NCBI GenBank assembly: GCA_963722305.1
Contig: CAVRKE010000002.1
Span: 40,566 to 104,565, forward strand
Reading direction: 5' to 3'
Origin: Candidatus Levyibacteriota bacterium
GTDB lineage: Bacteria; Patescibacteriota; Microgenomatia; Levybacterales; UBA12049
Length of the DNA: 64,000 nucleotides
The position numbers were made by a program, and so were the translations under genes. This document shows, one piece after another, positions 1-64,000 of the stretch (the first letter of the stretch is position 1; each line of letters opens with the position of its first letter). The notes below the pieces were generated by a model. It saw only the letters and a list, made by a program, of their open reading frames with translations, made no database searches and had not been told where the DNA came from.

Positions 1-467
1 GGAAAATACATAGGATTACTACCAACGAGTACATATTTATCATAGACTTTTGCGATTCTACCCCAAAACGTTCCTTCTTCCGGAGCAGCAAGCGAACCAC
101 TATGTTCATAAACTATATATGTTTTCCCCGAATACAACCCATAAACCTTTAACCACTCTCCTCTTTTGACAGATTGCAACTCAAACATTTCGAAATGCTG
201 TGTTTCTATAATCTGCTCCAATTCTTCAAGTAATTCTTTGGCAAGTGAATCAGGATTTTTGAAATAATAGTTAACAATAAACGTTGTTCCTGAAGGCACT
301 TTAAAATCAAAAATCAACCATTCATTGAAAAGACCTGATACTGCTTCGATATTGTCCACATGCGGATCTATTTGCGTTTTCCCGAAAAACTCCTCCACAG
401 CTTTTCGCATAATGGATTCATCTTGACTTGCATACTCAATAATTTTACTCAAACGAACTTGCAACAT
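1..467 (-). CDS. Hypothetical protein, partial (C-terminus lies beyond the left window edge)
   Basis: Manual translation of the minus strand gives an open frame from ATG (reverse complement of cat at 465-467) running off position 1: MLQVRLSKIIEYASQDESIMRKAVEEFFGK... It is absent from the ORF track because no stop lies inside the window. No recognisable domain. Confidence 0.35.
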   Translation of the reverse strand, partial: MLQVRLSKIIEYASQDESIMRKAVEEFFGKTQIDPHVDNIEAVSGLFNEWLIFDFKVPSGTTFIVNYYFKNPDSLAKELLEELEQIIETQHFEMFELQSVKRGEWLKVYGLYSGKTYIVYEHSGSLAAPEEGTFWGRIAKVYDKYVLVGSNPMYF

Positions 468-675
468 ATGTATCTATTGTACTTGTAATATTTTTATCTA
501 ATCATTTTTTGTATCATTTTTCAATAAGATCCTATTACGTTTAATTTCATTTGACCCCAACGGGAGTTGAGCCATCGATCGAACCTAAACTCTCTGAGTA
601 TATACTTCAGCGTTTAAACTGTACCTTAACGATGTCCAATTTAGTATTAAAATGGTCATCGACAATTTTTAACTC

Positions 676-713
676 TTGACATAGTTTATAGTTTACTATA
701 AACTATAAACTAT
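676..713 (+). promoter_or_regulatory. Sigma70-like promoter (TTGACA 676-681, TATAAA about 17 nt downstream) overlapped by a 15-bp-arm inverted repeat ATAGTTTATAGTTTA-CTA-TAAACTATAAACTAT (681-713); putative autoregulatory operator
   Basis: Read directly from the sequence. The palindrome spans the -10 region and the ATG at 712 of the downstream HTH gene. Confidence 0.4.
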
Positions 714-1686
714 GAAAACCAATACTAGAAAACTGATCGTAGAATATATAAGGGAAAATAATCAACTTAGACCACATGACTTAGCTCGCCTACTTAAAAT
801 TAGTGGTACAGCAATCCATAAACAACTAAAAAAACTTATAGACGATGGTGAACTGGAAAAAATCGGCAAGCCACCTAAAGTGTATTACGTTTTAGCATTT
901 AAAAAAGTAACTAGGCCGGAGCTGATTAATCCGGCTTTACTTCGTACTATTAATGCAAGATATCTTTATATCTCTCCAACTGGAGAATCAAAAGAAGGAT
1001 GGGAAGGGTTTCAGGCGTGGTGCGAGAAAACAAAACAAGATCCAATAAAAACAGCGAATGAATACATCTCTACACTCAAGAAATTTGACAAGTTTAAAGA
1101 GAACGATCTCATTGACGGCATGCCAAAAATGAAAAGTACTTTTAATAAAGTTTATCTAGATAAACTTTATTATCTGGATTTTTATAGTATCGAAAGATTT
1201 GGGAAAACTAAACTTGGACAAATGCTTTTATATGCCAAACAAAGTCAAAATACAAATTTAATTAGCCAACTCATAGATCAAATCCGACCTAAAATAATAA
1301 AAATTATAAAAGAAAACTCAATTGACGGAATACTTTTTGTACCCCCAACTGTGAAACGAGAAATCCAGTTTATGAAAGAGTTGGAAAAACAACTAGCACT
1401 ACCGTCAAGAATTTTATCGGTGACAAAAATAAAAACGGAAATAATTGTACCACAAAAGACTCTTTCAAAACTTGAGGATCGAATTGAAAATGCAAGAAAA
1501 ACAATTATAGTTGACGACAAAAAAGAATATAAAAATGTGCTTCTTATTGACGACGCAGTTGGATCCGGCGCCACAATGAATGAAACGGCAAGACAAATTA
1601 AAAAAATGAGTTTGGCAAGTGGCGAAATTATCGGATTGGCTATTACTGGGAGCTTTAAAGGATTTGACGTAATTAGCGAAGTGTAA
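712..1686 (+). CDS. Winged-HTH plus phosphoribosyltransferase-domain regulator (PurR-like architecture)
   Basis: N-terminal wHTH (RPHDLARLLKISGTAIHKQLKKLIDDGELEKIGKPPKVYYVL). C-terminal PRTase PRPP-binding motif VLLIDDAVGSGATMNETARQI. Confidence 0.6.
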   Translation: MKTNTRKLIVEYIRENNQLRPHDLARLLKISGTAIHKQLKKLIDDGELEKIGKPPKVYYVLAFKKVTRPELINPALLRTINARYLYISPTGESKEGWEGFQAWCEKTKQDPIKTANEYISTLKKFDKFKENDLIDGMPKMKSTFNKVYLDKLYYLDFYSIERFGKTKLGQMLLYAKQSQNTNLISQLIDQIRPKIIKIIKENSIDGILFVPPTVKREIQFMKELEKQLALPSRILSVTKIKTEIIVPQKTLSKLEDRIENARKTIIVDDKKEYKNVLLIDDAVGSGATMNETARQIKKMSLASGEIIGLAITGSFKGFDVISEV

Positions 1687-1778
1687 TTTAGTCTTCTTAT
1701 CTCTTCTTATAAACCTCCATTAGATTCTTGAAATGAGCTAACAATGGTTCAAAATAAGGATTGCTGGCGGTACTCGTG

Positions 1779-2201
1779 CTATTCTCGAACCATATATTTG
1801 ACTAATTCCATTCCCGTTTTGACTTTTTCAAAACCAAATTTTTCGTAAAAAGAAATATTGGGAGGGTTTTCTTCCCAAGCGAATAATCCGATTGAAACAT
1901 ATCCCTTATCTTTTACTTTATCTATTAACATTTCCATAATTCTTGTTCCAATCCCCTTCCCCTGAAATTCAGGATGAACACAAATATCATAAAACATACA
2001 CATTACGCCATCTTCCATGATTCTTCCAAATCCCACCAGTGTATTTTGACTATAAGCGGTAACAATGTAGGTCGACTTTTCAAATATCTTTTGCCACTTT
2101 GCTTTATCTCTTTTCCAGCCTATCGCCTTAAATAATTCGTTAAGTTTCTCGATAGATACGCTTTCCGAATCGGAAAAAACTATATCATTTACTGCCGCCA
2201 T
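1779..2201 (-). CDS. GNAT family N-acetyltransferase
   Basis: Acetyl-CoA binding motif HPEFQGKGIGTRIMEMLIDKVKDKGY; about 140 aa, typical GNAT size. Confidence 0.85.
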   Translation of the reverse strand: MAAVNDIVFSDSESVSIEKLNELFKAIGWKRDKAKWQKIFEKSTYIVTAYSQNTLVGFGRIMEDGVMCMFYDICVHPEFQGKGIGTRIMEMLIDKVKDKGYVSIGLFAWEENPPNISFYEKFGFEKVKTGMELVKYMVRE

Positions 2202-2233
2202 ACTAATTCCATTATAGCAGTTTTTAACTAAAC

Positions 2234-2503
2234 CTTGACAAAAAACGCTTAAGAAGCTATCCTAAGAACGTTCTTTCGGGGTAATTGTGTAAGTCAAAAT
2301 CGGCGGTATACTCCGCGAGCCCAAAAGGCATGAGCTTTTGAAATTAAAGCAGCGACCGTCCTTCAATAAACTCAGGATGCTGAGCGAAGTCGAAGCATAT
2401 AGTCGGGACCGAGTCAAACTCGGCTGCGTGAAAGCAGAATAGAAAGAATTTTGAACGTTTTTAAGGCGTTCTTATTGCAATACCCCGAAGGGGGTATTTT
2501 TTT
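2234..2503 (+). promoter_or_regulatory. Promoter (TTGACA 2234-2239, 17-nt spacer, TATCCT 2257-2262) and ~235-nt structured leader ending in an intrinsic terminator (TACCCC-GAAG-GGGGTA + T7, 2481-2503) that also sequesters the SD-like GAAGGGGG; riboswitch/attenuator candidate of unknown class
   Basis: The terminator T-run abuts the ATG at 2504. Several internal hairpins (e.g. CCGAGT-CAAA-ACTCGG at 2409-2423). The downstream gene is an ECF-type S component, a gene class commonly under riboswitch control. Confidence 0.35.
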
Positions 2504-3085
2504 ATGAAAAAATTGACCACCCGCGAAATCGCTTTAGCTGCCGGCCTGGCTGCCATTTCGGCAGTTGTCCAATTAATTCACATCGGCTATCAATCACCGC
2601 AATTTGGGATGTGGATTGATTTTGTGGCAGTCACCTGGATTATCGGCATTTTCCTTTTTGGATCCCGCATGGCTTTTATCGTTTCTGTCGTCGGGACAAT
2701 TTTTATTGCTCTTTTTGCACCCGATACCTGGCTAGGCGCATCAATGAAATGGCTGGCAAGCTTCCCTGTTTGGTTTTTACTTGGAGTCTGGATTTTTAAA
2801 AAAGGCCAGGCTTTTGAGTATTATAAAAAATGGCAAAGGCTGCTTATTCCGCTTTTTATTGCCATTGTTATCCGCTGTTTGATTATTATTCCCCTGAACT
2901 ATTTCTACGCCATCCCGATTTGGACCGGCTTAAGTCCCACAAAAGCGATGGCGGTAATCCCCTGGCAAATAATCGCAGTCTTTAACATTATCCAAAGCTT
3001 CGTTGACGTCGGAGTAGCTTGGCTTTTGGTCTACAAATTTGGGCTAAACCGTTTTGCTCCTTTTAATCAGACAAAAAAAGACTGA
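2504..3085 (+). CDS. ECF-transporter substrate-specific (S) component-like membrane protein
   Basis: 193 aa, about 6 TM segments, N-terminus MKKLTTREIALAAGLAAISAV typical of S components. Directly followed by an ABC ATPase and a T-like protein. Confidence 0.45.
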   Translation: MKKLTTREIALAAGLAAISAVVQLIHIGYQSPQFGMWIDFVAVTWIIGIFLFGSRMAFIVSVVGTIFIALFAPDTWLGASMKWLASFPVWFLLGVWIFKKGQAFEYYKKWQRLLIPLFIAIVIRCLIIIPLNYFYAIPIWTGLSPTKAMAVIPWQIIAVFNIIQSFVDVGVAWLLVYKFGLNRFAPFNQTKKD

Positions 3086-3087
3086 AT

Positions 3088-3825
3088 ATGAAAAACGGAA
3101 TAATATTGCAGGATATTTCGGTAAGTTATCGGTCAGGGATTTCACAGCTTAAAAATATCTCCGTGCAAATTCCAAAAGGGACTTTTTTGGGCATTACGGG
3201 CGTAAACGGATCCGGAAAAACCACTTTCGCTCTACTTTTAAACGGACTTATCCCTCACGAAATACCGACGAAATTAAACGGAAATGTTTTTGTCGACGGT
3301 GTGAATACTAAGAAAAAACCGGTCGCTTATTTTGCCGATAAGGTTGGCATGCTTTTTCAGAACCCGGATTTTATGTTGTTTAACCTGACCGTTTTTGCTG
3401 AAATCGCTTTCGGACTTAGTAAGCAAACTGATATTGACAATAAAGTCTTCGAAGCTTTGGGAATGGTGGGTCTTAAGGGCTTTGAGAAACGCGATCCGCA
3501 AACCTTGTCTTTAGGCGAAAAGCAGAAGGTCTGCCTGGCAAGCGTCTTAGCCAGGGACTCTGAATATATCGTCCTTGATGAACCGGTGGCAATGCTTGAC
3601 TACAAAGGCGCAGTCAGTCTTTATGAACTGCTGATGAAACTGAATCGACACGGAAAAACGATTATTGTGATTGAGCATGATACGGATTTCTTACTTAAAT
3701 ATGCCAAACGGGTTGTAATTTTAGAACAGGGCGAAATAGTTTCTGCCGGAAAACCAACTTCCATTTTTTCACACAGAGAGCAATTGAAAAAATTAGGAAT
3801 CAAGATCCCCCAACCGATATTATGA
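3088..3825 (+). CDS. ABC transporter ATP-binding protein (ECF A component / CbiO-like)
   Basis: Walker A GVNGSGKTT, ABC signature LSLGEKQKV, Walker B IVLDEP, H-loop IEHD. Confidence 0.85.
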   Translation: MKNGIILQDISVSYRSGISQLKNISVQIPKGTFLGITGVNGSGKTTFALLLNGLIPHEIPTKLNGNVFVDGVNTKKKPVAYFADKVGMLFQNPDFMLFNLTVFAEIAFGLSKQTDIDNKVFEALGMVGLKGFEKRDPQTLSLGEKQKVCLASVLARDSEYIVLDEPVAMLDYKGAVSLYELLMKLNRHGKTIIVIEHDTDFLLKYAKRVVILEQGEIVSAGKPTSIFSHREQLKKLGIKIPQPIL

Positions 3826-4385
3826 AAAAATCCGTTACTGTTTTAAAAATTATTTTGCTTTTGGCAGTTAATTTTTTTGTGTTTTTGACAAAAAATATTT
3901 TTTTACTGTCCGGAATTTTTTTACTTATCACAATCATGCTCCTACCAACAAAGTACTCACTAATCAGTAGGCTAAAAGTAATTCTGCCAATTTGTTTGAT
4001 AATTTTGCTCTCGCAAATGATTTTTAATTCTGCCTTTTCTTTGGAACAACGTTTTATCTTTGGCTATCTTAGCTCAATACGTATTATTATTGTCAGCCTT
4101 TCGGTATTTGTGTTTTTGGCAACGACTGCGCTTTCCGAAATTGTCGCTGTCTTTAATTTTTTACCAAAAGATTGGCTATTGCTACTCACTATTACCTGCT
4201 ATCTAATTCCGGCGACATTAAGCGAAGTAGAACATATCCGCGTCGTCCAAAAATCGCGGACTGCTTATAAAAACCGCTGGAATGTTATCAAAAATATTGC
4301 TTCTTTGTTTGTACCTCTACTGCACCGAATTTTTAATCGGGCCGAGGTAATCTCCCTTACTATTGTTTCCAGAACTATTGAATAA
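3822..4385 (+). CDS. Small membrane protein, putative ECF T component (CbiQ-like, short)
   Basis: Start overlaps the ATPase stop by 4 nt (operonic). Multi-TM. Conserved-looking cytoplasmic stretch EHIRVVQKSRTAYKNRW. Only 187 aa, which is short for CbiQ. Confidence 0.4.
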   Translation: MKKSVTVLKIILLLAVNFFVFLTKNIFLLSGIFLLITIMLLPTKYSLISRLKVILPICLIILLSQMIFNSAFSLEQRFIFGYLSSIRIIIVSLSVFVFLATTALSEIVAVFNFLPKDWLLLLTITCYLIPATLSEVEHIRVVQKSRTAYKNRWNVIKNIASLFVPLLHRIFNRAEVISLTIVSRTIE

Positions 4386-4390
4386 CCCAC

Positions 4391-4999
4391 TTACGGATAC
4401 TGGTAGCAAAAGATGGCAAAGCGAAAGTCAGCAAACAGCAACCACCAAGCGGATACTATTATCAAAAGTGTCAGGATAACCCATCCCCATTTTTGCGCGT
4501 TCATGAATTTTCCAATCCCCAGCAGTGAAATCAAGCCAAAGACAATATAGAACAAGCTGATTCTTAGCAGAAAAGGAATTCGGGAGTAAAAGAAAAGCTC
4601 TGTGAACGGCAATACCAAGAACAATCCGCACAACACCCATTGCCACATTTTCTTAACCTTAGAGGCGAAAAAGTAATAGCCGGCGGCTAAGATTCCAAAA
4701 CCGCCGATAAACGGAAACAGTTCGCCCTGAAAAACAAAATCCCAAAAACGGAAATAGGTTTTAATAATTAACAGCAAGCCATCAACCAACTTGTTGTGGA
4801 AAAAACGGATTAGCAGAAATGGTAAGCCTGAATCTTGGCTCATTTCTCCCTGCAGTTGCAAAACCAGCGGCCCGAAATTGACATGCAAAAGCTCCTGGAA
4901 ATTCTTGCAATGGATAAGCCAGAAAATTAAATTTGCCAGTTCAACTGCAGCCGCCATTAATAAAAATAATAGCGTGATTTTTTTCTTCATAGTTTCCAA
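4391..4999 (-). CDS. Hypothetical integral membrane protein
   Basis: 202 aa, several hydrophobic helices, no recognisable motif. Confidence 0.4.
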   Translation of the reverse strand: METMKKKITLLFLLMAAAVELANLIFWLIHCKNFQELLHVNFGPLVLQLQGEMSQDSGLPFLLIRFFHNKLVDGLLLIIKTYFRFWDFVFQGELFPFIGGFGILAAGYYFFASKVKKMWQWVLCGLFLVLPFTELFFYSRIPFLLRISLFYIVFGLISLLGIGKFMNAQKWGWVILTLLIIVSAWWLLFADFRFAIFCYQYP

Positions 5000-6579
5000 A
5001 ATTGGGCAAAAATATCTTTATTTTGTCCCGGTAAATAAACAGTATCGATAATGTTCGGAGCTGATTTTATTCCATAATACGCACGGATATACAAGGTTGA
5101 ACCGGTTGTCCAATTTTTTGGTTTTTGCCAGGAAGGAGAAACGACCAACGGTTTAAATTTATCACCGGTATAAAATCCAAAATAAAGCGGTATTGTCGAA
5201 GCCCCCAAATTACTGTCAACCACAATATGCTGGAATTCTGGCTGGTATTTTACCGCTTTTGTGACCATTTGTTCATTCCCCGCTCCCCAATCAAGACTGT
5301 TGATAATCGGATAATGCTGGTAATAAAAGTGCAGATAAAAAATAAATTCATAAACAATAAACAACATTATTACGCAGGCTACTAAAATGCGTTTGCCTTT
5401 TAAAAGTTTTCCCATTGCCCAGAGAAAACCATAGGCAACCATTATCGTTAAAGGAACCACCATTAAAAGTGACCTTAACGTGTGGGGACTGGGTACTGTT
5501 GCGGCGGCAGAAAATGGAACAGCAAAGAGCAGGGCAAAAACTGTCAGACTGAAAGGACTTTTCCAGTTTTTGATAAAGAAATACAAACCGATAAGCAGAA
5601 ATGGAAATTCCCAATATGGCATCGGCCCAAAACCGGCTATTTGGTGTCTGCCGATTCCGTCGCCAACGTTAAACAGGAAATTTAAGGAAAAATAGGAAAG
5701 GTAGTTACTTAAAAACATTAGCGGGTAATGAATTATTTTTTCTATTAGCGAAAGATTTGCGTATTGGCTAAAAGCCGAAGTTTCCGCAAAGCGTGTCATG
5801 CCTGCTCCGGTCAGAGTAAACATAATCATTGGGGTAATTAAAATTACGAAAAATATTGAACTTAAGATAATTCCTTTGAGCATTTGTCTTTGTTTAACAA
5901 TAAAAATAACGGCAATAACTAAAAAAGTAGCCGGAACCAAAAGCCTGTAAGCATTATAGGAATAAGTCGTTAAAGCCAGAGATAAAAAGCTTAAAATGAG
6001 TAAGAATAACTGCTTTCTTTTATACGCCAAGATTGCACAAAGTAGTCCGAAAAGATAGAAAGGTAAAGCAATAGTGGCATCAAAACCGGCTCGGGAAAAT
6101 TGGAGGTGCCAGGGGGAAATCGCTAAAAAAAGAGTCGCCGTTAAAGCCAGAATCGGCGGAGCATGTGGCAAATATTTTTTACCAAGCTTGGCCAACTCTT
6201 CAACCAGCCAATAAAAAATTAAGAGTGTTAAAATTCCGCTAACCAGTGCCGGAAAACGGACGGCTAAGTCCGTTCTGCCAAAAATGGCAGTGCCTAAGGC
6301 TGAACCATAAACAAACGCCGGCATTTTATATTCGCCAAAAGCCTTAAACCACAACGGATATCTGACACCATGTTCATCTACGCCTTTAGTTAAAATTGTA
6401 TAGCCGTTATAAGCATCCGATATTTCATCGATGTATAAACCGGGGGGAACAGCCGGCACTTTATAAAGTCTTAAAAAAACACCCAGGGCAAAGATGAGAA
6501 AGAGAAACCAGTACTTATGTTTTTCCACAAAACCAACTGTCATCTCTCTCATTAAAGCCGAAGACCATTCAGAAGTCAA
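4987..6579 (-). CDS. GT-C fold membrane glycosyltransferase (GT39/ArnT/PMT-like)
   Basis: 530 aa polytopic protein with a first-loop acidic motif (PGLYIDEISDAYNGYTIL) typical of the ArnT/PMT_2 family. Confidence 0.6.
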   Translation of the reverse strand: MTSEWSSALMREMTVGFVEKHKYWFLFLIFALGVFLRLYKVPAVPPGLYIDEISDAYNGYTILTKGVDEHGVRYPLWFKAFGEYKMPAFVYGSALGTAIFGRTDLAVRFPALVSGILTLLIFYWLVEELAKLGKKYLPHAPPILALTATLFLAISPWHLQFSRAGFDATIALPFYLFGLLCAILAYKRKQLFLLILSFLSLALTTYSYNAYRLLVPATFLVIAVIFIVKQRQMLKGIILSSIFFVILITPMIMFTLTGAGMTRFAETSAFSQYANLSLIEKIIHYPLMFLSNYLSYFSLNFLFNVGDGIGRHQIAGFGPMPYWEFPFLLIGLYFFIKNWKSPFSLTVFALLFAVPFSAAATVPSPHTLRSLLMVVPLTIMVAYGFLWAMGKLLKGKRILVACVIMLFIVYEFIFYLHFYYQHYPIINSLDWGAGNEQMVTKAVKYQPEFQHIVVDSNLGASTIPLYFGFYTGDKFKPLVVSPSWQKPKNWTTGSTLYIRAYYGIKSAPNIIDTVYLPGQNKDIFAQFWKL

Positions 6580-6588
6580 TATTCGAAG

Positions 6589-7290
6589 TTAAACTCCGGG
6601 GGCCGGATTAGAAGGCGGCGGTGTCGGCGATGTTTCCGCGGGAGCCGCTGTCGCTTCAGCCGGAGCTTCAGTTGCTTCCGGTTGAGCTTCTGCAGCAGTA
6701 GGTGAAGCGGCAGAAGGTTCACCACGAGTTATTGGTATCTCTGTACGAATCCCAATACGTGCCCTATCTTCATAACCTTTGATTATCCTTGCTAGAGTTT
6801 CCAAGGCTGCTCTCGCTTCAGGTGATTCTGGCATTCCATTGGCCTCTGTATCTGTGGTTTTATCAAGTACTTCTCCTGCCTCTGATTGACCTGCTTCTGT
6901 AGCTGACGTTGCTGCTGAAGCATCTGTGGCAATTGCTTGATTCATTCCATGCAAAAGATCAGCTGCTTCTTGAGTCTGATTCGCATCCGCGGTAACTGAT
7001 GCATTCATGTCGTGTAAAAGGGCAGTCGCTTCAGCTACTGGACCTCCGGAAGGTGTAGCCAACACTTGACCTGCTTCTCCAGGTTGTCCTAAGATTACAG
7101 GATTAACTCCGGGTTCTCCAGCCGCTGGTTGAAAAACCGACGTATCCGGTTGCCTTGCTCCTGATGCTGATTGTACTCCCTCTACTGGCGCAGGCGTAGC
7201 AGCAATTGGACTCACATCTGGTTGTTGCCCTACTCCTGTTGGTACTTCTGATGTTCCTCCTGGTCCTCCCATATAATATAGTATGAACAC
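6589..7290 (-). CDS. Pro/Ala/Thr/Gly-rich low-complexity protein (hypothetical)
   Basis: 233 aa with internal repeat LLHDMNASVTADA / LLHGMNQAIATDA. Visibly GC-richer than flanking DNA. Confidence 0.4.
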   Translation of the reverse strand: MFILYYMGGPGGTSEVPTGVGQQPDVSPIAATPAPVEGVQSASGARQPDTSVFQPAAGEPGVNPVILGQPGEAGQVLATPSGGPVAEATALLHDMNASVTADANQTQEAADLLHGMNQAIATDASAATSATEAGQSEAGEVLDKTTDTEANGMPESPEARAALETLARIIKGYEDRARIGIRTEIPITRGEPSAASPTAAEAQPEATEAPAEATAAPAETSPTPPPSNPAPGV

Positions 7291-7321
7291 ACTGAGAAAG
7301 CTTTGTCAATATGAAAAAATT

Positions 7322-8173
7322 GGGTAATCCCACCCTGTTGGTACAAAATCGTTAGAATATGATTATGTACCATTTAAAACAAGTACCTACGGATGCCCAG
7401 ATTAAAAAGTTTCTCAGAAGAACTGTTTTTGGTAGAAATATCTTCTGTCCAAAGTGCAAATCCTGGAATATTGTTCGCTTTGAAAAAAGATACAGATGTA
7501 GACAATGTCAGATTAAGTTCTCGCTGTTTTCCCATACCTGGCTTTGCAATGTGAAGATTCCTTTGCAGAGATTTTGGTTAATTCTCTGGTGCTGGACAAA
7601 ACAAATGCCGGTTAAACAGACTGAAGATCTAACTTCTTTGTCTGAGAAGGGAGTCAGACATTACTTTGACTTGTTCAGAGAACAATTACCAAGAGATCAG
7701 AGGCTTCTAGAGCATATTGTCCAGCTTGATGAGGCCTACTTTGGCAGATTTGGTAATACCGCACTTCTCATGGGAAAGGAGAGAGGAACCAGAAAGCTTG
7801 CTTATCAAATCCTCTCCTCTGATGCCCCAGCGAAGAAAGATGCAATTGATTTTGTTAGAACTTACGTTAAACCAGAGTCTCAACTAAATACAGATGGCTC
7901 TACTATTTACAAAAATATTGATAAGTATTATCCTCTATTCCATATGACAGACATTCACAAGAAATTTGAGTTTACCAACACCTCTGAAATTGAAGGAATG
8001 TTTGGCGTTTTAAGGACTTTTATCCGGAGGATGTACCACCATGTCAGTGAAGAAAAGCTTGAAGAATATGTCTGTGAATTTTACTGCAGATTTTCCAGAC
8101 CGGAAATGTTTAAATCTCCTTACCATTACTTGCAAAACACGCTACATGCTTTACCAACAGGGTAGGAGAACCC
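7322..8173 (+). mobile_element. IS1595-family insertion sequence (ISXO2-like), 852 bp, with 22-bp imperfect TIRs (GGGTAATCCCACCCTGTTGGTA / reverse complement of TACCAACAGGGTAGGAGAACCC, 19/22 identical) and 8-bp direct target duplication AAAAAATT (7314-7321 and 8174-8181)
   Basis: The TIRs and the target-site duplication were read directly from the sequence. An 8-bp duplication is characteristic of IS1595. Confidence 0.75.
7359..8165 (+). CDS. IS1595-family (ISXO2-like) DDE transposase
   Basis: N-terminal Zn-finger CPKCKS...RCRQC. DDE-region motifs QLDEAYFG, NTDGSTIYK, FTNTSEIEGMFGVLRTFIRR. Confidence 0.8.
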   Translation: MIMYHLKQVPTDAQIKKFLRRTVFGRNIFCPKCKSWNIVRFEKRYRCRQCQIKFSLFSHTWLCNVKIPLQRFWLILWCWTKQMPVKQTEDLTSLSEKGVRHYFDLFREQLPRDQRLLEHIVQLDEAYFGRFGNTALLMGKERGTRKLAYQILSSDAPAKKDAIDFVRTYVKPESQLNTDGSTIYKNIDKYYPLFHMTDIHKKFEFTNTSEIEGMFGVLRTFIRRMYHHVSEEKLEEYVCEFYCRFSRPEMFKSPYHYLQNTLHALPTG

Positions 8174-8276
8174 AAAAAATTCTTAATGGTTTGAACTAAA
8201 TGTCTTCCGTGGTAAAGATATTCAATGGTTTGATTTCGTTTCACTCAATCAAACCACTTCGCTACACTTCGTTTGC

Positions 8277-10655
8277 TCAGTCCACCGGTTCGGGAGGTGT
8301 GGCGTGAAGGACCGGATGCGGACTGATTCTTGGCTCGGGTTTTGGCTGAAGCGCTCTGGTTAAAGCCACATCCAAAACTTCATCCATGTGTTCGACAAAT
8401 ACAAATTTAAGTTCTTTAAGCACTTCTTTTGGCACATCTTCCAAATCTTTTTTATTATCTTTTGGCAAAATAATGGTTTTCAGCCCCGCCCGGTGCGCGG
8501 CAATCATTTTTTCTTTCACTCCGCCGATTTCCAAAACCCTGCCTCTAAGCGTTATTTCCCCGGTCATGCCGACAGTTCGGTTGACCGGAATTTTGGTTAA
8601 AGCCGAAGTAATGGCGGTCGTGATGGCGATACCGGCCGACGGCCCGTCTTTTGGCACTGCCCCTTCGGGCACATGCACATGAACGTCTAATTTTTGGTAG
8701 AATTTTTCATCCAACCCCAGTGCTTTAGCCCTGGCCCGAATATAACTTAGTGCTGCCTGGCAAGATTCTTTCATGACGTCGCCCAGTTGTCCGGTCAAAA
8801 GCAAGTTGCCTTTTCCGGGCATTAAAGCCACCTCTATAAATAGTATGTCTCCGCCGGCTTCGGTCCAGGCTAGTCCTGTTGACATGCCGATTTCATCCTT
8901 TTTTTCAACACTGGTGGAGCTGAACTTAACCGGCCCCAAAAACTTGGTGACATTATTTTTAGTCACCACTACTTTTTCCTTTTTGCCTTCGGCAACCTGT
9001 TTGGCCACTTTTCTAAGGATTGACGCCAGCTGTCGTTCTAAGGCTCTGACTCCCGCTTCTCTGGTGTAATGGTCGGCAACAAACCTGATGGCTTCGTCTT
9101 CAAATTCAACGTTGGTCGATTTAAGCCCGTGATTTTCCATTTGTTTTTTCAAAAGAAAATCTTTAGCAATCCGGAATTTTTCCTCCTGGGTGTAACCGGC
9201 AAAATTAATTATCTCCAAGCGGTCTCTTAAAGCCGGAGGAATGGTATCTAAAACATTGGCGGTAGTAATAAACATTACATCCGATAAATCAAACGGCACT
9301 TCCAGATAATGATCCGAGAAACCGAAATTTTGCTCCGGATCCAAGGCTTCCAATAGCGCCGAAGAAGGATCGCCCCGAAAATCTGCTCCGACCTTGTCGA
9401 TTTCATCCAACATGAAAACCGGATTTCTTGTTCCTGCATCTTTAATGCCTTGAATGATACGGCCGGGCAGTGCGCCCACATAGGTGCGTCGGTGTCCCCT
9501 AATCTCCGCCTCATCCCTAATTCCGCCAAGCGATACTTTGACAAATTTTCTGTCTAATGCTCTGGCGATTGATTTACCAATTGAGGTTTTGCCCACCCCC
9601 GGCGGCCCGACAAAACAGAGAATCGGTCCCTTCATTTTTCCGGACAGCTTATGCACCGCCAGGTACTCAACAATCCTTTCTTTGATTTTTTCCAAACCGT
9701 AATGGTCTTCGTCCAGAATTTTTTCTGCCTGCTTGATGTCTACCTTACTTTTACTCAACACACTCCAGGGAAGATCCAACAGCCAATCAAGATAGTTACG
9801 GATATAACCCGCCTCCGGATTAAACTGGTTCATCTGGGAAAGTTTGGTAATCTCTTTTTTCGCTTTTTCCTCGATGTCTTTGGGCATTTTTGCCTTTTTT
9901 AGCTTATCCGATAATTCCCTGGTTTCACTGTCCTCATCGGATTCACCTAACTCTTTTTCGATGGTCTTTAAGCGTTCCCGAAGCATCACTTCGCGGGCTC
10001 CCTTTTCAAATCTCTCCTGGGTTTTGGAAGCAATTTTTTTCTCCAGTTCCAGCACTTTTATTTCGCGGCTTAAAAGTTCGACTACTTTCTCCAAACGTTT
10101 CTTGACATCAATTTCTTCCAGCAGCTCCTGTCTTTCCGCGGGCCGAAGGTCTAAAACCGAAGCTACCAAATCCGCCAGCTGCGAAGGGGTATTTTCCGAC
10201 ATCACATTCATAAACACCAGGAAATCAACAAACTTACCTAAATTAATTGCCCGTTTAAATTCCGTCACCAAATGGTTTGTCAAGGCTTTGATTTCCGGCG
10301 TGTCGATAGCTTCTTCCAAAACCTCCTCAACTCTGGCCATTAGATACGGAGAATCTTCCATAAATTCCAAAATCTTGATTCTGGATAAGCCTTTAATCTG
10401 GGCGTTTATTTCGCCTTCCGATTTAATCATGCGCTCAATGTGCGATAATGTACCAACCGCATAGAGGTCGGAAGGTGATGGATCGTTTAATTTGGCATTC
10501 CTTTGCAACACGAAACCGACAATTCTTTCCTGGGAAAAAGACGACTCGAGAGCCGCCAAGCTCTTTGGCCTGCCGAAAGTCAGGACCGAATCGGTATTGG
10601 GGAAAATTATGCCATCTCTAATTGGGATGATTGGGACTATTTTTTCCATATTCAC
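8277..10655 (-). CDS. lon: ATP-dependent Lon protease
   Basis: Lon N-domain, AAA+ Walker A GPPGVGKTS, proteolytic domain with catalytic Ser in PKDGPSAGIAITTA. Likely GTG start at 10653-10655. Confidence 0.95.
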   Translation of the reverse strand: MNMEKIVPIIPIRDGIIFPNTDSVLTFGRPKSLAALESSFSQERIVGFVLQRNAKLNDPSPSDLYAVGTLSHIERMIKSEGEINAQIKGLSRIKILEFMEDSPYLMARVEEVLEEAIDTPEIKALTNHLVTEFKRAINLGKFVDFLVFMNVMSENTPSQLADLVASVLDLRPAERQELLEEIDVKKRLEKVVELLSREIKVLELEKKIASKTQERFEKGAREVMLRERLKTIEKELGESDEDSETRELSDKLKKAKMPKDIEEKAKKEITKLSQMNQFNPEAGYIRNYLDWLLDLPWSVLSKSKVDIKQAEKILDEDHYGLEKIKERIVEYLAVHKLSGKMKGPILCFVGPPGVGKTSIGKSIARALDRKFVKVSLGGIRDEAEIRGHRRTYVGALPGRIIQGIKDAGTRNPVFMLDEIDKVGADFRGDPSSALLEALDPEQNFGFSDHYLEVPFDLSDVMFITTANVLDTIPPALRDRLEIINFAGYTQEEKFRIAKDFLLKKQMENHGLKSTNVEFEDEAIRFVADHYTREAGVRALERQLASILRKVAKQVAEGKKEKVVVTKNNVTKFLGPVKFSSTSVEKKDEIGMSTGLAWTEAGGDILFIEVALMPGKGNLLLTGQLGDVMKESCQAALSYIRARAKALGLDEKFYQKLDVHVHVPEGAVPKDGPSAGIAITTAITSALTKIPVNRTVGMTGEITLRGRVLEIGGVKEKMIAAHRAGLKTIILPKDNKKDLEDVPKEVLKELKFVFVEHMDEVLDVALTRALQPKPEPRISPHPVLHATPPEPVD

Positions 10656-10665
10656 TTTGAACGTA

Positions 10666-10700
10666 TTAGCACTCTATCATATCAGTTGCTAGCTGTCAAG
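10666..10700 (-). promoter_or_regulatory. lon promoter region: TTGACA (reverse complement of 10694-10699), 17-nt spacer, TAGAGT; overlapped by a CIRCE-like element (TTAGCACTC-N9-AGTTGCTAG at 10666-10692; one half a perfect CIRCE half-site)
   Basis: Read from the sequence. CIRCE consensus is TTAGCACTC-N9-GAGTGCTAA. The second half is degenerate. Confidence 0.3.
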
Positions 10701-10830
10701 ACTTGTTTTAAGCCTTAGCAAACTGCCGTCACTGATATTACAACATGGAAAACTTAGGTAAAGCTGAAAAATAATGTTGGGGTTAACCCTGTTAAATGGT
10801 TGAACCAAAGCTCTGCTTTATTTAATGGGG

Positions 10831-10860
10831 TTGACACACTACAGGTAACGAAACTACAAT
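10831..10860 (+). promoter_or_regulatory. Sigma70-like promoter TTGACA (10831-10836), 18-nt spacer, TACAAT (10855-10860) for the gene at 10890
   Basis: Read from the sequence. Nearby palindromes GGGTTAACCC (10780-10789) and GGTTGAACC. Confidence 0.35.
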
Positions 10861-10889
10861 TAAGATAATGATTTATCAGGGGTTTTTAT

Positions 10890-12077
10890 ATGATTTATTT
10901 AAGTGATTTATTAAATAAAAAAGTTTATTTTAATCAAAAAGTGTTTGGAGAAATGGTCGATTTTGCCGTCTTACAAAGCTCGCCTAACCCCTCTGTTTCT
11001 AAAGTAGTCATCAAAAGACTTGGTAAGAAACTAACAATTTCTCCCTCTTTTCTCGCGATGAGAAAAAACGGTGCGCTTTTAACCGACGAAAAAGCACCAC
11101 TCCTCCCCTTCGACGAAGGGGATTTTTATTTAAATGAGGACCTTTTGGATAAACAGGTTATCGATACTAATGATAAACGCTTGGTCAGGGTTAACGACAT
11201 TGTTTTCGAAAGCAACGGCGAACTTAAGGTTATCGGCATTGATATCGGGGCAGCGGGACTGCTTAGAAGATTGGGCCTGGAGAAAATTATCAAGATTCCC
11301 CATAAAATTCTTCCCTGGCAAATGATTGAAGCTTTTGACTATCAAACCGGAAATATAAAAATCAGCTTAACTCAAGATAAACTAAACAATATGCACCCAA
11401 GTGAACTGGCGGATATTCTGGAAGACTTAGGGACCAAAGAAAGGCAGGGAGTGGTGGAAAGCCTGGAGGCGAAAAGAGCCGCCAGGGCCATCGAAAAAAC
11501 CGAAGAGAAAACCCAGGAAGCAATTTTAGAAGAATTGCCAAAAACTAACCTTAAAGATATTGTCGGCAAAATGCATGTTGCCAATTTAGCTAACATTTTT
11601 TATAAACTTAATCCCTTAAGAACCAGAGAGATGGTGGACCTCATGGACAAAGACAAGGCGGGCAAAGTGGAAAAATTGCTTGATTTTGGAGCTTACACTG
11701 CCGGCGGAGCAATGCGCACCGGATTTGTATCTTTAGATGGGAACACTACAGTCAAGGAAACCATTAACACTCTTTATAAGTTAGTCCCAAAGCCCGAAGC
11801 AATTGTGGTTACCAATGGCAACGGCAGGTTGGTTGGGACTATTTATACTAAAGATATTTTGGACAGCGATTCGCTAGCCGTTTTAAAAGATCTTGTTTCG
11901 GAGCGAAAATTTGTTTTTCCGGAAGCCGATTTTAACCAGGTAATCAGCCTTTTTGGCAGATATAACTTAAGAGCTCTACCGGTAGTGGATAAAGACAGAA
12001 AGCCGCTGGGCATTGTCACTGCCGGCATTGTCTTATCGAAGATTGAGGAAAGAACGCAGACTGATGAAATTATTTAA
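10890..12077 (+). CDS. Soluble MgtE-N-domain / CBS-pair protein with N-terminal PRC-barrel-like region (Mg2+-sensor-like, no TM domain)
   Basis: MgtE_N-like helical region (HPSELADILEDLGTKERQGVVESLEAKRAARAIEK ... LANIFYKLNPLRTREMVDLMD) followed by two CBS-like motifs. No MgtE membrane domain. Confidence 0.65.
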   Translation: MIYLSDLLNKKVYFNQKVFGEMVDFAVLQSSPNPSVSKVVIKRLGKKLTISPSFLAMRKNGALLTDEKAPLLPFDEGDFYLNEDLLDKQVIDTNDKRLVRVNDIVFESNGELKVIGIDIGAAGLLRRLGLEKIIKIPHKILPWQMIEAFDYQTGNIKISLTQDKLNNMHPSELADILEDLGTKERQGVVESLEAKRAARAIEKTEEKTQEAILEELPKTNLKDIVGKMHVANLANIFYKLNPLRTREMVDLMDKDKAGKVEKLLDFGAYTAGGAMRTGFVSLDGNTTVKETINTLYKLVPKPEAIVVTNGNGRLVGTIYTKDILDSDSLAVLKDLVSERKFVFPEADFNQVISLFGRYNLRALPVVDKDRKPLGIVTAGIVLSKIEERTQTDEII

Positions 12078-13335
12078 ATTAATTAAGAAAAGATTAATTT
12101 TCCTCCTTCCTATTATGGCTGTTATTGGACCCGGAATTATTGCCGGGAACGCCGATAATGACGCCGGAGGAATTACAACTTATTCGGTCGCGGGAGCCAA
12201 CTTCGGACTGTCGCTTTTATGGGTACTGCTTTTGACCACTTTTGCCTTAGCCATCACTCAGGAAATCGGGGCGCGCATGGGACTGGTCACAGGGAAAGGC
12301 TTGGCTTCAATTATCAGGGAAAAATTTGGCATTCGCTGGACCACTTTTGTGATGGCCTGTCTGTTTATCTCAAACATTGGCACTATTTCTGCCGAATTTG
12401 CCGGGGTTGCTACAGCCCTGAGCATTTTTCATATCTCGAAATTTATCTCCGTTCCAATCGCTATCGCTGCGATATTTTTGCTGGTCACAAGAGGCAATTT
12501 TAAAAAACTGGAAAGGCTTTTTTTACTAATGTCCGTTTTTTATATTTGCTACATCGTTTCGGCACTCCTTGCCCATCCTAATTTCGGATTGGCGTTAAAA
12601 AGCCTGGCAATGCCTGTCGGAATCAAATTGAATGGTGTCTACATTTTAACTTTAATGGCGGTGATCGGAACCACCATCACCCCCTGGGGACAGTTTTTTA
12701 TCCAAGATTATGTCGTTGATAAAAAACTGACAAAGAACGATTTAAAAATCGAAAGAGGCGACGTATTTGTAGGCAGTTTTTTTACCAATTTCATTTCCTT
12801 TTTCATTATCGTCGCCTGCGCCGCCACACTGTTTGCTAAAGGAATAAGAATTACCGATGCCAGTCAGGCAGCTTTAGCTTTGGTACCTTTAGCCGGGCAG
12901 TTTGCGGCGGCTTTGTTTGCTTTCGGATTTTTAAATGCATCCCTGTTTGGTGCCGCCATCGTCCCGGTTACCACCTCTTATGTTATAACCGAAGCTTTTG
13001 GTTTAGAGTCCGGTTTGAATTTTAAATTCAGAGAAGCTCCGGAGTTTTACGGACTATTCTTACTGCTGTTAATCCTTGGAGGGACAGTTGTATTACTGCC
13101 GTTTATTCCTCTAATTACAATCCTGGTTGTTACCCAGGCCATTAACGCCGCGCTTTTAATTCCGATCTTTATTTTCCTTTATATTGTGTCTAATGATAAA
13201 AAACTACTCGGGGAATACGTCAACGGCAAAATCGTCAATATTGTTTTGATTATTACTTTAATTCTAATTGCAGCTGCTTCCACTCTTTATGCAATTTCTT
13301 TCTTCGCCCCCAGCCTCTTCAATTTTTTCCACTAA
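12064..13335 (+). CDS. NRAMP-family divalent-cation transporter with non-canonical metal site (NRMT-like, putative Mg2+/Mn2+ transporter)
   Basis: TM1 motif GPGIIAGNADNDAGGITTYSVAGANFGLSLLW against canonical GPG...DPGN...LLW. TM6 reads GTTITPWGQFF in place of the A-x-x-MPH motif. Probable true start ATG 12064 (MKLFKLIKK), overlapping the upstream stop by 14 nt. The ORF track extends it to 12013. Confidence 0.7.
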   Translation: MKLFKLIKKRLIFLLPIMAVIGPGIIAGNADNDAGGITTYSVAGANFGLSLLWVLLLTTFALAITQEIGARMGLVTGKGLASIIREKFGIRWTTFVMACLFISNIGTISAEFAGVATALSIFHISKFISVPIAIAAIFLLVTRGNFKKLERLFLLMSVFYICYIVSALLAHPNFGLALKSLAMPVGIKLNGVYILTLMAVIGTTITPWGQFFIQDYVVDKKLTKNDLKIERGDVFVGSFFTNFISFFIIVACAATLFAKGIRITDASQAALALVPLAGQFAAALFAFGFLNASLFGAAIVPVTTSYVITEAFGLESGLNFKFREAPEFYGLFLLLLILGGTVVLLPFIPLITILVVTQAINAALLIPIFIFLYIVSNDKKLLGEYVNGKIVNIVLIITLILIAAASTLYAISFFAPSLFNFFH

Positions 13336-13427
13336 TGACAACATAAACTTACAAGCTATATCTATTTTAGGACTTGACAACTACTTATTTTTAGATATAC
13401 GATATATTTGAATTTATCATTTCATTA

Positions 13428-14324
13428 ATGAATATTAAAACCGGACTACATCACATTAGGCATACACGACCTCAGTGGTATAAACAATATCACGAATGGG
13501 AACCGCACGTCTTTTTGCACTGGACTGCCTTTATTATTTCTTCCATCATTATCCTTTTGGGTTTAACCAATGCAGTTTCCCAATTGCAGGTAAAAAAAGC
13601 CGGCGCCACCTCGTCGTCAACCACCTTAAGCCAAGACTTAACTTCAGGTACACTGACAATTAGTAATACCGGTGGCCAAACTTTAACTGCAGGAGCTGTT
13701 TCCACCAGCAGTCAACTAACCACCGGCAGCTTGGGAACAATTACTTTGGTTGACAACCGAGGAACCGGTGTTGGCTGGAGTGCAACCGCCACCTCAACAA
13801 ATTTTATAAAATATAATAATCCGGTGACAACCGGAGGAACAAATGATACTCTCAGCGTAGACAGTACCTCAACCTACGATAGTACCACCGGAGGAACTTA
13901 TACGGTTACCATTACCACCGGCGGATCGGTTGGAACGGCCAAGTTTGATGTCAGTGGATTGGAAACTGCAACCGGCGTCTCTACCGGTGCAAGTGTATCT
14001 GTGGGAACACGCGGATTGGTGCTTGATTTTGCCGCCGCCACTTATACTACCAGTGATTCATGGACTATCAGAGTTGATGTTATACCGGTTACCGGTTTAC
14101 AAATCACTCCGGGTACGTTAACCACTATTGCCGGTTCGTCTTCAAACGTTACTGCCGGATCTGTACATACCTTTACCGATACAGCCGATGCCACCGATTT
14201 AATTACTGCCTCATCCGGTTATGGAATGGGATCGTACTCAGTCGCCCCTGCTTTACAATTAACCATTCCCGCCAGCAGCTACGCAAATACCTATACGGCA
14301 ACTGTGGTTGAAACCGTTCTCTAA
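13428..14324 (+). CDS. WxL-like cell-surface protein (CscB-like)
   Basis: Signal/TM segment, Thr/Ser/Gly-rich core, motif DNRGTGVGWSATATSTNF and C-terminal YSVAPALQLTIPASSYANTYTATV resembling the two WxL motifs. Confidence 0.5.
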   Translation: MNIKTGLHHIRHTRPQWYKQYHEWEPHVFLHWTAFIISSIIILLGLTNAVSQLQVKKAGATSSSTTLSQDLTSGTLTISNTGGQTLTAGAVSTSSQLTTGSLGTITLVDNRGTGVGWSATATSTNFIKYNNPVTTGGTNDTLSVDSTSTYDSTTGGTYTVTITTGGSVGTAKFDVSGLETATGVSTGASVSVGTRGLVLDFAAATYTTSDSWTIRVDVIPVTGLQITPGTLTTIAGSSSNVTAGSVHTFTDTADATDLITASSGYGMGSYSVAPALQLTIPASSYANTYTATVVETVL

Positions 14325-14335
14325 AGATATTCATT

Positions 14336-15427
14336 ATGACTAACCTGCCTTCCATATTTAAAAAGTTTGTTTTTGGTCGAAACGTTCTTTTACCCCTCCT
14401 TTTTTTTGTTTTGACTTTTTTTTTGTTCGTTGTGCCGGTCTTAGCTGTAAGCTCACAAACTATTAGCGCCAACCCCACCAATCCATCGCCGTCGGACCCC
14501 AGATCAAAATCCTGGTTTATTTATTCTCTGCCGGCCGGCGTCACGAAAAAAGACACTGTTACTGTTGAAAATAACAGCAATCAACCGATTACCTTAAAAG
14601 TCTATGCGGCCGACTCATTAAAAACCAGCCAAGGTGGTTTTGCCCTCGCCAACGAAGACGCAGCAAAGAAAGGGTTAGGTTCATGGGTAAAATTAAGCGT
14701 TGCGGAAGTAACCCTCGGTCCGAATGAAGAAAGAAACATTCCTTTTACTATTTCTATCCCCGCGCAAACTCCAACGGGTGAATATTCCGGCGGAATAATT
14801 TTTCAAGAAACGCAGCCACAAAAATTTACTGGCGGCAACGGCGTTGGAATCAACGTTATTTCCCGAGTCGGAGTACGAATTTATGAAACAGTACCGGGAG
14901 TTAATCAACTAAGCTTGGCCGTTAAGGATTTTCGCTATTCGGTGGCGGACAACAATCTGATTTTTAGCTTTACGGTTGAAAATAAAGGCACAGTCTTTAT
15001 TTCACCAACGGGGACGCTGGAAGTGAAAGATATGATTGGACAAGTGATAAGCGATATACCGCTAGATAACATATTGGGTGTAGTCATACCCGGAGTACCC
15101 AGAACAATAGTCGTCCCCACACAAATTGCCTCACCGATATTTGGTTGGAATACGGCCAGTGTCGCCCTATATTACTCTCCAACCAAAACCGCCATGGCCA
15201 GCATTGTCTTTATGCCAAATCTATGGCCACTGTACATCATAGTTTTTCTAATTGTCTTATTTGTCCTCTACTTATTGCTGAGAAAAAAATTAGTCGGTGC
15301 TAAGGGTAAGCTTTTAACCAACAAGCCGTCAGCGAAAGTCCTACTCGGTGTCGGTGCTATTTTATTGGGGACGGTTATATTTAGTTATCTGATTGTTTAC
15401 CTCTTTGGTTTATTACTGACAAAATAA
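14336..15427 (+). CDS. DUF916-like cell-surface protein with C-terminal membrane anchor (CscA-like)
   Basis: Signal peptide. SWFIYSLPAGVTKKDTVTVENNSNQPITLKVYAAD and GEYSGGIIFQE match the DUF916 pattern. C-terminal TM anchor WPLYIIVFLIVLFVLYLLLRKK. Confidence 0.5.
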   Translation: MTNLPSIFKKFVFGRNVLLPLLFFVLTFFLFVVPVLAVSSQTISANPTNPSPSDPRSKSWFIYSLPAGVTKKDTVTVENNSNQPITLKVYAADSLKTSQGGFALANEDAAKKGLGSWVKLSVAEVTLGPNEERNIPFTISIPAQTPTGEYSGGIIFQETQPQKFTGGNGVGINVISRVGVRIYETVPGVNQLSLAVKDFRYSVADNNLIFSFTVENKGTVFISPTGTLEVKDMIGQVISDIPLDNILGVVIPGVPRTIVVPTQIASPIFGWNTASVALYYSPTKTAMASIVFMPNLWPLYIIVFLIVLFVLYLLLRKKLVGAKGKLLTNKPSAKVLLGVGAILLGTVIFSYLIVYLFGLLLTK

Positions 15428-15518
15428 TATCTGCCTTGCTTCTTTGGATGAGCGCTTCATATTCTCATATTTTTATACTACAATTAGATTGAAGCCTCTT
15501 TAATGGGGTTTTAACAAA

Positions 15519-18392
15519 ATGAAGTTTTGGACAAAATTTTGGCAGAAAAATAAAATCAGTTTTAAAAAACGCTTTGTTTATACCATCCTTCTAACCATCA
15601 TTTTCTTATTTTTAACTACGTCCAAGGCTTTTGCTACTACCTACAATTGCACCACCACTACCAGCGGCACTTGGAACTGGAATGTTGCCGCTGATTGGAC
15701 ATCGGGCACTTGCAACGGTACCTATCCCGGAGGGACCGGGGCACCGGATGTTTACAATGTCGCCATTAATTCTACCACTGCCACCACCATTAATCTGAAT
15801 GTTAATCCGGCAACCATCGGCACTATTACCATTATTGGCAACGGAGTTAGCCACACCATCAACTTTAACGGCCATACCATGACTACCAGCAGCACCACCA
15901 CCATCAATGCCCCAACAGCTGTCATGACCAATTCAATCTCGGTTGATAGCGGTACTTTTAATGCCGGCGGAAACGTGACAATTACCTCCGGCTCAGCCGC
16001 CACCAGGGTTTCCCAGCTCACTGTCTCGACCGGCAATATCAATATTAGCGGCAGCGTGACCTATGGCGGAACAGCAGCAGGAGCTAAATTAATAGTTTCA
16101 AGTGTTGGCAATATCAGTGCCACCAGTGTTGGCGCCAGCGGATATTTTAGCGCCACATCGTCAGGCACTTTAAAACTTACGGGAGCAGCGCCGGTTATTC
16201 AGGTCGGAGCAAATTATACTTATGCCAATTTAAATATGGCCGGATCCGGAACTGCTACTTTTTCCGCCAGCGGTGGGGCACTAAGCGGAACTCTGACTAT
16301 AAATTCCGGAACTTTAGATTTTGGCGCTAATGCCGTCACTGTTTCCGGCGCAACGGAAGTAACGGGTAGCGGAACAATTACTTTTTCATCAGCCACTAAT
16401 ACCAAGATTTTCGTCGGTCTTGTCACGTTAGACTCGGGCAGCATTTGGAATAATTCCGGCAATAGCGCGGTCACTTTTGAAGGAGGACTGACGAACAACG
16501 GCGCGGCCACACTGACGATGGGAACAGGCACGCAAACTTTTAGCACCAATGCCCAAGCCATCGGCGGGACTAGCGGAATCTCTATTCCGAGCATGACTGT
16601 GACAGGCATTGTGGTCACCAATAATTTTACTAGTAGCGCCGTCTCCTTAACCGTTACTACTACTCTTGCGGGAACAGGGACTTTAAGGCAAGCTGCCAAC
16701 GGCTATTTAACTATTTCCGGCAATACCACTATTACCACCTTGGATTGCACGACCAATACTCCCAATACGGTTGAGTATAACGGCTCAGGCGCACAAACCG
16801 TCAAGGGCACTACCTATTATTATTTGCTGCATTCAGGCGCCGGCAACGGCACGATTGGCGCAAATACGACCGTGAATAATAATCTAGACGTCACCGGAGG
16901 GACCTTTACTATCGGAGCATACACAACCTCCGTCAGCGGCACTACTACTATTAGTAGCGGTGCTACCCTAGCTATTACCTCAACTACCGGCACGAAAACC
17001 TTTACCAATCTGACTATTTCCGATGGCGGTACATTCAGTTTTAGCGCCGCAGAGGCAATTACTATGAGCGGAAATTTAACCATCAATGGCGCCGGAGCAA
17101 TTAGCGGTACCACCGGTCTTTGGACCTTTCAGGCTGCTTCCGGCGGAACAATCGGCGGCACCACCACCGGAACCACCACCCTGGGCTCTGCCACCTTTAC
17201 CACCGCCTATTCGGTCGGAATTCCAATCACCTCAACCGGCACTTTAACTGTCACCGGAGTGACTTTAACCAATAATTCTACTCTGACGGCCTCAGCTGCT
17301 TTATCCGGAACATCAGGCACGCTTTTGCAGGGTGCTAATTCAACCTTAATTTTAGGCACAACCAGTGGAATCACCACCCTCACTGCCAACGCCAGTCCAA
17401 ACTTAGTGAAATATATCGGCACGTCCACACAAACGATTAAAGTTCCCTCATCAAGCTACAATAATTTGGAATATGCCGGATCAAGTACGGGCACTTTGGG
17501 AGGCAGTTTTACGGTCGACGGAAATTTTACCATTGACAGTGGCGGCACGGTTGCCGCATCCACTTATAATCTAAGCATTGGCGGAAATTTTTCCAATAGC
17601 GGGACGTTTACGGCCAACACCGGCACGGTGACCTTTGTGAATGCGGCCTTAACCTCTACTATTTCAAATCCTTCCTCCGGTACAACTTTTAATAATTTTA
17701 CCGTCAATACTGCCGGTAAAGCTTTAGTTTTTGACCACACTGACCAGACAACTATCGGCGGAACTTTGACGTTAAACGGGCAGGCCTGCGGCACCATGAT
17801 TACTCTGTCGTCCGATCTTGGCGGCTCTCAGTTTAGCATTAATGCTACCGGCACAAAAAGCGTCACTTATGTCAACGTCACGGATTCCAAGGCCATCACC
17901 GCAATTTCGGTTACCAATAGTAAAGGTTCTAACTATACCAATTGGACTTTTGGTTCGACGACCTGCGGCAGTTTAACTTTAGCCAATCAATCTACTACCA
18001 CTTTAACTGCGGTGACACTTAGCTATCCGGCGCCAAATAGTACCGGCAGTTTAGGACTGGTTACGGCCACCGATACCAGAGGCACCAATGTCGGCTGGAG
18101 CCTAACAGCCACCTCCAGTAATTTTACCGTCAGCTCACATACCATCAATGTCACCAATTTTACCATTAACCCCAACAACTCAACCTTAACTGTAGTTTCC
18201 GGTTCGGGTACCGGGGTTACTGCCGGCACTGCGCATACTTTTACCGGCACCTCCGACCCGGCCACCGTAATTACTACTTCAGGCGAAAACGGTACCGGAC
18301 AATATACGATTAACCCCGATTTAAGCCTGACTATTCCGGCCGGCTCTTATACGGGCAGCTATACTGCTACCATTACTCTGACTTTACAGTAA
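15519..18392 (+). CDS. Large Thr/Gly/Ser-rich surface protein with C-terminal WxL-like domain (CscC-like)
   Basis: 957 aa, N-terminal anchor/signal, long beta-helix-like T/G/S/N repeats, C-terminal DTRGTNVGWSLTATSSNF ... LSLTIPAGSYTGSYTATI. Confidence 0.5.
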   Translation: MKFWTKFWQKNKISFKKRFVYTILLTIIFLFLTTSKAFATTYNCTTTTSGTWNWNVAADWTSGTCNGTYPGGTGAPDVYNVAINSTTATTINLNVNPATIGTITIIGNGVSHTINFNGHTMTTSSTTTINAPTAVMTNSISVDSGTFNAGGNVTITSGSAATRVSQLTVSTGNINISGSVTYGGTAAGAKLIVSSVGNISATSVGASGYFSATSSGTLKLTGAAPVIQVGANYTYANLNMAGSGTATFSASGGALSGTLTINSGTLDFGANAVTVSGATEVTGSGTITFSSATNTKIFVGLVTLDSGSIWNNSGNSAVTFEGGLTNNGAATLTMGTGTQTFSTNAQAIGGTSGISIPSMTVTGIVVTNNFTSSAVSLTVTTTLAGTGTLRQAANGYLTISGNTTITTLDCTTNTPNTVEYNGSGAQTVKGTTYYYLLHSGAGNGTIGANTTVNNNLDVTGGTFTIGAYTTSVSGTTTISSGATLAITSTTGTKTFTNLTISDGGTFSFSAAEAITMSGNLTINGAGAISGTTGLWTFQAASGGTIGGTTTGTTTLGSATFTTAYSVGIPITSTGTLTVTGVTLTNNSTLTASAALSGTSGTLLQGANSTLILGTTSGITTLTANASPNLVKYIGTSTQTIKVPSSSYNNLEYAGSSTGTLGGSFTVDGNFTIDSGGTVAASTYNLSIGGNFSNSGTFTANTGTVTFVNAALTSTISNPSSGTTFNNFTVNTAGKALVFDHTDQTTIGGTLTLNGQACGTMITLSSDLGGSQFSINATGTKSVTYVNVTDSKAITAISVTNSKGSNYTNWTFGSTTCGSLTLANQSTTTLTAVTLSYPAPNSTGSLGLVTATDTRGTNVGWSLTATSSNFTVSSHTINVTNFTINPNNSTLTVVSGSGTGVTAGTAHTFTGTSDPATVITTSGENGTGQYTINPDLSLTIPAGSYTGSYTATITLTLQ

Positions 18393-18533
18393 ACAAAACT
18401 CTACAATCTACCCAGTTTCCAAAGGACTTTTTTTCACAAAGTGATTGCATTTACAACTTGTTTATGAAAAAATATATATAAGCTGTTATGCATACTAATC
18501 TAAATAGAAAAGCACTTATTCGTTACAATACCG

Positions 18534-19454
18534 ATGAATAGTCCGAAACCAAGCCTTCACAAGCTTATCTATCACCACTTAAGATATACCAGACCACAAT
18601 GGTATAGGGATTACCACAAGTGGAAACACGTTGATACCCTGCATTGGCTGACGCTTATTTTTTCCTCCTTTGCAATTGTGGTCGGATTTATGAACGCCTT
18701 ATTGTTAATACAACAGTCTCCCTTGAATTCTACTTATGCCGCTTCCGGAACAACCACTATCAGTCAGCAAGTTAACGCCGGAACGCTCAATATCAGTACC
18801 AATACCAGTTCTACCTTAACGGCCGTGACTGTCAACGCCACCTCCAGCCAATCTTCTACCGGTAACCTTGGCACATTAACTGTTACCGATAACCGGGGTT
18901 CGGGTGTCGGCTGGTCTTCAACCGCCACCAGTAGCGACTTCACCTTTATTAACGCGGCGGTAAAAGTGTCCGGCTCAAATAGTACGGTCACTTCCGGAGG
19001 AACCTATACTAATTCAACCGCCGGCACTTATACGATTACCATTACTACCGGCGGAGCGGTTGGGGTGGCCAAATTTAGCGTAGCGGGCTTAGAATCCGCC
19101 TCCAACCAGACTACCGGCACAGGAGTAGCTATTGGCACCAGAGGCGTAACCGCGACTTTTGGTACCGCCACCTACGCACTTAGCGATTCCTGGACGATTC
19201 GGGTGGATACAATACCGGTAACTAATTTAATGCTTACTCCCAATACTTTTACCACCGTCGCCGGTTCCTCAACCGGTGTTAGTAACGGAACCGCGCATAC
19301 TTTTACCACCACTTCAGACCCGGCAACTATCATTACCGCCTCCTCGGGCAACGGAATGGGCTCTTATTCGGATAATCCGGCCCTACAGCTGACTGTTCCG
19401 GCTGCATCTTATGCAAATTCTTATACGGCAACCATTACCGAAACCGTCAATTAA
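18534..19454 (+). CDS. WxL-like cell-surface protein (CscB-like paralogue)
   Basis: Paralogue of the 13428 gene: DNRGSGVGWSSTATSSDF and ALQLTVPAASYANSYTATI. Confidence 0.5.
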   Translation: MNSPKPSLHKLIYHHLRYTRPQWYRDYHKWKHVDTLHWLTLIFSSFAIVVGFMNALLLIQQSPLNSTYAASGTTTISQQVNAGTLNISTNTSSTLTAVTVNATSSQSSTGNLGTLTVTDNRGSGVGWSSTATSSDFTFINAAVKVSGSNSTVTSGGTYTNSTAGTYTITITTGGAVGVAKFSVAGLESASNQTTGTGVAIGTRGVTATFGTATYALSDSWTIRVDTIPVTNLMLTPNTFTTVAGSSTGVSNGTAHTFTTTSDPATIITASSGNGMGSYSDNPALQLTVPAASYANSYTATITETVN

Positions 19455-19458
19455 AAAT

Positions 19459-21051
19459 ATGCTTAAATTACTTTCCAGATTTAAGAAACAATTCGTAATC
19501 GGCTTGTTTTTGTTTTCTGCCTTAGTTTTTTTCTTCAGTGTCAGTCGTACTTTTGCCGCCGAGGGAAACCTGGGGGCATATCCGACCAATTTTGACGAAA
19601 GCAATCCGAAAACCAAATCCTGGTTTATTTACCAATTAAAACCGGGCGAGTCAAAAGACGACAGCATCACAGTTGTTAATAATTCCGATAAAGAATTGAG
19701 CGTTAGAGTATATGCTGTTGATGCCACCACCACCAGTGACGGGGCCTTTGCCCTTCTCAATGAAAACCAAAGGCAGAATGATGTCGGCAGCTGGGTCAGT
19801 ATCTCCAAGGATGTCATTACCATTGCACCGAGAAGCCGCATCGATGTGCCCTTTACTATTTCTATTCCCAAATACGTTACTGTCGGAGATCACGCCGGCG
19901 GGATTATTGTTCAAGAAGCAACCGCTCCTACAGCCGCTAATGCAGGGATGGCCTTGAATATTGTCTCCAGAGTCGGCACCAGGATTTACGAAACAGTACC
20001 GGGAGACAAAGTGATTAAGCTGGACCTGACCGGTTTTGCTTACAAAATTATCGACACGCATCTGGTTTTTACTTTTAATTTGGTGAATCAAGGCAACGTG
20101 ATTTTAAATCCAACCGGAGACTTGGAAGTTAAAGACTATACCGGTAAAACGATTGATAAGATTACCCTCGGCAATTTGGGTTCGGTTTTTCCCGGAAAAC
20201 CGACCGCTATCACCGTCGCATCCACCCAGACCGCTCCTATATTTGGGCAATATACGGCAGTGGCAACTGTCAATTATTCTCCGATCGAGTCTATTTCTAA
20301 GAGCTTAACGTTCTTTATTTACGTCAACGACTGGCGCTACGCCTCAATAATTCCACTGGCGCTATTGGCACTCTTGATTTTATTTAGAGTGCGTAAAATT
20401 ATTCCTTCCTGGTTTAGAAACCGCCGCAGATTTACCGACACCGTAATTCCCGCGCCCCAACCGGCTCCGGCCATTGCGAAAAGCGTGGGAAAGAAACACC
20501 AGAAAGAACCGCTTATTTTAGCCGAGGAGCAAGCTATACCGGAAAATTACGTCGACAGTTTATTTGTGGCGCACCACCTTAAACTACTGGTTATTCTAAA
20601 CGCAATTGTTATCGTAGTCCTTAGTATTTTGTTCGGATTTATCTTGCAATCTTCGGTAATTACGAAAATAACTTCGGCTGCAAACGGTAATAATCCTTCC
20701 CTACCCGCTTCTAATGTTAATCCCCAGCCGACGGCTGTTCCGCCTCCGGCTGCACCCCCAGCCTCTGCCCCGGTGCCGACCGTAGCAAAAGCGGATATGC
20801 AAATTCAAATCTTAAACGGAGGCGGTGTGATTGGCGCTGCCAAAGCTTTAGCCGACAAACTAACCGCGGCCGGTTTTAACATCACCCAAATCGGCAATGC
20901 CGCTACCGAATCGGCCCAAACAATTGTTGAATATCCTGATCTGCAAAGTTCGGGAACAAACCTGTTAATCAATGCCTTGGAACCCGATTATTCAAATGTG
21001 GTAGAACAGTCCACCGATTCCTCTTATTTTGTAATCATTATCGGGAGATAA
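19459..21051 (+). CDS. DUF916-like surface protein with TM segment and C-terminal LytR_C-type domain
   Basis: KSWFIYQLKPGESKDDSITVVNNSDKELSVRVYAVD (DUF916-like), TM helix, Pro-rich linker, C-terminal MQIQILNGGGVIGAAKALADKLTAAGFNITQIGNA...IVEY (LytR_C-like). Probable start ATG 19459 (MLKLLSRF) 4 nt after the upstream stop. The ORF track gives 19411. Confidence 0.5.
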   Translation: MLKLLSRFKKQFVIGLFLFSALVFFFSVSRTFAAEGNLGAYPTNFDESNPKTKSWFIYQLKPGESKDDSITVVNNSDKELSVRVYAVDATTTSDGAFALLNENQRQNDVGSWVSISKDVITIAPRSRIDVPFTISIPKYVTVGDHAGGIIVQEATAPTAANAGMALNIVSRVGTRIYETVPGDKVIKLDLTGFAYKIIDTHLVFTFNLVNQGNVILNPTGDLEVKDYTGKTIDKITLGNLGSVFPGKPTAITVASTQTAPIFGQYTAVATVNYSPIESISKSLTFFIYVNDWRYASIIPLALLALLILFRVRKIIPSWFRNRRRFTDTVIPAPQPAPAIAKSVGKKHQKEPLILAEEQAIPENYVDSLFVAHHLKLLVILNAIVIVVLSILFGFILQSSVITKITSAANGNNPSLPASNVNPQPTAVPPPAAPPASAPVPTVAKADMQIQILNGGGVIGAAKALADKLTAAGFNITQIGNAATESAQTIVEYPDLQSSGTNLLINALEPDYSNVVEQSTDSSYFVIIIGR

Positions 21052-21116
21052 TAAAAATTGCTGATTAGAAAGTTTTTCTTTTACCCGAAGCCTCTTAAAC
21101 TTTATAAAATAACGGC

Positions 21117-21647
21117 TTATATTTGCGGTGTGGCAACGGCAACAAACCTCTTGCTATCCAAAAACCCGGTGCAGGTATAAATGGTGATTCTACTGTCTTT
21201 TGTTTGCGCTAAAATATGCGTCTCATTGGGGTCGACTACCGAAGTAAACTGAATCACAAACGTTCTTGTTTGCCCGTTATTTAGAACAATTTGAATCGTT
21301 TGCCCCGGTTTCATATTAGTCAATTTACCCAGCAGACTTATCCAATTATGTCCGTATAAAATGCTGTTGCCTCTGGCGCCCGGAACCGGAGAGGATAAAA
21401 GATAAGAAATACCCTTATCGGTTGTTTCCCATTGCCCGTTGGTAATTTTTGCACCATAGATTCCTTCGTCTATTTTTTGTGACGGGATAATTATCCTCAC
21501 GGGAATTAAATTTGAACTCGAAGCACTAACTACTTTTAGATTGTTGAATTCAATTGTTTTTGGACTGTAACGCTGAAAAACCAAGTAGGCACCAAAAAGT
21601 AGTAATAATAGGCCTGAGAAAATTAGAAATTTAGAAGAGAGGCTCAT
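21117..21647 (-). CDS. Sortase (small, class A/E-like)
   Basis: N-terminal TM anchor. Catalytic His in ILYGHNW, Cys in RITIYTCTG (TLxTC-type), Arg in KRFVAVA. Confidence 0.75.
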   Translation of the reverse strand: MSLSSKFLIFSGLLLLLFGAYLVFQRYSPKTIEFNNLKVVSASSSNLIPVRIIIPSQKIDEGIYGAKITNGQWETTDKGISYLLSSPVPGARGNSILYGHNWISLLGKLTNMKPGQTIQIVLNNGQTRTFVIQFTSVVDPNETHILAQTKDSRITIYTCTGFLDSKRFVAVATPQI

Positions 21648-21660
21648 TTTTTCCTTCCTT

Positions 21661-22302
21661 TTATTGCTTTTTCTTTAAAGCCGAAAGAACTCCGCCGCCA
21701 AGCAAAGCCAGCCCCAAGGTGAATACGCTTAAGATAAAGACGATGTTACCGGTTGAAGCCAGTCCAAGCACTGCTTGTGTTGAAGCAGCTAAAACCTGCG
21801 GTGCCTGGGTGCATGACGGACAACTGGATAATCCATCACTTCTTCCGTCTCCACCGCCGCCTCCGCCACCGCCGCCACCCGAATTTGAAGAAGGAGCGCT
21901 GCAGCTATAGCTTAAGTTTTGGGCCAAATAAGGAGCTGCTTCTAATCCCCAGGCCGAACCGTCGGGGATATAAATCCAACCCTGATTAACTAAAACGTCT
22001 TTTTGGTCCTCTGTTAAACTGGATATTTTCCACCAGTTGGTTTGTATTCCACCACCGTTAACGGTACATAAACACTGCGTGACGGTTGCCTCATCCAAAG
22101 TATAAACCGTATCGCTTCCTGTATAAGTGGTGCTGTCTCCCGGTACGCCATGGACTCCGTCCGCGTAGCTTACCGTTACATCTCCTTGGGGATTAAGACA
22201 AGCGGGAAAAGTGGGAGAAACTACGGCGTATGCCGGTCTAACAAAAGCCGATAATAAAATTGCTATTGACAATACCTGTAAAAATAAATACTTGCCTGAC
22301 AT
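21661..22302 (-). CDS. Secreted Cys-containing protein with poly-Gly tract and C-terminal LAxTG-type sorting signal (putative sortase substrate)
   Basis: Signal peptide. GGGGGGGGGGG tract. C-terminus LASTG + hydrophobic segment + KKKQ. Confidence 0.5.
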   Translation of the reverse strand: MSGKYLFLQVLSIAILLSAFVRPAYAVVSPTFPACLNPQGDVTVSYADGVHGVPGDSTTYTGSDTVYTLDEATVTQCLCTVNGGGIQTNWWKISSLTEDQKDVLVNQGWIYIPDGSAWGLEAAPYLAQNLSYSCSAPSSNSGGGGGGGGGGDGRSDGLSSCPSCTQAPQVLAASTQAVLGLASTGNIVFILSVFTLGLALLGGGVLSALKKKQ

Positions 22303-22604
22303 AAAATATATTAAAGCTGTTTTTTTCTATTCAGCAAAATGTTATAGGATTATAGCACTCTTTTTGGAAATGTCAACAGTCAATCCTATAATACTAGCTT
22401 GAGCGTAAGCAACCATTAAACTAAAAGTAATTCCTTTGTTTTAAAACCGCAGCCAATAAAACCCTTTCTGCTTTTTTGAATAATAATTTAAAATTTATGC
22501 TGTAAATTAGATTACAAAATCCAAGTAATTATGTTTACTGAAAGGCTAATTCTTCATCACATATAGTTGATTTAGTAGAACTACACACTATATATATTAA
22601 GACT

Positions 22605-22847
22605 ATGGCACAAACACATCTTGTAAACGCTAAAGGGAATATTCATTCAACCAAAACGGTTTCGGATCACTTGATGCAAGAGCTGATTAGCGCCATGAAA
22701 GACGTGGACGCTTTTGGTAGCGTGGAGATTATGATTCAAGATTATGCGGTGACGCAAATAACGCACCGTTGCATTAGAAAAACAAATGGCTTCCATGAGG
22801 AAGAAACCATAAAGAAAATGAGTTACAAAATGCACCCGGAAGAATAA
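22605..22847 (+). CDS. Small YezD/DUF2292-like protein
   Basis: 80 aa. GSVEIMIQDYAVTQITHRCIRKT resembles the YezD motif. Followed by a strong terminator. Confidence 0.4.
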   Translation: MAQTHLVNAKGNIHSTKTVSDHLMQELISAMKDVDAFGSVEIMIQDYAVTQITHRCIRKTNGFHEEETIKKMSYKMHPEE

Positions 22848-22884
22848 TCTAAAGAAAAGCAGAGGTTATGCCGACCGCAACCGG

Positions 22885-22917
22885 AGGCACCCGTCGAAGA
22901 GGGTGCCTTTTTTTTTA
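22885..22917 (+). terminator. Intrinsic terminator AGGCACCC-GTCGAAGA-GGGTGCCT + T9
   Basis: Read from the sequence. Confidence 0.7.
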
Positions 22918-23009
22918 TTTAAAAATTAAACAAAAATATGTAGATTGATATACAAACAATATGGGATATAAATAAACATAAGTAAAAATAGACATATATC
23001 ATTTTATCA

Positions 23010-23273
23010 TTGACAAACTTAGCAGAATATGATATATATAAACACTCTGTCTTAACTATGAGATATAATAGTGGCAATAACGGTACTAATAAATTCCTGA
23101 CTGTACAGGAAGTCTCTTCTCTTCTGCGTCTGAGCATGCTGACGATTTATAAGTATATTAAAGAAGGAAAAATCTCCGTCGTCGAATTTGGCGGCCACTA
23201 CCGAATCAGCACTGCCTCACTAAATACTTTCATTCAAGAACATACTTTCGAAGAGAAAAAGGAGGAAAAGTAA
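23010..23273 (+). CDS. Excisionase-family helix-turn-helix DNA-binding protein
   Basis: FLTVQEVSSLLRLSMLTIYKYIKEGKISVVEFGGHYRISTASLNTFIQ (HTH_17/excisionase-type). Ends 1 nt before the GT megagene. Confidence 0.55.
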   Translation: MTNLAEYDIYKHSVLTMRYNSGNNGTNKFLTVQEVSSLLRLSMLTIYKYIKEGKISVVEFGGHYRISTASLNTFIQEHTFEEKKEEK

Positions 23274-23274
23274 G

Positions 23275-26274
23275 ATGAAAACCCGAGAAATAAGCGTGGT
23301 TATACCTATCTATAATGAGGCGAAAAACTTGCCGGAACTAATTACGCGTCTTGAACAAGCGCTTGATAAAACCGGGAAAAAATATGAATTGCTGTTTATT
23401 GACGACCATTCGACTGATGATACGGACAAAGTTTTTCAGGCACGAAAAGACGACCAAAATTTAGTCTTGCTTAAAAAGAAAGGCCAAAAAGGCAAAGCTT
23501 ATTCGCTTACGGAAGGTTTTGCTGCTGCCACAGGGGACGCGGTCGTCATGATTGATGCGGATTTACAGTATCCGCCGGAAGCAATCCCCGGAATGGTAGA
23601 AGCTTTGGAAAATGCGGATATCGTAGTCGCCAACAGGAAAAACTATCAAGATTCCCTGCTTAGAAAAGCGCTGAGCAGGACTTTCAGGTTTGGCTTTGGC
23701 AGACTGCTTTTCGGGCTTAACCACGATATTCAATCGGGCCTGAAAGTTTTTTCCCGCGACGTTATTCAAACGATTAATTTTGCGCCTGCATCCGCGTGGA
23801 CTTTTGATTTGGAAATGCTGCATATCGCCCGACATGCGGGATACTCCATAAAAAACTTTGACATTGATTTTGAAAGAAGAAAAAACGGGCATTCAAATGT
23901 TAATGTGCTTAAAACTGCTTTTGAAATTGGCTTTAATTCCCTAAAGCTGCGGACAAAACGGCTTAGTCCCATAACCGTTAAACCGCAAAACGCCGGAAAT
24001 ATGCTTGGAGCAGGTGTTAGGTATAAAAAAAGAGTTTACGTCACACATACGACGCTGTCCCATCATGTGTCCGCACTAAGGACATTTACCTTTTTACAAA
24101 AAGGCATTATCACGCTTTTCCTGATTACTATAATAGTAGGGCTTGCCTTAAAGCCCCTGTTTACCCTTCAAGCTTTAGTGGCTCTTTTAAGCCTGATCTA
24201 TTTTATTGATGTTTTCTTTAATCTTTTTCTGATATTAAAAAGTCTTTCTTTCCCTCAGGAAATTGTTTCTACAGATAAAGAATTGGCCCAAATTAACGAT
24301 AAAGACTTACCGGTTTACACAATTCTTTGTCCTTTATACCGGGAGGCCCATGTTATTCCGCAGTTTATGAATGCGATTAGAAAGCTTTCTTATCCTCGGG
24401 AGAAACTGGATGTAATTCTGCTTTTGGAAGAAGACGACGAAGAATCGATTGCGTCTGTGAAAAAAATGAGATTGCCTGCCTTTGTACGTACCGTTATTGT
24501 TCCTCATTCTATTCCAAAAACCAAGCCGAAAGCCTGCAATTACGGGTTAGCTTTTGCCCGGGGAGAATATTTGGTTATTTTTGATGCCGAAGATATTCCC
24601 GAGCCGATGCAGCTTAAAAAAGCCGTCTTAGGCTTTCAGAAAGTGCCGGCCAATACAATTTGCCTTCAGGCAAAACTTAACTATTATAATCCGCACCAAA
24701 ATCTTTTAACGCGCTTTTTTACCGCCGAGTATTCTTTATGGTTTGACGTAACCCTAACCGGACTGCAATCCATTAACACCACTATTCCTTTGGGAGGAAC
24801 TTCAAACCATTTTAAGATTGAAAGCCTGCGGAAAGTAGAAGGCTGGGATCCGTTTAACGTCACCGAAGACGCGGACCTGGGCATGCGGCTTTTTAAGCGG
24901 GGCTACAAAACCGCCATTATTGACTCCATAACACTTGAGGAAGCAAACAGCAAATACGGCAACTGGCTAAGACAGCGCTCCCGATGGATAAAAGGCTACA
25001 TGCAGACCTACCTGGTGCATGTTCGGGAAACTCTTTCTTTTACTAAAGAGCAGGGCATTCATTCGCTTATTTTTCAGCTTATTATCGGCGGGAAAATCGC
25101 CTTTGTTCTCATTAATCCCCTTTTGTGGCTGGCGACCATTGCCTATTTTACGCTTTACGCTTTTGTCGGTCCGCAGATAGAAGCTTTATACCCGTCGGGC
25201 GTGTTTTACATGGCCGTCGTCTCTTTAGTTTTTGGGAATTTCTTGTTCCTTTACTACTACATGATTGGCGTTGCCAAAAAAGAGCAATGGACGCTGATGA
25301 AGTTTGTTCTTTTAATCCCGATTTACTGGCTGATGATAAGCGTTGCCGCGTTTATCGCTTTATACCAACTGATTTTTAAACCGCATTATTGGGAAAAAAC
25401 AGTGCACGGATTCCATCTTGCGCCAAGTAAAAAAGTTCCGGCCGTTTTCGCTACTGCCATTGCTACGGAAGAAGTCATTTATCTAGCTCCTTTCAGATGG
25501 AGGGCTTTACCAGAAAAAATCGCAACCAGGATAGTGTTTGTTCAAAGCAAAATAATAGAATCGGGGCTAAAGCTCTCCTTACTGATAACAACAGCGATAA
25601 CTACGCTCTTGGATAAAAAGAATTTATACCTTAGTGGAGTCTTATTAATAAGCGCTACGATGACGTCTAACATTCTGAACTTAATCTTTAATATTTATTT
25701 AGGCAGAGCGCTGAGCCTTGAGGAGTTTGGTGAAATAAGTTTATTTACTAGCCTTTTGTACTTAGTTTCTATTCCTTTGGGATCTTTTTCGTCTACGATT
25801 TCGCACAACATTGCCTACCTGTATGGCAAACAATCTAAAGAACATGCACAGGGATACCTTAAATATATTTTTAGAAAATCTCTTGTTTTTGGAATTATTC
25901 TTAGCACGTTATGGTTTTTGCTAACTCCATTTTTGTCAAAGTTTTTCCAGACCGAGTCTCTGGTTCCGATCATCCTTTTTTCACCAATTTGGTTTATAAA
26001 CGTAGCCAGTTCTAATTTCTCAGGATTTTTTGCGGGAACATTATCTTTCGGGAAAAAAGGGTTGATACTTCTGACAGAGTCGGTCGCCAGGCTAATACTG
26101 GCAATTTTATTGGTTTCTGCCGGCTTTTCAAATATTGTATTCTTGGCGATTGTTTCATCTTTAAGCATATCGGTTATAGTCGGTTGGTTATTAGCAAAAG
26201 GGGATCAGGCAAAAGAAGTATCCGTAGCGGACAGAAAGTTTAATTTTACCTTTCTTTCTAACTTCCAATCTTAA
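23275..26274 (+). CDS. Multidomain glycan-synthesis protein: DPM1-like GT2, cellulose-synthase-like processive GT2 (QxxRW), then the N-terminal half of a Wzx-type flippase
   Basis: Domain 1: VVIPIYNEAKNLPEL...LLFIDDHSTDDT...MIDADLQYPPE. Domain 2: YTILCPLYREAH...IFDAEDIPEP...QRSRWIKGYMQ. Flippase start: LGRALSLEEFGE with 6 TMs. The flippase continues out of frame in the next ORF. Confidence 0.7.
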   Translation: MKTREISVVIPIYNEAKNLPELITRLEQALDKTGKKYELLFIDDHSTDDTDKVFQARKDDQNLVLLKKKGQKGKAYSLTEGFAAATGDAVVMIDADLQYPPEAIPGMVEALENADIVVANRKNYQDSLLRKALSRTFRFGFGRLLFGLNHDIQSGLKVFSRDVIQTINFAPASAWTFDLEMLHIARHAGYSIKNFDIDFERRKNGHSNVNVLKTAFEIGFNSLKLRTKRLSPITVKPQNAGNMLGAGVRYKKRVYVTHTTLSHHVSALRTFTFLQKGIITLFLITIIVGLALKPLFTLQALVALLSLIYFIDVFFNLFLILKSLSFPQEIVSTDKELAQINDKDLPVYTILCPLYREAHVIPQFMNAIRKLSYPREKLDVILLLEEDDEESIASVKKMRLPAFVRTVIVPHSIPKTKPKACNYGLAFARGEYLVIFDAEDIPEPMQLKKAVLGFQKVPANTICLQAKLNYYNPHQNLLTRFFTAEYSLWFDVTLTGLQSINTTIPLGGTSNHFKIESLRKVEGWDPFNVTEDADLGMRLFKRGYKTAIIDSITLEEANSKYGNWLRQRSRWIKGYMQTYLVHVRETLSFTKEQGIHSLIFQLIIGGKIAFVLINPLLWLATIAYFTLYAFVGPQIEALYPSGVFYMAVVSLVFGNFLFLYYYMIGVAKKEQWTLMKFVLLIPIYWLMISVAAFIALYQLIFKPHYWEKTVHGFHLAPSKKVPAVFATAIATEEVIYLAPFRWRALPEKIATRIVFVQSKIIESGLKLSLLITTAITTLLDKKNLYLSGVLLISATMTSNILNLIFNIYLGRALSLEEFGEISLFTSLLYLVSIPLGSFSSTISHNIAYLYGKQSKEHAQGYLKYIFRKSLVFGIILSTLWFLLTPFLSKFFQTESLVPIILFSPIWFINVASSNFSGFFAGTLSFGKKGLILLTESVARLILAILLVSAGFSNIVFLAIVSSLSISVIVGWLLAKGDQAKEVSVADRKFNFTFLSNFQS

Positions 26275-26302
26275 CGGAATTTCCCTTATTACCTTTCTTA
26301 CT

Positions 26303-26914
26303 TTGGATGTTATTCTGGTAAAACACTTTTTAACTCCAACGGCAGCGGGCCAATATGGGCTTCTGTCTTTAATTGGGAAAATGACTTACTTTCTCGGCTC
26401 GTTATTCGTACCTTTTGTAATCCCGATAATCTCTCACCATGAGGGAGCAAAGAAGAACAGCGAGCAGGTTTTTCTATTCCTCTTTGCTACAACATTTGCC
26501 TTTTGCGCCGCTTCATTTGTGGGACTGGGTTTATTGGGACAATACATTGTTCCGCTAATTTTTGGGGCAAAAACCCAAGCAATCATTCCCCTTCTGGCGC
26601 CATACGTTTTAGCCATGGCAATTTTTACAATATCGCAGCCTATTGTTTCCTATTTCCAGGCTAAAGAGAATTACTCTTTTACAATAGTCGGATTTTTAGT
26701 TGCACTTATCCAAATCGGTCTAACCTGTTTATTCCATGAAAACCTTGAGCAAATAGTTTTAGTCATGCTTACCACAAGCATTATTAATCTCACTTTAATG
26801 GCCCCGCTTTACGCTTTTCAGAAAGAAGTTAAAATAATAACTTCAAATCTTAAGGACTTTTACGGTCTCTTTAACTCTGTAAGGTGGAGAAAAAACCTGA
26901 ATACAATCCTTTAG
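26303..26914 (+). CDS. C-terminal half of the Wzx-like flippase (out of frame with the upstream ORF; frameshift or sequencing error)
   Basis: VILVKHFLTPTAAGQYGLLSL... is the polysacc_synt_C-type region. Deleting one T from TTTT at about 26243-26247 restores a continuous ...DRKFNLPFFLTSNLNGISLITFLTLDVILVKHFL... reading frame. Confidence 0.55.
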   Translation: MDVILVKHFLTPTAAGQYGLLSLIGKMTYFLGSLFVPFVIPIISHHEGAKKNSEQVFLFLFATTFAFCAASFVGLGLLGQYIVPLIFGAKTQAIIPLLAPYVLAMAIFTISQPIVSYFQAKENYSFTIVGFLVALIQIGLTCLFHENLEQIVLVMLTTSIINLTLMAPLYAFQKEVKIITSNLKDFYGLFNSVRWRKNLNTIL

Positions 26915-26929
26915 ACAAACTCAGAATTC

Positions 26930-28012
26930 TTGATTCTTAACTGGAGGGATACAAAGCATAAATGGGCAGGCGGAGCGGAGGTTTACGTCCATGAGCTGGC
27001 TAAACTTTGGGTCAAAGACGGAAATAGCGTCACGCTTTTTTGCGGAAACGATGGCCATGAGGTAAGAAACGAAGTCATTGACGGCATCCAAATCTACAGA
27101 CGCGGAGGGTTTTACACTGTTTATGTTTGGGCGCTTTTGTATTACCTGTTTCGCTTCAGGGGAAAATATGATGTGATTATTGATTCGGAAAACGGCATTC
27201 CCTTCTTTAGCCCGCTCTATGCAAATATTCATAAGTTTTTGCTTATTCATCATGTTCATCAGGAGGTGTTTAGAAAAAGCTTAAGGTGGCCGCTTTCAAC
27301 CATCGCCTTGTTCTTGGAGGCAAAGCTGATGCCTCTGGTTTACAGAAATGTACAGGTGGTCACTGTTTCACCTTCTTCCAAAGAGGAAATATTAAGGCAT
27401 GGGCTTACCAAAAAGGAACCACTCACTATTTATAACGGGGTTGACACTCTCAAGTTTAAACCCGGCCAAAAAAGCGAAAAACCGTTAGTCTTATACCTGG
27501 GAAGACTGCAGCGCTACAAGAGTTTGGATATTTTTATCAAAGCGGCTAAAGGAATTTTAGCACAAATTCCGGAGACTGAATTTGTCATTGCCGGAGAAGG
27601 AGGAGAAAAGATGCATCTAATTAAATTAGCCAAAAAAATGGGAATTTTAGACAAAATTAAATTCACCGGAAAAGTAACCGAGGAGGAAAAAATTGCACTT
27701 TTCCAAAAAGCCTGGGTTTTCATGAATCCCTCACTAATGGAAGGCTGGGGCATTACCACTATCGAGGCAAATGCCTGCGGTACACCAACCATCGCTTCCA
27801 ATGTTCCCGGGCTTAGGGACTCGGTCAGCAATTTAAAAACCGGAATTCTTGCCGATTATGGAAATAATGAAGCTTTTGCCCAAGACGCGATTATTCTTCT
27901 TCAAGACAAAATTTTAAGGAAAGAAATGTCTTTAAACGCTATTGAATGGGCCAAAAATATAGCTGGGAACAAAGCGCAATGGTCTTCTATGAGACATTAT
28001 CAAATCACTTAG
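26930..28012 (+). CDS. GT4 family glycosyltransferase
   Basis: Glycos_transf_1 motif EGWGITTIEANACGTPTIASNVPGLRDSV. Confidence 0.8.
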   Translation: MILNWRDTKHKWAGGAEVYVHELAKLWVKDGNSVTLFCGNDGHEVRNEVIDGIQIYRRGGFYTVYVWALLYYLFRFRGKYDVIIDSENGIPFFSPLYANIHKFLLIHHVHQEVFRKSLRWPLSTIALFLEAKLMPLVYRNVQVVTVSPSSKEEILRHGLTKKEPLTIYNGVDTLKFKPGQKSEKPLVLYLGRLQRYKSLDIFIKAAKGILAQIPETEFVIAGEGGEKMHLIKLAKKMGILDKIKFTGKVTEEEKIALFQKAWVFMNPSLMEGWGITTIEANACGTPTIASNVPGLRDSVSNLKTGILADYGNNEAFAQDAIILLQDKILRKEMSLNAIEWAKNIAGNKAQWSSMRHYQIT

Positions 28013-28084
28013 AAAGAAATCCAATCGTAAGAAGCAATGGATTAGCTTACGTACTGAACAGGTTTATGTCTTTATTGTAAAAAT

Positions 28085-29068
28085 ATGAAAAAATTAAAAA
28101 TCGCAATTATGGATATGGACAATCTTAAAAATCCTTTTTGGGGAGCCGGCCAAGCTAGGGTAACTAGAGAAGTGGGTAAAAGACTAGCAAAGAAGCATGA
28201 TGTAATTGTTTACAGCTCTAAATATCCCGGATATAAAGATTATGTTGAAGACGGAATAGTCTATAAACATATCGGAATAGTCAGTAAGAGCTCTAAGCTA
28301 ACAAACATTGCCTACTTATTAAGCGTTCCTTTGCAGGTCAGAAAAATAAAAGATGCCGATATTATTATTGAAGAATTTAACGCGCCAATTTCGGTAAGTT
28401 TTTCTCCGCTTTTTACAAAAATACCGATAATTGCGATTCCGACTATTTTTGCGGCAGAAAAATTTGCTAAGAAATATCATCTGCCTTTTGATTGGGTGGA
28501 GGCTATAGGCGTAAAATTGTATAAATATTTCCTGCCCTATTCTGCTACTGACAGCGGCAAAATAAAAAGACTGCATCCGAAAGCAATATATAAGATTGTA
28601 CCGGTAGGAGTCGGAGAAGAATATTTTGCCATAAAACATCTTAAGCCGGAATATATTCTGTTTTTAAGCAGATTTGATATCCACCAAAAGGGACTTGACT
28701 TGCTTTTGGACGCTTATGCAAAAATTTCCGATAAAATCGGCTATCCGCTTGTGCTGGCTGGGCACGGCTCAGACGAGCAAAAAGTCAGAGCCTTAATAAA
28801 GGAATTAAAACTTGAGAAAAAAATTAGCATAGTTGGTCCGGCATATGGGAAAAAGAAATTTGATTTAATCTCAAAAGCCATCTTTGTGGCGTTTCCTTCT
28901 AGATTTGACGAGTTATCTCTCTGGGCTCTTGAAGCATTGGCGTCGGGAATGCCTTTAGTGGCCTTTGATATACCTGAAGCAAACTGGTCGGACAAAAAGC
29001 GTCGCCTTAAAAGCAAAACCATTCGATACGGACGAATACGCAAAACTAATGCTAAAAGCAACGGATAA
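28085..29068 (+). CDS. GT4 family glycosyltransferase, with apparent frameshift near 28993-28997 (A5)
   Basis: FPSRFDELSLWALEALASGMPLVAFDIPEA is the GT4 EX7E region. The C-terminal tail is nonsense. The true C-terminus continues in the ORF at 28965-29201. Confidence 0.65.
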   Translation: MKKLKIAIMDMDNLKNPFWGAGQARVTREVGKRLAKKHDVIVYSSKYPGYKDYVEDGIVYKHIGIVSKSSKLTNIAYLLSVPLQVRKIKDADIIIEEFNAPISVSFSPLFTKIPIIAIPTIFAAEKFAKKYHLPFDWVEAIGVKLYKYFLPYSATDSGKIKRLHPKAIYKIVPVGVGEEYFAIKHLKPEYILFLSRFDIHQKGLDLLLDAYAKISDKIGYPLVLAGHGSDEQKVRALIKELKLEKKISIVGPAYGKKKFDLISKAIFVAFPSRFDELSLWALEALASGMPLVAFDIPEANWSDKKRRLKSKTIRYGRIRKTNAKSNG

Positions 29069-29201
29069 AAATCTCAATCAAACAATGCGCATAGCCGCAC
29101 GTAATTTGGCGAGAAAATATAACTGGGACGAGGTAACAAAAGATTTCGAAGACTTTTTCAAAGAAGTATTCAAAAGGGAGGGTAAATATGTACAAAGATA
29201 A
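28965..29201 (+). CDS. Displaced C-terminal segment of the preceding GT4 gene
   Basis: KSVALKAKPFDTDEYAKLMLKATDKNLNQTMRIAARNLARKYNWDEVTKDFEDFF is a typical GT4 C-terminus. Removing one A at 28993-28997 would join it to the upstream ORF. Confidence 0.45.
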   Translation: MIYLKQTGRTKSVALKAKPFDTDEYAKLMLKATDKNLNQTMRIAARNLARKYNWDEVTKDFEDFFKEVFKREGKYVQR

Positions 29202-29994
29202 AGTTTTTGTAACAAAAACATTTTTACCTCCGCTTGAGGAATATGTCAAATACTTAGAAAAAGTTTGGGATTCACGCTGGCTGACAAACAATGGGCAATT
29301 GGCCGTAGAGCTGGAAAATAAGCTGAGCGAATATCTTGGAGTCAAGCATGTAATTTTTGTCTCAAACGGAACAATCGCGATTCAGATGGCAATTAAAGCT
29401 CTGGATATTAAAAAAAGTATTATTACTACCCCACTCACTTTTATTGCTACCACTTCTTCTATTCTTTGGGAGAAATGCAAACCTGTTTTCGTTGACGTTG
29501 ATCCGAATACCTTTTGTATTGACCATACAAAAATAGAAGCAGCTATAACCGAAGACACAGAGGCAATCCTTGCCGTACACGTTTATGGATATCCCTGTAA
29601 CGTTAAAGAGATTGAAAAAATAGCCAGAAAACATAATCTAAAAGTTATTTATGATGCGGCACATGCCTTTGGAGTGAAAATTGATGGAGAATCCATATTT
29701 AAATTCGGCGATATCTCAACCCTTAGCCTGCATGCCACTAAACTTTTTCATACCGCTGAGGGGGGACTCGTCCTGACAAACAATGACGCATTGGCAAAAA
29801 AAATTGAACTGCTTAAGGATTTTGGCCTGGAAGGAGAAAACCCAATAGAAATAGGTATTAACGGAAAAAATTCCGAACTGCATGCGGCCCTGGGTTTAGC
29901 AAATTTTAAGCACCTAGACGAAATTAGAGAGTGCAGAAAAAAATTGTCGAAAAATACAAGGAACTGCTTTCGGGAACTAATCTTCATAATGTAA
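29188..29994 (+). CDS. DegT/DnrJ/EryC1/StrS-family PLP-dependent sugar aminotransferase (N-terminal ~250 aa; frame lost at an A7 tract 29937-29943)
   Basis: SLHATKLFHTAEGG contains the PLP lysine. The C-terminal 20 aa are nonsense after the A7 run. Confidence 0.7.
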   Translation: MYKDKVFVTKTFLPPLEEYVKYLEKVWDSRWLTNNGQLAVELENKLSEYLGVKHVIFVSNGTIAIQMAIKALDIKKSIITTPLTFIATTSSILWEKCKPVFVDVDPNTFCIDHTKIEAAITEDTEAILAVHVYGYPCNVKEIEKIARKHNLKVIYDAAHAFGVKIDGESIFKFGDISTLSLHATKLFHTAEGGLVLTNNDALAKKIELLKDFGLEGENPIEIGINGKNSELHAALGLANFKHLDEIRECRKKLSKNTRNCFRELIFIM

Positions 29995-31184
29995 GCTACT
30001 TTAATAACGTTGAATATAATTACGCTTATTTCCCGATTGTCTTTACTACGGAAAGCGATTTATTAAAAGCTGAAAAAGCACTTCGAGAACAAAATATCTT
30101 TGCCAGAAGATATTTTTATCCTTCCTTAAATACACTACCGTTTGTGGAATATATGCCATGCCCGAATTCCGAATCTATCGCAAAAAGAATTCTGTGTCTT
30201 CCTTTATATCACGATCTTCCGCTTGAAAAAGTCGAAGAAATAGCCGGCATTATTAAGGAAACTTTAGAAAAAAATAAACCGACTTTAACTGTCGGCATTC
30301 CTGCCCATAACGAGGAAGAAAATATCGTTAATTTAATTCAAGCAATATTAAACCAAAAAGACGGAAATTACGCTCTTCAAGAAATAGTTATTGCTTCCGA
30401 TGCCTCTACCGATAAAACAGTTTCTTTGGTAAATGAACTTCGGAAAAAAGACCCGAGAATAAAAGTTATTGGGAGTGAGACAAGAAGAGGCAAAACCTAT
30501 CGCTTAAATGAATTATACACCATGCATAATAGTGATTTTATTCTGACTTTGGATGGTGACGTTTTATTAAAAGATTCCGACTCTATTGAGAAAATGGTCA
30601 ATATCTTTTTGGAGGATAAAGATGCCTGCGTAGTCGCTGGTCATTTAAGACCGATTAAACCTGAGTCGTTTATTGGTAAGGTAATTTATACAAGCGACGT
30701 TTTGTGGGATACGGTAATAACGCAGATTAATAATGGAGACCATATTGCAAATCTTTATGGAGCCGCCCACATGTTAAGGAAAGATTTTTCAAAATCTTTT
30801 GTGTATCCGACAAATATTAGCTGCGATGAGGAATATCTATATATAAAGGCTAAAGAGAAGAATGGATTCCGCTACGCCAGAAATGTGTATATTCTATTTA
30901 TGGCGCCGGCAACCATCAAAGAAGTTATTTTGCAAGGCAGGAGGGCCTTAAAAGAGCGAAAAGCTTTAGTTGAAATATTTGGCAATGCTGTCCTTAAACT
31001 TCATCACGTTCCCATAAAATATAAACTTCAGGGGATCTTAAAAATGTTAGGTTCTAGCCCATTGTATACGATTTTATCCTTGTTACTAATGCTCGTTATA
31101 AAAGTTTTTCCATATGAAGATTCCCTTAATAAACAGGGGATGTGGCAAATTGCTTCTTCGACAAAGACTGTCACTGAAGCGTAA
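29931..31184 (+). CDS. DegT aminotransferase C-terminal domain fused in frame to a GT2 glycosyltransferase
   Basis: N-terminus KIVEKYKELLSG...ILCLPLYHDLPLEKVEEIAGI is the DegT C-terminus. TLTVGIPAHNEEENI...IASDASTDKT is a GT2, with no stop or start codon between them. One extra A in the A7 tract would give ...ECRKKIVEKYKELL... in frame with the 29188 ORF. Confidence 0.7.
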   Translation: MQKKIVEKYKELLSGTNLHNVSYFNNVEYNYAYFPIVFTTESDLLKAEKALREQNIFARRYFYPSLNTLPFVEYMPCPNSESIAKRILCLPLYHDLPLEKVEEIAGIIKETLEKNKPTLTVGIPAHNEEENIVNLIQAILNQKDGNYALQEIVIASDASTDKTVSLVNELRKKDPRIKVIGSETRRGKTYRLNELYTMHNSDFILTLDGDVLLKDSDSIEKMVNIFLEDKDACVVAGHLRPIKPESFIGKVIYTSDVLWDTVITQINNGDHIANLYGAAHMLRKDFSKSFVYPTNISCDEEYLYIKAKEKNGFRYARNVYILFMAPATIKEVILQGRRALKERKALVEIFGNAVLKLHHVPIKYKLQGILKMLGSSPLYTILSLLLMLVIKVFPYEDSLNKQGMWQIASSTKTVTEA

Positions 31185-31191
31185 ATAAACT

Positions 31192-32085
31192 ATGAACAAA
31201 AAGAGTATCGCAAAAAAAATAAGCATAACCATAGGAATTCCGGCTTACAACGAAGAAGCAAATATTGCTATGTTACTGGATAAAATCCTTCTGCAAAAAG
31301 GCAATAGTTTTGTCGTAAAAAAAATAATCGTCGTCTCGGATTCGGACTTGGACAACACTAATAAGATTGTGTCGGAATATAAAAATACAAAAATTCATTT
31401 GGTCGCTAACGCCAGCCGAAAAGGTCAAGTTTATGCACAAAATTTGATTTTTAAACTGGCCGATACCGATTTGGTAGTTTTGTTTGAAGCCGACACTTAT
31501 CCTGAAAATGAAGACTATCTATCGAACTTGATAAAACCTTTATTCAAAAATAAAAATGTCGGCCTAATTCAAGGATCAATGCAACCGTTAAAACCTAAAA
31601 CGATGATAGCAAAATGTTTAGCGATGCAATTTAAGATTTTTTCAAAAATTATGTTGACCTATCATTCCCAGAAGAATCCAATCCCTTCCGGAAGAGGTGG
31701 CCGGGCTTTTACAAAAACTGTCTACAAAAATCTTATTTGGCCAACTTCAGTTCCTGAAGATGAATATGCATATCTTTGGTGTGCTGCAAAAGGAATTGAA
31801 ACTATGCTTCAGAAATCTGCAATTTGTTATTTCCGATTACCTCAAACAGTTTCTGAATATATAAAATCTATGCAAAAAAATAAATCTGCGTCTATAACCA
31901 TTCATAAGTATTTTTCTTCGGAAATAATTTCTTCTACCATGTCTACTTCTTCTAGGGAAAAGGCGCTTATCTTCTTTTATTTTCTACTTGCAGATCCCGC
32001 ACTTTGCCTCAGATACATTTTTTTAAGAGTGGCCGTATGCTTTGGAACAAAAAATTTGGAGTTTACTGATTTTTGGACAACATAA
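31192..32085 (+). CDS. GT2 family glycosyltransferase (paralogue 2)
   Basis: ISITIGIPAYNEEANI...VVSDSDLDNTNKIV. Confidence 0.75.
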   Translation: MNKKSIAKKISITIGIPAYNEEANIAMLLDKILLQKGNSFVVKKIIVVSDSDLDNTNKIVSEYKNTKIHLVANASRKGQVYAQNLIFKLADTDLVVLFEADTYPENEDYLSNLIKPLFKNKNVGLIQGSMQPLKPKTMIAKCLAMQFKIFSKIMLTYHSQKNPIPSGRGGRAFTKTVYKNLIWPTSVPEDEYAYLWCAAKGIETMLQKSAICYFRLPQTVSEYIKSMQKNKSASITIHKYFSSEIISSTMSTSSREKALIFFYFLLADPALCLRYIFLRVAVCFGTKNLEFTDFWTT

Positions 32086-32089
32086 GAAT

Positions 32090-33025
32090 ATGAAAAAAAA
32101 TAAATTATATAAACTAAGTATTGGCATACCTGCTTATAACGAAGAAGAAGGCATCGAAAACTTGCTGAATTCTATACATCTCCAGAAACAAAAGTCTTAT
32201 GTTATAGAAAAAATTATCGTTGCTTCCGACGGAAGTACGGACAATACAGAAAGCATTGTCTCGAAGATATCTAAGAAGAAAAATAATGTCATGCTGGTGC
32301 CATACAAAAAAAGAGAAGGCAAGGCAGAGCGTCTTAATAATTTGTTAAAATTAAATAAGAGCGAAATTCTGCTAATTTTAGATGCAGATACCATATTGTC
32401 GGAAATATATATCTTAGAAAAGCTATTTAAGTATTTTAAAAAGGCAGAGGTAGGCATTGTCGGGTTAAATATGAAACCGGTTAATTCCGAAAAACTTATC
32501 GGAAAACTAATTAATACCTGGTATCAGTTGTGGTACGAGGTAAGAAAAAATGTCAATGGTGGCGATTCTATTCATAATATAAGAGGGGGAGCATTTGCGA
32601 TTCGGAAATCATTAGCCCAAGAAATTCAAATCCATAAAAATATTCAACAAGTGGGAAGACTTGCCTATCTTACATCGCATAAAAAGGGATTTACTTTTGC
32701 TTTTGCTAAAGATGCAATAATTTTATATCGGGCTCCCGATAATTTATCTGACTATATTTCAACCCTAACTAGAGGAGATAATATTGAAACAAATTATTTT
32801 GAAAAGGCTTTTGGTAAGGAAATTAATAAACAATATTCTGTACCGAGAGAAAATAAAATTAAAGCTTTACTTAAGATGATTATAAAAAATCCTGCTATGC
32901 TTATCTTATCTTTCTTGTTTATAAATGCGGCAAATATTTTAGCCAGGAATAAAAAAAGCTTAGATAATCATGGGTTTTGGCAAATAGCTTCTTCAACCAA
33001 AAGAAGCATTAATATTAATTTTTAA
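32090..33025 (+). CDS. GT2 family glycosyltransferase (paralogue 3)
   Basis: LSIGIPAYNEEEGI...VASDGSTDNTESIV. C-terminal FWQIASSTK shared with paralogue 1. Probable start ATG 32090 (MKKNKLYK). The ORF track gives 32042. Confidence 0.75.
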   Translation: MKKNKLYKLSIGIPAYNEEEGIENLLNSIHLQKQKSYVIEKIIVASDGSTDNTESIVSKISKKKNNVMLVPYKKREGKAERLNNLLKLNKSEILLILDADTILSEIYILEKLFKYFKKAEVGIVGLNMKPVNSEKLIGKLINTWYQLWYEVRKNVNGGDSIHNIRGGAFAIRKSLAQEIQIHKNIQQVGRLAYLTSHKKGFTFAFAKDAIILYRAPDNLSDYISTLTRGDNIETNYFEKAFGKEINKQYSVPRENKIKALLKMIIKNPAMLILSFLFINAANILARNKKSLDNHGFWQIASSTKRSININF

Positions 33026-33028
33026 GAG

Positions 33029-34558
33029 ATGAAAAGAATTTATTTAATATTTACTGTAATTATAATCATTCTGACAATTGCTTTTTTGACAGTGGCTATA
33101 CGTGGTAAAGCAGGTAATCCTATTGCTTATCAATCGGATTACAATACACAGCTCGGAGGACCATTTGAAGCTTCAAATAGCACTTCCAGATATGCTTTGA
33201 CTGAGGCAATAGTTAAAACCGGAACTTTTTTTCTCAATCCTACCCTTGCCCAATTTGGTTCTCCGGATGTAATTGTAAATAAAAAAGGGCAATATATTTC
33301 TATATTTACTCCGGGAGTATCCTTTATTGCAGTTCCATTTTATATTTTAGGTGAAAATTTTGGAATGCCGCAATTATTCACTTATTTATCTGTTTTCTTA
33401 ATTTCGGTTTTGAATGCTTTTTTAATCGCCAGATTGGCCTACAAGCTTGGGGCGAAATATTATACAAGTCTTTTAAGCGGTCTCATTTTTTTGTTTGCGA
33501 CAAATGCCCTACCGTATTCACAAACCCTCGCCCAGCATCAAGCCAGCGTTCTCGTAATTTTATTAAGCTTATTAAGCATATTTAGTCCCCCAACTTTACT
33601 CAAGAACATCATTCTAGGAATGCTATTTGGAATAGGAGCTTTAATTGACGTACCTAATGCTTTCTTTTTAATGCCCATCTTAATCTACGTTTTATTTCAG
33701 GATTTTAATCTCGAATCCAACGGTAAAAAGTTGGTTATGTTTTTCAAATTAAATATTTTAGGTCTTATTATAGGAGTAATTCCGTTTCTTGTGTTATTTG
33801 GTGTTTACAATAATATTACCACCGGGTCCTATTTTAAACTGGCACAAACAGGTGGACAACGCTTCTCGGTTACATCCGTAAACGGAAAAGCACCCGTAAG
33901 CACCTCAAATACATCTAATGGAACATTCTTTCTGCCATTTAACACTAGATATCAACTGAACGGCTTGTACACTTTGTTAATAAGTAATGAAAGAGCTTGG
34001 ATATATTATAGCCCCATTCTCTTCTTAGGACTTTTGGGAATTTTTGTTCTTTATAAAAATAGGAAGAATGATAAAGTTGCCATCATAATGGCATCCGTTA
34101 TCTTGACGAATATTATTGTCTATTCAATGTTTTCTGATCCATGGGGCGGATGGGCTTTCGGACCAAGATACCTAATACCAAGCGCTGCAATATTAAGCAT
34201 CTTTATTGGTATCGCCATAGAAAGGTACAAGCAAAATATTTTTTTCGCGGTAATCCTATTTGTTTTAACGGCATATAGTATTTTTGTAAGTTCTCTAGGA
34301 GCATTCACTACCACTGCTATTCCTCCAAAGCAGGAAGCGGAACATTTAATTACCCCTATTCCTTATACCTATCAGTATAATTTGGATTTACTCAACAAAA
34401 ATTTTTCAAGTTCTTTAATCTATAATTTGTACGTACCAAAAATAATAACTCCGCGAAACTTTTTATACATTTATACCGCGCTATTACTCCTCTTCTTTAG
34501 CGGAATTTACACTGCAGCCATAGTTGATAAGAACGAACAAGGAGAAGAAAATGAATAA
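33029..34558 (+). CDS. GT-C fold polytopic membrane glycosyltransferase (ArnT/PMT-like)
   Basis: 509 aa, about 12 TMs. First-loop region SRYALTEAIVKTGTFFLNP resembles the ArnT/PMT loop motif. Confidence 0.5.
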   Translation: MKRIYLIFTVIIIILTIAFLTVAIRGKAGNPIAYQSDYNTQLGGPFEASNSTSRYALTEAIVKTGTFFLNPTLAQFGSPDVIVNKKGQYISIFTPGVSFIAVPFYILGENFGMPQLFTYLSVFLISVLNAFLIARLAYKLGAKYYTSLLSGLIFLFATNALPYSQTLAQHQASVLVILLSLLSIFSPPTLLKNIILGMLFGIGALIDVPNAFFLMPILIYVLFQDFNLESNGKKLVMFFKLNILGLIIGVIPFLVLFGVYNNITTGSYFKLAQTGGQRFSVTSVNGKAPVSTSNTSNGTFFLPFNTRYQLNGLYTLLISNERAWIYYSPILFLGLLGIFVLYKNRKNDKVAIIMASVILTNIIVYSMFSDPWGGWAFGPRYLIPSAAILSIFIGIAIERYKQNIFFAVILFVLTAYSIFVSSLGAFTTTAIPPKQEAEHLITPIPYTYQYNLDLLNKNFSSSLIYNLYVPKIITPRNFLYIYTALLLLFFSGIYTAAIVDKNEQGEENE

Positions 34559-36248
34559 AATTAAAAAATATCAAACAACAATAAAGAGTTTTTTTCAAAC
34601 TTTTGCTGTTCCATGGATCAGCAAAAACGAGATGGAAATAGATATCCCCCTCAATGAAGAGGCTAATAGTAAGGTTTTAAATATTTTAAAAACACATACG
34701 GTTTTGTTTTTACTTATCATCTTATCGGTGGTATCAATTACCAGTTTTATCGTCTTCTACTTTAACCACTTGGGCTTGGCTTATAATGACGCCCGCTCAC
34801 ATCTTGACATCGGACGGCGTGTGGTGGAAGGATTAAAACCCGGTTTTGCACAACTCGGAAGCGTTTGGCTTCCCCTACCCCATCTTTTAATGGTTTTAAC
34901 TATCTGGAATGATTTCATGTGGCATTCTGGTCTTGCCGGTGCTTTACAGTCAATGATTTCCTTTGTGGCAACCGGCTATTTAATTTATCTGTTTCTTAAA
35001 AAATTAGGCGTTGGACTGGTTGGCCGGTTGGTCGGTGTTTTTATTTTTGCGGCCAACCTGAATATTTTGTATTTACAATCCACCGCTATGACAGAACTCT
35101 TACTGATCGCCACCATGATGGCCGGGGTTTATGAGCTCTTAAACTGGTTTAATAACGATAAAATTTTAAGTTTGATAAAAGCGGCTTTTTGGATTATGCT
35201 TTCAACCTTAATCCGCTACGACGGCTGGTTCTTGCTGGTCCTGGCAACCTTGCTTATCGGAATTCAGGTGCTGCGTAAAAAAGGCTATAAGGCCTCCGAA
35301 GGCACTGTGATTTTGTTTGCAACCCTGGCCGGCTTTGGAATAGTGTTATGGGTTTTCTGGAATTGGTTAATTTTTAAAGACCCTTTGTATTTTATTTTCG
35401 GCCCTTATGCCGCTGCTACACAGCAACAGCAACTGGCAGCGGCCGGAGTGCTTGCAACCAAGGGGAATTTATTATTCTCCATAAAAGTATATCTTTACGC
35501 TTTACTCTATAACTCCAACGCCTTCGTGACAATTCTTGGCACAATCGGAGCAATTGTCTTCTGGTTTGATAAAAGAATAAATCTTTCGGTAAAAATTGGC
35601 TCGCTGACGCTTTTGGCGCCGCTGATTTTTAATATTCTCGCTCTCTATCTTGGCCAGTCCGTACTTTTTATCCAGGGCCTATCCGGAAACACCTGGTTTA
35701 ACGTCCGCTACGGAATAATGGTTATGCCGTCCATTGCCATATTCATCGGCTATCTTGTCAACAGATTTAAAGACCTGCGTGCAGTAATGATTGGACTGCT
35801 ATTGTTTGTGCTTTTCTTTTCGTTTGCCAATGCCGATGCGGTAACAATTGACGATGCCAGAGTCGGTTCCAGCCAGAAAAATGTCTCGGAAGTTTCCGGC
35901 TGGCTTAATAAAAATGCCAAGGATAAGCCGGGGTTTGTTTTAATCTCTGCCGCCAGCCATGACGCGGTTATTTTTTCCTCCGGCCTGCCGATGAGCAAAT
36001 TTATTCATGAAGGAACGGGTGAGTATTGGCTTGATGCCACCACCTCACCTGACAGATGGGCACGCTGGATTGTGATGCGCACAAATGATGTAAATGACTC
36101 AACGTTTAAACTGGTGAGTAAATCGACTGCCTACAGAAATGGCGACTATACTTTAGTTAACCACTATCCTTTTGCCGATATCTATCAGTTGAAACCGCAA
36201 TTTATTAAGTATTTGCACACCACGCCTATTTTGGGCAAACAAAGATGA
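34551..36248 (+). CDS. Polytopic membrane protein with C-terminal soluble domain, GT-C-like (putative glycosyltransferase)
   Basis: First-loop motif YNDARSHLDIGRRVVEG...LGSVWLPLPHLL, multi-TM core and about 150-aa C-terminal extracellular domain. Probable start ATG 34551 behind AAGGAGAAG. The ORF track gives 34524. Confidence 0.4.
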   Translation: MNKIKKYQTTIKSFFQTFAVPWISKNEMEIDIPLNEEANSKVLNILKTHTVLFLLIILSVVSITSFIVFYFNHLGLAYNDARSHLDIGRRVVEGLKPGFAQLGSVWLPLPHLLMVLTIWNDFMWHSGLAGALQSMISFVATGYLIYLFLKKLGVGLVGRLVGVFIFAANLNILYLQSTAMTELLLIATMMAGVYELLNWFNNDKILSLIKAAFWIMLSTLIRYDGWFLLVLATLLIGIQVLRKKGYKASEGTVILFATLAGFGIVLWVFWNWLIFKDPLYFIFGPYAAATQQQQLAAAGVLATKGNLLFSIKVYLYALLYNSNAFVTILGTIGAIVFWFDKRINLSVKIGSLTLLAPLIFNILALYLGQSVLFIQGLSGNTWFNVRYGIMVMPSIAIFIGYLVNRFKDLRAVMIGLLLFVLFFSFANADAVTIDDARVGSSQKNVSEVSGWLNKNAKDKPGFVLISAASHDAVIFSSGLPMSKFIHEGTGEYWLDATTSPDRWARWIVMRTNDVNDSTFKLVSKSTAYRNGDYTLVNHYPFADIYQLKPQFIKYLHTTPILGKQR

Positions 36249-37249
36249 AAAAAAATACACTTTTTAAAATAATTATTTTTGTCATCATGGTTGGCATTAT
36301 TTGTGCTGCTGCATATTTGGGACAACAATCTTTCACTCCCGGTAGCACAACCATCTGGAGTTTCCAGTCTATTGATACGATGAAGTATTCACGGGATTTA
36401 AGCAGACAAGAACTGGATAATACTTCCTTTGACGCAGTGATAGATACGCAGATCAAAAATATCGCCGCTACCGGAGCGACCTACGTGGCAATCGACACTC
36501 CGTACGACGAAGAATTTTTTCCCATGCTGCAAAGATGGGTAGCAGCTGCCAGAAAATATAATCTTAAGGTTTGGTTTAGAGGCAATTGGTCCGGCTGGGA
36601 AGGCTGGTTTGGCTATTCAAAAATTGACAGACAAACTCACATTGCAAAAACTAAACAGTTTATTCTAGAACACAGCGCTATATTTCAAGACGGCGATGTC
36701 TTTACCGCTTGTCCGGAATGCGAGAACGGCGGACCGGGCGACCCCAGAGTAACCGGAGACATTGCGGGATACAGACAATTTCTTATCGACGAATATCAAG
36801 TTACCAAAGCGGCTTTTAAGCAAATCGGTAAAAATGTCGCTTCAAATTATGACTCGATGAATGGTGATGTTGCAACTGTGGTAATGAATAAATCAACCAC
36901 AAAAGCACTTGACGGAATTGTGACCATTGACCATTATATCGCCACTCCCGAACAACTGGCGGCTAAAGTTGCGGCGCTTACAAAGCAGTCCGGCGGAAAG
37001 ATCGTCCTTGGGGAATTTGGGGTGCCTATCCCAAACGTTAATGGAGATATGACCGAGGACCAACAGGCTGCCTGGATTTCGCGCGCCTTGCAACTACTGG
37101 AAAACACGCCTAATGTTGTCGGCATGAATTATTGGACCAATGTCGGCAGCAGCACGGCCCTTTGGAATGACGACGGAAGCGAAAGAAAAGCGGTGTCGGC
37201 AATTAAGAGTTTTTATAACGTAAGGCTCGTTCAAGGTATTACCCGCTGA
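36245..37249 (+). CDS. Membrane-anchored putative glycoside hydrolase (TIM-barrel, GH5-like)
   Basis: N-terminal TM anchor. Candidate nucleophile motif VLGEFGVP and upstream acidic ECENGGP. Weak family assignment. Confidence 0.35.
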   Translation: MKKNTLFKIIIFVIMVGIICAAAYLGQQSFTPGSTTIWSFQSIDTMKYSRDLSRQELDNTSFDAVIDTQIKNIAATGATYVAIDTPYDEEFFPMLQRWVAAARKYNLKVWFRGNWSGWEGWFGYSKIDRQTHIAKTKQFILEHSAIFQDGDVFTACPECENGGPGDPRVTGDIAGYRQFLIDEYQVTKAAFKQIGKNVASNYDSMNGDVATVVMNKSTTKALDGIVTIDHYIATPEQLAAKVAALTKQSGGKIVLGEFGVPIPNVNGDMTEDQQAAWISRALQLLENTPNVVGMNYWTNVGSSTALWNDDGSERKAVSAIKSFYNVRLVQGITR

Positions 37250-37310
37250 AAAATCTTATCTTCTTAAGATAAAATTTGACAAAGAGTTTTTAAAGGAGTA
37301 CAAAAAGCTT

Positions 37311-37718
37311 ATGAAAAAGGCAGGGTTTTTGGTTATTCCTCTGCTGCTTTTAATCTTTTCTGCTCATTCTTCTTTTGCCGATAATGTACAAACCGGCAAT
37401 GTCGTAGACGCCCAAAGTACGGTTGAAAATAATGTCCAGGGAAGCGGTTCTGTTACCACCCATATCGAAACCTCGGCCAACGGACAAACCAATGTGATAG
37501 ACACCAACGGCAACGGCACGGTAAACGTCACTAACAACAACGGTAATGTGAGCATCACTAAAACTCCCGACGTAAACATTACCCAAACCCAAGTTGAGAC
37601 ACAAATTTCCACCCCAACACCAAAAATCACGCCGCCAATTATTCATAAACCTTCCTTGATGTCAAATATTTTTACCAACATTACCGATTTCATCAAACGC
37701 GTATTTCGCGATCTCTAA
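37311..37718 (+). CDS. Secreted Asn/Thr-rich small protein (hypothetical)
   Basis: Signal peptide MKKAGFLVIPLLLLIFSAHSSFA. N/T/V-rich low-complexity sequence. Confidence 0.4.
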   Translation: MKKAGFLVIPLLLLIFSAHSSFADNVQTGNVVDAQSTVENNVQGSGSVTTHIETSANGQTNVIDTNGNGTVNVTNNNGNVSITKTPDVNITQTQVETQISTPTPKITPPIIHKPSLMSNIFTNITDFIKRVFRDL

Positions 37719-37736
37719 AAGGAAGGAGGTGAAATA

Positions 37737-38813
37737 ATGAATTTTAAAAAATCTATAATCGTGGCCGCTGCGGGAACGCTATTATTTGGAGCTCTTGCAA
37801 CCGGCGTCTTCGCGACCTCGGGAAATTTCAGAGACTGGAATTGGTTCCAGCATAATAATCACTATAACGGTAATAATAAAAATTTCAATGCCGATATCCA
37901 GCTGCAGAAATCACAGTGTGGACAAAATTTAGGCAAACCAATTATTGATGTAACGTTAAAGACTCAAAATGATGTTGATGACGGATACAACACTAACGCC
38001 GACAACGTTGAGAGTAATTGGGCTTTTGATTATTACAATAAACATATCCAGGTCTGGCCAACCGGGACATGGAACGTAACAGGAACATATACGTTCGATA
38101 CTATATACTTAGGCAACCCTTATAACTATTCCGTAACTTTGTCTCAAAGCGTAAATATAATTACGGGTAGTTTGGACGATAGCTATGGACCGGGCGTATT
38201 GCCTATAATTAATGGTTCCTTATCCGGTAATACGATTACGTTTTCGGTGAACTATGGTTCCAGTTCTTCGCAAGGTACAAGAACCTTTACGGGCACCATT
38301 GATTCGTCCGGACACATGACGGGTAAATGGACCGAAACCGGACCGGAAAAAGGTTCTGACACCTGGTCAGCCACAGTCGGAGTAGCGACAATCAGTAATA
38401 GTTACTGTGCTGTTGTTACTTATGACGGGCAATTCTATGCCATCCCGGGACAACTTAGTCCTGGTTACGGATACAATGCCCAAATTGGTTCGCCTGTAAA
38501 TGGCGATATGGACGGAGGATATAGAGCGACTTTCAATGCTACTTTTGCGCCAAGCGATTTACCGAACTGGCCAACAAACGGAAAAGTTGCATCAACTATT
38601 AATAACGCCTGCGTAGTTTATCTTAGCAAGGATAACGGAAATAACTGTAAGGGCGCTGTTGATTGGTTAAGTAAATACTTTACTTCCACAGAAGTTCCGG
38701 CTTTTAATTCTTTTAACGAAGTATGGTGGGGCTGGAAATATGATGGCGGAAGTCATGGAACTTGGATTGACGCAAGCGATCTTACAAACGGAAGCTTGGG
38801 GAATATCCAATAG
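37737..38813 (+). CDS. Secreted hypothetical protein
   Basis: Signal peptide. 358 aa, Gly/Asn/Thr/Trp-rich, with no recognisable catalytic motif. Confidence 0.4.
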   Translation: MNFKKSIIVAAAGTLLFGALATGVFATSGNFRDWNWFQHNNHYNGNNKNFNADIQLQKSQCGQNLGKPIIDVTLKTQNDVDDGYNTNADNVESNWAFDYYNKHIQVWPTGTWNVTGTYTFDTIYLGNPYNYSVTLSQSVNIITGSLDDSYGPGVLPIINGSLSGNTITFSVNYGSSSSQGTRTFTGTIDSSGHMTGKWTETGPEKGSDTWSATVGVATISNSYCAVVTYDGQFYAIPGQLSPGYGYNAQIGSPVNGDMDGGYRATFNATFAPSDLPNWPTNGKVASTINNACVVYLSKDNGNNCKGAVDWLSKYFTSTEVPAFNSFNEVWWGWKYDGGSHGTWIDASDLTNGSLGNIQ

Positions 38814-38830
38814 TATATTAACCTACTCTA

Positions 38831-38860
38831 AAACAGACGGATTAAACCCCGTCTGTTTTT
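38831..38860 (+). terminator. Intrinsic terminator AACAGACGG-ATTAAACC-CCGTCTGTT + T6
   Basis: Read from the sequence. Confidence 0.65.
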
Positions 38861-39050
38861 TATTTAAAAATTGATAATTAGGTTTAAAAAAACTCTTTTA
38901 GTAAAGAATCCTTTTATTTAAATATCTCTGATTCCCCATTATTGTAAATCAAGTTTTTGTTATCATCTAAAAAATCTTCCGGCGCTTTGGTTTCGGAGAA
39001 TACTGCCGGTATATTTGACTCTCTAGCTATTTCTGCTAGAATGGCCGAGC

Positions 39051-40058
39051 ATGAAAGACGGAGAAAGGAGGCTGGGGCTTTTTGCCACGTTGGCATACGC
39101 AGCAGCAGTCGCTGTTTCTTGTCGCGGAGGTGGCATGGCTCCAAGAACTCCAAGCGTGCCATCGCCAGTCGGTCCTGGTCCGACAGAAATGTTACGCTCA
39201 CCAACAATAGCACCAACGACAGCACCGATTTTAGAACTGACTCCAACGCCTGACAGTAGTAATCCCTCCGGTGTGGCAATGCCGGTTGGTGATATTCCCG
39301 GCTGGCACATGATATTTAGCGATGATTTCAACGCGAATGTACCGGTCGGAGAATTTAGTGGCTGCAGACCTTCTCCTCCTCTAGTTTGTAGGGGACTTCC
39401 TGCTAGCGTACGGGCAAAATGGTGGGCTTATCCGGACGGATGGCCCGACACCAGCGGAAACGGTGAGTATTATCCTTCAACGGTGTTAAGCGAGGAAGGT
39501 AGTATATTAAATATGCATCTTCATACGGCGGATGGAATTCATATGGTAGCAGCTCCGGTGCCTTTATTGCCAAAGCAAGACACTGTTGGCAGTGAAGGCG
39601 GATTGGAATATGGCCGTTATGTGATTCGTTTCCGTGCTGATGCAATCTCCGGTTACAAAACTGCCTGGTTACTCTGGCCGGAAAGCGAAAACGGGCTTAA
39701 AGATGGGGAAATCGATTTTCCCGAAGGGAACCTAACCGGCAACATTGACGCCTTTATGCATTGGCAGAACGGAACATCAGGAAAATCTCATGACGCCTAT
39801 ATGACCGACATAACCTATACGGTCTGGCATACGGCAGAAATTGACTGGACGCCGACATCGGTAACTTTTTTACTTGATGGGGTAAAAGTTGGAGAATCAA
39901 CCGCCAAAATACCCGATACGCCAATGCACTGGGTGCTGCAGACCGAAACATCAACCGTCGGCCCAGTCCCAACTAATACAGCTTCGGGAAATGTTCAAGT
40001 TGATTGGGTTGCCGTATATGTACCCAGTAACAACCCGCAGCCGCAAGCTGCTTTCTGA
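39051..40058 (+). CDS. Glycoside hydrolase family 16-like lipoprotein (beta-glucanase/laminarinase type)
   Basis: Lipoprotein signal RRLGLFATLAYAAAVAVSC. Pro/Thr linker. GH16 catalytic motif E-x-D-x-x-E in DGEIDFPEG. The region is GC-rich relative to its surroundings. Confidence 0.65.
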   Translation: MKDGERRLGLFATLAYAAAVAVSCRGGGMAPRTPSVPSPVGPGPTEMLRSPTIAPTTAPILELTPTPDSSNPSGVAMPVGDIPGWHMIFSDDFNANVPVGEFSGCRPSPPLVCRGLPASVRAKWWAYPDGWPDTSGNGEYYPSTVLSEEGSILNMHLHTADGIHMVAAPVPLLPKQDTVGSEGGLEYGRYVIRFRADAISGYKTAWLLWPESENGLKDGEIDFPEGNLTGNIDAFMHWQNGTSGKSHDAYMTDITYTVWHTAEIDWTPTSVTFLLDGVKVGESTAKIPDTPMHWVLQTETSTVGPVPTNTASGNVQVDWVAVYVPSNNPQPQAAF

Positions 40059-40716
40059 TCCTTTTTTGTCTGTCCATTACTTTTACCTCTAAATCATAAT
40101 TCCTACGGCTTTTGTAAATTAAGCCTATTCCCCCGGGTAATTTATGGGTTGTGACCCGCGTCGCATGATCTACGATTTAGGACGTACACTTGTGGTTCGA
40201 GTCTTGAGCCGGAGGAAAATTCAGTATCGCTGGACTAATCACGGAGTATAATTCCTAGTAGCTGGAAACCCTTTGCTGATAGAGAAGATTTATCGTCTTC
40301 TCTGCAAGTTTATCCAGCAAACTATTGTAAACTGCTAAAAATTTAGCAGATATCTTTAATAAAATGTTAACCCGTATGCTGTTTCTTTTCATATCTTCAA
40401 TCTATAACCCTTACCTTAAATTTTGCTTAAAACTTGTAGCTTGTCTTTTTCCAATTGCCAATAGCCTACTACAGTTTACGTCAAATATTGCTCCACCGTT
40501 TTTTCTGCTTGACAAAGCAATCTAAAAGAGATAAAGTTTACCTACACTAAGTCTGCCTCATTGTTAGGAACTGTCCACGAATCATCTGCCAACTGCCAAA
40601 AAAATCTACTGCCTGGTTAATTAAAAATTAATTTAGGAACAGAAAAATTTAAAAAAATCTTTAGACTTATGGATTCGACAAATAACGGAAACTTATTTGT
40701 TAAGAGGCTAAGTGCA

Positions 40717-40757
40717 AACCGATGTTTATATAGCGGAGATAAAGCATCGGTTTTTTT
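40717..40757 (+). terminator. Strong intrinsic terminator (AACCGATGTTTAT-loop-ATAAAGCATCGGTT + T7)
   Basis: Read from the sequence. Ends a ~700-nt non-coding stretch. Confidence 0.6.
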
Positions 40758-40814
40758 GTGGAAAATACATAAATTTAATTAATTAAACTTATGACGAAGG
40801 GAGGTGAAATATAA

Positions 40815-41231
40815 ATGAAAAAACTTTTAATAACAGGAGCAGCCGCAGGACTTTTATTAGTTTCTGCAGCAGCAGCTTTTGCTAAACCACCTATGCCAGG
40901 AACATCCAACATGGCATTTGTTACCAGCAACGTTAGCGCATCTTCCGTAACAGGAGGAAATAGTACCAGCGCAACTTGGGGTAGCAATAGAGTTACAACG
41001 GGAAATGCCTACTCAACAGCAGGAGCAGGTACTCTTGCTAATACAAACGTCGGAGGCGGAAACGCATCCAATACTGCGTTTGTTCTCAGCAATGTTGGTG
41101 CAGGTTCCTCAACAGGAGGAAACTCGACAGTCGCATCTGGGTTTGGTAGCAATACCGTTACAACGGGAAATGCCCACTCAACAGCAGGAGCGCTGACCGT
41201 GGTTAACACCAACCTGTCATTCGGTAGATAA
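40815..41231 (+). CDS. Small secreted protein made of two ~50-aa N/T/S/G-rich repeats (novel repeat family)
   Basis: Signal peptide. Repeat units NMAFVTSNVSASSVTGGNSTSATWGSNRVTTGNAYSTAGAGTLANTN and NTAFVLSNVGAGSSTGGNSTVASGFGSNTVTTGNAHSTAGALTVVNTN. Confidence 0.5.
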   Translation: MKKLLITGAAAGLLLVSAAAAFAKPPMPGTSNMAFVTSNVSASSVTGGNSTSATWGSNRVTTGNAYSTAGAGTLANTNVGGGNASNTAFVLSNVGAGSSTGGNSTVASGFGSNTVTTGNAHSTAGALTVVNTNLSFGR

Positions 41232-41407
41232 ACCGAAATTCTTTTTTGTCCCTGGGGAAGAGGTATGCCTTAGGCACTCTTCCCCGGGACGAAAGAATTT
41301 ACCCTGTTAAATGCTATAGCGCTGCACCAGCTTTGCCGGTATTTAACAGGGTGAACCCGCAGGGCGGGAAGATTTAAGAAATAAGATTTAGGATTTAAGA
41401 ATTAAAA

Positions 41408-43591
41408 ATGAAAAGACAATTTAGAAAATCAATCGCACTGCTCTTAACAGTATTCTTACTGTTTTTCTACGTGGCTTATCCGGTGCTGTCTTACGCCCAG
41501 GACGTTCCGACCGATACGCCAACGCCAACAGTTGATCCTTCGTCAAGCTCAGGACCTTCGGCGCCGACTGATACTCCGACACCAACCGTTGACCCTTCGG
41601 TAACGGACACGCCAACACCAACAGTTGATCCGACAGCTACCGACACTCCAACACCAACCATTGATCCATCGGCAGATCCTACTGATACGCCAACGGTAAC
41701 TCCGACCGATACGCCAACACCTACCACCGACATTTCTAACAATGCTGACGTTAACGACAATAGTCAATCGGATGCCAATAGCGGCGACAATACCATCATT
41801 AGTACCGGCAGTGCAACCGATGATGCCACCCCTTCGGCCGATGACAATTCCCAAAATCCAACCGATGACTCAACGGGAGCAGGTCAAAACGGTTCTTCAG
41901 CTGGCTCATCAATTAACACCGGCGACGCCACTTCGTCAACCTCGATTGTTAATGATGTCAACACTAACTCTATAAATTCCAGCGTTGTCAACCAAACGCT
42001 GAACATTTTTGTCGCCCAAAACGGCGACCTGAATTTGTCCGACCCTTTCACGATTGCGGCCGACGCCATTTCCGCTCATCCGCTGGACAGCGTCATTAAC
42101 GTTTCCGTCACCAATGTCAATAACTATGCCTATATTACCAACGACGTTGCCTCACAAGCTTTAACCGGACAAAACTTGATCAGTACCGCCGACCAAAGCG
42201 CTTCGCTGACTACCGGAAGCGCCGACAGCGCAGTTTCGCTTTTAAACAAAGTCAATTTTACGGTGGTTAATTCGCAAATCCATTTGGTGACAATAAACAT
42301 TTTTGGCAACTTAAACGGCAACATCATTTTGCCCGACCCAACCGCTTCGACCAATTGTTCTGGTTGCGGTGTAAGTACCACTATTAATAATACCGCTACG
42401 GTTAACAATAATCTTAGCTCAACTGCCGATACCGGTAATAATTCAATTGTGGCCTCAGGCAGCGCCACCATTGTAACCGGAAATGCCCAAAGCGCTGTTA
42501 ATACTTTAAACATTGTTAATACCAATCTCTTAGGCGCTAATGCCGAAGTTTTATATATTAACGATTTAGGGACTTGGAATGGCAATTTTATCGGCTGGGG
42601 TAATTTTGCGGCGACCAGTGGCGGAGGAAGCCTGGTCCTTTACAGTCTTACTCCCGGCGCAGGCGGCTCTCCAACCGACCTGACTCAAGCCGGCATTACT
42701 AATACTGCTTTTGTCACTAACAACGTTTCCTCTTTGGCTTTAAGCGGCGGCAATTCGATTAACGGCGGGAATTCTTCGATTACCACCGGCAATGCTTTCA
42801 GCGCCATTTCTTTAATGAATTTTATTAACACTAATTTTATCAACTCGTTTGGTTTTTTTGGCTTTATTAATATTTTCGGTAACTGGACCGGCAATATTGG
42901 CGGAGCCAGTCAGTTTGCCGCTTTGAATGCAGCCAATTCCGATACTTCCCCATCCAGCGACTCGGGGACCGGTAACGCAAATACGACTCAGGACCAAGGC
43001 GGACAGCTAAGTATTGATAATACCAATAATGTCGGCTTATATGCTTTACCCGGCGATACGGTCACATTCTTCATGACAATTAAAAATAGCGGAACCGGTA
43101 AAGTTTATGGGACAAAACTAAACTTGACGCTTATGCATAACGGTCAAGCCTTAGGAACAGCCAGCTTTGCTTTGGGTGATATTGCCGGAGGGCAAAGTGG
43201 AAAAGTCACCACCGGCATTGTTCTTCCCAAAAATACTCTTCCGGGCTATTACATTGCGGTCGCAGATGTTAGCGGCAATGTCGGACCGGACAACAGTTCT
43301 GTTTCGGCCAACTCCAATAGTGACTTTACGGTTTTTGGTAGGACCATTGTCGCCGCTGCCAGCTATAACGGTGGCAACCATCCAAAAACGGCTGTTTTAG
43401 GCTCGACAAATAAAAAAGGTCTGGCTATTAAAAGCGCTGCTGAAAACTTGCTCTATCTTTCCTTAATTTTCCTACTGCTTTTTGTCTATTTCTCTTTAAG
43501 ATTAATCAGAGGCAGAAAATATCTGCTTGAAGTAATCTCCAGCCCCAGTTTTAAAGAAAAACTGGTCTCGATACGGATGCTGCTTTTATAA
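41408..43591 (+). CDS. Large surface protein: signal/TM, Pro-Thr repeat linker, at least 4 copies of the same N/T/S repeat, DUF11/CARDB-like domain, C-terminal TM anchor
   Basis: PTDTPTPTVDPS x6. Repeats such as NTAFVTNNVSSLALSGGNSINGGNSSITTGNAFSAISLMNFINTN. DUF11-like LYALPGDTVTFFMTIKNSGTGKVYGT. C-terminal LYLSLIFLLLFVYFSL. Confidence 0.55.
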   Translation: MKRQFRKSIALLLTVFLLFFYVAYPVLSYAQDVPTDTPTPTVDPSSSSGPSAPTDTPTPTVDPSVTDTPTPTVDPTATDTPTPTIDPSADPTDTPTVTPTDTPTPTTDISNNADVNDNSQSDANSGDNTIISTGSATDDATPSADDNSQNPTDDSTGAGQNGSSAGSSINTGDATSSTSIVNDVNTNSINSSVVNQTLNIFVAQNGDLNLSDPFTIAADAISAHPLDSVINVSVTNVNNYAYITNDVASQALTGQNLISTADQSASLTTGSADSAVSLLNKVNFTVVNSQIHLVTINIFGNLNGNIILPDPTASTNCSGCGVSTTINNTATVNNNLSSTADTGNNSIVASGSATIVTGNAQSAVNTLNIVNTNLLGANAEVLYINDLGTWNGNFIGWGNFAATSGGGSLVLYSLTPGAGGSPTDLTQAGITNTAFVTNNVSSLALSGGNSINGGNSSITTGNAFSAISLMNFINTNFINSFGFFGFINIFGNWTGNIGGASQFAALNAANSDTSPSSDSGTGNANTTQDQGGQLSIDNTNNVGLYALPGDTVTFFMTIKNSGTGKVYGTKLNLTLMHNGQALGTASFALGDIAGGQSGKVTTGIVLPKNTLPGYYIAVADVSGNVGPDNSSVSANSNSDFTVFGRTIVAAASYNGGNHPKTAVLGSTNKKGLAIKSAAENLLYLSLIFLLLFVYFSLRLIRGRKYLLEVISSPSFKEKLVSIRMLLL
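41500..41725 (+). repeat. Imperfect tandem DNA repeats (~33-36 bp units) encoding the PTDTPTPTVDPS linker
   Basis: Repeated CCGAC(C/T)GATAC(G/T)CCAAC(A/G)CCAAC(A/C)GTTGATCC units are visible in the sequence. Confidence 0.5.
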
Positions 43592-43594
43592 AGA

Positions 43595-44197
43595 CTATTG
43601 TTTGATGTATAAGAGGTAGGGAATAATCCCCAAAATATTAATCAAAGCCGCAAGCAAGAATAAAGGCCCAAAACCGTACAGGCTGGCAATAAATCCCCCC
43701 AGGGCTGTTGCCAAAGCAATTCCGAGCAGGGTCACCGCATCATAAAGTCCCCACTCCGTTGGTTCCTTATTGTGGTCTAAATGAGCAGAAAACAAAGAGT
43801 TTTTGGCCGGAGTGGCAATGCCGATGGCTATTCCGGTAATCACATAGTAAAAAAATAATTGGACCAATGAGTGGGAGAAGGAAAATCCAACGTAAGCGCC
43901 GCTTAGTAAAATCATACCGATAATCGTCATCCACAGTTTATGGAAATCGCTTTTGCCGGTTGAATATCTCCCTGCAATCACTTCGACAATGACTCTGGTA
44001 ATCAGATAAAAACTGAAGGCCGAGGCGGCAATTTGGATATTCCCGCCTTTAATATCGTTAATGACAAAAATGGCAAATATCGGAGTGACAAAATTCCAGG
44101 CAGCCCAGAAAAAAGTTTCGGATACAATAAACGCTTCAACAATCCGGTTAAGATTAAAATGAGAAGGAACTCTCCCAATAAAGGTTTCCCTAAGCAT
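43595..44197 (-). CDS. Six-TM membrane protein resembling the C-terminal half of an MFS transporter (possibly truncated)
   Basis: 200 aa. Loop motif IAGRYSTGKSDFHKLW between TMs resembles the MFS motif. No N-terminal half upstream. Confidence 0.4.
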   Translation of the reverse strand: MLRETFIGRVPSHFNLNRIVEAFIVSETFFWAAWNFVTPIFAIFVINDIKGGNIQIAASAFSFYLITRVIVEVIAGRYSTGKSDFHKLWMTIIGMILLSGAYVGFSFSHSLVQLFFYYVITGIAIGIATPAKNSLFSAHLDHNKEPTEWGLYDAVTLLGIALATALGGFIASLYGFGPLFLLAALINILGIIPYLLYIKQ

Positions 44198-44242
44198 AAT
44201 TTATTGTAACCACAATTGTTTGTAAAACACAATCGGAGGCTT

Positions 44243-45382
44243 TTAGTTTACATCCTTACCCACTGCTTCGGAAATGTTGATGAAACCGTCTTTTTTCAGC
44301 AGCTCGACCAGCTCAATATTGATTTGAGCCACCAGTTGCGGCCCGACAAAAATTAAACCCGTAATTAACTGTATTAGAGATGCCCCGAGTTTGATTTTCC
44401 GGTACGCGTCTTTGGCGCTGAACACTCCTCCACAACCGACAATCACCAACTGATGAGCGTATTTCCGATACGCCAGTTCGATTAATTCGTTAGAACGCTG
44501 CTCGGTCGGTTTTCCGCTAAAATTCCCCAGCGGAAATTTTTTAATTTCTGCGGCGTTGAAGGTTTTGTCTTTTCGGTTTTTTTGCAAGTTTCCAAAGACA
44601 ACTCCGGCTACGGGAAAATTTGTAATGACATCTAACATTTTTTCCGTTTCTTCATTGCTTGTCTCAATCGGCATCTTTACCAGTAACGGCTTTTTCAACT
44701 TAAGATTCGTGACGGCAGTTAAAAGTTCCTTAAGATGTTGGGGAGAATAAAAATCTACATCGCCAAAAAGATTAGGGCAACTGATATTCAATTCGTAATA
44801 ACTGAAATTTACTCTTGAGCACTCGGCTATTTTGAAGGCGGAGACAATGTCCTCAACCGCTTCTTTTTGAGTCATTTCTTTAACGCTATTTGTTTTGCCG
44901 ATGCTTATTCCGACCGGAATTTTGAATCTGGTTTTTTGCAACTTTTTTACAATTTCTTTTATCCCGGGATTTTTAAAACCTTTATTCACCATTAAAGCTT
45001 TTGATTTAGTCAGTCTGCCAAGTCTTGGTTTCGGATTGCCGCCATAGGCATGATTAGTGATAGTACCAACCGTATCAAAGCCAAAACCAAGCGAAGGCAA
45101 AATTTTAGTTAGCTTTGCCTGATAATCAAATCCGGCGGCCAGTCCGATTGGGTTTTCAAATTCAATTCCGGCAACGGTTTGTGATAATTTTCTGTTTTTA
45201 AAATAAAAAATTCTTTTAAGCAAACTTCTGGAGAATCCTAAATCACCTAAGATTTTTCCGTAACTGGTGATAAATTCGTGAACAAATTCCGGCTCGAATA
45301 AAAACAAAACTCTTTTTATTAAACTGCCGTAAAGCAACGAATAACCCCTCAGGAAAAATTTCTGCATTATTGAATTATACAA
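44243..45382 (-). CDS. pyrD: Dihydroorotate dehydrogenase (class 2-like)
   Basis: GLAAGFDYQA, GFGFDTVGTIT...GNPKPRL, NKGFKN, LNISCPN, PLLVKMP, VIVGCGGV...GASLIQLITGLIFVGP align with E. coli PyrD motifs. Confidence 0.75.
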   Translation of the reverse strand: MYNSIMQKFFLRGYSLLYGSLIKRVLFLFEPEFVHEFITSYGKILGDLGFSRSLLKRIFYFKNRKLSQTVAGIEFENPIGLAAGFDYQAKLTKILPSLGFGFDTVGTITNHAYGGNPKPRLGRLTKSKALMVNKGFKNPGIKEIVKKLQKTRFKIPVGISIGKTNSVKEMTQKEAVEDIVSAFKIAECSRVNFSYYELNISCPNLFGDVDFYSPQHLKELLTAVTNLKLKKPLLVKMPIETSNEETEKMLDVITNFPVAGVVFGNLQKNRKDKTFNAAEIKKFPLGNFSGKPTEQRSNELIELAYRKYAHQLVIVGCGGVFSAKDAYRKIKLGASLIQLITGLIFVGPQLVAQINIELVELLKKDGFINISEAVGKDVN

Positions 45383-45432
45383 CGGACGTCAGCTTAATTG
45401 AAGAGGAATTACAACTCTGCTAGAATCTGTCT

Positions 45433-46476
45433 ATGGGCAAAGAAAAACAGAATCTATACAATCCTGTCATCGACATCTTAAGGACAATTTCCATCTTTGC
45501 GGTAATATTGGTCCACACTACCACCAGAACACTTGAAGTTACTAAGTACAATCTATTAAAAACTCCCTGGACGCTGTTTTTGAATCAGGCCGCCCGCTTT
45601 GCCGTTCCCCTCTTTTTTATGATCTCCGGTTTTGTGCTGGAGTTAAATTATCATTTGCACGAAAGCTATCTTACCTATCTTAAAAAAAGATTCAGCCGGA
45701 TCTTTGTCCCTTATGTTTTTTGGAGTATAATTTATTATTTTTTTGTTTACTATAAAAACCGTGACCCTAATTTTTTACGCTCTTTGATTTTCGGAGACGC
45801 ATCTTATCAGCTCTATTTTATCCCGTCACTGCTAATTTTCTATTTGCTTTTTCCGTTTTTGCATAAATATTTCAAACTTGTTGGTAATAAATGGATGATG
45901 ATTGCACTTGGCTTATTCCAACTCTTTTTTCTTTACTTTGATTACAACATCAAAGCTCTGCCGTTTTATTATCCACTGAATATTGCTTTGTTAAATTACT
46001 TTGTTTTTATCTTAGGCATGTCTTTAGCCCGCAATCAGAAAATATTCTTGAACTTTATTAAACAATGGAAAATGGTATTATTTGTTGGAACAGTACTTTT
46101 TGCTTGCCTGGTTTTTTTTGAAGGCTTAACCGGTTACCTGGCAACTAAAAATTACGGCCTGTTTTACTCCTCATGGCGCCCGAGCATCCTGGTTTACACT
46201 CTCTTTTTTGCCGGCTTTATGTACTGGGTTTTTGACCGCAAGTTAAAATTTATTTCAATTATAAAAATTTTTGCCAAACTATCCTTTTTTGTATTTTTTA
46301 TTCATGTAATTATTCTTGAAGCACTCTGGTACTTAATCGGAGTCAAAATCTTCCAGCTAAGACTTGCACAGCAAGTTTGGTACGACCCTTTGTATTTTTT
46401 GGCAGTGACTGGCATCTCGTTTTCAATTGCCTACCTCGTCCACAAAATTCCGTATCTGTCCAAACTGACAGGGTAA
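45433..46476 (+). CDS. Acyltransferase family 3 membrane O-acyltransferase
   Basis: N-terminal ILRTISIFAVILVHTT (Acyl_transf_3 signature), about 10 TMs. Confidence 0.75.
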   Translation: MGKEKQNLYNPVIDILRTISIFAVILVHTTTRTLEVTKYNLLKTPWTLFLNQAARFAVPLFFMISGFVLELNYHLHESYLTYLKKRFSRIFVPYVFWSIIYYFFVYYKNRDPNFLRSLIFGDASYQLYFIPSLLIFYLLFPFLHKYFKLVGNKWMMIALGLFQLFFLYFDYNIKALPFYYPLNIALLNYFVFILGMSLARNQKIFLNFIKQWKMVLFVGTVLFACLVFFEGLTGYLATKNYGLFYSSWRPSILVYTLFFAGFMYWVFDRKLKFISIIKIFAKLSFFVFFIHVIILEALWYLIGVKIFQLRLAQQVWYDPLYFLAVTGISFSIAYLVHKIPYLSKLTG

Positions 46477-46490
46477 ACTTATTTACTCCC

Positions 46491-47405
46491 TTAACTGGCA
46501 TTGGGGCTCTTAATGATATGTTTCTTGCGCTCAGCGATTATTCCCAAACCAAGTCTTAAGATTGTTTCTTCCAAAACTTTTCTGATATCCGAACCTTTTT
46601 GGTAATTTCCCGTATATGGCCCAAGCGTAATTCTGTTTCCTCTGGCCAGTTCATAGCCTTTTTCGAAACTGCCAAAGGGAGCTGAGACGCCAATGCCCGT
46701 CCCGCCGTTTCCGGTAATGGCCGAAAGGCAGGGAATGTCACTTGGCCCGTCACCTAAATAAATCATCTGGGGAAAGGGAATCCTTTGCATATTTCCTGGG
46801 ATTGAATCGTTAATTGTGTAGGGATTGTCTCTTAAATCTTTAACGCTAATGCCTTTTCGGATTCCGTGAACATATCTGGTTTTTTCGGTAAAAGTAATCG
46901 TTGACTTTACGCCAAATGGTTGTTGAGAATTTTTATTGTAGGCGAAATTACAACCGAAAATGCCGTCAACCAGCGGAGCAATCTTGGTACTTCTGATTAT
47001 CTCTTCCAAACCACCGCTGATGATGTAAAACTCAAGCGAAATTTTGGCATTTTTGAGCTCTTTATTAGCTCTGACATAATCCTTGAGCTCTTGCAAAGCC
47101 TTCGGCAGTCCCGGAAACAAAGAAAGCTTCCGACCTGTATCTATTAGTGCTTTTTTTGAAATATCGAGCTTTTGTGCTTGAGTAAGCTCAAGCATCTTTT
47201 GCATGTAGGCAAGCGGAGGATCCCAGGCCTGTCTGACCATGTCATTGACCTCTGCCCAAAACTGCTTAACATCAATTCCTTGCTTTTCTAGAAAAAACGA
47301 AATCGTATCCGGCCCTAAGGTCTCGTCAAAATCAAAAATAATTCCAATCACTGCTTCAACCATGCAACAATTATAGCACTCCTTATTATGTAAAAGGCTT
47401 ATCAC
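46491..47405 (-). CDS. HAD-superfamily hydrolase
   Basis: Motif I FDFDETL, motif IV YLGDGPSD. The start may be the internal Met (MVEAVIG...) at about 47363. Confidence 0.65.
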   Translation of the reverse strand: MISLLHNKECYNCCMVEAVIGIIFDFDETLGPDTISFFLEKQGIDVKQFWAEVNDMVRQAWDPPLAYMQKMLELTQAQKLDISKKALIDTGRKLSLFPGLPKALQELKDYVRANKELKNAKISLEFYIISGGLEEIIRSTKIAPLVDGIFGCNFAYNKNSQQPFGVKSTITFTEKTRYVHGIRKGISVKDLRDNPYTINDSIPGNMQRIPFPQMIYLGDGPSDIPCLSAITGNGGTGIGVSAPFGSFEKGYELARGNRITLGPYTGNYQKGSDIRKVLEETILRLGLGIIAERKKHIIKSPNAS

Positions 47406-47880
47406 TTAAGTGTTTGCCGAAAAGGTGTTCGGTTTCGCCAAACCAGGCGTTTTCGTGGGTGCCGATATACTTGAAACCTTTACTTTGGTAGAAACCCTTA
47501 TTCTTTTCCGTTTCCGTATAAAGATAAATATAATGGAATTTATTTTCCAAAGCCCATTTTTCCATTTGTTCCAAAAGTGCGCTGCCAACTCCCTTACCCC
47601 GGTATTGTTTGACCACAATAAACCATTCGACAAAAACTACTCCTCCATATTCCGGTTTTAAGGCGATAAATCCGACTAAATTGTTATTTACGTAAACTCC
47701 GAAGATAACATTTTGTTTAATCTTTAAAAAATCCCTGAAAAACTTTTTGCCATAGATTTTTTTATAGGAAGTTTTTGTTTTTGTTTGATAAGGAAAATCT
47801 TCACCAAGAGAAACTCCAATTATTTCCGCAACTTTATCCGCGTCTTTTATAGAAATAATTTTACTAATTTTATAATTCAT
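47386..47880 (-). CDS. GNAT family N-acetyltransferase
   Basis: VKQYRGKGVGSALLEQMEKWALEN. Confidence 0.8.
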   Translation of the reverse strand: MNYKISKIISIKDADKVAEIIGVSLGEDFPYQTKTKTSYKKIYGKKFFRDFLKIKQNVIFGVYVNNNLVGFIALKPEYGGVVFVEWFIVVKQYRGKGVGSALLEQMEKWALENKFHYIYLYTETEKNKGFYQSKGFKYIGTHENAWFGETEHLFGKHLSDKPFT

Positions 47881-47987
47881 GTTGCCTTGCCACCATTATA
47901 GACATGTTTGCCTTCGCTTTCAAATTAAATGAACAAAAGCATTTTTGCTCCTTTGACAGAAATTTAAAATTAAGCTAAGCTAAGTAT

Positions 47988-50837
47988 ATGCTGCCTAGGA
48001 ATTTAGATACGCTACTTTCTCCAAAATCAATTGCCGTGGTTGGTGCCTCCAGTGCGCCGGAAAAAGTCGGGGCAATTGTTTTAAGCAACATTGTTGCTTC
48101 AAAATTTACCGGCCACCTTTATCCTGTTAACCCAAACGAGCAAAAAATAAATAATCTACAGTGTTATCCAAATGTCAAAAGCCTTCCCGAAATAGTCGAT
48201 TTGGCAGTAATTGCCATTCCCTCGAATTTGGTTAACCAGGTTCTGATTGAAATCGGGGAAAAGGGCATTAAAAATGTGGTGGTTTTTAGCGCCGGCTATA
48301 AAGAAATCGGTCCGGACGGAAAAGCTTTGGAAGATGCTCTTATCCAAATTGCCCAAAAATATAATTTGAACATTTTGGGGCCGAATTGTTTGGGGTTTGT
48401 CAACAATCTTTGTCCGGTTAATGTTACTTTCGGCCAACCGGTGCATCAGGAAGGAAACTTACGTTTTGTTTCCCAATCGGGCGCTTTGGCTGCCAGCCTT
48501 TTTGACTACTGTAATGCTACCGGTTTAGGTTTTAGAGAATTTATCACTTTAGGTAATAAAGCGGTGGTTAACGAAAATGACGTTTTAGCGCATTTTTTGG
48601 ACCAAGATAAAAAAATGCCCGATGACGGTAAACAATATCCAATCGGCATGTATTTGGAATCAATTTCCGACGGTAAAGAACTCCTAGAAATTACCCGACA
48701 GCTGTCTTTGAAAAATCCGGTTTTTATTATTAAACCCGGCAAGACTCAGGCTGCCGCCAAAGCAATGCAGTCCCACACCGGCGCAATTGCCGGAGCCGAC
48801 AACGTTTTGCAGGAAGCGCTATTAGAAACAGGGGTCACCCGCTGTGAAACCTTGGAAGATTATTTTGATTTATCCCGCGCGATGTCTTGGGAAAAAGCAC
48901 CAATGGGACCAAAAGTGGCCATCGTTTCCAATGCCGGCGGCCCGGCAGTGATTAGCGCCGACGCGGTGGCAATGGAAGGCTTAGAGTTAGCCGAGTTTGA
49001 TGATGAAACTAAACAGAAATTGCACGAAGTACTGCCCCGCTATGCCAGCGTTTTGGATCCGGTTGACGTCTTGGGAGATGCTTTAGCCGACAGAATTGGC
49101 AAAGCCTGCGAGATCATTTTGCAAACCAATAAAGCACAAAGTTTAGTGGTAATCTTAACTCCCCAAGTGATGACCCAAATTGAAAAAACCGCAGAAAGGA
49201 TCGGAGAACTTGGTAAAAAATATAGTATCCCGATTTTTTGTTCTTTTATCGGCGGCTCACTAATTGCCGAAGGCGAGAAGAAACTAAATGAATTTAAAAT
49301 TCCCTCGTTCAGATTTCCGGAAAGAGCAATTTCCGCCATTAAACAGATGTGGAAATGGAAAGAATGGCAGCAAAAAAATGTCAATTTGACCCTTCCGCAA
49401 CCGAGCTGTCTTCTCTCCGATGACAACAAAAACAAAGTCCGTGCTATCTTAACCAAAGCTTTAACCGCCCACCAAACTTCCTTAGACAATTTAGATGCTA
49501 ACGAAATCCTAAAGTTATCCGGCATTCCTACTCCACCAACCCAAGTCGTTACGACTATCGATGAGGCCAAAAAATTTGCGGCGGAAAATGTTTGGCCGGT
49601 GGTTTTAAAACTTTCTTCGCCCGGGCTTTTACACAAAGCCGACGTCGGCGCGATTATCACCAAAATCGGAAATGACGGTGAACTGGAAACCGCCATGGTT
49701 AATCTTGACCACAAAATTACCGAGCTACCTGCCAATATCCAAGCTCACGTCGTTAAGCAAATCCAAAAAGGCATTGTCTACGGCATTGAAGTCATTGTTG
49801 GCATCAAACGCGACCCAAATTTCGGCCCGGTACTGTTATTCGGCGCCGGCGGAAAATTGGCGGAGCTGATTATGGACAGGAATTTACACCTTCTGCCAAC
49901 GAATTTGGATCAGGTTAAAGAACTGGTGACTCAATCAAAAATCTACATCATGCTTAAAGGTTATCGTGGAGAACCACCGTTTGCCTTAGATAAGCTATAC
50001 GACACTATTATGAAGTTAACCAGTTTAATCGATTGCCTACCGCAAGTTTCGCAAATCGAGATAAACCCTTTAATCGTTACTCAAAACGATGTCTGGGCGG
50101 TTGACGGAAAAGTGGTATTTGAAGAACAGGCAAAACCGGCGGTAAATCCTCCTCAATTTAAAGTTGCCGAAACAATTGAATGTGAAACCTTAGCCGGCAA
50201 CTTCCACAGCTTTGTTTTTAAGATTGAAGCACCGCTTAAGTTTATACCGGGCCAATACATCAGCGTTAAAGTTGCCACTACCCGCATTAACAGTTATTCG
50301 ATTGCCGACCATGACGGTGAAAATAAATTTGGGCTCTTAATTGACACTTCGCCCGGAGGACCCGGCTCCAAATATTTTGAGAACTTAAAAGTCGGCGACA
50401 AGATAACTTACCTTGGACCATTCGGGATATTCACTTATAAACCCGACCCCGTTAAAAATATTTTATTTCTGGCAACCGGTTCGGGTTTGGCTCCTCTTAG
50501 GTGCATTATTGATGACCTTTTGAAAGTCCGGAACGTTCAGACACCGATTACTCTTTATCTGGGGCTAAGATTCCCGGCCGACGTTTTCTGGCAGGATTAT
50601 TTTGCCGACTTAGCTAAACAATATCCAAATTTCCACTTTATCTTGGCAATTTCCAAACCCGACCAAACCTGGAAAGGCAAAACCGGACATATTACCGACC
50701 TGGTTGCGAAGGATTTTCCCGATGCCTCACAATGCTGCGCTTACCTTTGCGGTAATAAATTAATGGTGGAGGAAACAACTCAGATTTTAATTTCCCATGG
50801 TTGTAAAAAAGAGCGTGTGTACACCGAAAAATTCTGA
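47988..50837 (+). CDS. ADP-forming acetyl-CoA synthetase (fused alpha-beta) with a C-terminal ferredoxin-NADP reductase-like FAD/NAD(P)-binding domain
   Basis: CoA-binding SIAVVGASSAPEKVGAIV, succinyl-CoA-ligase-like and ATP-grasp regions (about 700 aa), then FNR-like RINSYSIAD, LGPFGIF, FLATGSGLAP, ERVYTEKF. Confidence 0.8.
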   Translation: MLPRNLDTLLSPKSIAVVGASSAPEKVGAIVLSNIVASKFTGHLYPVNPNEQKINNLQCYPNVKSLPEIVDLAVIAIPSNLVNQVLIEIGEKGIKNVVVFSAGYKEIGPDGKALEDALIQIAQKYNLNILGPNCLGFVNNLCPVNVTFGQPVHQEGNLRFVSQSGALAASLFDYCNATGLGFREFITLGNKAVVNENDVLAHFLDQDKKMPDDGKQYPIGMYLESISDGKELLEITRQLSLKNPVFIIKPGKTQAAAKAMQSHTGAIAGADNVLQEALLETGVTRCETLEDYFDLSRAMSWEKAPMGPKVAIVSNAGGPAVISADAVAMEGLELAEFDDETKQKLHEVLPRYASVLDPVDVLGDALADRIGKACEIILQTNKAQSLVVILTPQVMTQIEKTAERIGELGKKYSIPIFCSFIGGSLIAEGEKKLNEFKIPSFRFPERAISAIKQMWKWKEWQQKNVNLTLPQPSCLLSDDNKNKVRAILTKALTAHQTSLDNLDANEILKLSGIPTPPTQVVTTIDEAKKFAAENVWPVVLKLSSPGLLHKADVGAIITKIGNDGELETAMVNLDHKITELPANIQAHVVKQIQKGIVYGIEVIVGIKRDPNFGPVLLFGAGGKLAELIMDRNLHLLPTNLDQVKELVTQSKIYIMLKGYRGEPPFALDKLYDTIMKLTSLIDCLPQVSQIEINPLIVTQNDVWAVDGKVVFEEQAKPAVNPPQFKVAETIECETLAGNFHSFVFKIEAPLKFIPGQYISVKVATTRINSYSIADHDGENKFGLLIDTSPGGPGSKYFENLKVGDKITYLGPFGIFTYKPDPVKNILFLATGSGLAPLRCIIDDLLKVRNVQTPITLYLGLRFPADVFWQDYFADLAKQYPNFHFILAISKPDQTWKGKTGHITDLVAKDFPDASQCCAYLCGNKLMVEETTQILISHGCKKERVYTEKF

Positions 50838-50849
50838 TAAGATATTTAA

Positions 50850-52571
50850 ATGGAAGAAAAAATTTTTAGCGTTACAATTGGCGGAGCGGCAGGACAAGGC
50901 ATTAAGGCGGCCGGCCTGATGTTGGCAAAAGTCGCAACGAGACTTGGTAAAAACGTTTACACCTATTCCGAGTTTCCTTCGCTTATCAAAGGCGGACATA
51001 ATTTAACCCAGGTTTCCATTTCCCAAGAATCAGTCACTGCCCCAAGAAAAACTAATCAATTCTGGGTTGCGCTTGACCAGAATACTTTGAATGTTCATCT
51101 GAACGAGTTTACTGACGGATGCGAAATTCTTTTTGATGAGGAACGAAAATATGATCTGTCAAAAATCAATAAAAATTCTATTCTTTTACCACTTCCCTTG
51201 GGAAAATTGGCCAAAGACGCCGGCGGCTCGGAGATAATGAGTAATACTGTCGCGGTTGGTGCGGTTGTCGCAATGCTAAGCGGAGATTTACAAGTTGTTA
51301 AAGACTTATTACAGGATGAGTTCGGGCACAAGGGTGAAGAAGTTGTAAGACTAAATCATCTGGCGGCAGAAAACGGTTATAATTACGCTTTGGAACATTT
51401 TGGAGATAGGAAAAAGGTGATCTTGACCAAGGAAGACACAGTTGAACCGAAAATGGTGACTAATGCCAACGACGCGGTGGCCCTTGGCGCAATTGCCGCC
51501 GGCCTGCAGTTTGCCGCCATTTATCCGATGTCTCCGATTTCCGAAATTCTGACTGTTTTGGCAGCTAATCAGGAACAATTCGGCTACATTTACAAACAAC
51601 CCGAAGATGAAATTGCCGCCATAAATATGGCTATCGGCGCCTCTGTCGCCGGGGCAAGAGCAATGACTGCCACTTCGGGCGGCGGATTTAGCCTCATGGT
51701 TGAAGGGTATGGGTTGGCCGCAATGATTGAAACGCCCTTAGTCATTATTGACGGGATGCGCCCCGGGCCTGCCACCGGACTGCCAACCTGGAGTGCTCAG
51801 GGAGATTTGCGGTTCGTACTCCATGCACATCAGGGAGATTTTCCCAAAATTGTTTTGGCTGCCGGAGACGCCGAAGAAGCTTTTTACTTAACCATGCAGG
51901 CCTTTAATTTGGCCGACAAGTACCAAACTCCGGTAGTGCTTTTGATTGATAAAAATATTTGCGAGCATGACCAAAGTATGCCGATTTTTGACTATGCAAA
52001 CTATAATATCGATAGAGGGAAGTTCACAAGCGAAAATAAAGACGGGTATGAAAGATATGCTTTGACTGATGATGGCATTTCCGAAAGAACTGTCCCCGGC
52101 TCCGGCAATTTTTTTATTGCCAATTCTTACGAACACACCCCACTTGGCCATGATTCCGAGGAAATTATCGATATTGAAGCCCAGATGCGCAAAAGGATGA
52201 AAAAACTGGTTACCTGCGCCGCTAACGAAGACATCTCGCCAAAACTGTACGGTCCGGCCGAAGGTGCCAACGCCACCATCGTTTCTTGGGGCAGTAACAA
52301 AGGTAGCATTCTTGAAGCTTTGAAAAACTTTCCGAATGTTAACTTTCTAGACATTACTTGGATGAGCCCATTTCCCGTTGAACAAGTTAAAAAAGTGTTG
52401 CTAAACGCCAAACATGTTGTCAATATTGAATGCAATTATACCGCGGCCTTGGGCGGATTAATTAAAGAGCAGACCGGAATCGAAATTAGTGATAATTTTT
52501 TGAAATACGACGGCCGGCCGTTTTTTCCAGAAGAAATTATTAAGAAATTAGAAACTGTTTTGCAAAAATAA
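50850..52571 (+). CDS. 2-oxoacid:ferredoxin oxidoreductase alpha subunit (fused gamma-alpha)
   Basis: N-terminal POR gamma-type domain ITIGGAAGQGIKAAGLMLAK, followed by the POR/KOR alpha domain. Confidence 0.85.
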   Translation: MEEKIFSVTIGGAAGQGIKAAGLMLAKVATRLGKNVYTYSEFPSLIKGGHNLTQVSISQESVTAPRKTNQFWVALDQNTLNVHLNEFTDGCEILFDEERKYDLSKINKNSILLPLPLGKLAKDAGGSEIMSNTVAVGAVVAMLSGDLQVVKDLLQDEFGHKGEEVVRLNHLAAENGYNYALEHFGDRKKVILTKEDTVEPKMVTNANDAVALGAIAAGLQFAAIYPMSPISEILTVLAANQEQFGYIYKQPEDEIAAINMAIGASVAGARAMTATSGGGFSLMVEGYGLAAMIETPLVIIDGMRPGPATGLPTWSAQGDLRFVLHAHQGDFPKIVLAAGDAEEAFYLTMQAFNLADKYQTPVVLLIDKNICEHDQSMPIFDYANYNIDRGKFTSENKDGYERYALTDDGISERTVPGSGNFFIANSYEHTPLGHDSEEIIDIEAQMRKRMKKLVTCAANEDISPKLYGPAEGANATIVSWGSNKGSILEALKNFPNVNFLDITWMSPFPVEQVKKVLLNAKHVVNIECNYTAALGGLIKEQTGIEISDNFLKYDGRPFFPEEIIKKLETVLQK

Positions 52572-52590
52572 TACCAAAGGTACTTTACGT

Positions 52591-53451
52591 ATGACACAAA
52601 TTGCCGATTTAACCACACAATGTTCACCAACCTGGTGCCCGGGTTGTGGAGATTTTGCCATTTGGGCGGCGTTTAAAAACGCCGCTGTTGCCCAAGGTTG
52701 GGATGATACCAATACGGTTTTGGTTGCCGGTATCGGCTGCCACGGACATATTTTGAATTATGTCAAACTGACTTCGGTTGAAGGCTTGCACGGCCGGGCC
52801 ATACCGGTGGCAACCGGCCTTAAAATGGCCAATCATAACCTGAATACTTTTGTTTTTACCGGCGACGGAGATTGTTTGGCAGAGGGTGGAAACCATTTTA
52901 TCAATGCCTGCCGCAGAAACCATGACCTTACCGTCCTTCTTCACGACAATGCCATTTATGGATTAACAACCGGTCAGACTTCGCCCCGTTCACCCCACGG
53001 ATTTAAATCAAAATCTACTCCTTTTGGTAACTTGGACGAACCGATTTCTCCAGTCAGTCTGGCGATTGCTTCCGGCGCAACTTTTGTCGCCAGAGAGTAC
53101 GCAGCTCATATTCCCCAACTGGCAGAGCTAATCGCTAAAGCCAACCAGCATAAAGGCTTTGCCCTGATTGATGTTTTACAGCCTTGTGTCACCTGGAACG
53201 AAGAATATAATCACGCTTTTTACCAAGCAAATACTTATTATCTCGGCGATGATCATGATAAAACCAGCGAGGTCAAAGCTTTTGAAAAATCGCTGGAGTG
53301 GGAAGAGAAGAAAATCCCCTTGGGAATTTTCTATGAGGCCGCAGGAAGGGCGTCTTATGAAATGCAAATTCCGCAAATTAAAGATAAAACTTTAGTGGCA
53401 ACGCCTCCCACCAAAAAAGACTTAACAGAGATTTTCAAAAAATACACCTAA
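52591..53451 (+). CDS. 2-oxoacid:ferredoxin oxidoreductase beta subunit (TPP-binding)
   Basis: WCPGCGDFAIW and GIGCHG...TGDGD TPP-binding motifs. Confidence 0.85.
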   Translation: MTQIADLTTQCSPTWCPGCGDFAIWAAFKNAAVAQGWDDTNTVLVAGIGCHGHILNYVKLTSVEGLHGRAIPVATGLKMANHNLNTFVFTGDGDCLAEGGNHFINACRRNHDLTVLLHDNAIYGLTTGQTSPRSPHGFKSKSTPFGNLDEPISPVSLAIASGATFVAREYAAHIPQLAELIAKANQHKGFALIDVLQPCVTWNEEYNHAFYQANTYYLGDDHDKTSEVKAFEKSLEWEEKKIPLGIFYEAAGRASYEMQIPQIKDKTLVATPPTKKDLTEIFKKYT

Positions 53452-53454
53452 AAC

Positions 53455-54162
53455 CTAATAACCGGTAAATATCTCCATGGCGATATTTTTTGCTTCAATT
53501 TGAAGTTCTCTCAAAATCTTGAAAGCCGGAATGACGAAACTTTGTTCTCCCGTTACAACATAAGTGCTATTTTGAAAATTTGGAATTTGATTTTTAATCA
53601 ATTCTGAATTTAGAGCATTGGCTTCCGAAATAATTGGAATGAACGTGAATGATGAGTTTTCTTTTGCGTAATCTGTAAGTTCTTGAAGAAACACCGCTTC
53701 CTCCTGATTTTTGCAAACGTAAATTAAGCCGACTTTATTCTGCAAAGACTTCGCCTTTACTTCCCTGATGATGCTCATAAATGGCGCCACGCCGATTGCG
53801 TCCGCGATCCACACGAACTGCTGATTAATATCGGCCGGAAGATGATTATGTCCGTCAACGCCGTCAATTTCTACTTCGGCTCCAACCGGAAGCTCTAATA
53901 ACGATTTTTTAAAAGCACTGGCGCCAATCTTAGTTAGTATTGAAATTGAGCCGGCTTCCGTCGGGCTGTTAATGAATCCGAATTTGCGGCTGTTGCCTCG
54001 TTCGTCGGCGTAAGGAGGATTTATCAATGTCAGTGAAAAAAATTGTCCGGCCACAAACGGAAACGGCTGACCCGATAAGTCTAATTGAACTTCGAATAAT
54101 TCTTTAGACAGCTGCTGCTTGTTTTTTATTTTTACTTTCATTCCTATCTTAAATAATAGCAC
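53455..54162 (-). CDS. FNR-like FAD/NAD(P)-binding oxidoreductase (no Fe-S domain)
   Basis: Beta-barrel FAD domain plus nucleotide-binding GVAPFMSII region. 235 aa. Confidence 0.55.
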   Translation of the reverse strand: MLLFKIGMKVKIKNKQQLSKELFEVQLDLSGQPFPFVAGQFFSLTLINPPYADERGNSRKFGFINSPTEAGSISILTKIGASAFKKSLLELPVGAEVEIDGVDGHNHLPADINQQFVWIADAIGVAPFMSIIREVKAKSLQNKVGLIYVCKNQEEAVFLQELTDYAKENSSFTFIPIISEANALNSELIKNQIPNFQNSTYVVTGEQSFVIPAFKILRELQIEAKNIAMEIFTGY

Positions 54163-54173
54163 ATCGCCGGATT

Positions 54174-54485
54174 TTGCTGCTTGAAAAGTTTTTTAAAAAT
54201 GTTTATGATAATTTAAGCATGGATAATCAAACGCCCGCAACCGGTGACCAAGAATTTCAAATCGGCAAATACAAGATTAAAGTCATCAGAGACCTTTGCA
54301 TTGGCGCCGCTTCGTGTGTTGCTGTTTCCCCCAGTACTTTCCAGCTGGACTCAGAGAATAAAGCCGTGGTCGAACCGGGCTCAAATGACACGCCGGAAAA
54401 CATTCTCATGGCCGCCCAGTCTTGTCCAACTAAAGCCATCATTATTATCGACACCGAAACCAATACCCAGGTCTGGCCTGCATAA
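54174..54485 (+). CDS. Small single-cluster ferredoxin
   Basis: CIGAASCVAVSP...CPTKAI matches the mono-cluster (Fer4_13/15-type) ferredoxin pattern. Confidence 0.6.
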   Translation: MLLEKFFKNVYDNLSMDNQTPATGDQEFQIGKYKIKVIRDLCIGAASCVAVSPSTFQLDSENKAVVEPGSNDTPENILMAAQSCPTKAIIIIDTETNTQVWPA

Positions 54486-54487
54486 AT

Positions 54488-55402
54488 ATGTCTTCAACTC
54501 TCAAAAAAGGCATTTACTTTGCGTTTTTGACTGCTCTTATTTCGGGGGTTTCAAACTTTGTGAATAAAATTGCGGTTGACGTGATTAAACCGCCTCTGGT
54601 TTTTACCGCCGAGAAAAATGCTTTTGTTGGACTACTGATTATCGGTGCGCTCATTGCCACCTGGAAATGGCAGAAAATTAAAAAGCTGAACAGGAAACAG
54701 ATTATTTATCTTTTGGCAATCGGTATTATTGGTGGCTCACTGCCTTTTTACCTCTTTTTTACCGGCCTGTCACAAATTCCGGCTATCAACGGCGCCATCA
54801 TTAATAAAACCTTAATTATTTGGGTAGCAATCTTAGCCATTCCGCTACTGAAAGAGCGAATGTCGCCGCTACTCGTTACTGCCGTGGCACTTTTATTTTA
54901 TGCCAATTTACTTATCGGCGGTTTTGCTAAATTTCAGTTTTCCCAGGGCGAATTATTTGTATTGCTAGCCACTCTGCTTTGGGCGGTGGAGTATGTTTTA
55001 GCTAAAAAAATTCTGCCGGAAGTTGATCCGGATATTGTTACTGCTGCCAGAATGGGTTTTGGTTCCTTAATCTTATTGGCCGCCGCCGCAGTGGTGGCGC
55101 CGGCCGCCTTGGTCAGGGGTTTTATCCCGACACCCACACAGTTTTTCTGGATGGCAACAACCGTTATCCTTTTGTTAGGATATGTGACTACCTGGTATCG
55201 GGCTTTGAAATTTGCGCCCGTGACGCTGGTTGCCTCGGTTTTAGTCAGTGCAACACTGATAACTAACGTTCTTTCGGCCATTTTTGTCACCCACGCTTTA
55301 GACTTAGGATTAGTCATTCAAGCCTTCTTTACGGTTTTAGGGGTTGTCTTCTTGTGGCTGGCTTCGGAAAAGCTTAGTTTTAAAAAAACTGCTGCAGTTT
55401 AA
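54488..55402 (+). CDS. EamA/DMT-superfamily transporter
   Basis: 10 TMs with a duplicated EamA-like architecture. Confidence 0.65.
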   Translation: MSSTLKKGIYFAFLTALISGVSNFVNKIAVDVIKPPLVFTAEKNAFVGLLIIGALIATWKWQKIKKLNRKQIIYLLAIGIIGGSLPFYLFFTGLSQIPAINGAIINKTLIIWVAILAIPLLKERMSPLLVTAVALLFYANLLIGGFAKFQFSQGELFVLLATLLWAVEYVLAKKILPEVDPDIVTAARMGFGSLILLAAAAVVAPAALVRGFIPTPTQFFWMATTVILLLGYVTTWYRALKFAPVTLVASVLVSATLITNVLSAIFVTHALDLGLVIQAFFTVLGVVFLWLASEKLSFKKTAAV

Positions 55403-55411
55403 TATTCGATA

Positions 55412-56821
55412 TTATTTGGCCACTTTAGACCTTTCATCTGAAACTTGTTTAAGATAAGGAAAAACCTCAATAATAACCTCAGGTTCTACCCGATGACCAA
55501 CCTTACCTTCATAAAATCCGTATCTGTTAATCATTTCTCCCAATAATAAATTAAAATGCATCGATTTTCCATTGGTTAAGTTGTGCACCTCGACATCTGT
55601 CCGACCACCCGTATCGTCATGAAAAGGAGAAAGAACTGCTGATACATAATTGCCCAACACGTCTACTTTATATTCACTCCCACGAAAAGCAAACTCTTCA
55701 CCAAATCCAAAATTTACTATCATTGCAACGTATCTAAGAGGTAGTGCCAAATCCTGATGAGTTAACCCAAGGCTTTGGACAAATTCGTTATCTACGGCAA
55801 GAACATCAATTAATGAATCGTCCTTTGAAATAAAACCGCCAAATGAAGCAGCTCCGCCTAGTTTTCCCGGCCGCATTTCATCCTCCAACTCTGCTAAAGA
55901 TTGGCCATTGAGGCCGTTTAAATTCCTAATTACCTCGGTACTATTAGTTCCACAGATCATAAATGATGGTGAAGATTTATCTGGATAAGGAGTCTGATCT
56001 TCTAAGCCCAACTCCTTTGCAGTAAGTTCTCTAGATTGCTGTATTTCTCCTAGGCTGGCTATACCAAGAGAATAAAATAATTCCCCGGTTAATAAGTTGC
56101 TCCTTAAACTAAGACTTATTGTTGGCGACAATGCTTTTGGATATTTATTGACAGCAAGTATTTCCGTTGTTTCATCAAGTTGATAATATTGAAATATTCT
56201 TTGATCAATTGGTGTTAAAAGCTGTAAGAGGACGTCATCTTTAATGATAGCAATTACATCTTGTTGTCCTCCGTCTTTGATTTTTATTTTCCAAACCCCC
56301 GAATCGTCTGGATCTTCTGTAAAATCGGCTGCTGCCAGCTGAGCAGTTATTGGCAATAATGATAATTGTTGTAATTTAGCTGTTAACTCATCTTCCGGTT
56401 TAGCCAAATAAGAATTCATCGATCCGTCTGTATAACTTCCTGTTGCTAAAACTCCATCTTTATTCGTTTGCAACACTTGAATTGCGGGTGTATTGCTAAA
56501 CTCGTCGAATCTACCAACAGAAATTGCCTTTACCTGTCGGGGGTCGATAAAATGTTCGTAATCAATAAAAAAATTGTACCTTCCGCTAACAGGATCTATA
56601 GTTAAAACAAACCCTTCTTTATCTTGATGGGCTAAATAAGCACTACCTCCGACAGACTTAAAACCTAATTCTGTTAGATGTTGCCTTCTTTGTTCTGCTA
56701 ATTGACTTGGCATTGGTCTTTCTCCCATATTGGTCGTAAAATTATACCCCGGCACGTTCATTTTGTCAACTATAGGCTTAAGGTTAGAGGTTTTTGAGTA
56801 CCTTCTTCGTCCAGTATTCAA
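55412..56821 (-). CDS. Uncharacterised protein (469 aa)
   Basis: No signal peptide or TM. No motif I can assign. An internal ...SFMICGTNST... is the only weakly Ntn-hydrolase-like feature. The true start may be MNVPGYNF at about 56761. Confidence 0.4.
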   Translation of the reverse strand: MNTGRRRYSKTSNLKPIVDKMNVPGYNFTTNMGERPMPSQLAEQRRQHLTELGFKSVGGSAYLAHQDKEGFVLTIDPVSGRYNFFIDYEHFIDPRQVKAISVGRFDEFSNTPAIQVLQTNKDGVLATGSYTDGSMNSYLAKPEDELTAKLQQLSLLPITAQLAAADFTEDPDDSGVWKIKIKDGGQQDVIAIIKDDVLLQLLTPIDQRIFQYYQLDETTEILAVNKYPKALSPTISLSLRSNLLTGELFYSLGIASLGEIQQSRELTAKELGLEDQTPYPDKSSPSFMICGTNSTEVIRNLNGLNGQSLAELEDEMRPGKLGGAASFGGFISKDDSLIDVLAVDNEFVQSLGLTHQDLALPLRYVAMIVNFGFGEEFAFRGSEYKVDVLGNYVSAVLSPFHDDTGGRTDVEVHNLTNGKSMHFNLLLGEMINRYGFYEGKVGHRVEPEVIIEVFPYLKQVSDERSKVAK

Positions 56822-57488
56822 GATTATTTATTTCTTCTTCCTCGAGAATTTTGACTACCATTTGCCAATGCACTGCTACCGTATCGCCCTTTTTCAGATT
56901 TGGAGCTAAAGCTGGATTAAACGGAATTTGAGTTTTGATTTTACTAAGTGAATATTTATTGCTTGATTTTTTCAATGAATTAAGATTAATAGTTGTCTTG
57001 TTTTTCGCAATTGACCGAACCTCTCCCCATCTAATCATGCAATTGTTGATCGAATTAAGATTAAACGGTACTGCACCACTGGCTTTACCGACACCGACGT
57101 GTAAAACGTGAAATAAATGACTGGGGATAAATTGTTTAGGCTTTTTGAGTTTTAATTCTTCGATAAAAAAATCCGGTACTCCCTGTTTCTTAAAATAATC
57201 TAACAAAACCGAATAATCTTTGGCTTTGAATTTTTTGAGAAGCTTATTTCCCAACCAATAACTTTCAATTACTGGATAGGAAAACTTTGGACGTTTGGTA
57301 ATTTTAGCAATTGTCTGAAGATAAGGATGCAAAACAATAAACTTCGTTACTTCTTCCTCAACGCCTACACATGTACCCTTGCTGATGCAATTTTTGAACT
57401 TGAAAGTGGCTGTTTTTTTGCCACAATAACCCAACGCATTGGGTGGCAAGGAAAAGCGTGATTCCAATTGTAAAGCGGTGTCTTTCAC
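56784..57488 (-). CDS. Uncharacterised Lys-rich protein with an N-terminal four-Cys cluster (234 aa)
   Basis: GYCGKKTATFKFKNCISKGTCVG. Co-directional with, and overlapping or abutting, the 55412 gene. Confidence 0.4.
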   Translation of the reverse strand: MKDTALQLESRFSLPPNALGYCGKKTATFKFKNCISKGTCVGVEEEVTKFIVLHPYLQTIAKITKRPKFSYPVIESYWLGNKLLKKFKAKDYSVLLDYFKKQGVPDFFIEELKLKKPKQFIPSHLFHVLHVGVGKASGAVPFNLNSINNCMIRWGEVRSIAKNKTTINLNSLKKSSNKYSLSKIKTQIPFNPALAPNLKKGDTVAVHWQMVVKILEEEEINNLEYWTKKVLKNL

Positions 57489-57574
57489 CGAATAATGATA
57501 ATGCTTATGCTAAAATAAGTCCAGCACCTTTCTTGAAACGTTAATCCCAGTGTGATAGGCGGAATTTTGAAAAG

Positions 57575-57991
57575 GTGCTGGATAAATCAATGAATATTTA
57601 TGTTTTTGGTAATGTTGATGTGCCCGAGGATAACCTGGCTTTTATAGTTGCCGATAAACTCAGGGGTGCAATTCCTCAGATTAAATTTGTGAAAGTAAAA
57701 CCAAATGAGGACCTGCCGTTTATTGGCAAGAAGCGGGTTGTAATCTTGGATGCAATTGAAGGCATTGAAAAGATAACTGAATTGAAAAACGCGGATTTAG
57801 ACAAGTTGGTTTTATCTAAAAGCCTAACGGTCCATGATTTCGATTTAGGCTTCCAACTAATGTACTTACAAAAAATCGGCAAGCTCGGAGATGTCATGAT
57901 TATCGGTTTACCGCTGAGAAAAAAAATCAACTATTCGCGGGTCCAGTCTATCTTGAGAAAATTAGTGGCGCAGGACATGCAGGGGTCGTAA
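57575..57991 (+). CDS. Hydrogenase maturation endopeptidase (HycI/HybD-like)
   Basis: IYVFGNVDVPEDNLAFIVADKL, VVILDAIEG, LTVHDFDLG and IIGLP match the protease family pattern. Adjacent to the hydrogenase. Confidence 0.6.
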   Translation: MLDKSMNIYVFGNVDVPEDNLAFIVADKLRGAIPQIKFVKVKPNEDLPFIGKKRVVILDAIEGIEKITELKNADLDKLVLSKSLTVHDFDLGFQLMYLQKIGKLGDVMIIGLPLRKKINYSRVQSILRKLVAQDMQGS

Positions 57992-59232
57992 GCCCGGACG
58001 ATTTTCTCCGCCGCCAAATGAAGAAAGGCTTCATCTTTGTCTAAATTTTCGTTAAAATATTTTTTTAAGTCGTTTTCAATTGTAATTTGGTTTTGTGAAG
58101 TCGGAACGATCACATCGTAATCCTCAATCAGCCCTTTGTCGTTAATTTTTGCCATGTGGTATAAAGTGCCGCGGGGCGCTTCGACTACCCCGACTCCCGT
58201 ACCGGCCTGAGGCGCTTTTCTGACCGGTTGTTCGGCTGTAATTTTAATTGTTTTTAAAATATCTAGGGCATCATCAACGCACTGCAAAACTTCGAGCGCC
58301 TGCGCCAGATTATTGTGGTACAAATTATTTGACGGAAAGACTTTAAGATATTCTTCCACGTCCGCTTTCGTCTGTGGGTTGAGTAAATCTTTATTAAAGT
58401 TTACACGCGCCAATGCGCCAACCAGATAATCCTCCTTGCCTGCGGAAAAAACGTAGCCGTTTGACTCCGAATACGGAATAACCACTTCTTCTAAGAAACT
58501 TAAGAAATCTTTAGCTTGAATCCTTTTGCCGCCGGAACTAACCAAATCGCCCTCCAAAAAATCAAACTGTTTATCGTTTCTTAGATATAAATAATCGGAA
58601 TTTCTAACTAATGACTCTTTCCAGTCATAAAAAGTTTTTATCCCCCGCAAAACCTGCGGTCTGATTGCTTGGAGTTTGGCAATTAAATCGGGAAATTTGG
58701 ACGGGTCAGCTGTTCTTAAAAATCCGCCGACTGTCGGAAACGGCGCGTGAATGGCCGCCCCGATTACGACATTAGTTATTTCCGTCCCGACTTTTTTAAT
58801 ATCAAACGAGTCATGTAGCAGCACATGCCCGGGACTATCGTGGTCATCCGGAATATCCAAAATCGAATCAACGCCCAAAACATCCGGCAGAGTGAAAAAA
58901 TACAAATGCAAAGCGTGGTCTCTAATCATTAACCCGTCGTAGGCTAAACGACGCAGTAGTTTTGTCTGTTCGGAAACTACAATCCCCTCTGCCATTTCAA
59001 TCGCTTTAATCGAGGCAAAAAGATGGGCAACAGAACAGGTCCCGCAAATTCTGGATAGAAATGAAGGCACCGCAATAATCGGCTTTCCTTTGACAGCCTG
59101 TGTATAAAAACGCCTGTAGTCCTGGATAATGAATTTTAAGTCGCTGACCTTATCGTTAGCAACGGTGACTTTAAGTCCGGCCGAGCCTTCAATTTTGGTA
59201 ATGTTATCAATGGTAATTTCGCCTGAGTGCAT
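57931..59232 (-). CDS. [NiFe]-hydrogenase large subunit
   Basis: N-terminal RICGTCSVAH. C-terminal DPCMSCATN followed by a 9-aa extension (processing site). Confidence 0.85.
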   Translation of the reverse strand: MHSGEITIDNITKIEGSAGLKVTVANDKVSDLKFIIQDYRRFYTQAVKGKPIIAVPSFLSRICGTCSVAHLFASIKAIEMAEGIVVSEQTKLLRRLAYDGLMIRDHALHLYFFTLPDVLGVDSILDIPDDHDSPGHVLLHDSFDIKKVGTEITNVVIGAAIHAPFPTVGGFLRTADPSKFPDLIAKLQAIRPQVLRGIKTFYDWKESLVRNSDYLYLRNDKQFDFLEGDLVSSGGKRIQAKDFLSFLEEVVIPYSESNGYVFSAGKEDYLVGALARVNFNKDLLNPQTKADVEEYLKVFPSNNLYHNNLAQALEVLQCVDDALDILKTIKITAEQPVRKAPQAGTGVGVVEAPRGTLYHMAKINDKGLIEDYDVIVPTSQNQITIENDLKKYFNENLDKDEAFLHLAAEKIVRAYDPCMSCATNFLKIDWTRE

Positions 59233-59736
59233 TTAGATAATTCCGAAAAGCTTTAAGTATTTTTGTAAAATTGTCTGAAAGGTAGTGACGTTCATCGGAC
59301 AACCCGGCACTACGTCGTCAACCTTAATTACCTCGTCCAGCTTTTTGACTTTCTGATTGTAATTAAAATCCTTTAAGTACCTTTGGATTTTCTCGTTTAA
59401 ATCTTTGTCTACAAACTGGTTTCTGGTGGCCGAGGGCAGCCCGGTAACGGCGCAGGCGCCGATTGCCACGACGTATTTGGCATTGGCGCGGATTTTTTGC
59501 ATTTCTTCCTCCTGTTTTTGCGAAGACGCGGCCCCCTCGATAAACGCCACGTCCAAATTGGTCATGTCGTTTTTCGTCTTTAGAGCCCGCATGTATCTAA
59601 ATTCTACCACCTTTTTCCATTCATCCAAATTGTCGTTTAGAAGCTCCGTCAAAAGAATGGTCGAATCCTCACAACAGGTAAAACTAAACCAACCAACCAC
59701 TAATTTCTTTTTTTGAGAAGTTTGAACAGAATCCAT
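59233..59736 (-). CDS. [NiFe]-hydrogenase small subunit (NuoB-like fold)
   Basis: WFSFTCCEDS, GACAVTG and VPGCP cysteine motifs. Confidence 0.8.
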   Translation of the reverse strand: MDSVQTSQKKKLVVGWFSFTCCEDSTILLTELLNDNLDEWKKVVEFRYMRALKTKNDMTNLDVAFIEGAASSQKQEEEMQKIRANAKYVVAIGACAVTGLPSATRNQFVDKDLNEKIQRYLKDFNYNQKVKKLDEVIKVDDVVPGCPMNVTTFQTILQKYLKLFGII

Positions 59737-59795
59737 GCCGTAAATCTATAATACCAGAAATTAGCAGAGAAAAAAATGGTAGAATAGAAGTTGAT

Positions 59796-59999
59796 ATGTG
59801 TATTGCCGCTCCCGGAAAAGTAATTGCCATTGAAGACAAAAAAGCCCTGATTGATTATCAGGGTGAAACAAGATACGCCATGCTGGCCGATGAAAAGGTT
59901 AAAATTGGTTCCTATGTTTTAGTGCAAATGGGAATTATTATTGAGGTTTTAACTCAGAAAGAAGCTCGGTCCGCCGCCAAAGCCTGGAAAAGTAATTAA
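59796..59999 (+). CDS. hypC: Hydrogenase assembly chaperone HypC/HupF
   Basis: N-terminal MCIAAPGKVIAI. 67 aa. Confidence 0.8.
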   Translation: MCIAAPGKVIAIEDKKALIDYQGETRYAMLADEKVKIGSYVLVQMGIIIEVLTQKEARSAAKAWKSN

Positions 60000-60004
60000 A
60001 TTGG

Positions 60005-60391
60005 TTAATTTTTATCATCCATTTCATCCCAAGGACTTCCGAGCTGAAAAAAGTTTCCGTCGGGGTCGGCAAGAGTAGCAATCAACATTTTATCGTCCTT
60101 GTCTTCGGACATTGAATAAGGCTCGGCGATTACTTTTGCGCCTAAATCCTTAATCCTCTCAAACTCTTCTTCGACGGCATCGGTTTCAAAATTAAACATG
60201 ATGCGTTCGGGATTTTTACTTTTGCCGTTGACTTTATCATGCGGACCGATTGTTATCATTCCCTGCCCGACCGCAAAACTATAATATTCCTGGTCTGACC
60301 AGTCGGGATCTTTCTTGAACACTTTTTGATAAAAGTCGGCTAACTCTTTAGGCTTTTCGGAAAAAATGAGAATTGATTTGAAATCCAACAT
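60005..60391 (-). CDS. VOC/glyoxalase-family protein
   Basis: 128 aa with beta-alpha-beta-beta-beta-like segments. Weak. Confidence 0.5.
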   Translation of the reverse strand: MLDFKSILIFSEKPKELADFYQKVFKKDPDWSDQEYYSFAVGQGMITIGPHDKVNGKSKNPERIMFNFETDAVEEEFERIKDLGAKVIAEPYSMSEDKDDKMLIATLADPDGNFFQLGSPWDEMDDKN

Positions 60392-60466
60392 TATTTACTC
60401 CTTTCCAGAGGATTTTAGTTCAATTCTGAATACAACGCTGTTAGTTTTCTTACAAAATCTGAATTA

Positions 60467-60829
60467 TTATTTTAGCCCTTTTTGCAAGGCACGAAAACAT
60501 AACAGGGCGCAGTTGTGGCGGGCCGGAGTTATGGAAACCGGCAAAGTTTTGAGAACATCTTCATCTTTGATTTTACGAAGTTTTGAAAGCGTTTGATTTT
60601 TGATTTTTTCGGTGAAAAGCGAAGCCGAGGCTTTGGAAATTGCACAACCTTCGGCTGTAAATTGAACCGCAACCAGTTTGTTATTTTCAATTTTTCCCGT
60701 CAATCTTATTCTATCTCCGCAAGTCGTGTTTATTTCCGATACGTCGAAATCCGAATTTTTGACCGTTCCATAATTTTGCGGGTTTTGCCAATGCTCTAAA
60801 ATAATCTCCCTGTATAGTTGATCTTCCAT
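60467..60829 (-). CDS. sufU: SufU/IscU-like Fe-S cluster scaffold
   Basis: LYREIILEHWQNPQNYG, TTCGDRIRL, EGCAISKASASLFTE, RHNCALLCFRAL. Confidence 0.8.
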   Translation of the reverse strand: MEDQLYREIILEHWQNPQNYGTVKNSDFDVSEINTTCGDRIRLTGKIENNKLVAVQFTAEGCAISKASASLFTEKIKNQTLSKLRKIKDEDVLKTLPVSITPARHNCALLCFRALQKGLK

Positions 60830-60861
60830 AAATCTTTTTCTTATATCTTAAATCTTACGTC

Positions 60862-62073
60862 TTAAATCCTGAATATTCTTTTTACTTCCTCTATCCCTTT
60901 AAATAATTTGTCTGCGTCTTTTTTAGTGTTATAGATGGCAAAAGAGGCACGGACCGTACTCGAAACTCCCAAGACCTGATGGAGAATTTGGGCGCAGTGA
61001 TGGCCAGTCCTGACACAAATTTGTTGCCTATTCAGGATTTCGCCGACATCATGCGGATGAATATTGCCGATGTTGAAGGCAAAAACGGGCAACCTGTCTT
61101 TTGCGTTTTTGCTTCCGTACAAAGTTACATTTTTGGTTTTTTGGAAAAGCCGAAGGCAGTACCTGGTTAATTCTGCTTCGTAAGCAATGATTTTTCTGAT
61201 GCCGATTAAATTCATGTAATCAATCGCCGCTCCTAAGCCCGCCACTGCTTCCAGCCGACCTGTCCCCGCTTCAAACTTCTGTGGAGGAGGAGAAAAAGTG
61301 GCTTTTTCTTTAGTCACATTTTCAATCATGTGACCGCCGCTAAAAATCGGCTCAAGAATATCCAGCAATTCATTTTTTGCCCATAATACCCCGACTCCCG
61401 ACGGTCCATACATTTTATGGCCGGAAAAAGCCAAGAAATCACAACCCATCTTTTGGACGTCGACCCGAAGGTGCGGTATTGACTGGGCCGCGTCAATGAT
61501 AATTTTTGCGTTTGGACATTTTCTCCGCAAAATTGGAACAATTTCGGCAAGTGGATTAATTGTTCCTAAAACATTTGAAGCCTGGGTTAAAGAAATTATT
61601 TTTACCTTTTTAAAATTGAGTGATGAACGAAACAACGCTTTATAATCCAATCTAAAATCTTTATCTAGCGGAAGAAAAAATATTTTAAATCCTAGTTCTT
61701 CTTTTAATCTTTGCCAGGGAACGATATTGGAATGGTGTTCCATTTCCGACAAAACGACGATGTCTCCCCGCTGCAAGCGCTTTCGCGCGTAGCCGATTGC
61801 TACGAGATTTAGGCTTTCGGTGGTGTTGCTGGTAAAAATAACTTCTGAAGCATTTTTTGCGTGAATAAAATCGGCCACTTTTTGCCTTGTTCCTTCGTAA
61901 ATTTCGGTTGCCTCAACACTTAAATCATAAATGCCCCGGTGGACATTACTGTTGTATTTTGTGTAGAAATTCTGCACCGCAGCGATAACTGGTTTTGGCT
62001 TTTGCGCTGTCGCAGCGCTATCCAGATATACTAGATTTTTATGCGTCGTAAAAATCGGGAAGTCGTTTTTCAT
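60862..62073 (-). CDS. sufS: Cysteine desulfurase (SufS-type, class V aminotransferase)
   Basis: PLP lysine in SGHKMYGPSGVGVLW. Catalytic Cys region RTGHHCA. Confidence 0.85.
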   Translation of the reverse strand: MKNDFPIFTTHKNLVYLDSAATAQKPKPVIAAVQNFYTKYNSNVHRGIYDLSVEATEIYEGTRQKVADFIHAKNASEVIFTSNTTESLNLVAIGYARKRLQRGDIVVLSEMEHHSNIVPWQRLKEELGFKIFFLPLDKDFRLDYKALFRSSLNFKKVKIISLTQASNVLGTINPLAEIVPILRRKCPNAKIIIDAAQSIPHLRVDVQKMGCDFLAFSGHKMYGPSGVGVLWAKNELLDILEPIFSGGHMIENVTKEKATFSPPPQKFEAGTGRLEAVAGLGAAIDYMNLIGIRKIIAYEAELTRYCLRLFQKTKNVTLYGSKNAKDRLPVFAFNIGNIHPHDVGEILNRQQICVRTGHHCAQILHQVLGVSSTVRASFAIYNTKKDADKLFKGIEEVKRIFRI

Positions 62074-62633
62074 AGTTTTAATCTCCTTGCCTGTTGCTTG
62101 ATTGGCCCTTCGGGAAATTGCTCTATAAAACTTTCAAGAAATCCCTGAACAATTAATTTTTCCGCTTGGTTTTGCGAAAGTCCCCGCGACATTAAATAAA
62201 ATATTTCCGTATCGTTGACCCTTCCGACAGTAGTCGCATGCCCAGCCTTAACATCGTTTTCCAAAATTTCTAAACCCGGTACCGCTCGCCCCTTTGCCTG
62301 GTTTGATAATAACAGTAAATTGGCAGATAGCCAAGCACCTGCCCCCTTACTGCCTTTGGCAATTTTGACCAGACCGTTAAAATCAACGCTCGCGCTATCG
62401 TTGATTACACCCTTCACAATCACTTTGCTTTTGGTTGCCTGAGCCTGATGGTTAACGTAGATTTGAATTTTAACCTTATCCTCTTTTTTCCCCAAAAGCA
62501 ACATTAGAAAAGTCAGGCTTACCCCAACACCGGTAAGTTGAATGCTGTAATTAATCTCTGACTCTTCTCCAACCCACACCACGGGAAGAATCACTTCCTC
62601 GTTCTCTTTCTTAATTCTTAATTCATGATTCAT
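62070..62633 (-). CDS. sufD: Short SufD-like Fe-S assembly protein (SufBD beta-helix domain only)
   Basis: C-terminal GHATTVGRVNDTEIFYLMSRGLSQNQAEKLIV parallels the SufB/D C-terminus. Confidence 0.55.
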   Translation of the reverse strand: MNHELRIKKENEEVILPVVWVGEESEINYSIQLTGVGVSLTFLMLLLGKKEDKVKIQIYVNHQAQATKSKVIVKGVINDSASVDFNGLVKIAKGSKGAGAWLSANLLLLSNQAKGRAVPGLEILENDVKAGHATTVGRVNDTEIFYLMSRGLSQNQAEKLIVQGFLESFIEQFPEGPIKQQARRLKL

Positions 62634-62663
62634 AATACTTCGCTCGATTCTTTCGGATTTCGC

Positions 62664-64000
62664 TCAGCCCACCGCCCCTTCCATCGAAAGATTGATAAGA
62701 CGATTTAACTCCACCGCATATTCCAAGGGTAATTCCTTAACAATCGGTTCGATGAAACCATTAACTATTAGTGAAGTCGCCTGCGCTTCATTTAGTCCCC
62801 TCGACATTAAATAAAATAGCTGCTGTTCGCCGATTTTGGAAACCGATGCCTCATGCCCCAAGGTGACATCCTGCTCCTCGACAATATTGGTAGGATAAGT
62901 GTCCGACCTTGACTTTTCATCCAACAAAAGCGCATCACAACGGACAAACGATTTGCTGCCTTTTGCGCCATGGGCAATCTTAACCATTCCGCGGTAACTC
63001 GCCCTGCCGCCGTTAACGCTGACCGATTTTGAGGTAATGGTACTGGTCGTAAACGGCGCTAAATGAATGGCTTTCCCGCCCGCATCCTGGTACTGTCCTT
63101 TTCCGGCATAAGCCAGTGATAACAACTCCCCATGTGCTCCCTTTCCCGCCAAAATTAACGACGGGTATTTCATGTTAATTTTAGAACCCAAATTTCCGTC
63201 TATCCATTCGCCGACCCCGTCTTCTTCGATTCTCATCCTTTTTGTCACCAAGTTATAGACGTTTCCGCTCCAATTTTGGATAGTGGTGTAACGCACTCTG
63301 GCGCCTTTTTTAACAATCACTTCGACGACTGCCGCATGTAAGGAATCGCTAGTGTAAATCGGCGCCGAACAACCCTCGACGTAATGGACGTAACTGCCTT
63401 CTTCGGCAATAATCAGGGTCCTTTCAAACTGTCCGACCGCCTTGGCATTAATCCGAAAATAAGCCTGCAGCGGAATTTCCACTTTGACATTTTTGGGAAC
63501 ATATAAAAAACTTCCTCCGCTCCAAACCGCTGTGTTTAAGGCACTGAATTTATTATCGTCTGCCGGAACCAAACTGCCAAAATATTTCTTGATAATTTCC
63601 GGATATTTTTGGACCGCCGTATCCGTGTCGATAAAAATTACACCTTTTTTCTCCCACTGCGCTTTTAAATTATGATAAATAACTTCCGAATCGTATTGGG
63701 CGCCTACCCCTGCCAAAAAGTTTCTTTCCGCTTCGGGAACGCCGATCTTGTCATAAGTATCCCGAAGGTCTTTTGGCATCTCCAGCCAGGTTTTAAATTT
63801 TTTTCCGGTCGGGCTGTTGTAGTAATAAATGTTCTTGAAGTTTAATTTGGAAAGATCCGGCCCCCAGCTTGGTAGTTTTTTCTTTTCAAAAACTGCATAG
63901 GCATTGGTTCTTATTTTTGTCATCCAGTCCGGTTCGTTTTTGTAATGGGAAATTTGTTCGACGATTTTTTTACTGATGCCTTTGGGGGTTTTGAAAACCG
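62664..64000 (-). CDS. sufB: Fe-S cluster assembly protein SufB (N-terminus runs beyond the right window edge)
   Basis: C-terminal SufB core. The frame stays open upstream of the annotated Met: ...KGISKKIVEQISHYKNEPDWMTKIRTNAYAVF matches the SufB N-terminal RNEPEWMLEFRLNAY region, so the gene is partial. Confidence 0.8.
   Translation of the reverse strand, partial: VFKTPKGISKKIVEQISHYKNEPDWMTKIRTNAYAVFEKKKLPSWGPDLSKLNFKNIYYYNSPTGKKFKTWLEMPKDLRDTYDKIGVPEAERNFLAGVGAQYDSEVIYHNLKAQWEKKGVIFIDTDTAVQKYPEIIKKYFGSLVPADDNKFSALNTAVWSGGSFLYVPKNVKVEIPLQAYFRINAKAVGQFERTLIIAEEGSYVHYVEGCSAPIYTSDSLHAAVVEVIVKKGARVRYTTIQNWSGNVYNLVTKRMRIEEDGVGEWIDGNLGSKINMKYPSLILAGKGAHGELLSLAYAGKGQYQDAGGKAIHLAPFTTSTITSKSVSVNGGRASYRGMVKIAHGAKGSKSFVRCDALLLDEKSRSDTYPTNIVEEQDVTLGHEASVSKIGEQQLFYLMSRGLNEAQATSLIVNGFIEPIVKELPLEYAVELNRLINLSMEGAVG

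Follow-up and report, generated by a model that had tools for sequence, protein, structure and literature searches.

A winged helix–phosphoribosyltransferase gene of Patescibacteria with a predicted autorepressor operator across its promoter

Introduction

Which role should be assigned to a bacterial protein that joins a winged helix to a phosphoribosyltransferase (PRTase) fold, and whose gene starts within a long palindrome? This question was raised by a gene located in a stretch of 64,000 nucleotides (the window), which forms part of a contig of ~0.68 Mb; an identical protein (P0001) is encoded on a 679-kb NCBI contig. The original prediction regarded the protein as a PurR-like regulator, Bacillus PurR being a sensor of phosphoribosyl pyrophosphate (PRPP), and took the placement of the palindrome as a sign of autorepression. 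To our knowledge, almost nothing is known about the regulation of transcription in the host organisms. Here, we weigh the evidence for another reading, to which we assign a probability of about 0.65, namely that the gene is a self-contained single-gene module consisting of a self-repressing winged helix and a dose-limited PRTase payload.

Results

The promoter region of the gene is covered by a perfect palindrome

The gene is monocistronic, with the genes on either side located on the opposite strand, and its features are compiled in Table 1. The near-perfect inverted repeat with 15-bp arms noted previously is real and slightly better than described, given that its two 16-nt arms, CATAGTTTATAGTTTA (680-695) and TAAACTATAAACTATG (699-714), are 100% complementary around the 3-nt spacer CTA (696-698). 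This palindrome is far beyond chance, as no perfect arm longer than 12 nt arose when the 64-kb window was shuffled 60 times with dinucleotides preserved. It is composed of four 7-bp units, TAGTTTA, two of them on the plus strand (at 682 and 689) and two on the minus strand (at 699 and 706). The hexamer TTGACA, a 17-nt spacer and TAAACT (699-704) together reached 10 of 12 consensus matches, and TTGACA is kept in the closest relatives (loci L001, L056 and L102). The gap between TTGACA and the ATG is filled by the palindrome and, since the ATG (712-714) itself lies within the right arm, the repeat reaches from the promoter spacer over the -10 box and the expected start site as far as the start codon, which agrees with the overlap originally proposed. 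With this arrangement, the gene is probably transcribed without a leader.

Table 1. Features of the locus, in window coordinates.
Feature	Coordinates	Strand	Basis or remark
-35-like hexamer TTGACA	676..681	+	Consensus scan; final two bases open the palindrome
Putative operator, perfect inverted repeat, 35 bp	680..714	.	Arm complementarity, shuffles, orthologue palindromes
Two tandem heptamers TAGTTTA (682-688, 689-695)	682..695	+	Register common to the family
Two tandem heptamers TAGTTTA (699-705, 706-712)	699..712	-	Include the -10-like TAAACT and extend to the A of the ATG
CDS, 324-aa winged helix-PRTase protein, stop included	712..1686	+	Sole long ORF there
Winged helix-turn-helix domain, three helices and beta hairpin (aa 4-62)	721..897	+	
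Predicted recognition helix (aa 32-44, GTAIHKQLKKLID)	805..843	+	Positions 5-7 of the operator vary together with residues 33 and 36
ComF/PsyrT-type PRTase-like domain (aa 104-313)	1021..1650	+	PADLOC PsyrT, NCBIfam ComF, Foldseek
Intragenic perfect palindrome of 30 bp, role uncertain	1143..1172	.	Operator heptamer as inverted pair AGTTTAT/ATAAACT
PRPP-binding loop VLLIDDAVGSGAT (aa 276-288)	1537..1575	+	Nine positions invariant

A weaker promoter-like site (626-653) is located upstream of the palindrome. A tRNA-like fragment was also observed upstream of the gene; it was found in five close relatives only and was therefore rejected as a general part of the arrangement.

It is very improbable that the palindrome acts instead as an RNA hairpin hiding the start codon, as a terminator, or as a recombination or mobile-element site. 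The repeat does fold well when taken as single-stranded DNA (-12.7 kcal/mol, z = -8.6 against shuffles), the promoter-like site at 626-653 could read through it, and the tRNA-like fragment would also suit such a role. However, in many orthologous loci the -35 core falls within the palindrome and the -10 box, 6 nt ahead of the ATG, comes after it, so that the palindrome would not be transcribed. Furthermore, its sequence follows that of the recognition helix (see below), it carries no terminator-like T run, and searches of the window and of the leader with Rfam and ARAGORN revealed no RNA gene, Rfam giving no match above threshold.

Palindrome and recognition helix covary among orthologous loci

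A palindrome of 7-bp units precedes the gene in nearly all of 80 orthologous loci. For the best upstream palindrome in 81 loci, the median was 12 matched arm positions; 527 other genes of these loci had a median of 6. In most of them, the palindrome ends between 3 nt inside the CDS and ~30 nt before the ATG, and the -35-like core TTGAC is located within it in 25 loci.

The winged helix fits the generic models HTH_24, MarR_2 and HTH_5, with the Pfam HTH_24 match (aa 4-46) reaching 28.1 bits (threshold 21.9); weak matches to the AbiEi_4 and AbiEi profiles were also detected. With regard to residues 33 and 36 of the recognition helix and positions 5-7 of the unit, the pair RR occurred with TCC in 21 of 22 cases and RF with TCA in 11 of 11, while QF was found mostly with TGA or TTA, and H36 with TTA or [AG]TA. 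The mutual information between helix and operator amounted to 2.0 bits, a value reached in none of 2000 permutations; these counts take no account of shared ancestry, and the classes of both helix and operator are distributed along clades. When metagenomes were scanned for the window-type operator, 59 sites emerged, at least 51 of which adjoin a gene starting with the same winged helix, and His was present at position 36 in 46 of the 47 readable helices. Apart from L102, the full-length PRTase-family members at these sites share 36-55% identity with the protein of the window.

Autorepression of the gene via the palindrome, which had been proposed from the placement of the repeat, is strongly supported by this comparative evidence at the sequence level, i.e., by the 80 orthologous loci and the helix-operator covariation. 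Since an overlapping inverted repeat, its conservation in orthologues and the covariation with the helix are all present, the protein can be placed by sequence, as a putative member, in the class of autorepressing winged-helix transcription factors. We infer that the protein binds DNA and represses its own gene, with the winged helix contacting the four TAGTTTA heptamers, probably as a dimer or a dimer of dimers. With the whole stretch between the -35 box and the start codon occupied, RNA polymerase should be excluded, and the protein level would hence be low and self-limited.

The second palindrome, located inside the coding sequence (Table 1), has a probability of 5.8e-4 given the peptide and the codon usage of the window. 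It is missing from the 80 orthologues, and a conserved second operator was for this reason rejected as a family feature.

The best matches of the PRTase domain are ComF and PsyrT

The protein consists of an N-terminal winged helix and a C-terminal type I PRTase fold, in which the PRPP loop is intact, a domain composition that had been proposed previously and that is borne out by the above-threshold HTH_24 match, the PRTase matches of the family and the structural neighbours. With the single sequence, Pfam Pribosyltran and PRTase-CE both scored below threshold (E = 2.9e-4), but among 25 family members PRTase-CE was matched by all 25 and Pribosyltran by 23 (E <= 0.01). We found no paper mentioning Pfam PRTase-CE. 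Nine residues of the PRPP loop (L277, L278, I279, D280, D281, G284, S285, G286 and T288) do not vary among 25 homologues. The domain is predicted to bind PRPP and to be catalytically active. Mean pairwise identity was 65% in the PRTase part versus 48% in the winged helix.

The best profile match of the domain was the PADLOC model PsyrT (E = 1.4e-18, aa 104-313), of which the C-terminal part (positions 473-683 of 689) was covered and which was matched by 25 of 25 homologues (best E = 6.8e-21); PADLOC contains defence models alone, and a best match there is therefore biased. The retron PRTase_III-A profiles matched the protein weakly (E = 9e-7) and were recovered by all 25 homologues, while the ShosT profile was recovered by 22 of 25. 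The best NCBIfam family was ComF (TIGR00201; E = 1.4e-6, aa 168-303), which scored 28.4 bits where the cutoff is 233.55. The predicted structure was of medium confidence (pLDDT 77.8, with a low-scoring flexible loop at aa 243-251), and its best solved neighbours in Foldseek were PRTases, headed by Helicobacter pylori ComF (7p0h_A, E = 2e-4, 183 aligned columns) and followed by PurF, XPRT, HGPRT and ShosT, with B. subtilis XPRT at E = 2.6e-3 below ComF and PurF. Sequence searches of the PDB, run both with the protein alone and with a profile of the family, returned chance-level ferritin and weak HTH or OPRT matches only.

A resemblance to Bacillus subtilis PurR, which likewise carries a PRPP loop in a type I PRTase fold behind a winged helix, is supported for the domain order only. 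PurR_N (PF09182) was not matched at E <= 1, nor was it present among the best 25 of the 26 families matching 25 homologues; PurR itself was outside the top 50 structural matches, in which ComF and PurF ranked higher than XPRT. PRPP releases PurR from DNA. Moreover, PurR uses conserved PurBox operators ahead of purine and nucleotide genes, whereas the heptamer-repeat palindrome described here varies between relatives. Annotation of the protein as PurR is not supported. PurR autoregulates, and repression of the own gene is plausible for both proteins alike.

The helix and its operator also head genes for unrelated domains

The same helix and operator were found before other gene types. In metagenomes, they head wHTH-NTP_transf_2 genes followed by a HepT toxin gene, that is, a toxin-antitoxin pair of the MntA-HepT type. 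They also head a family of ~258 aa with a weak HATPase_c match, with a DUF4325 gene coming next in two loci; one PIF1-like helicase gene is the third such gene type. The occurrence of the pair before other genes indicates that it is a portable autoregulatory cassette with the PRTase as its payload, and its association with unrelated enzyme domains makes a dedicated regulator of a PRPP-sensing regulon unlikely.

No visible regulon accompanies the gene. Further copies of the operator were found before no other gene in the 64-kb window (~10% of the genome), which holds no paralogue either. In ~630 kb of related loci, extra operator sites were duplications or chance occurrences only, namely one promoter duplication around a transposase gene in L057 and one direct repeat inside a priA-like gene in L035, the latter probably due to chance. 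No neighbour family was conserved across 81 loci, in which the largest cluster was present in 6 loci and the immediate neighbours differed nearly everywhere. Judged by eye from their sequences, these neighbours include Fic, RelE/ParE-like and DUF4143 ATPase genes.

These results bear on the PurR-like alternative, according to which an inactive PRTase domain would sense PRPP or nucleotides while the winged helix controls a nucleotide salvage regulon in addition to its own gene. We consider it unlikely. It draws on the domain order and the intact PRPP loop, on the sensor role that the authors of the ShosT work considered for such domains (PMC12961424), and on an operator scan that covered about a tenth of the genome; in L094, a window-type operator precedes a helicase gene without a winged helix, so that regulation of other genes in trans is possible. 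Against it stand the lack of a PurR_N match, of PurR among the 50 best structural matches, of operators before other genes in the 64 kb, of a visible purine or other regulon, and of conserved neighbours in the 81 loci. Elsewhere, the same helix, together with its operator, is joined to nucleotidyltransferase and ATPase-like domains, the DNA-binding domain is less conserved than the PRTase domain, and operator specificity has diversified fast between relatives, while housekeeping regulons usually keep their box.

Under the single-gene module that we favour, the palindrome would serve the gene whose promoter and start codon it overlaps and which is probably transcribed without a leader, and the C-terminal two thirds of the protein would be a ComF/PsyrT-type, PRPP-dependent enzyme whose dose is limited, rather than an allosteric sensor for a regulon of the PurR style. 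The PRTase domain could nevertheless be sensor and payload at once. BirA, PutA and NadR also combine an enzyme and a repressing DNA-binding domain in one polypeptide; the operons that they control encode pathways, and the signal is the substrate or product of the protein itself, while self-repression alone is visible, from sequence, in the present case.

Comparison with toxic PRTases and with ComFC

The nature of the payload admits a more specific reading, which we regard as possible although tentative: a single-gene conflict module (abortive infection or addiction), in which the PRTase is an effector that depletes PRPP or damages DNA and that autorepression, and perhaps the bound state as such, restrains until a trigger arrives. 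The strongest profile similarities of the protein are to PsyrT (PsyrTA/RqlHI), ShosT (ShosTA) and retron III-A, i.e., to the toxic parts of known defence systems, for which PRPP binding is needed (PMC11961720; PMC12961424). The DD pair equivalent to D280/D281 is required for ShosT toxicity (PMC11961720), retron Eco11 depletes PRPP (PMC12746101), and the effectors of retrons III-A3 to III-A5 likewise join a PRTase to a winged helix (PMC7736814). The MntA-HepT operon driven by the same cassette, the Fic, RelE/ParE-like and DUF4143 ATPase neighbours assigned by eye, and operator specificities that diverge like immunity regions point in the same direction.

The differences are nevertheless considerable. 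PsyrTA and ShosTA comprise a DprA-like antitoxin, and PsyrT and ShosT carry an N-terminal RecQ-like helicase and a pyrophosphatase domain, respectively (bioRxiv 10.1101/2022.05.11.491447; PMC11961720), whereas no such domain was present in the protein of the window and no DprA-like antitoxin, reverse transcriptase or other conserved partner in the 81 loci. In the retron effectors the winged helix is C-terminal, while here it is N-terminal and its predicted target is a chromosomal operator instead of msDNA; the gene stands alone, with neither reverse transcriptase nor ncRNA. Antitoxins with an HTH of the AbiEi and MntA type share the N-terminal winged helix, the inverted repeats over their own promoter, the weak AbiEi_4/AbiEi matches and, in metagenomes, the identical cassette before MntA-HepT operons, but here the fused domain is toxin-like rather than antitoxin-like and a second gene is missing. 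No family member was found in phage, IMG/VR and plasmid collections, except for one distant archaeal ComF on a plasmid, so that a phage- or plasmid-borne origin is not supported. Sequences group by host lineage and are conserved to an unusual degree, with ~60% identity between phyla, which is atypical for fast-evolving defence genes, and the PADLOC ranking is subject to the bias mentioned above.

In its one-protein form, this proposal, which we likewise put at well below even odds, would describe a PsyrT/ShosT-like PRPP-consuming toxin held at a harmless dose by its fused winged helix on a private operator, with the cassette as a portable dose-limiter. If so, the toxin might also be inactive while bound to the operator and be unleashed once binding or repression is disturbed, with phage DNA, nucleases or host transcription shut-off as possible triggers. 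PRTase, MntA-HepT and GHKL-like ATPase payloads would then share a rapidly re-specifying dose-limiter cassette, whose residue-to-base code would be legible from natural variants.

These reduced bacteria are thought to depend on DNA uptake. A lineage-specific analogue of ComFC, which would carry a winged helix instead of the zinc finger and handle incoming DNA during uptake, appears improbable, albeit ComF ranks first among solved folds as well as among NCBIfam families, and the sole plasmid hit is a gene annotated as ComF. By eye, the loop T-x5-Q-x2-L-x5-R-x2-N (aa 242-260) and the DD...G.T motif of the PRPP loop resemble the ComF pattern. ComFC has a PRTase domain and a four-cysteine zinc finger and binds single-stranded DNA (PMC9005727). 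In contrast, only one Cys (C104) is invariant in 25 homologues, and the zinc finger is therefore missing, its place being taken by the winged helix and a segment of ~40-100 aa. The ComF score of 28 bits is far below the cutoff of 234, no competence genes are adjacent, and a sequence-specific double-stranded operator, from which the gene is predicted to be autoregulated, is foreign to ComFC. Relatives were confirmed by a pattern scan in at least 328 stretches of a collection holding one genome for each of 185,579 species, a distribution that likewise argues against this analogy.

Extent of the family and its operators

The module defines a large unnamed protein family and corrects a tempting PurR annotation. 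The more than 100 natural helix-operator pairs share one architecture (7-bp units, tandem and inverted) with differing specificities, from which a testable recognition code can be formulated: R33/R36 with TTCC, R33/F36 with TTCA, Q33/F36 with TTGA, and H36 with TTTA. Such pairs are probably orthogonal autorepressor parts, and a ComF/PsyrT-type PRTase in this new, partner-free context may be easier to address biochemically. The family comprises ~4,000 clusters at 90% identity, mostly from Patescibacteria and also from Melainabacteria, Saganbacteria and Omnitrophota, and its members appear in public records as "hypothetical", "HGPRT" or "transcriptional regulator".

A palindrome over the core promoter of the window gene

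The palindrome that the original prediction had placed over the gene's own promoter and start codon was confirmed; it lies within 676–714, which reads TTGACATAGTTTATAGTTTACTATAAACTATAAACTATG. When the complete window was shuffled 60 times with dinucleotides preserved, the longest perfect arm reached 12 nt, and the palindrome region folded as single-stranded DNA at -12.7 kcal/mol (z = -8.6). Given the positions of its arms, of the -35 and -10 boxes and of the ATG, the palindrome occupies the entire core promoter, from the -35 end to the start codon. Judged from the expected transcription start, at or adjoining the A of the ATG, the mRNA would be leaderless; it is monocistronic, since both flanking genes are encoded on the opposite strand.

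Features of the window gene, its product and the genes found behind the same operator type
Feature	Position or loci	Strand	Description
Upstream flanking ORF		opposite to window gene	294 aa, without Pfam match
-35 box TTGACA	676–681	+	consensus scan; 10/12 matches together with -10
Palindrome arms	680–695 and 699–714	inverted repeat	16 nt, 100% complementary, 3-nt spacer (repeat finder)
Heptamer TAGTTTA, tandem pair	682, 689	+	half of four-copy repeat
Heptamer TAGTTTA, tandem pair	699, 706	-	half of four-copy repeat
-10 box TAAACT	699–704	+	consensus scan; 17-nt spacer from -35
Start codon ATG	712–714	+	
ORF of window protein	712–1686	+	324 aa
PRPP loop VLLIDDAVGSGAT	aa 276–288		nine positions invariant among homologues
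Downstream flanking gene		opposite to window gene	GNAT acetyltransferase
PRTase family	metagenome set		~325–333 aa; same winged helix and operator
Winged helix fused to NTP_transf_2 nucleotidyltransferase (MntA-like)	L084, L090, L106, L117, L118		~160 aa; E = 2e-14 to 3e-12
Proteins with weak C-terminal HATPase_c match	L095, L096, L103, L104, L109, L125, L136, L138		~258 aa; E = 0.016
PIF1-like helicase gene without winged helix	L094, ORF from 817		Pfam PIF1, E = 6e-37

The protein family and covariation with its predicted operators

The window protein, in which a winged helix precedes a phosphoribosyltransferase (PRTase) domain, has relatives in approximately 4,000 clusters at 90% identity (E ≤ 1e-3), almost all of about 324 aa; at 50% clustering, 786 representatives matched, and for 224 the E-value was below 1e-30. 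In a collection with one genome per species, a pattern scan confirmed 328 stretches encoding a relative, hosted by many Patescibacteria lineages and by genomes labelled Melainabacteria, Saganbacteria and Omnitrophota, and no members were present in phage genomes, IMG/VR contigs or plasmids. Sequences group by host lineage, with identity between phyla still around 55–60%, and mean pairwise identity is 65% for the PRTase part versus 48% for the winged helix. Members carry public names such as 'hypothetical protein', 'winged helix-turn-helix transcriptional regulator' and 'hypoxanthine-guanine phosphoribosyltransferase', and no published description of the family was found in the literature. We regard its members as an uncharacterised family of winged-helix-PRTase autorepressors whose operator, built of heptamer repeats, is distinctive.

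Of 80 orthologous loci, nearly all have a palindrome immediately 5' of the start codon that is made of 7-bp units, both tandem and inverted. Some of these palindromes run into the ATG and others sit as much as about 30 nt before it; the median is 12 matched arm positions versus 6 for 527 other upstream regions of the same loci. A -35-like core (TTGAC) lies inside the palindrome in 25 loci. From their sequences, the family mRNAs look leaderless: 26 of the roughly 80 loci (81 with the window) have a -10-like hexamer whose end is exactly 6 nt from the ATG, and a Shine-Dalgarno-like motif was seen in only 12 of the 81, where some may be operator bases. In many loci the palindrome would thus escape transcription, and its action would be on DNA.

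Lineages differ in their heptamer unit, and the differences follow those in the predicted recognition helix (aa 32–37): xRA[VI]RK occurs with TAGTTCC, xRA[VI]FK with TAGTTCA, xQA[LV]FK with TAGTTGA, xQAxFR and GTAIHK with TAGTTTA, RQAVHR with CAGTTTA, and RxATHR with CAGT[AG]TA. The contingency table of residues 33/36 against unit positions 5–7 is almost diagonal (RR with TCC in 21/22, RF with TCA in 11/11), and their mutual information of 2.0 bits was reached by 0 of 2000 permutations, a count that ignores shared ancestry and is thus not a probability.

One winged helix and its predicted operator before several kinds of gene

Metagenome contigs were scanned for the operator itself (AGTTTATAGTTTA-N1-5-TAAACTATAAACT), which yielded 59 sites. 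At least 51 of these adjoin a gene whose product begins with the same winged helix, usually 0–9 nt apart, and two further sites (L122, L123) adjoin such a gene at a contig edge. Position 36 was His in 46 of 47 readable helices, the remaining one being of the FR class. Full-length PRTase-family members from the scan were only 36–55% identical to the window protein, except for one (L102, 85%), and therefore operator type tracks the helix and not overall similarity. Taken together, these three comparative results (footprint, covariation and DNA-first scan) identify the palindrome as the predicted operator of the window protein. They also support the autorepression proposed from its placement, and repression of the gene through its own winged helix is well supported and very probable. 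The mechanism of this regulatory half of the family is conventional.

Several gene types were found behind this one winged helix and operator, which thus behave like a portable autoregulatory unit before different nucleotide-using enzymes. Downstream of each winged helix-NTP_transf_2 gene, and overlapping it, comes a HepT-like HEPN gene (E = 1.3e-27), as in the MntA-HepT toxin-antitoxin arrangement, and the pair would represent a version of that module with an HTH-fused antitoxin. The operator covers the start codon of these fusions. A DUF4325 STAS-like gene (E = 3e-7) lies 3' of the HATPase_c-like gene in two loci, L096 and L109. In L094, a window-type operator (788–816) adjoins the ATG of the helicase gene, with a Fic/Doc-like pair upstream; this helicase gene is the sole candidate for trans regulation. 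In L113 (6053–6155), a window-type operator is followed by approximately 14 tandem CTATAAA heptamers with no cognate gene directly after, an array resembling the growth of the operator unit in the manner of a microsatellite.

Assignment and possible roles of the PRTase domain

Pribosyltran and PRTase-CE both matched the C-terminus of the window protein at E = 2.9e-4, below the Pfam threshold; among aligned homologues, PRTase-CE matched 25/25 and Pribosyltran 23/25 (E ≤ 0.01). The best NCBIfam model was ComF (E = 1.4e-6, aa 168–303), at a score far under the ComF cutoff. The best PADLOC model was that of PsyrT, matched in its C-terminal portion (E = 1.4e-18, aa 104–313 against model positions 473–683 of 689), followed by retron type III-A PRTases and ShosT; all 25 homologues matched PsyrT (best E = 6.8e-21). 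In Foldseek against PDB, H. pylori ComF (7p0h) ranked first, then PurF, XPRT, HGPRT, APRT and ShosT. Polar residues of the loop before the PRPP loop are invariant (K239, K241, T242, Q248, K249, T250, E255, D256, R257, N260). On these profile and structure matches, the domain is predicted to belong to the ComF/PsyrT/ShosT/retron III-A branch and not to that of PurR. The analogy with PurR, the Bacillus PRPP sensor, holds for domain order alone and fails on membership: PurR_N gave no match at E ≤ 1, no PurR structure was among the top 50 Foldseek matches, and no regulon was seen in the 64-kb window.

In ShosT, toxicity depends on the corresponding DD pair and on binding of PRPP, and the acceptor of its PRTase is unknown (PMC11961720, PMC12961424); the retron Eco11 PRTase lowers PRPP (PMC12746101). 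Both PsyrT and ShosT have DprA-like antitoxins as partners (bioRxiv 10.1101/2022.05.11.491447).

The search for a regulon or partner found no second operator before any other gene in the 64-kb window, and no paralogue of the winged helix or PRTase domain within it. The original prediction was to fall if both further half-site copies and HMM matches were missing: no other promoter-proximal copies occur in the 64 kb, and HMM matches exist. Related loci totalling about 630 kb contain only two extra double-unit sites worth noting. In L057, approximately 95 nt of promoter and operator are duplicated (2730–2826 and 3890–3990) around a 209-aa ORF that is IS200/RAYT-type transposase-like (motif by eye); the L035 site is a direct repeat within a priA-like gene. 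Clustering of all neighbouring ORFs revealed no conserved neighbour among the 81 loci, the largest cluster being a Fic-like protein (6/81), and upstream and downstream neighbours lie in either orientation.

Because the cassette of winged helix and operator recurs with enzymes of unrelated kinds, no regulon emerged from the sequence scanned, operators re-specify fast among relatives and conservation is highest in the enzyme domain, we favour (probability about 0.65) a reading in which the PRTase is an enzymatic payload whose expression is self-limited, not the sensor of a PurR-like regulon. Such a payload could serve conflict, as an addiction or abortive-infection module, given the profile similarities to PsyrT, ShosT and retron III-A, the cassette shared with MntA-HepT and the variable surroundings rich in toxin-antitoxin genes; against it, there is no partner gene whatever, the sequences are lineage-coherent and highly conserved, and the family is missing from mobile-element collections. 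This role is less likely than not. Handling of DNA by the payload, in the manner of ComFC, seems distinctly improbable, and the enzyme may serve nucleotide salvage. Both the series of natural specificities and the occurrence, in candidate-phyla bacteria, of a ComF/PsyrT-type PRTase without a partner are useful and testable.

Other features around the window gene

An ECF-type transporter set (S component (ECF_trnsprt), ABC ATPase, CbiQ/EcfT-like gene; 2504–4385) lies 3' of the convergent GNAT gene and appears unrelated to the winged-helix-PRTase finding. Upstream of the gene, the motif CC[CAT]AACGGGA[GT][TC][TC]GA[AG]CC (564–581 in the window; also L001, L056, L102 and L008, there about 40–70 nt from the gene) is conserved in five close relatives only. 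Its reverse complement resembles a tRNA T-loop and 3' acceptor end, ARAGORN called no tRNA there, and it could be an integration-site remnant. Within the CDS, a perfect 30-bp palindrome (TAATAAAGTTTATCTAGATAAACTTTATTA, 1143–1172, peptide NKVYLDKLYY), the second-longest perfect inverted repeat of the window, contains two inverted copies of the operator heptamer (AGTTTAT/ATAAACT). None of the 80 orthologues has this palindrome; for this peptide and codon usage its probability is about 6e-4, and it may act as an auxiliary operator or be coincidental.

Follow-up and report, generated by a model that had tools for sequence, protein, structure and literature searches.

A probable FMN riboswitch of unusual architecture upstream of a dedicated ECF importer operon in Microgenomates (Patescibacteria)

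In the window, the 64-kb stretch of DNA analysed here, an ECF transporter operon is preceded by a long structured leader, which raises the question of what kind of regulatory RNA this leader contains. The sequence-only reading of the locus had proposed a riboswitch with an OFF-state layout and of an unrecognised class, which it could not match to the FMN riboswitch. The layout found support in the analyses presented here, but the class did not: the leader (Table 1) is very probably an FMN riboswitch (RFN element, RF00050) controlling a dedicated riboflavin ECF importer, with the gene order S-A-T, in Microgenomates (Patescibacteria).

Table 1. Features of the leader and of the downstream operon, in window coordinates; aptamer residues are paired with the F. 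nucleatum numbering
Feature	Position	Strand	Basis or remark
Promoter, sigma-70-type, TTGACA-17-TATCCT	2235-2263	+	–35 at 2235-2240, –10 at 2258-2263
P1 5′ strand GUUCUUUC, also 5′ part of the antiterminator strand	2270-2277	+	8 of 8 pairs with 2442-2449
J1/2 GGGGUAA	2278-2284	+	GGGG nearly invariant across relatives
P2 hairpin UUG/UGUAAGU/CAA	2285-2297	+	Rfam alignment
J2/3 CG, P3 GCGG/CCGC, J3/4 GA	2301-2318	+	P3 = 2303-2306/2313-2316
P4 hairpin GCC/GGC and J4/5 AUGA	2319-2333	+	Rfam alignment, clade covariation
P5 hairpin GCUUU/UGAAAUU/AAAGC and J5/6 AGCGA	2334-2355	+	Rfam alignment
P6 CCG (2356-2358)/CGG (2404-2406), with inserted extension	2356-2406	+	Homology to extended P6s
P6 extension hairpin	2359-2403	+	Tip CUCAG-GAUG-CUGAG at 2371-2384; loop remnant UAUAGU at 2398-2403
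J6/1: G2407, A2408, two inserted hairpins, AAUA	2407-2441	+	Hairpins at 2409-2423 and 2424-2437; AAUA at 2438-2441
P1 3′ strand GAAAGAAU	2442-2449	+	Identical to the relatives' P1 3′ strand (GAAAGAAU/A)
Residues G10, G11 (J1/2)	G2279, G2280		Phosphate-contacting
Residues G32 (J2/3), A48 (J3/4)	G2302, A2318		
Residues U61, G62 (J4/5)	U2331, G2332		
Residues G84, A85 (J5/6)	G2354, A2355		
Residues G98, A99 (J6/1)	G2407, A2408		A99 is the flavin-pairing adenine
Spacer hairpin, aptamer to terminator	2453-2471	+	–5.6 kcal/mol, z = –4.1
Intrinsic terminator and U-run	2479-2503	+	Stem 2479-2486/2491-2498, loop GAAG
ECF S component, RibU-like	2504-3085	+	PF12822, 34.8 bits, above the cut-off of 30.7
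ECF ATPase (A component)	3088-3825	+	PF00005; TIGR04520 ECF_ATPase_1, 204.6 bits, below the cut-off of 315
ECF T component, CbiQ family, 187 aa	3822-4385	+	PF02361 and TIGR02454, weak matches

Assignment of the leader to the FMN class

At gathering thresholds, Rfam returned no match over the whole 64-kb window, a result that speaks for a riboswitch of an undescribed class. However, when the threshold was relaxed, the scan of positions 2150-2560 revealed one clear, full-length match, to RF00050 (model positions 1-138, 39 bits, E = 1.5e-7), whose alignment covers positions 2268-2391. The score lies below the curated gathering cut-off of RF00050, which is 66.2 bits, because the window copy carries two insertions that the RF00050 model cannot bridge.

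The orthologous leaders placed this match in context. Sixty genome loci of S-component homologues were gathered, and Rfam, run on 46 bacterial loci, detected a full-length FMN element directly 5′ of the S gene in 39 of them; 27 of these elements were at or above the curated cut-off, with scores of 67 to 102 bits, and the other 12 were below it, the window copy having the lowest score among all copies found. In the 12 archaeal loci, no FMN aptamer was detected by Rfam or by the clade model. This clade covariance model was built without the window and matched 84 leaders, corresponding to 73 distinct rows. When the FMN secondary structure was mapped onto the clade alignment of these 73 rows, 94.2% of the cells were paired and compensatory changes on both sides were found in 22 of the 29 pairs, values that none of 500 shuffles reached, and control structures slid by moving the partner 1 to 3 columns were only 38-47% paired.

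The covariation extends to individual helices. P1 covaries in the clade, as do all five pairs of P5, and helices 3 and 4 are 100% paired in the clade alignment, with the CG of J2/3 pairing with 2353-2354. In P2, the UUG/CAA of the window is exchanged for GGG/CCC in relatives, an alternation that changes both sides of all three pairs. In the window itself, the aptamer spans approximately 2270-2449, all six helices P1-P6 can be drawn, and the unconstrained minimum free energy fold of 2262-2452 uses the P1 formed by 2270-2277 and 2442-2449.

The conserved and covarying structure that the sequence-only reading had proposed to seek in orthologous leaders was consequently found, and it is the structure of a known class, to which the window leader belongs on the grounds of sequence, structure and homology. 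The FMN element had escaped recognition by eye because two lineage-specific insertions split the 3′ third of the aptamer; P2 and P5 are also AU-rich. With the orthologous leaders passing the cut-off, the FMN-contacting nucleotides in place and the core sequence and structure conserved, the probability of an undescribed class has shrunk to almost nothing, and the lead to a new riboswitch class was removed.

The leader shares with the classic FMN riboswitches (B. subtilis ribD and ypaA (ribU); F. nucleatum impX, PDB 3F2Q) the six-helix junction P1-P6, the junction sequences CGGGG, AUCGGCGGUA, CCGCGAG, GA, GCGAC and GGGA, all eight FMN-contact bases, and both the site 5′ of a riboflavin transporter gene and a terminator-based OFF switch. 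It differs from them, besides its score of 39 bits against 66.2, in the AU-rich P2 and P5 (UUG/CAA and GCUUU/AAAGC), in an extension of about 45 nt inside the P6 loop, in two hairpins (29 nt) placed in the junction strand J6/1 after A99, and in an antiterminator that draws on the aptamer's 5′ edge, namely the P1 5′ strand and J1/2. An FMN riboswitch in front of a RibU-type transporter is a textbook arrangement, whereas the architecture, with its extended P6 and its two-hairpin insertion in J6/1, is unusual.

These observations bear on the annotation of reduced genomes, since curated covariance-model thresholds miss real FMN riboswitches of Patescibacteria when peripheral insertions split the aptamer. 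Twelve of the 39 orthologous elements and the window copy do not reach the cut-off, so that the number of riboswitches in these genomes is underestimated. No paper describing FMN riboswitches in Patescibacteria or, more broadly, in the candidate phyla radiation emerged from the literature search, which yielded one preprint that mentions both 'FMN riboswitch' and 'Patescibacteria'.

Ligand pocket and inserted segments of the aptamer

In the FMN aptamer, the flavin is contacted by A48, A85 and A99 and the ribityl phosphate by G10, G11, G32, G62 and G84 (PMC6298564). The equivalents in the window were assigned from consensus position, a map that is consistent with the junction ranges of the solved F. 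nucleatum aptamer, such as residues 61-62 for J4/5 (PMC3201879), and all eight of them (G2279, G2280, G2302, A2318, G2332, G2354, A2355 and A2408) are conserved.

The composition of this pocket is informative about the ligand, which might in principle be riboflavin or another flavin, as in the rare specificity variants of Clostridioides difficile. The variant FMN riboswitches of subtypes 1 and 2 (Atilho, Perkins and Breaker 2019, PMC6298564) have their overall fold in common with the window aptamer, some of them, those of subtype 1, adjoin COG3601/RibU-family transporter genes as the window leader does, and Patescibacteria probably import riboflavin. However, such variants swap contact guanines for adenines, and it is with these G-to-A changes at the phosphate/ribityl contacts that subtypes 1 and 2 reject FMN (PMC6298564), whereas the five guanines of the window (G2279, G2280, G2302, G2332 and G2354) are all kept. 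The window leader is thus not a known specificity variant, and a preference for a flavin other than FMN appears highly improbable.

The 3′ third of the aptamer admits two alignments. Close relatives, with 79-87% protein identity, read GCGACCG-UACAGU-CGGGAUGAAA-GAAAGAAU and have compact aptamers. In the window, GCGACCG is followed by about 39 extra nt, by UAUAGUCGGGA (2398-2408), by two hairpins, by AAUA and finally by GAAAGAAU. The 11-mer UAnAGUCGGGA is kept in all relatives, and the 57 nt of positions 2352-2408 align without gaps with the extended P6 of three other leaders (L012, L013 and L107), 46 to 48 positions being identical. This gapless alignment indicates that the 'CAGGAUG' of the window caps an extended P6 hairpin and is not J6/1.

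The Rfam alignment takes the opposite course and treats the aptamer as compact, with a P6 of CCG/CAG that contains a mismatch, GGAUGCU as J6/1 and GAGCGAAG (2382-2389) as the P1 3′ strand, so that 2392-2452 would become part of the expression platform. It was picked by both Rfam and the clade model (68.5 bits for the latter), and it retains the full GGAUG motif of J6/1; for the clade model, the compact choice was attributed to the penalty on long insertions. Nevertheless, it relies on the look-alike CAGGAUGCUGAGCGAAG (2373-2389), which leaves P1 with two mismatches and P6 with one, and in constrained folds it reached –30.2 kcal/mol against –46.6 kcal/mol for the aptamer with both insertions, that is, 16 kcal/mol worse. 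Moreover, it makes mere coincidences of the exact UAUAGUCGGGA at 2398-2408, of the perfect P1 partner at 2442-2449 and of the 57 nt that align without a gap with the extended P6 of L012 and L107. That the compact form is the working aptamer is consequently regarded as distinctly unlikely. Given that both models prefer it, the preferred reading, in which P6 is extended and J6/1 carries two hairpins, rests on homology, thermodynamics and analogy.

With regard to the extension, insertions recur in the P6 loop of clade members. The extension in the window is weaker than that of L012 (fold z = –0.4). In seven other leaders, unrelated hairpins of 22-31 nt are inserted at this very point of the loop.

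With regard to J6/1, the two inserted hairpins of the window fold at –11.6 kcal/mol (z = –3.3), and in six leaders (L008, L017, L034, L036, L098 and L108) the equivalent site, between GGGA(N) and a short purine-rich linker before the P1 3′ strand, is occupied by two hairpins whose sequences are unrelated. Rfam scores cover five of these seven J6/1-insertion leaders, L098 and L108 lying outside that scan, and all five scanned carriers (L008, L017, L034, L036 and the window) are below the cut-off. Variation in the FMN class usually takes the form of helix or loop extensions, for example an extended P3 (PMC6298564), and no account of an FMN aptamer with an insertion in one of its junction strands was found. 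U100, the residue next after A99, is bulged into solvent in the solved F. nucleatum structure (PMC3201879), which makes an insertion there sterically plausible; the window leader would in that case indicate that two hairpins can be accommodated in a junction strand of the FMN aptamer where U100 bulges out. It is also conceivable, though rather unlikely, that the two-hairpin insertion defines a distinct architectural subtype of the Microgenomates FMN riboswitch, comprising the window and at least six leaders. If real, such a subtype would be systematically missed by standard annotation, and the extra domain might tune folding kinetics or ligand preference beyond being merely tolerated.

The exact combination of insertions was found, by protein look-ups and a metagenome scan, only in the window genome and in an identical contig (L061). 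As this combination was seen in these two alone and their nearest relatives are compact, the inserted hairpins of the window have no covariation of their own. An origin of the inserted segments from a repeat or a mobile element was ruled out within the window, where they are single-copy, no second copy being present at up to three mismatches.

Expression platform and proposed switching mechanism

The promoter TTGACA-17-TATCCT preserves 10 of 12 positions and is the top promoter-like match within 1700-4600. In eight related leaders, TTGACA is invariant and TATnnT is kept at the same spacing. From this position, transcription would start at approximately 2270, the first base of P1. No credible open reading frame was found on the + strand of 2264-2503, and the leader, of about 234 nt up to the ATG at 2504, folds at –73.2 kcal/mol, better than its shuffles (z = –2.8). 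The terminator, AAUACCCC-GAAG-GGGGUAUU (2479-2498), folds at –12.3 kcal/mol (z = –3.75), and its U-run adjoins the ATG. The sole Shine-Dalgarno-like purine run of the leader is GAAGGGGG (2487-2494). All these elements had been anticipated by the sequence-only reading, which described the promoter, a long structured non-coding leader and a GC-rich terminator with a U-tract running into the ATG. Its further claim, that the 3′ arm of the terminator is the only Shine-Dalgarno-like sequence, was also borne out, with the refinement that GAAGGGGG spans the loop as well as the 3′ arm.

Because the only Shine-Dalgarno-like run sits in the loop and 3′ arm of the terminator, the OFF state would also block translation. 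The U-run of the window and of its closest relatives leads directly into the ATG, and a separate Shine-Dalgarno sequence is lacking there. Four other leaders, L034 and L108 among them, have a canonical AAGGAGG or GGGAGG between the terminator and the start codon, and the presence of AAGGAGG 3′ of the terminator in some relatives indicates that the hairpin is a terminator and not merely a mask of the ribosome-binding site. Between the aptamer and the terminator, close relatives have a hairpin of different sequence in the place of the spacer hairpin of the window.

The fold of the full leader revealed a second, competing structure. Its minimum free energy state contains a long-range helix between 2271-2287, comprising the P1 5′ strand, J1/2 and the P2 5′ strand, and 2477-2493, comprising the 5′ arm of the terminator, its loop and the first G residues that follow. 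This is the candidate antiterminator, and since one of its strands is the aptamer's 5′ edge, the entire leader is enclosed by a single long-range helix. The duplex of 2270-2284 with 2480-2494 amounts to –20.3 kcal/mol, the strongest complementarity in the leader set. The antiterminator state was calculated at –72.5 kcal/mol and the state with both aptamer and terminator at –65.2 kcal/mol, an energy gap that could plausibly be bridged by a tightly binding, nanomolar ligand. Most of the Shine-Dalgarno-like GAAGGGGG also stays paired when the antiterminator forms.

The complementarity of antiterminator and terminator is conserved across the clade, as judged from the leader sequences. The top downstream partner of the aptamer 5′ edge is the 5′ arm and loop of a hairpin followed by a U-run in 51 of 68 distinct leaders, and in 59 of 67 the antiterminator duplex is more stable than all of the coding-sequence controls. 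Moreover, leaders in which J1/2 has CAGGG for CGGGG have CCCUG for CCCCG in the arm. Terminator-like hairpins elsewhere in the window are unrelated in sequence. Such conserved complementarity implies that FMN governs whether the terminator or the antiterminator forms.

According to the mechanism proposed here, the leader would bind FMN and switch as follows. FMN binding would lock P1 and J1/2 in the aptamer, which would allow the terminator at 2479-2498 to form, so that transcription would stop at the U-run before the ATG and the same hairpin would hide the sole Shine-Dalgarno-like sequence. In the absence of FMN, the aptamer 5′ edge (2271-2287) would instead pair with 2477-2493 to build the antiterminator, and the transporter genes would be transcribed. 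As the antiterminator is made of the ligand-contacting guanines of J1/2, FMN binding and antitermination would compete for the same bases.

The state of the expression platform also helps to judge whether the leader is a decayed relic, in which the insertions have destroyed ligand binding and left a constitutive attenuator or an element regulated in some other way. The window copy scores lowest, its closest relatives lack the insertions and its P6 extension is weakened, all of which would fit decay. On the other hand, the eight ligand-contact positions and the six helices are intact, the insertions lie at sites where other members of the clade also have insertions, and the antiterminator-terminator complementarity is, as stated above, the strongest of the set. 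A relic is for these reasons considered very unlikely, and a functional FMN riboswitch is the preferred explanation.

The transporter operon and its genomic surroundings

The three genes downstream of the leader correspond by their Pfam matches to an S component, an ABC ATPase and a CbiQ/EcfT-like T component, in agreement with the ECF transporter operon that had been read from the sequence. When the profile of the S family was compared with solved structures, the only match was to RibU of S. aureus (3P5N, 'Riboflavin uptake protein'), over nearly its full length (E = 1.2e-7), and several S homologues are labelled 'riboflavin transporter FmnP' by JGI. The S homologues come from Microgenomates genomes and metagenomes (Woesebacteria, Gottesmanbacteria, Roizmanbacteria and Levyibacteria), and the S-A-T gene order is common to the relatives. 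The RibU profile match and the conserved gene order together make riboflavin import the likely function of the operon, as far as protein similarity and gene order can indicate it.

Organisms of this kind are generally thought to be unable to make riboflavin. The arrangement fits organisms that control riboflavin import by their FMN pool.

The window S component has in common with S. aureus RibU (PDB 3P5N) the S-component fold family and the control by an FMN riboswitch; it is, however, very distant from it, and its gene is part of a dedicated S-A-T operon that contains only one ATPase gene. Both the A and the T component are divergent and score well under the NCBIfam equivalog cut-offs, and the T component is unusually short. 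RibU examples in Firmicutes are solitary S genes that use a shared EcfAA′T module.

Several features of the surrounding DNA and of the homologous loci were also recorded. Upstream of the leader, the window contains an open reading frame of 324 aa (712-1686, + strand) with an N-terminal winged-helix DNA-binding domain and weak C-terminal phosphoribosyltransferase-like matches, and the same gene is present upstream in the identical contig L061. Three of the loci (L035, L042 and L053) have no FMN riboswitch and carry one, three and four tRNA genes, respectively, in the approximately 1.4 kb 5′ of the S gene. In another locus, from a Microgenomates genome (L003, positions 5-136), a match to the SAM-I/IV riboswitch that narrowly misses its cut-off (38.5 against 41.1 bits) precedes the FMN element by about 1.2 kb.

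S-component homologues with 30-51% identity are encoded in the twelve archaeal loci (L043-L046, L052 and L054-L060), belonging to DPANN archaea (Aenigmatarchaeota and Micrarchaeota) and to one Bathyarchaeia record; these could reflect gene exchange between small-celled groups, in which the RNA switch was left behind. Finally, many records, among them L011, L012, L014, L015, L017 and other 'binchicken' and SRP entries, are titled 'uncultured Gammaproteobacteria' or 'Pseudomonadales' and carry a locus and riboswitch of Microgenomates type, so that these labels look unreliable.

Follow-up and report, generated by a model that had tools for sequence, protein, structure and literature searches.

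A divergent IS1595-family insertion sequence of Patescibacteria with a strong preference for sites 12 nt upstream of -35 hexamers

The stretch of DNA analysed here, 64 kb in length and referred to below as the window, carries one complete insertion sequence (IS). On one side it is bordered by the 3' end of lon, on the other by the promoter of a gene (7272-6589) for a low-complexity protein. The Lon protease encoded next to it shares 83% identity with the Lon of Candidatus Levybacteria and other Patescibacteria. The features of the locus, in window coordinates, are as follows.

6589-7272, minus strand: neighbouring gene, 227 aa, low complexity and rich in Pro, Ala, Thr and Glu; reads away from the IS
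7280-7285, minus strand: -10 hexamer CATACT, after an 18-nt spacer; ends 7 nt before the ATG at 7272, a leaderless-type layout
7304-7309, minus strand: -35 hexamer TTGACA, found by consensus scan; 12 nt from the left tip of the IS, the interval being the 8-bp duplication plus CATA
7314-7321, no strand: left copy of the target-site duplication, AAAAAATT, abutting the element end and the same as 8174-8181
7322-8173, plus strand: complete insertion sequence of 852 bp, assigned to a divergent IS1595-family clade, with inverted repeats at its ends and an 8-bp duplication around it
7322-7343, plus strand: left terminal inverted repeat, GGGTAATCCCACCCTGTTGGTA
7353-7358, plus strand: TAGAAT, candidate -10 box for the transposase gene; the second in-frame ATG (7365) follows after 6 nt
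7359-8165, plus strand: transposase gene, 268 aa plus stop, the only long open reading frame (ORF) of the element
8152-8173, minus strand: right terminal inverted repeat, reverse complement GGGTTCTCCTACCCTGTTGGTA, matching the left repeat at 19 of 22 positions
8174-8181, no strand: right copy of the target-site duplication, AAAAAATT, abutting the element end

An earlier note on this DNA had described an 852-bp element bounded by 22-bp terminal inverted repeats (TIRs), 19/22 identical, and flanked by identical 8-bp direct repeats. Inspection of the sequence bears out both observations. When up to three mismatches are allowed, the TIR pattern matches the 64-kb window only at the two ends of the element, and it has no match across 100 shuffles. 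Exact 8-bp duplications, 15 distinct ones of unrelated sequence besides that of the window, flank the same or related elements among all loci collected, together with one duplication of 7 bp and three 8-bp pairs that differ at a single position. Because 15 other insertions carry exact duplications of this length, the one in the window is not a chance repeat; it is also in keeping with the A/T-rich NAAATTTN trend that the duplications show over 71 flanks. Within the element, TAGAAT at 7353-7358 may serve as the -10 box of a transposase promoter, and no -35 match was found upstream of it. A scan of the window against Rfam returned no RNA family at gathering score. The string CCTGTTGGTAC is present twice at the locus, at 7235-7245 in the neighbouring gene and at 7334-7344 in the IS. 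The idea that this repeat-like sequence in the neighbour had attracted the IS was set aside: its core is not enriched elsewhere (3 occurrences in flanks against 2.7 expected), as chance would give.

To which family does the element belong? Short terminal inverted repeats and target-site duplications of 8 bp are described for the IS1595 family, and the element has both. It resembles the family further in having one ORF that codes for a DDE domain preceded by a CxxC...CxxC zinc ribbon at the N-terminus, in TIRs that begin with GGG, and in a total length below 1 kb. In the transposase, the zinc ribbon is formed by C30/C33/C47/C50, a helical region spans residues ~69-108, and the DDE domain contains D124, D179, E212 and R219. 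Two alignments, one of 117 homologues and one of 55, show the four cysteines to be invariant, and likewise D124 (QLDEAYFG), D179 (TDG) and E212 (EIEGMFG), the three presumed catalytic residues; R219, seven residues past E212, is at least 90% conserved in both alignments. The D/D/E triad (N or H may replace E in the family) with a basic residue seven positions on, in an RNase-H fold, by which IS1595 transposases are recognised, is present. The Pfam model DDE_Tnp_IS1595 (PF12762) scores 45.7 bits against a cut-off of 27 over residues 158-245, and the same domain is precomputed in nearly all of the 120 homologues listed. Two further family models fall slightly under their thresholds: Zn_ribbon_IS1595 (PF12760) with 25.3 bits against 25.4, and the NCBIfam model transpos_IS1595 (NF033547) with 74.7 bits against 75, the latter covering profile positions 2-214 of 215. 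The NCBIfam model for IS1 transposases gives 21.5 bits against a cut-off of 100, which places the protein outside IS1. With the DDE-domain score and the invariant residues, the earlier reading of a single ORF with IS1595/ISXO2 zinc-finger and DDE motifs is well founded.

An AlphaFold model computed on the alignment is confident (pLDDT 88, pTM 0.84) and consists of a small beta-ribbon (residues 38-47), a three-helix region and an alpha/beta core. A sequence search of the PDB returned no solved relative of the transposase. Its homologues in protein databases number 996, mostly of 266-269 aa and nearly all of 263-270 aa, and many of them lie on contigs of ~1 kb. The nearest annotated proteins in plasmid records (PLSDB), labelled IS1595 family or ISCsp2, share only 22-27% identity over ~90% of the length, which, together with the NCBIfam score just below its cut-off, sets the protein apart from annotated IS1595 transposases. 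As the nearest annotated proteins are so distant, the element is, judged by its sequence, a divergent member of the IS1595 family. Compared with the family at large, its clade is found in Patescibacteria and in groundwater and sediment metagenomes.

Searches of the 64-kb window by blastn and tblastn revealed no further copy, and the element is thus single there. Elsewhere it is not. On a 4.3-kb ENA contig with a different gene context (locus L001), positions 475-1326 are identical to the window element over all 852 bp, and this copy is flanked by the 7-bp duplication TAAAATT. The left-end sequence of the window element also occurs at L001, L003, L010-L015 and many metagenome loci. In the Patescibacteria metagenome-assembled genome (MAG) FK_Sedi_B_Bin.322 (GTDB), 12 contig ends stop in a closely related IS, and three left/right pairs of them have common exact 8-bp duplications; this one genome therefore holds at least nine insertion sites. 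The search for further copies that the earlier note had proposed has thus yielded an identical copy and related copies in a MAG and in metagenomes. An independent Logan assembly of the locus in the window (L002) stops 28 nt into the left end of the IS, as is expected because repeats break assemblies.

The empty site that was likewise to be sought did not turn up: the closest relatives have intergenic DNA that does not align, the neighbouring proteins, when looked up, led only to the same insertion (L002), and reconstructed empty sites had no match among all loci collected. The sequence before insertion, ...CAATATGAAAAAATTCTTAATGG..., is thus a reconstruction and not an observation. In relatives with 89-91% identity in Lon, lon is not followed by an IS, and their next gene and intergenic DNA differ. 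Since an identical 852-bp copy exists elsewhere and these relatives are free of the IS at the site, the insertion is considered recent, in agreement with the earlier note, which had called it recent and intact. An inactive relic, or an artefact of assembly, is an extremely improbable reading. The element is single in the window and no empty site was found, as such an origin would predict; against this, the ORF is of full length with all the family-invariant residues, an identical copy lies at another locus, the IS junction recurs in an independent assembly, and a related genome contains many copies. The element is intact and apparently functional, and it looks recently active.

The earlier note had placed the IS 30 bp upstream of a GC-rich gene that starts at 7290. 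The two are indeed adjacent, but the start and the distance have to be revised. The public gene call holds exactly the 227-aa product, starting at the ATG at 7272, 49 nt from the IS tip, while the ORF list had a GTG at 7290. This GTG lies upstream of the -10 box and would therefore be absent from a transcript of the promoter TTGACA-N18-CATACT (7309-7280, minus strand), in which 10 of 12 consensus positions are matched; the gene most likely starts at ATG 7272. It is GC-rich only relative to the window (~0.47-0.52 against 0.41). The 227-aa protein has no match in Pfam or NCBIfam, and the gene has no counterpart in close relatives. A 142-aa ORF at the same position in relatives was considered as a homologue, and no homology was found.

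What does the IS do to this gene? The earlier note had suggested that it displaced the promoter or supplied an outward-facing one, and this suggestion is not supported: TTGACA-N18-CATACT is intact between the IS and the ATG, and a consensus scan found no outward-facing promoter-like site at either end of the IS. The replacement of native DNA is confined to positions more than 12 nt upstream of the -35 hexamer. The insertion thus disrupts neither the neighbouring gene nor the core promoter, and it probably has little effect on the expression of the neighbour. The IS does lie just 49 nt from the start codon, and any part of an UP element or operator beyond -48 would now be IS DNA; even so, it is very unlikely that the native promoter of the Pro/Ala/Thr-rich gene was displaced or that the gene is driven from the left end, where no promoter-like site faces outwards. 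The same layout is repeated at about 20 unrelated genes. Because the same 12-nt distance occurs at so many unrelated genes, the proximity of the IS to a gene start is better explained by target preference.

Read outwards from the IS tip, the layout in the window consists of the 8-bp duplication, 4 nt, and TTGACA, so that the hexamer begins at offset 12. This layout is also seen at L001, L003 and five sites of FK_Sedi_B_Bin.322. It extends to related subfamilies: P0002, with 90% protein identity, has it at both sites, and P0043, with 64% protein identity and different TIRs, has it in six of seven distinct left flanks. Further flanks were added by scanning metagenomes with a degenerate left-end pattern. 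Ten of the 36 matches were excluded, seven as an unrelated conserved sequence (GGGTCCGCGC...) and three that had no recognisable right end. Flanks were counted singly, many contigs that cross the IS being chimeric. TTGAC begins at offset 12 in 20 of 71 unique outward flanks. Offsets 10, 13 and 14 account for five more flanks, all remaining offsets up to 38 for four in total, and the opposite orientation for two. From the density of TTGAC in the window, 0.09 would be expected at any one offset (Poisson P about 6e-40). The hexamer is a perfect TTGACA in 16 of the 20 flanks with offset 12.

The addition of two subfamilies, 69% and 58% identical, brought the set to 80 flanks. The 69% subfamily has TTGACA, TTGCAA and TTGCAT at offset 12. 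Over the whole set, a match to TTGACA of at least 5/6 occurs at offset 12 in 23 flanks, against 0.73% at offsets 20-99 (P about 4e-30), and TTG alone in 29, against 2.3% (P about 3e-27). The spacing is thus common to subfamilies of 100, 93, 90, 69 and 64% amino acid identity with different repeats. Could TTGACA instead be part of a longer IS? This was considered and rejected: the 12 nt separating tip and hexamer are different at each site, and the limits of the element are set by the duplications, so the hexamer belongs to the target DNA. It adjoins the left end in 18 cases and the right end in five among the 80 flanks; orientation is therefore biased, not fixed. About a third of insertions have no -35-like hexamer, and some insertions interrupt genes (L007/L013, L053). 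The 12-nt preference is strong, not absolute.

The hexamers are mostly parts of real promoters. Where TTGAC lies 10-14 nt from the tip, a -10 box (TATAAT match of at least 5/6, spacer of 16-19 nt) follows in 18 of 25 flanks; among the remaining 164 TTGAC sites of the window the share is only 6.7% (binomial P about 2e-16). The flanking genes, among them groES and a gene for a DsbA-like protein, read away from the IS. The ATG often follows just 5-9 nt past the -10 box, a short distance that suggests leaderless mRNAs. The IS clade inserts just upstream of sigma-70-type promoters. For the element in the window, it is very probable that an intact, autonomous 852-bp IS of the IS1595 clade was inserted non-randomly, 12 bp from a -35-like hexamer and upstream of a promoter.

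How would such sites be chosen? In the mechanism proposed here, the 268-aa zinc-ribbon/DDE transposase would bind the 22-bp terminal repeats, the target would be cut with an 8-bp stagger and joined to the element, and repair would then produce the 8-bp duplication, AAAAAATT in the window. The transposition complex would pick sites with a -35-like hexamer (TTGACA, and TTG above all) 4 bp past the staggered cut. The IS would thereby land immediately upstream of a sigma-70-type promoter, with the -35 box, the spacer and the -10 box preserved along with the 12 native bp that precede them. The hexamer may be read directly by the transpososome, a step that is given somewhat more than half of the weight, and in small, gene-dense genomes purifying selection would purge most hits to intragenic hexamers, so that real promoters dominate among the survivors.

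This combination of direct readout with selection against intragenic hits, which has a slightly better than even chance of being correct, is preferred to an alternative in which the transposase or transpososome docks on promoter-bound RNA polymerase or on region 4 of sigma-70, the distance then being set by protein geometry. Clearly intragenic insertions bear on the choice. Among five of them, reconstructed from paired flanks, three have a TTG-type hexamer at offset 12 (TTGACT, TTGTGA and TTGCAT), and these insertions (L008/L014, L047 and L073/L075) have no recognisable -10 box; they favour direct readout and speak against docking. So do the hexamers themselves: most of those at offset 12 are perfect, whereas window promoters anchored on the -10/ATG pair alone mostly have weak -35 boxes. 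The geometry is suitable as well, the centres of the hexamer and of the 8-bp cut being ~11 bp apart, or one helical turn, which we infer would suit direct contact. Docking would in turn account for the finding that the hexamers mostly lie within complete promoters, for the orientation of the genes beside the IS, which read away from it, and for a motif on one side only of a transpososome that is two-fold symmetric. Since the strong -10 enrichment is equally well explained by recognition of promoter-bound RNA polymerase, docking stays alive as a tentative and clearly less probable explanation. The same enrichment could, however, come from selection against gene disruption alone, and the 268-aa protein is modelled with no extra domain beyond the zinc ribbon, the helical DNA-binding region and the catalytic core.

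Might selection suffice by itself? If insertion were random, or merely A/T-preferring, the survivors would be those copies that fell into the short neutral stretch upstream of promoters. The duplications do tend towards A/T-rich NAAATTTN, genomes of the Candidate Phyla Radiation (CPR) are gene-dense, and IS1595-family elements are over-represented between co-directional genes (PMC9208149). Phasing to a single base is difficult to reconcile with this account: TTGAC occurs 20 times at offset 12, five times at 10, 13 and 14 together and four times elsewhere up to 38, whereas an insertion at a greater distance upstream of the promoter should be no less neutral. As those positions are equally harmless, selection alone cannot phase insertions to a single base. 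Gene-disrupting copies are also present, which shows selection to be incomplete. An explanation by selection only is therefore highly improbable. All flanks come from natural, selected populations, and for this reason intrinsic preference and selection are not fully separable in the counts given here; direct readout combined with selection is the reading that we prefer.

A comparable preference is known from another group of elements. In the TnGBS conjugative elements, and in the insertion sequences ISLre2 and ISKra4, the insertion point precedes the -35 box of a sigma-A promoter by a fixed 15-17 bp (Guerillot et al. 2014, PMC3942029). They encode Mutator-like transposases; their targeting was called unusual among prokaryotic transposases and was interpreted as a way of avoiding gene disruption (PMC3942029). 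Both IS1595 and ISLre2 are over-represented between co-directional genes in a survey that included no analysis of -35 spacing (PMC9208149). Like TnGBS, ISLre2 and ISKra4, the present clade inserts on the upstream side of a sigma-A/sigma-70 promoter, keeps a fixed, short distance from its -35 box and leaves the promoter intact. The differences are considerable. The junction lies 12 nt from the -35 box and not 15-17 (13-17) nt, the IS is much smaller, and the side of the hexamer is not fixed, whereas most p-MULT 3 elements place the right repeat beside the promoter. The transposases are unrelated: that of the element matches IS1595 models and, weakly, IS1, and it is not Mutator/IS256-like as the p-MULT 3/4 enzymes are.

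The Ty3 retrotransposon, to which the docking alternative would be comparable, inserts at RNA polymerase III start sites, its integrase using TFIIIB. Ty3 is a eukaryotic retroelement that is targeted through contacts with TFIIIB, whereas a protein partner of this kind is only hypothetical for the present IS. The IS1202 group, which targets the Xer sites dif and pdif, is also similar: these are DDE insertion sequences that lie at a fixed distance of a few bp from a short functional DNA site (PMC10132070). They belong to another family and insert 5 bp from the XerC box in a fixed orientation (PMC10132070). In the open-access literature, no prior description was found of promoter targeting linked to the -35 box in the IS1595 family, nor of IS elements in CPR bacteria.

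An IS1595-type element with its duplication is routine; the target choice is not. Promoter-upstream integration by bacterial DDE transposases had previously been described for one superfamily, that of TnGBS, ISLre2 and ISKra4. The IS clade is abundant in metagenomes of Patescibacteria (CPR), and its copies account for the repeated breaking of contigs and for the chimeric joins seen in CPR assemblies. The insertions also mark real promoters in organisms that have no mapped ones, and the promoters so marked have the form TTGACA-N17/18-TAnnnT, often 5-9 nt before the ATG. The IS is, in addition, a compact candidate for tools of promoter-proximal DNA integration.

It is probable, although well short of certain, that integration exactly 12 bp upstream of sigma-70 -35 hexamers is intrinsic to this very small CPR clade of the IS1595 family (268 aa, 852 bp) and evolved there independently. 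If so, it would provide a minimal system for studying how a DDE transposase senses a promoter, possibly through promoter-bound RNA polymerase. The genomes of uncultivated Patescibacteria are small, ~1 Mb, and gene-dense, and insertion that avoids harm fits such genomes well. The different and sharper spacing, found with an unrelated and much smaller transposase, suggests that a way of avoiding harm has evolved convergently; the clade would then have converged on the behaviour of the Mutator-like TnGBS and ISLre2 elements, with a safe-haven strategy in streamlined genomes.

Many of the promoters adjacent to copies of the insertion sequence (IS) have only 5-9 nt between the end of the -10 hexamer and the ATG, an arrangement of the leaderless type that is found in the flanks L004, L011, L018, L020, L026, L031, L033, and L050. 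The promoter of the neighbouring gene is of this type, and the transposase gene itself, as read from its sequence, apparently has its -10 hexamer at a similar distance from the ATG. Within the window, 12 -10/ATG pairs of the leaderless type were found at long ORFs. The features discussed here are the following.

6589-7272, minus strand: gene for a Pro/Ala/Thr/Glu-rich protein of 227 aa
7272-7309, minus strand: leaderless-type promoter of the neighbouring gene, with the -10 hexamer ending 5-9 nt before the ATG
7353-7367, plus strand: transposase gene start with an apparent leaderless-type layout, TAGAAT (7353-7358) followed by ATG (7365)
8226-8256: perfect 10-bp inverted repeat, TGGTTTGATT / AATCAAACCA, between the IS and lon, just past the stop codon of lon (8277, minus strand)

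The tips of the IS carry a GGGT-N6-ACCC mini-palindrome (7322-7335 and 8160-8173), which is also present at the ends of the related subfamilies P0043, P0002, and P0009, with a loop that differs from one subfamily to the next; it is not present at the ends of the 58% subfamily. Together with the T-rich duplication, the tip mini-palindrome gives a weak terminator-like score (7335 to 7322, minus strand). On the other side of the element, the inverted repeat at 8226-8256 may be the lon terminator, although it was not called as a terminator in the scan.

Within its core (7334-7344), the left terminal repeat shares an exact 11-nt match, CCTGTTGGTAC, with the neighbouring gene (7235-7245), 99 nt away. 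Other flanks show no enrichment of this core, and the match is therefore probably due to chance. The left-end search pattern also matched another conserved sequence, GGGTCCGCGCACCCTGTTGGCAC (L028, L032, L039, L045, L046, L049, and L058), the neighbours of which are identical across several metagenomes; no IS features were found at these loci.

L003 (CAZWMJ010000006.1), part of a MAG that bears the label 'uncultured Gammaproteobacteria', holds a full-length copy of the IS, with a protein 93% identical and the duplication TAATTTTT. Apart from this MAG, the sole named host is a Patescibacteria MAG, and a binning error, a labelling error, or horizontal transfer could account for the copy in L003. 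Metagenome contigs that traverse the IS are often chimeric (L017, L019, L021, L022, L025, L068, L073, and L075), with a left and a right flank that come from different insertion sites; the 8-bp duplications match between contigs, as in the pairs L020-left/L019-right and L073-left/L075-right.

What occupies the position of the neighbouring gene in close relatives? The 227-aa protein has no match in Pfam or NCBIfam, and the GC content of its gene is ~0.5, compared with 0.41 for the window. The gene is missing at the equivalent position in L064, where a PMT_2 gene directly follows lon, and in L065-L067, where an unrelated 142-aa ORF is found in its place. This position looks like a variable slot, possibly for surface proteins.

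Follow-up and report, generated by a model that had tools for sequence, protein, structure and literature searches.

The locus described here encodes a soluble protein resembling the cytosolic part of MgtE, located directly upstream of an NRAMP-type transporter, and raises the question of whether the two proteins act together as a split Mg2+ sensor/transporter system, as proposed in an earlier note on this DNA. NRMTs constitute a fourth class of prokaryotic Mg2+ importers. The window, i.e. the whole stretch of 64,000 nucleotides that was analysed, derives from a CPR/Levybacteria genome; the features are compiled in Table 1.

The NRMT-type transporter and its operon

In the open-reading-frame list, ORF2 starts at TTG 12013; the start common to its relatives is ATG 12064, from which the residues are numbered. 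Pfam PF01566 (Nramp) matched ORF2 with E = 1.6e-83 over profile positions 1-356 of 357, NCBIfam Nramp_1 scored 61.7 bits (cut-off 50), the MntH model reached 107.6, far under its cut-off of 430, and about ten Kyte–Doolittle hydrophobic segments were present. The best PDB match was EleNRMT (7QIA, 3.7e-97; ~43% identity over 388 columns), followed by canonical Nramps at 6.7e-26 or weaker. Upon alignment, D33-A-G-G36 coincided with DPGN of 10ky ("iDPGNwa") and DraNramp ("mDPGNfa") and with DAGG of EleNRMT, and T203-T-I-T-P-W208 with A-V-V-M-P-H of 10ky and T-T-I-A-P-W of EleNRMT. Residue T203 is the equivalent of T224, a Thr required by EleNRMT for Mg2+, and the Gln corresponding to Q379 of EleNRMT is kept. 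Among 47 aligned sequences, comprising that from the window and 46 diverse representatives, 7 had TxxTPW.

The NRMT clade was published in 2022 together with its signature, DxxG-TxxA/T, and is set against the H+-coupled canonical family in the abstract of that study (PMC8806188). ORF2 combines the SLC11 fold, DxxG and TxxA/T with a greater closeness to EleNRMT than to canonical Nramps and, judged by its sequence, is an SLC11 transporter of the NRMT clade. Transport by EleNRMT is reportedly proton-uncoupled, according to the study of that protein. By analogy, the substrate of ORF2 is most likely hydrated Mg2+, and also Mn2+, imported likewise without proton coupling, which suggests Mg2+/Mn2+ uptake via an NRMT in Levybacteria. 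The earlier note had proposed that the two genes overlap translationally and that ORF2 has an NRAMP fold with an altered metal site and is related to NRMTs; each point was borne out, the residue assignment at the metal site by the alignment with EleNRMT, 10ky and DraNramp.

The start of ORF2 lies inside the end of ORF1 (...ACTGATGAAATTATTTAA), and this 14-nt overlap is repeated in the close relatives L001, L002 and L003, in which different genes follow the pair. The two frames are predicted to be translationally coupled, by which the partner would be made in step with the transporter. Transcription as an operon from a promoter closely upstream is very probable, the site itself being a consensus match (11 of 12 positions); if it is real, the leader of ~30 nt would be too short for an M-box riboswitch. 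Rfam yielded zero matches at gathering score in the whole window and, at E<=10 within 10500-11000, two chance-level matches only and no M-box (RF00380), while the same search detected an M-box 5' of the pair in three related loci (L019, L051, L079). The IS1595 element was found to have no further copy within the window.

Table 1 Features of the locus (coordinates refer to the window)
Feature	Coordinates	Strand	Description and basis
Promoter-like site TTGACA-18-TACAAT	10831..10860	+	~30 nt 5' of ORF1 start; consensus match only
ORF1	10890..12077	+	395 aa; soluble PRC-PRC-MgtE_N-CBS-CBS; "MgtE-like fragment" partner of NRMT
ORF1 PRC barrel-like domain 1	10890..11114	+	aa 1-75; AF2 fold and Pfam PRC matches in homologues
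ORF1 PRC-barrel 2 (PRC2)	11124..11372	+	aa 79-161; Pfam PF05239, 1.2e-08
ORF1 MgtE_N helical domain	11391..11687	+	aa 168-266; Pfam PF03448, 1.2e-16
ORF1 CBS pair	11703..12059	+	aa ~272-390; Pfam PF00571 x2, 2.8e-16
ORF1/ORF2 overlap	12064..12077	+	14 nt; ATG 12064 to TAA 12075-12077; translational-coupling arrangement
ORF2	12064..13335	+	423 aa; NRMT-type SLC11 transporter; Pfam Nramp PF01566
Alpha-helix 1 metal-site motif D33-A-G-G36	12160..12171	+	canonical DPGN; alignment
Alpha-helix 6 metal-site motif T203-T-I-T-P-W208	12670..12687	+	canonical A-x-x-M-P-H; alignment

Domains and ligand positions of the soluble partner

The maximum 19-residue Kyte–Doolittle mean of ORF1 was 1.17, i.e. no hydrophobic or transmembrane segment is present. 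The full-length mgtE model TIGR00400 gave 87.5 bits (cut-off 232.75) and was covered at profile positions 19-258 of 450 only, and the C terminus (aa 395) follows directly after CBS2, where the MgtE plug helix would start. Because a hydrophobic segment is absent and the TIGR00400 match is partial and below cut-off, with neither pore nor plug helix, ORF1 is not an MgtE. Sequence comparison with the MgtE cytosolic domain 2yvy gave 1.1e-19. The AF2 monomer was of moderate quality (pLDDT 71.8, pTM 0.37) and was therefore used for domain folds only; the top PDB matches of this model in Foldseek were all MgtE cytosolic domains. The MgtE_N domain and CBS pair without a pore had been recognised correctly in the earlier note, which missed ~160 aa of PRC barrels at the N terminus. 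Residues 1-75 are all-beta in the AF2 model (pLDDT about 67-89), and in eight distant homologues Pfam PRC matches fell on the region aligned to aa ~3-73; PRC-barrel 2 was poorly modelled (pLDDT <50 at 80-102 and 145-162). PRC barrels were found in every partner homologue tested, and the partner family HMM spans positions 1-385. The most conserved residues of the partner family (63 sequences) are those of PRC2, namely D87, Q89, D92, R100, V101 and N102, along with D103, D118, G123, R126, R127 and W143; since PRC2 is the most conserved part of the partner, it is a candidate docking surface. The exact ORF1 sequence was looked up in public assemblies and gave no record.

In Thermus thermophilus MgtE (TtMgtE), the acidic ligands of the cytosolic ions Mg4-Mg7 are E59, D91, D95, D226, D247 and D250 (PMC5882242). 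These were mapped onto R199, A231, N235, N359, I380 and S383 of ORF1, with agreement between two independent alignments, one of them the HMMER pairwise alignment; the equivalent of D246 is G379. Hence none of the six ligand positions is acidic in ORF1. At least four of the six scored acidic positions are kept in 48 of 62 NRMT-linked homologues; all six are acidic in, for example, L021 (Methanobacteriaceae) and L019 (Thermoleophilia). The MgtE_N+CBS part of ORF1 has a pI of 5.64 and a net charge of -3, compared with a median pI of 4.33 and a net charge of about -35 in the partner family. The ATP site of the MgtE CBS pair comprises Y170, R187, D188, N203 and F227 (PMC5529423). In ORF1, the R187/D188 equivalents are K321 and D322, invariant in the clade, N203 is replaced by Ser and the adenine-stacking F227 by Leu, and Y170 lies opposite a gap in the alignment; given the changes at F227 and Y170, ATP binding by ORF1, too, is putative at most.

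Conservation of the pair and role of the partner

The search for related loci was seeded by a 12-sequence alignment. A partner was located within 4 kb in 62 of the 76 informative NRMT loci, in 54 of them immediately upstream and on the same strand, and 14 loci, those without a neighbouring partner being mostly from Acidobacteriaceae/Terriglobales, had no partner nearby. Paired loci occur in Acidobacteriota, Chloroflexota, Syntrophia, Actinomycetota, Bacillota, Nitrospirota and Patescibacteria as well as, among the archaea, in Methanobacteria and Nanoarchaeota; Syntrophus buswellii (L024) and a Methanobacterium are examples of carriers that can be cultured. As the 14-nt overlap is kept in close relatives and the pair is conserved across phyla, the pairing is not due to chance. 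Two apparent natural CBS+Nramp fusions (P0140, P0270) were set aside as frameshift or assembly artefacts, since their junctions were of low complexity or CBS2 was cut straight into TM1. Extra Pfam domains were sought in longer Nramp matches (P0204, P0213, P0246 and others), and none were found.

Thus, the synteny expected from the earlier note exists, and its statement that the arrangement had not been described does not stand: in PMC4072509 (Shin et al. 2014, PLoS Genet), the MgtE cytoplasmic domain was reported to be encoded beside most NrmT genes, in what the authors termed "mgtE-nramp operons" (Fig. S5), and cytoplasmic feedback regulation was speculated upon. The pairing is therefore already known since 2014 and common across bacteria and archaea, the present locus being an ordinary further example; that it belongs to the known mgtE-like/nrmT operons is close to certain. 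Three details appear to be new, namely the N-terminal PRC barrels of the partner, which hold its most conserved residues, the loss of all six acidic positions in the CPR copy, and the absence of an M-box at the CPR locus. A search of the accessible literature for PRC barrels together with MgtE, or for later work on the NRMT partner, retrieved nothing.

ORF1 is not a transporter and would most likely be a cytosolic accessory subunit; we judge it to be probably, though by no means surely, an accessory regulator of the NRMT. A regulator is plausible given the proton-uncoupled transport reported for EleNRMT. It is plausible also because CorA and MgtE, the other routes of Mg2+ entry, each have cytosolic gating domains (introduction of PMC4072509). 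We infer that ORF1 docks on the cytoplasmic face of the NRMT via its tandem PRC barrels and that the MgtE_N/CBS module, probably a dimer as in MgtE, acts as a ligand-dependent clamp that would throttle uptake. In most of the partner family, the ligand could plausibly be cytosolic Mg2+, since these members have kept the acidic residues that in MgtE bridge the N and CBS domains. For ORF1 itself the term "Mg2+ sensor" is weaker than for the family, because the six aligned acidic ligand positions are lost; of the split Mg2+ sensor/transporter proposed earlier, the pair thus holds and the sensing of Mg2+ is weakened. The module of ORF1 may respond to another signal, e.g. an adenine nucleotide bound by the CBS pair, in which K321/D322 are invariant, or it may be a constitutive partner.

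Several observations count against a regulator. When A. capsulatum Acp2976 and Acp2977 were produced together in B. subtilis, the rescue of Mg2+ transport did not improve further, and C. acetobutylicum NrmTs carry Mg2+ without the partner (PMC4072509). The 14 partnerless loci point in the same direction, as do, in this copy, the non-acidic ligand positions, the net charge of -3 of the MgtE_N+CBS part and the missing M-box.

The alternative that ORF2 is mainly an importer of Mn2+ or another transition metal, with a partner that reacts to Mn2+ or serves a function not connected with Mg2+, was proposed for the A. capsulatum pair by Shin et al. (PMC4072509), and we regard it as rather unlikely here, though to be taken seriously. 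A. capsulatum NrmT, which lacks an M-box and has an MgtE-like neighbour, restored Mn2+ uptake completely and that of Mg2+ only weakly (PMC4072509), and EleNRMT carries Mn2+ besides Mg2+ (PMC8806188). An M-box precedes only a subset of mgtE-like/nrmT pairs and is taken as a marker of the Mg2+-specific members (PMC4072509); its absence at the locus and the lost acidic positions of ORF1 fit the Mn2+ alternative as well. On the other hand, ORF2 carries the full DxxG-TxxT signature, including the Thr required for Mg2+ in EleNRMT, and is devoid of the Met, a soft ligand favouring transition metals.

It is improbable that ORF1 serves as a cytosolic metal chaperone or buffer, taking ions from the transporter instead of gating it, an alternative raised in PMC4072509. 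The extreme acidity of most partner-family members would suit cation binding, but the CPR copy is not acidic and yet is strongly conserved in its clade and coupled to the transporter, and with free Mg2+ in the millimolar range a chaperone seems unnecessary. An action of ORF1 on some other target, e.g. gene expression or the ribosome via the PRC barrels, with mere co-regulation with the transporter, is likewise improbable: PRC barrels do occur in RimM, to which ORF1 has a weak match below cut-off (TIGR02273, 16.3 vs 66.2 bits), and some homologues are annotated "predicted transcriptional regulator" or "YlmC with PRC-barrel", but these labels are automatic annotation, Pfam detected no DNA-binding domain in ORF1, and the close linkage of the partner gene, immediately upstream and often overlapping, persists in both bacteria and archaea and is NRMT-specific. 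That the pair forms a split Mg2+ sensor/transporter system not described before can practically be discarded, for although the pair is real and conserved and the function of the partner has been probed by one negative experiment, the arrangement and the feedback idea were published in 2014 (PMC4072509), the NRMT clade and signature followed in 2022 (PMC8806188), and the putative Mg2+ ligands are absent from ORF1.

Returning to the accessory regulator, a more specific version is offered tentatively, and we hold it to be doubtful: the partner may gate NRMT uniporters as a detachable subunit that docks by the near-invariant PRC2 surface. The copies of reduced genomes, having shed the acidic residues in CPR bacteria, a Nanoarchaeote and Omnitrophota/WOR-3, might then be rewired to a different signal, e.g. 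adenine nucleotides, or be constitutive. If this were true, MgtE gating would act in trans on a LeuT-fold carrier to which MgtE is not related, and the ligand would have changed in particular lineages.

Comparison with known systems

The locus raises no new question and sharpens the existing one on the role of the NRMT partner: the PRC barrels are now a candidate docking surface, and CPR bacteria and some other small-genome lineages, in which the partner is kept and the presumed Mg2+ ligands are gone, provide natural controls for Mg2+ sensing.

The closest precedents are the operons of Shin et al. (C. acetobutylicum Ca_c0685; A. capsulatum Acp2976-Acp2977), in which, as here, a gene for MgtE N and CBS domains lies directly 5' of nrmT on the same strand. 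The A. capsulatum pair also shares the lack of an M-box with the CPR locus, whereas in C. acetobutylicum an M-box controls the operon and the partner is encoded by two separate genes. The CPR locus differs from these operons in its host, in the 14-nt overlap and in the lost acidic ligand positions; the N-terminal PRC barrels of the partner are not mentioned in the accessible text of Shin et al. (PMC4072509).

EleNRMT from Eggerthella lenta (7QIA, 7QIC, 7QJI, 7QJJ) belongs to the same clade as ORF2 and has the same fold. In both proteins, helix 1 reads D-A-G-G and helix 6 T-T-I-x-P-W, and the Gln of helix 10 is conserved; the Met-equivalent position is Thr in ORF2 and Ala in EleNRMT, both of which are permitted by the consensus. 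In T. thermophilus MgtE (2YVX, 2ZY9, 2YVY), the Mg2+/ATP-sensing cytosolic gating module is homologous to MgtE_N+CBS of ORF1. Compared with MgtE, ORF1 has no plug helix or five-helix transmembrane pore, bears the PRC barrels as an N-terminal addition, and is non-acidic at all equivalents of E59, D91, D95, D246, D247 and D250. Canonical NRAMP/MntH proteins (DraNramp, ScaDMT, EcoDMT) have the SLC11 LeuT-type fold and the universal helix-1 Asp in common with ORF2; at the metal/proton site, their Asn is replaced in ORF2 by Gly, Ala by Thr, Met by Thr and His by Trp.

Gene pair and domain content

ORF1, encoding the MgtE-like soluble partner, and ORF2, encoding the NRMT-type (NRAMP-related) transporter, lie on the same strand. 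ORF2 most plausibly starts at the ATG at 12064 rather than at the mechanically listed TTG at 12013, which gives a 14-nt overlap with the ORF1 stop (...ATGAAATTATTTAA); the identical overlap was present in the called genes of the close relatives L001, L002 and L003 (L handles denote NRMT loci in other genomes), bearing out the translational overlap described in the earlier note.

ORF2 is a full-length Nramp-family protein (Pfam, 1.6e-83). Using HMMER, D33-A-G-G36 was aligned with the canonical Nramp motif DPGN and with DAGG in EleNRMT (Eggerthella lenta NRMT, 7QIA), and T203-T-I-T-P-W208 with A-V-V-M-P-H of the canonical Nramp 10ky and T-T-I-A-P-W of EleNRMT, in agreement with the metal-site motifs previously read from the sequence. 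The assignment to the NRMTs likewise held, as the signature DxxG-TxxA/T, taken from Ramanadane et al. 2022 (PMC8806188), was matched and EleNRMT was the top PDB match (3.7e-97, approximately 43% identity over 388 columns), with canonical Nramps at 6.7e-26 or weaker. In a clade alignment of 46 diverse full-length representatives and the window protein (n = 47), DxxG was found in 34 sequences and TxxTPW in 7.

ORF1 had been read as an MgtE_N domain plus CBS pair lacking the pore. This was upheld by Pfam and by the full-length mgtE model, of which only the cytosolic part was matched (profile positions 19–258 of 450; 87.5 bits, far under the cut-off of 232.75), and no hydrophobic segment was found in ORF1; the N-terminal ~160 residues, containing PRC barrels, had been overlooked. 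MgtE cytosolic domains were the closest solved relatives both by sequence (2yvy, 1.1e-19) and by fold (Foldseek; the AF2 model used was moderate, with a pLDDT of 71.8), and the N-terminal ~160 residues were all-beta in this model. Since Pfam matched the second barrel (PRC2) in ORF1 itself and the first (PRC1) in the aligned region of eight distant homologues, the family carries a tandem pair of PRC-barrel-like domains.

Features of the window and of NRMT loci elsewhere
Feature	Position	Strand	Remark
Unannotated ORF	6589-7290	-	233 aa
IS1595-family transposase	7359-8165	+	DDE_Tnp_IS1595 + Zn_ribbon_IS1595
Promoter-like TTGACA-18-TACAAT	10831-10860		consensus match only
ORF1 and ORF2 together	10890-13335	+
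ORF1	10890-12077	+	395 aa
PRC-barrel (PRC2)	ORF1 aa 79-161		Pfam 1.2e-08
MgtE_N	ORF1 aa 168-266		Pfam 1.2e-16
CBS motifs, two	ORF1		Pfam 2.8e-16
Secreted/surface protein cluster	13428-21647		directly 3' of NRMT gene
Thr/Ser/Gly-rich protein	13428-14324		no Pfam match
WxLIP_PGBD protein	14336-15427
Thr/Ser/Gly-rich protein	15519-18392		957 aa, no Pfam match
WxL-domain protein	18534-19454
WxLIP_PGBD protein	19411-21051		with LytR_C domain
Sortase	21117-21647	-
Imperfect direct repeat	40903-41026 and 41065-41191		~125 bp, 80% identity, within ORF 40815-41231
M-box (RF00380)	L019:2476-2646		Thermoleophilia, directly 5' of MgtE-like gene
M-box (RF00380)	L051:2135-2297		Bacillota, directly 5' of MgtE-like gene
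M-box (RF00380)	L079:1734-1904		Coriobacteriia, directly 5' of MgtE-like gene
Low-acidity partner	L063:2734-3999		Nanoarchaeote

Synteny, regulation and neighbourhood

In close relatives, source-labelled Levybacteria/Levyibacteriota or Patescibacteria, the order Lon(-), ORF1(+), NRMT(+) was kept while the genes 3' of the pair varied. NRMT loci were then collected from one genome per species (80 loci in a wide range of phyla, Methanobacteria and one Nanoarchaeote among them), and partners were sought in their six-frame ORFs with an ORF1-family HMM. The partner was immediately upstream on the same strand (gap ≤150 nt) at 54 loci, upstream on that strand with a larger gap at 5, downstream on the same strand at 1 and on the opposite strand at 2; 14 loci had none within the 4-kb flank, and 4 had too little upstream DNA to judge. 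A partner thus lay within 4 kb at 62/76 informative loci, and the pairing is conserved across phyla. Among the upstream same-strand pairs, 24/59 overlapped or were ~20 nt apart at most; since each NRMT start is an estimate based on the HMM alignment, the gap lengths are approximate. Partners matched the ORF1-family HMM over ~1–385; the PRC barrels are therefore general to the partner family.

The partner-less loci included L028, L039, L048, L067, L071, L073, L074, L077, L078 and L080 (Acidobacteriaceae/Terriglobales and relatives), L080 carrying two tandem NRMT genes with no MgtE-like gene within 4 kb. At L041, a second, divergent Nramp was located on the opposite strand.

An M-box riboswitch (108–143 bits) was found 5' of the pair in 3/17 loci tested (L019, L051 and L079, from MAGs), which carries the link between M-box and nrmT reported by Shin et al. 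into Actinomycetota. No riboswitch was matched by Rfam at the window locus, where the promoter-like site would leave a ~30-nt leader before ORF1; the 64-kb window contained neither tRNA genes nor any Rfam family at gathering score.

The IS1595 transposase and the 233-aa ORF sit between a PMT_2 glycosyltransferase gene and lon. Because these two genes directly adjoin in the relative L002, the IS1595 element looks like an insertion specific to the window genome; no second copy was found in the window. A sortase gene lies just 3' of the pair in L002 as well. WxL clusters are known mainly from Firmicutes, and their presence in a CPR genome may be worth attention. The direct repeat is probably an internal protein repeat.

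Ligand residues of the partner

The cytosolic sites of Thermus thermophilus MgtE comprise E59 (Mg7), D91/D247 (Mg4), D95 (Mg6) and D226/D250 (Mg5) (PMC5882242); MgtE orthologues conserve the sites Mg4, Mg5 and Mg7 (PMC10200709). By two independent, agreeing alignments (HMMER pairwise; MAFFT against a 63-sequence family alignment), E59, D91, D95, D226, D247 and D250 correspond to R199, A231, N235, N359, I380 and S383 of ORF1, and D246 to G379. With E59, D91, D95, D246, D247 and D250 as scoring set, 0/6 positions were acidic in ORF1, and these positions were non-acidic or variable across 31 close relatives. Among the 62 partners elsewhere, all six were kept in 22, five in nine and four in 17, the relatives L004 and L016 keeping 0 and 1, respectively.

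The MgtE_N and CBS part of ORF1 has a pI of 5.64 and a net charge of -3, the most acidic family members reaching approximately -35 to -40. Other low-acidity partners, mostly from small-genome lineages (Patescibacteria L004, L005, L010 and L016, Nanoarchaeote L063, Omnitrophota L082, WOR-3 L055), are the family's least acidic (pI 4.9–9.6 vs. a median of 4.33) and have lost some or all acidic residues aligned to the MgtE Mg2+ ligands; this loss may have been independent in CPR and DPANN. The ATP site defined for the MgtE CBS pair (PMC5529423) is retained in part: K321 and D322 are invariant in the clade, but Leu stands in place of F227 and Y170 aligns to a gap. The family's most conserved residues are located in PRC2 (D87, Q89, D92, R100, V101, N102, D103, D118, G123, R126, R127 and W143; 93–100% identity each, 63 aligned sequences).

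Proposed function and comparison with mgtE-nramp operons

The coupled two-gene unit pairs an SLC11 transporter bearing the NRMT signature with a soluble protein of PRC-PRC-MgtE_N-CBS architecture; it is conserved across bacteria and archaea and at times lies under a Mg2+ riboswitch. By analogy with EleNRMT, ORF2 would import Mg2+/Mn2+; a mainly Mn2+ substrate is a rival reading. Shin et al. 2014 (PLoS Genet, PMC4072509), who coined the name NrmT, showed Mg2+ transport by the C. acetobutylicum proteins. ORF1 is probably a stoichiometric cytosolic subunit that would dock via its PRC barrels, its MgtE-type N/CBS clamp curbing uptake at high cytosolic ligand. In most of the family this ligand is plausibly Mg2+; the case for Mg2+ in the CPR copy is weak, a nucleotide ligand or a constitutive role being as likely. 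Counting against a gating subunit are one negative co-expression experiment, performed with the A. capsulatum pair (PMC4072509), and the transport competence of NrmT alone. A chaperone or buffer is a rival role for the partner, and Shin et al. themselves speculated on cytoplasmic feedback regulation or a chaperone (PMC4072509); in a further rival reading the PRC barrels would act on an unrelated target.

The observation of the earlier note is confirmed and its interpretation partly supported. Its claim that the arrangement was undescribed is wrong, since 'mgtE-nramp operons' were reported by Shin et al. 2014 (Fig. S5; PMC4072509). Literature searches of incomplete coverage returned no later work on the NRMT partner and no papers joining PRC-barrel and MgtE. 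A known operon type gains a further member here, from a CPR bacterium, and the analysis adds the universal PRC barrels, the quantified synteny and the loss of acidity from the sensor in CPR and other lineages with small genomes.
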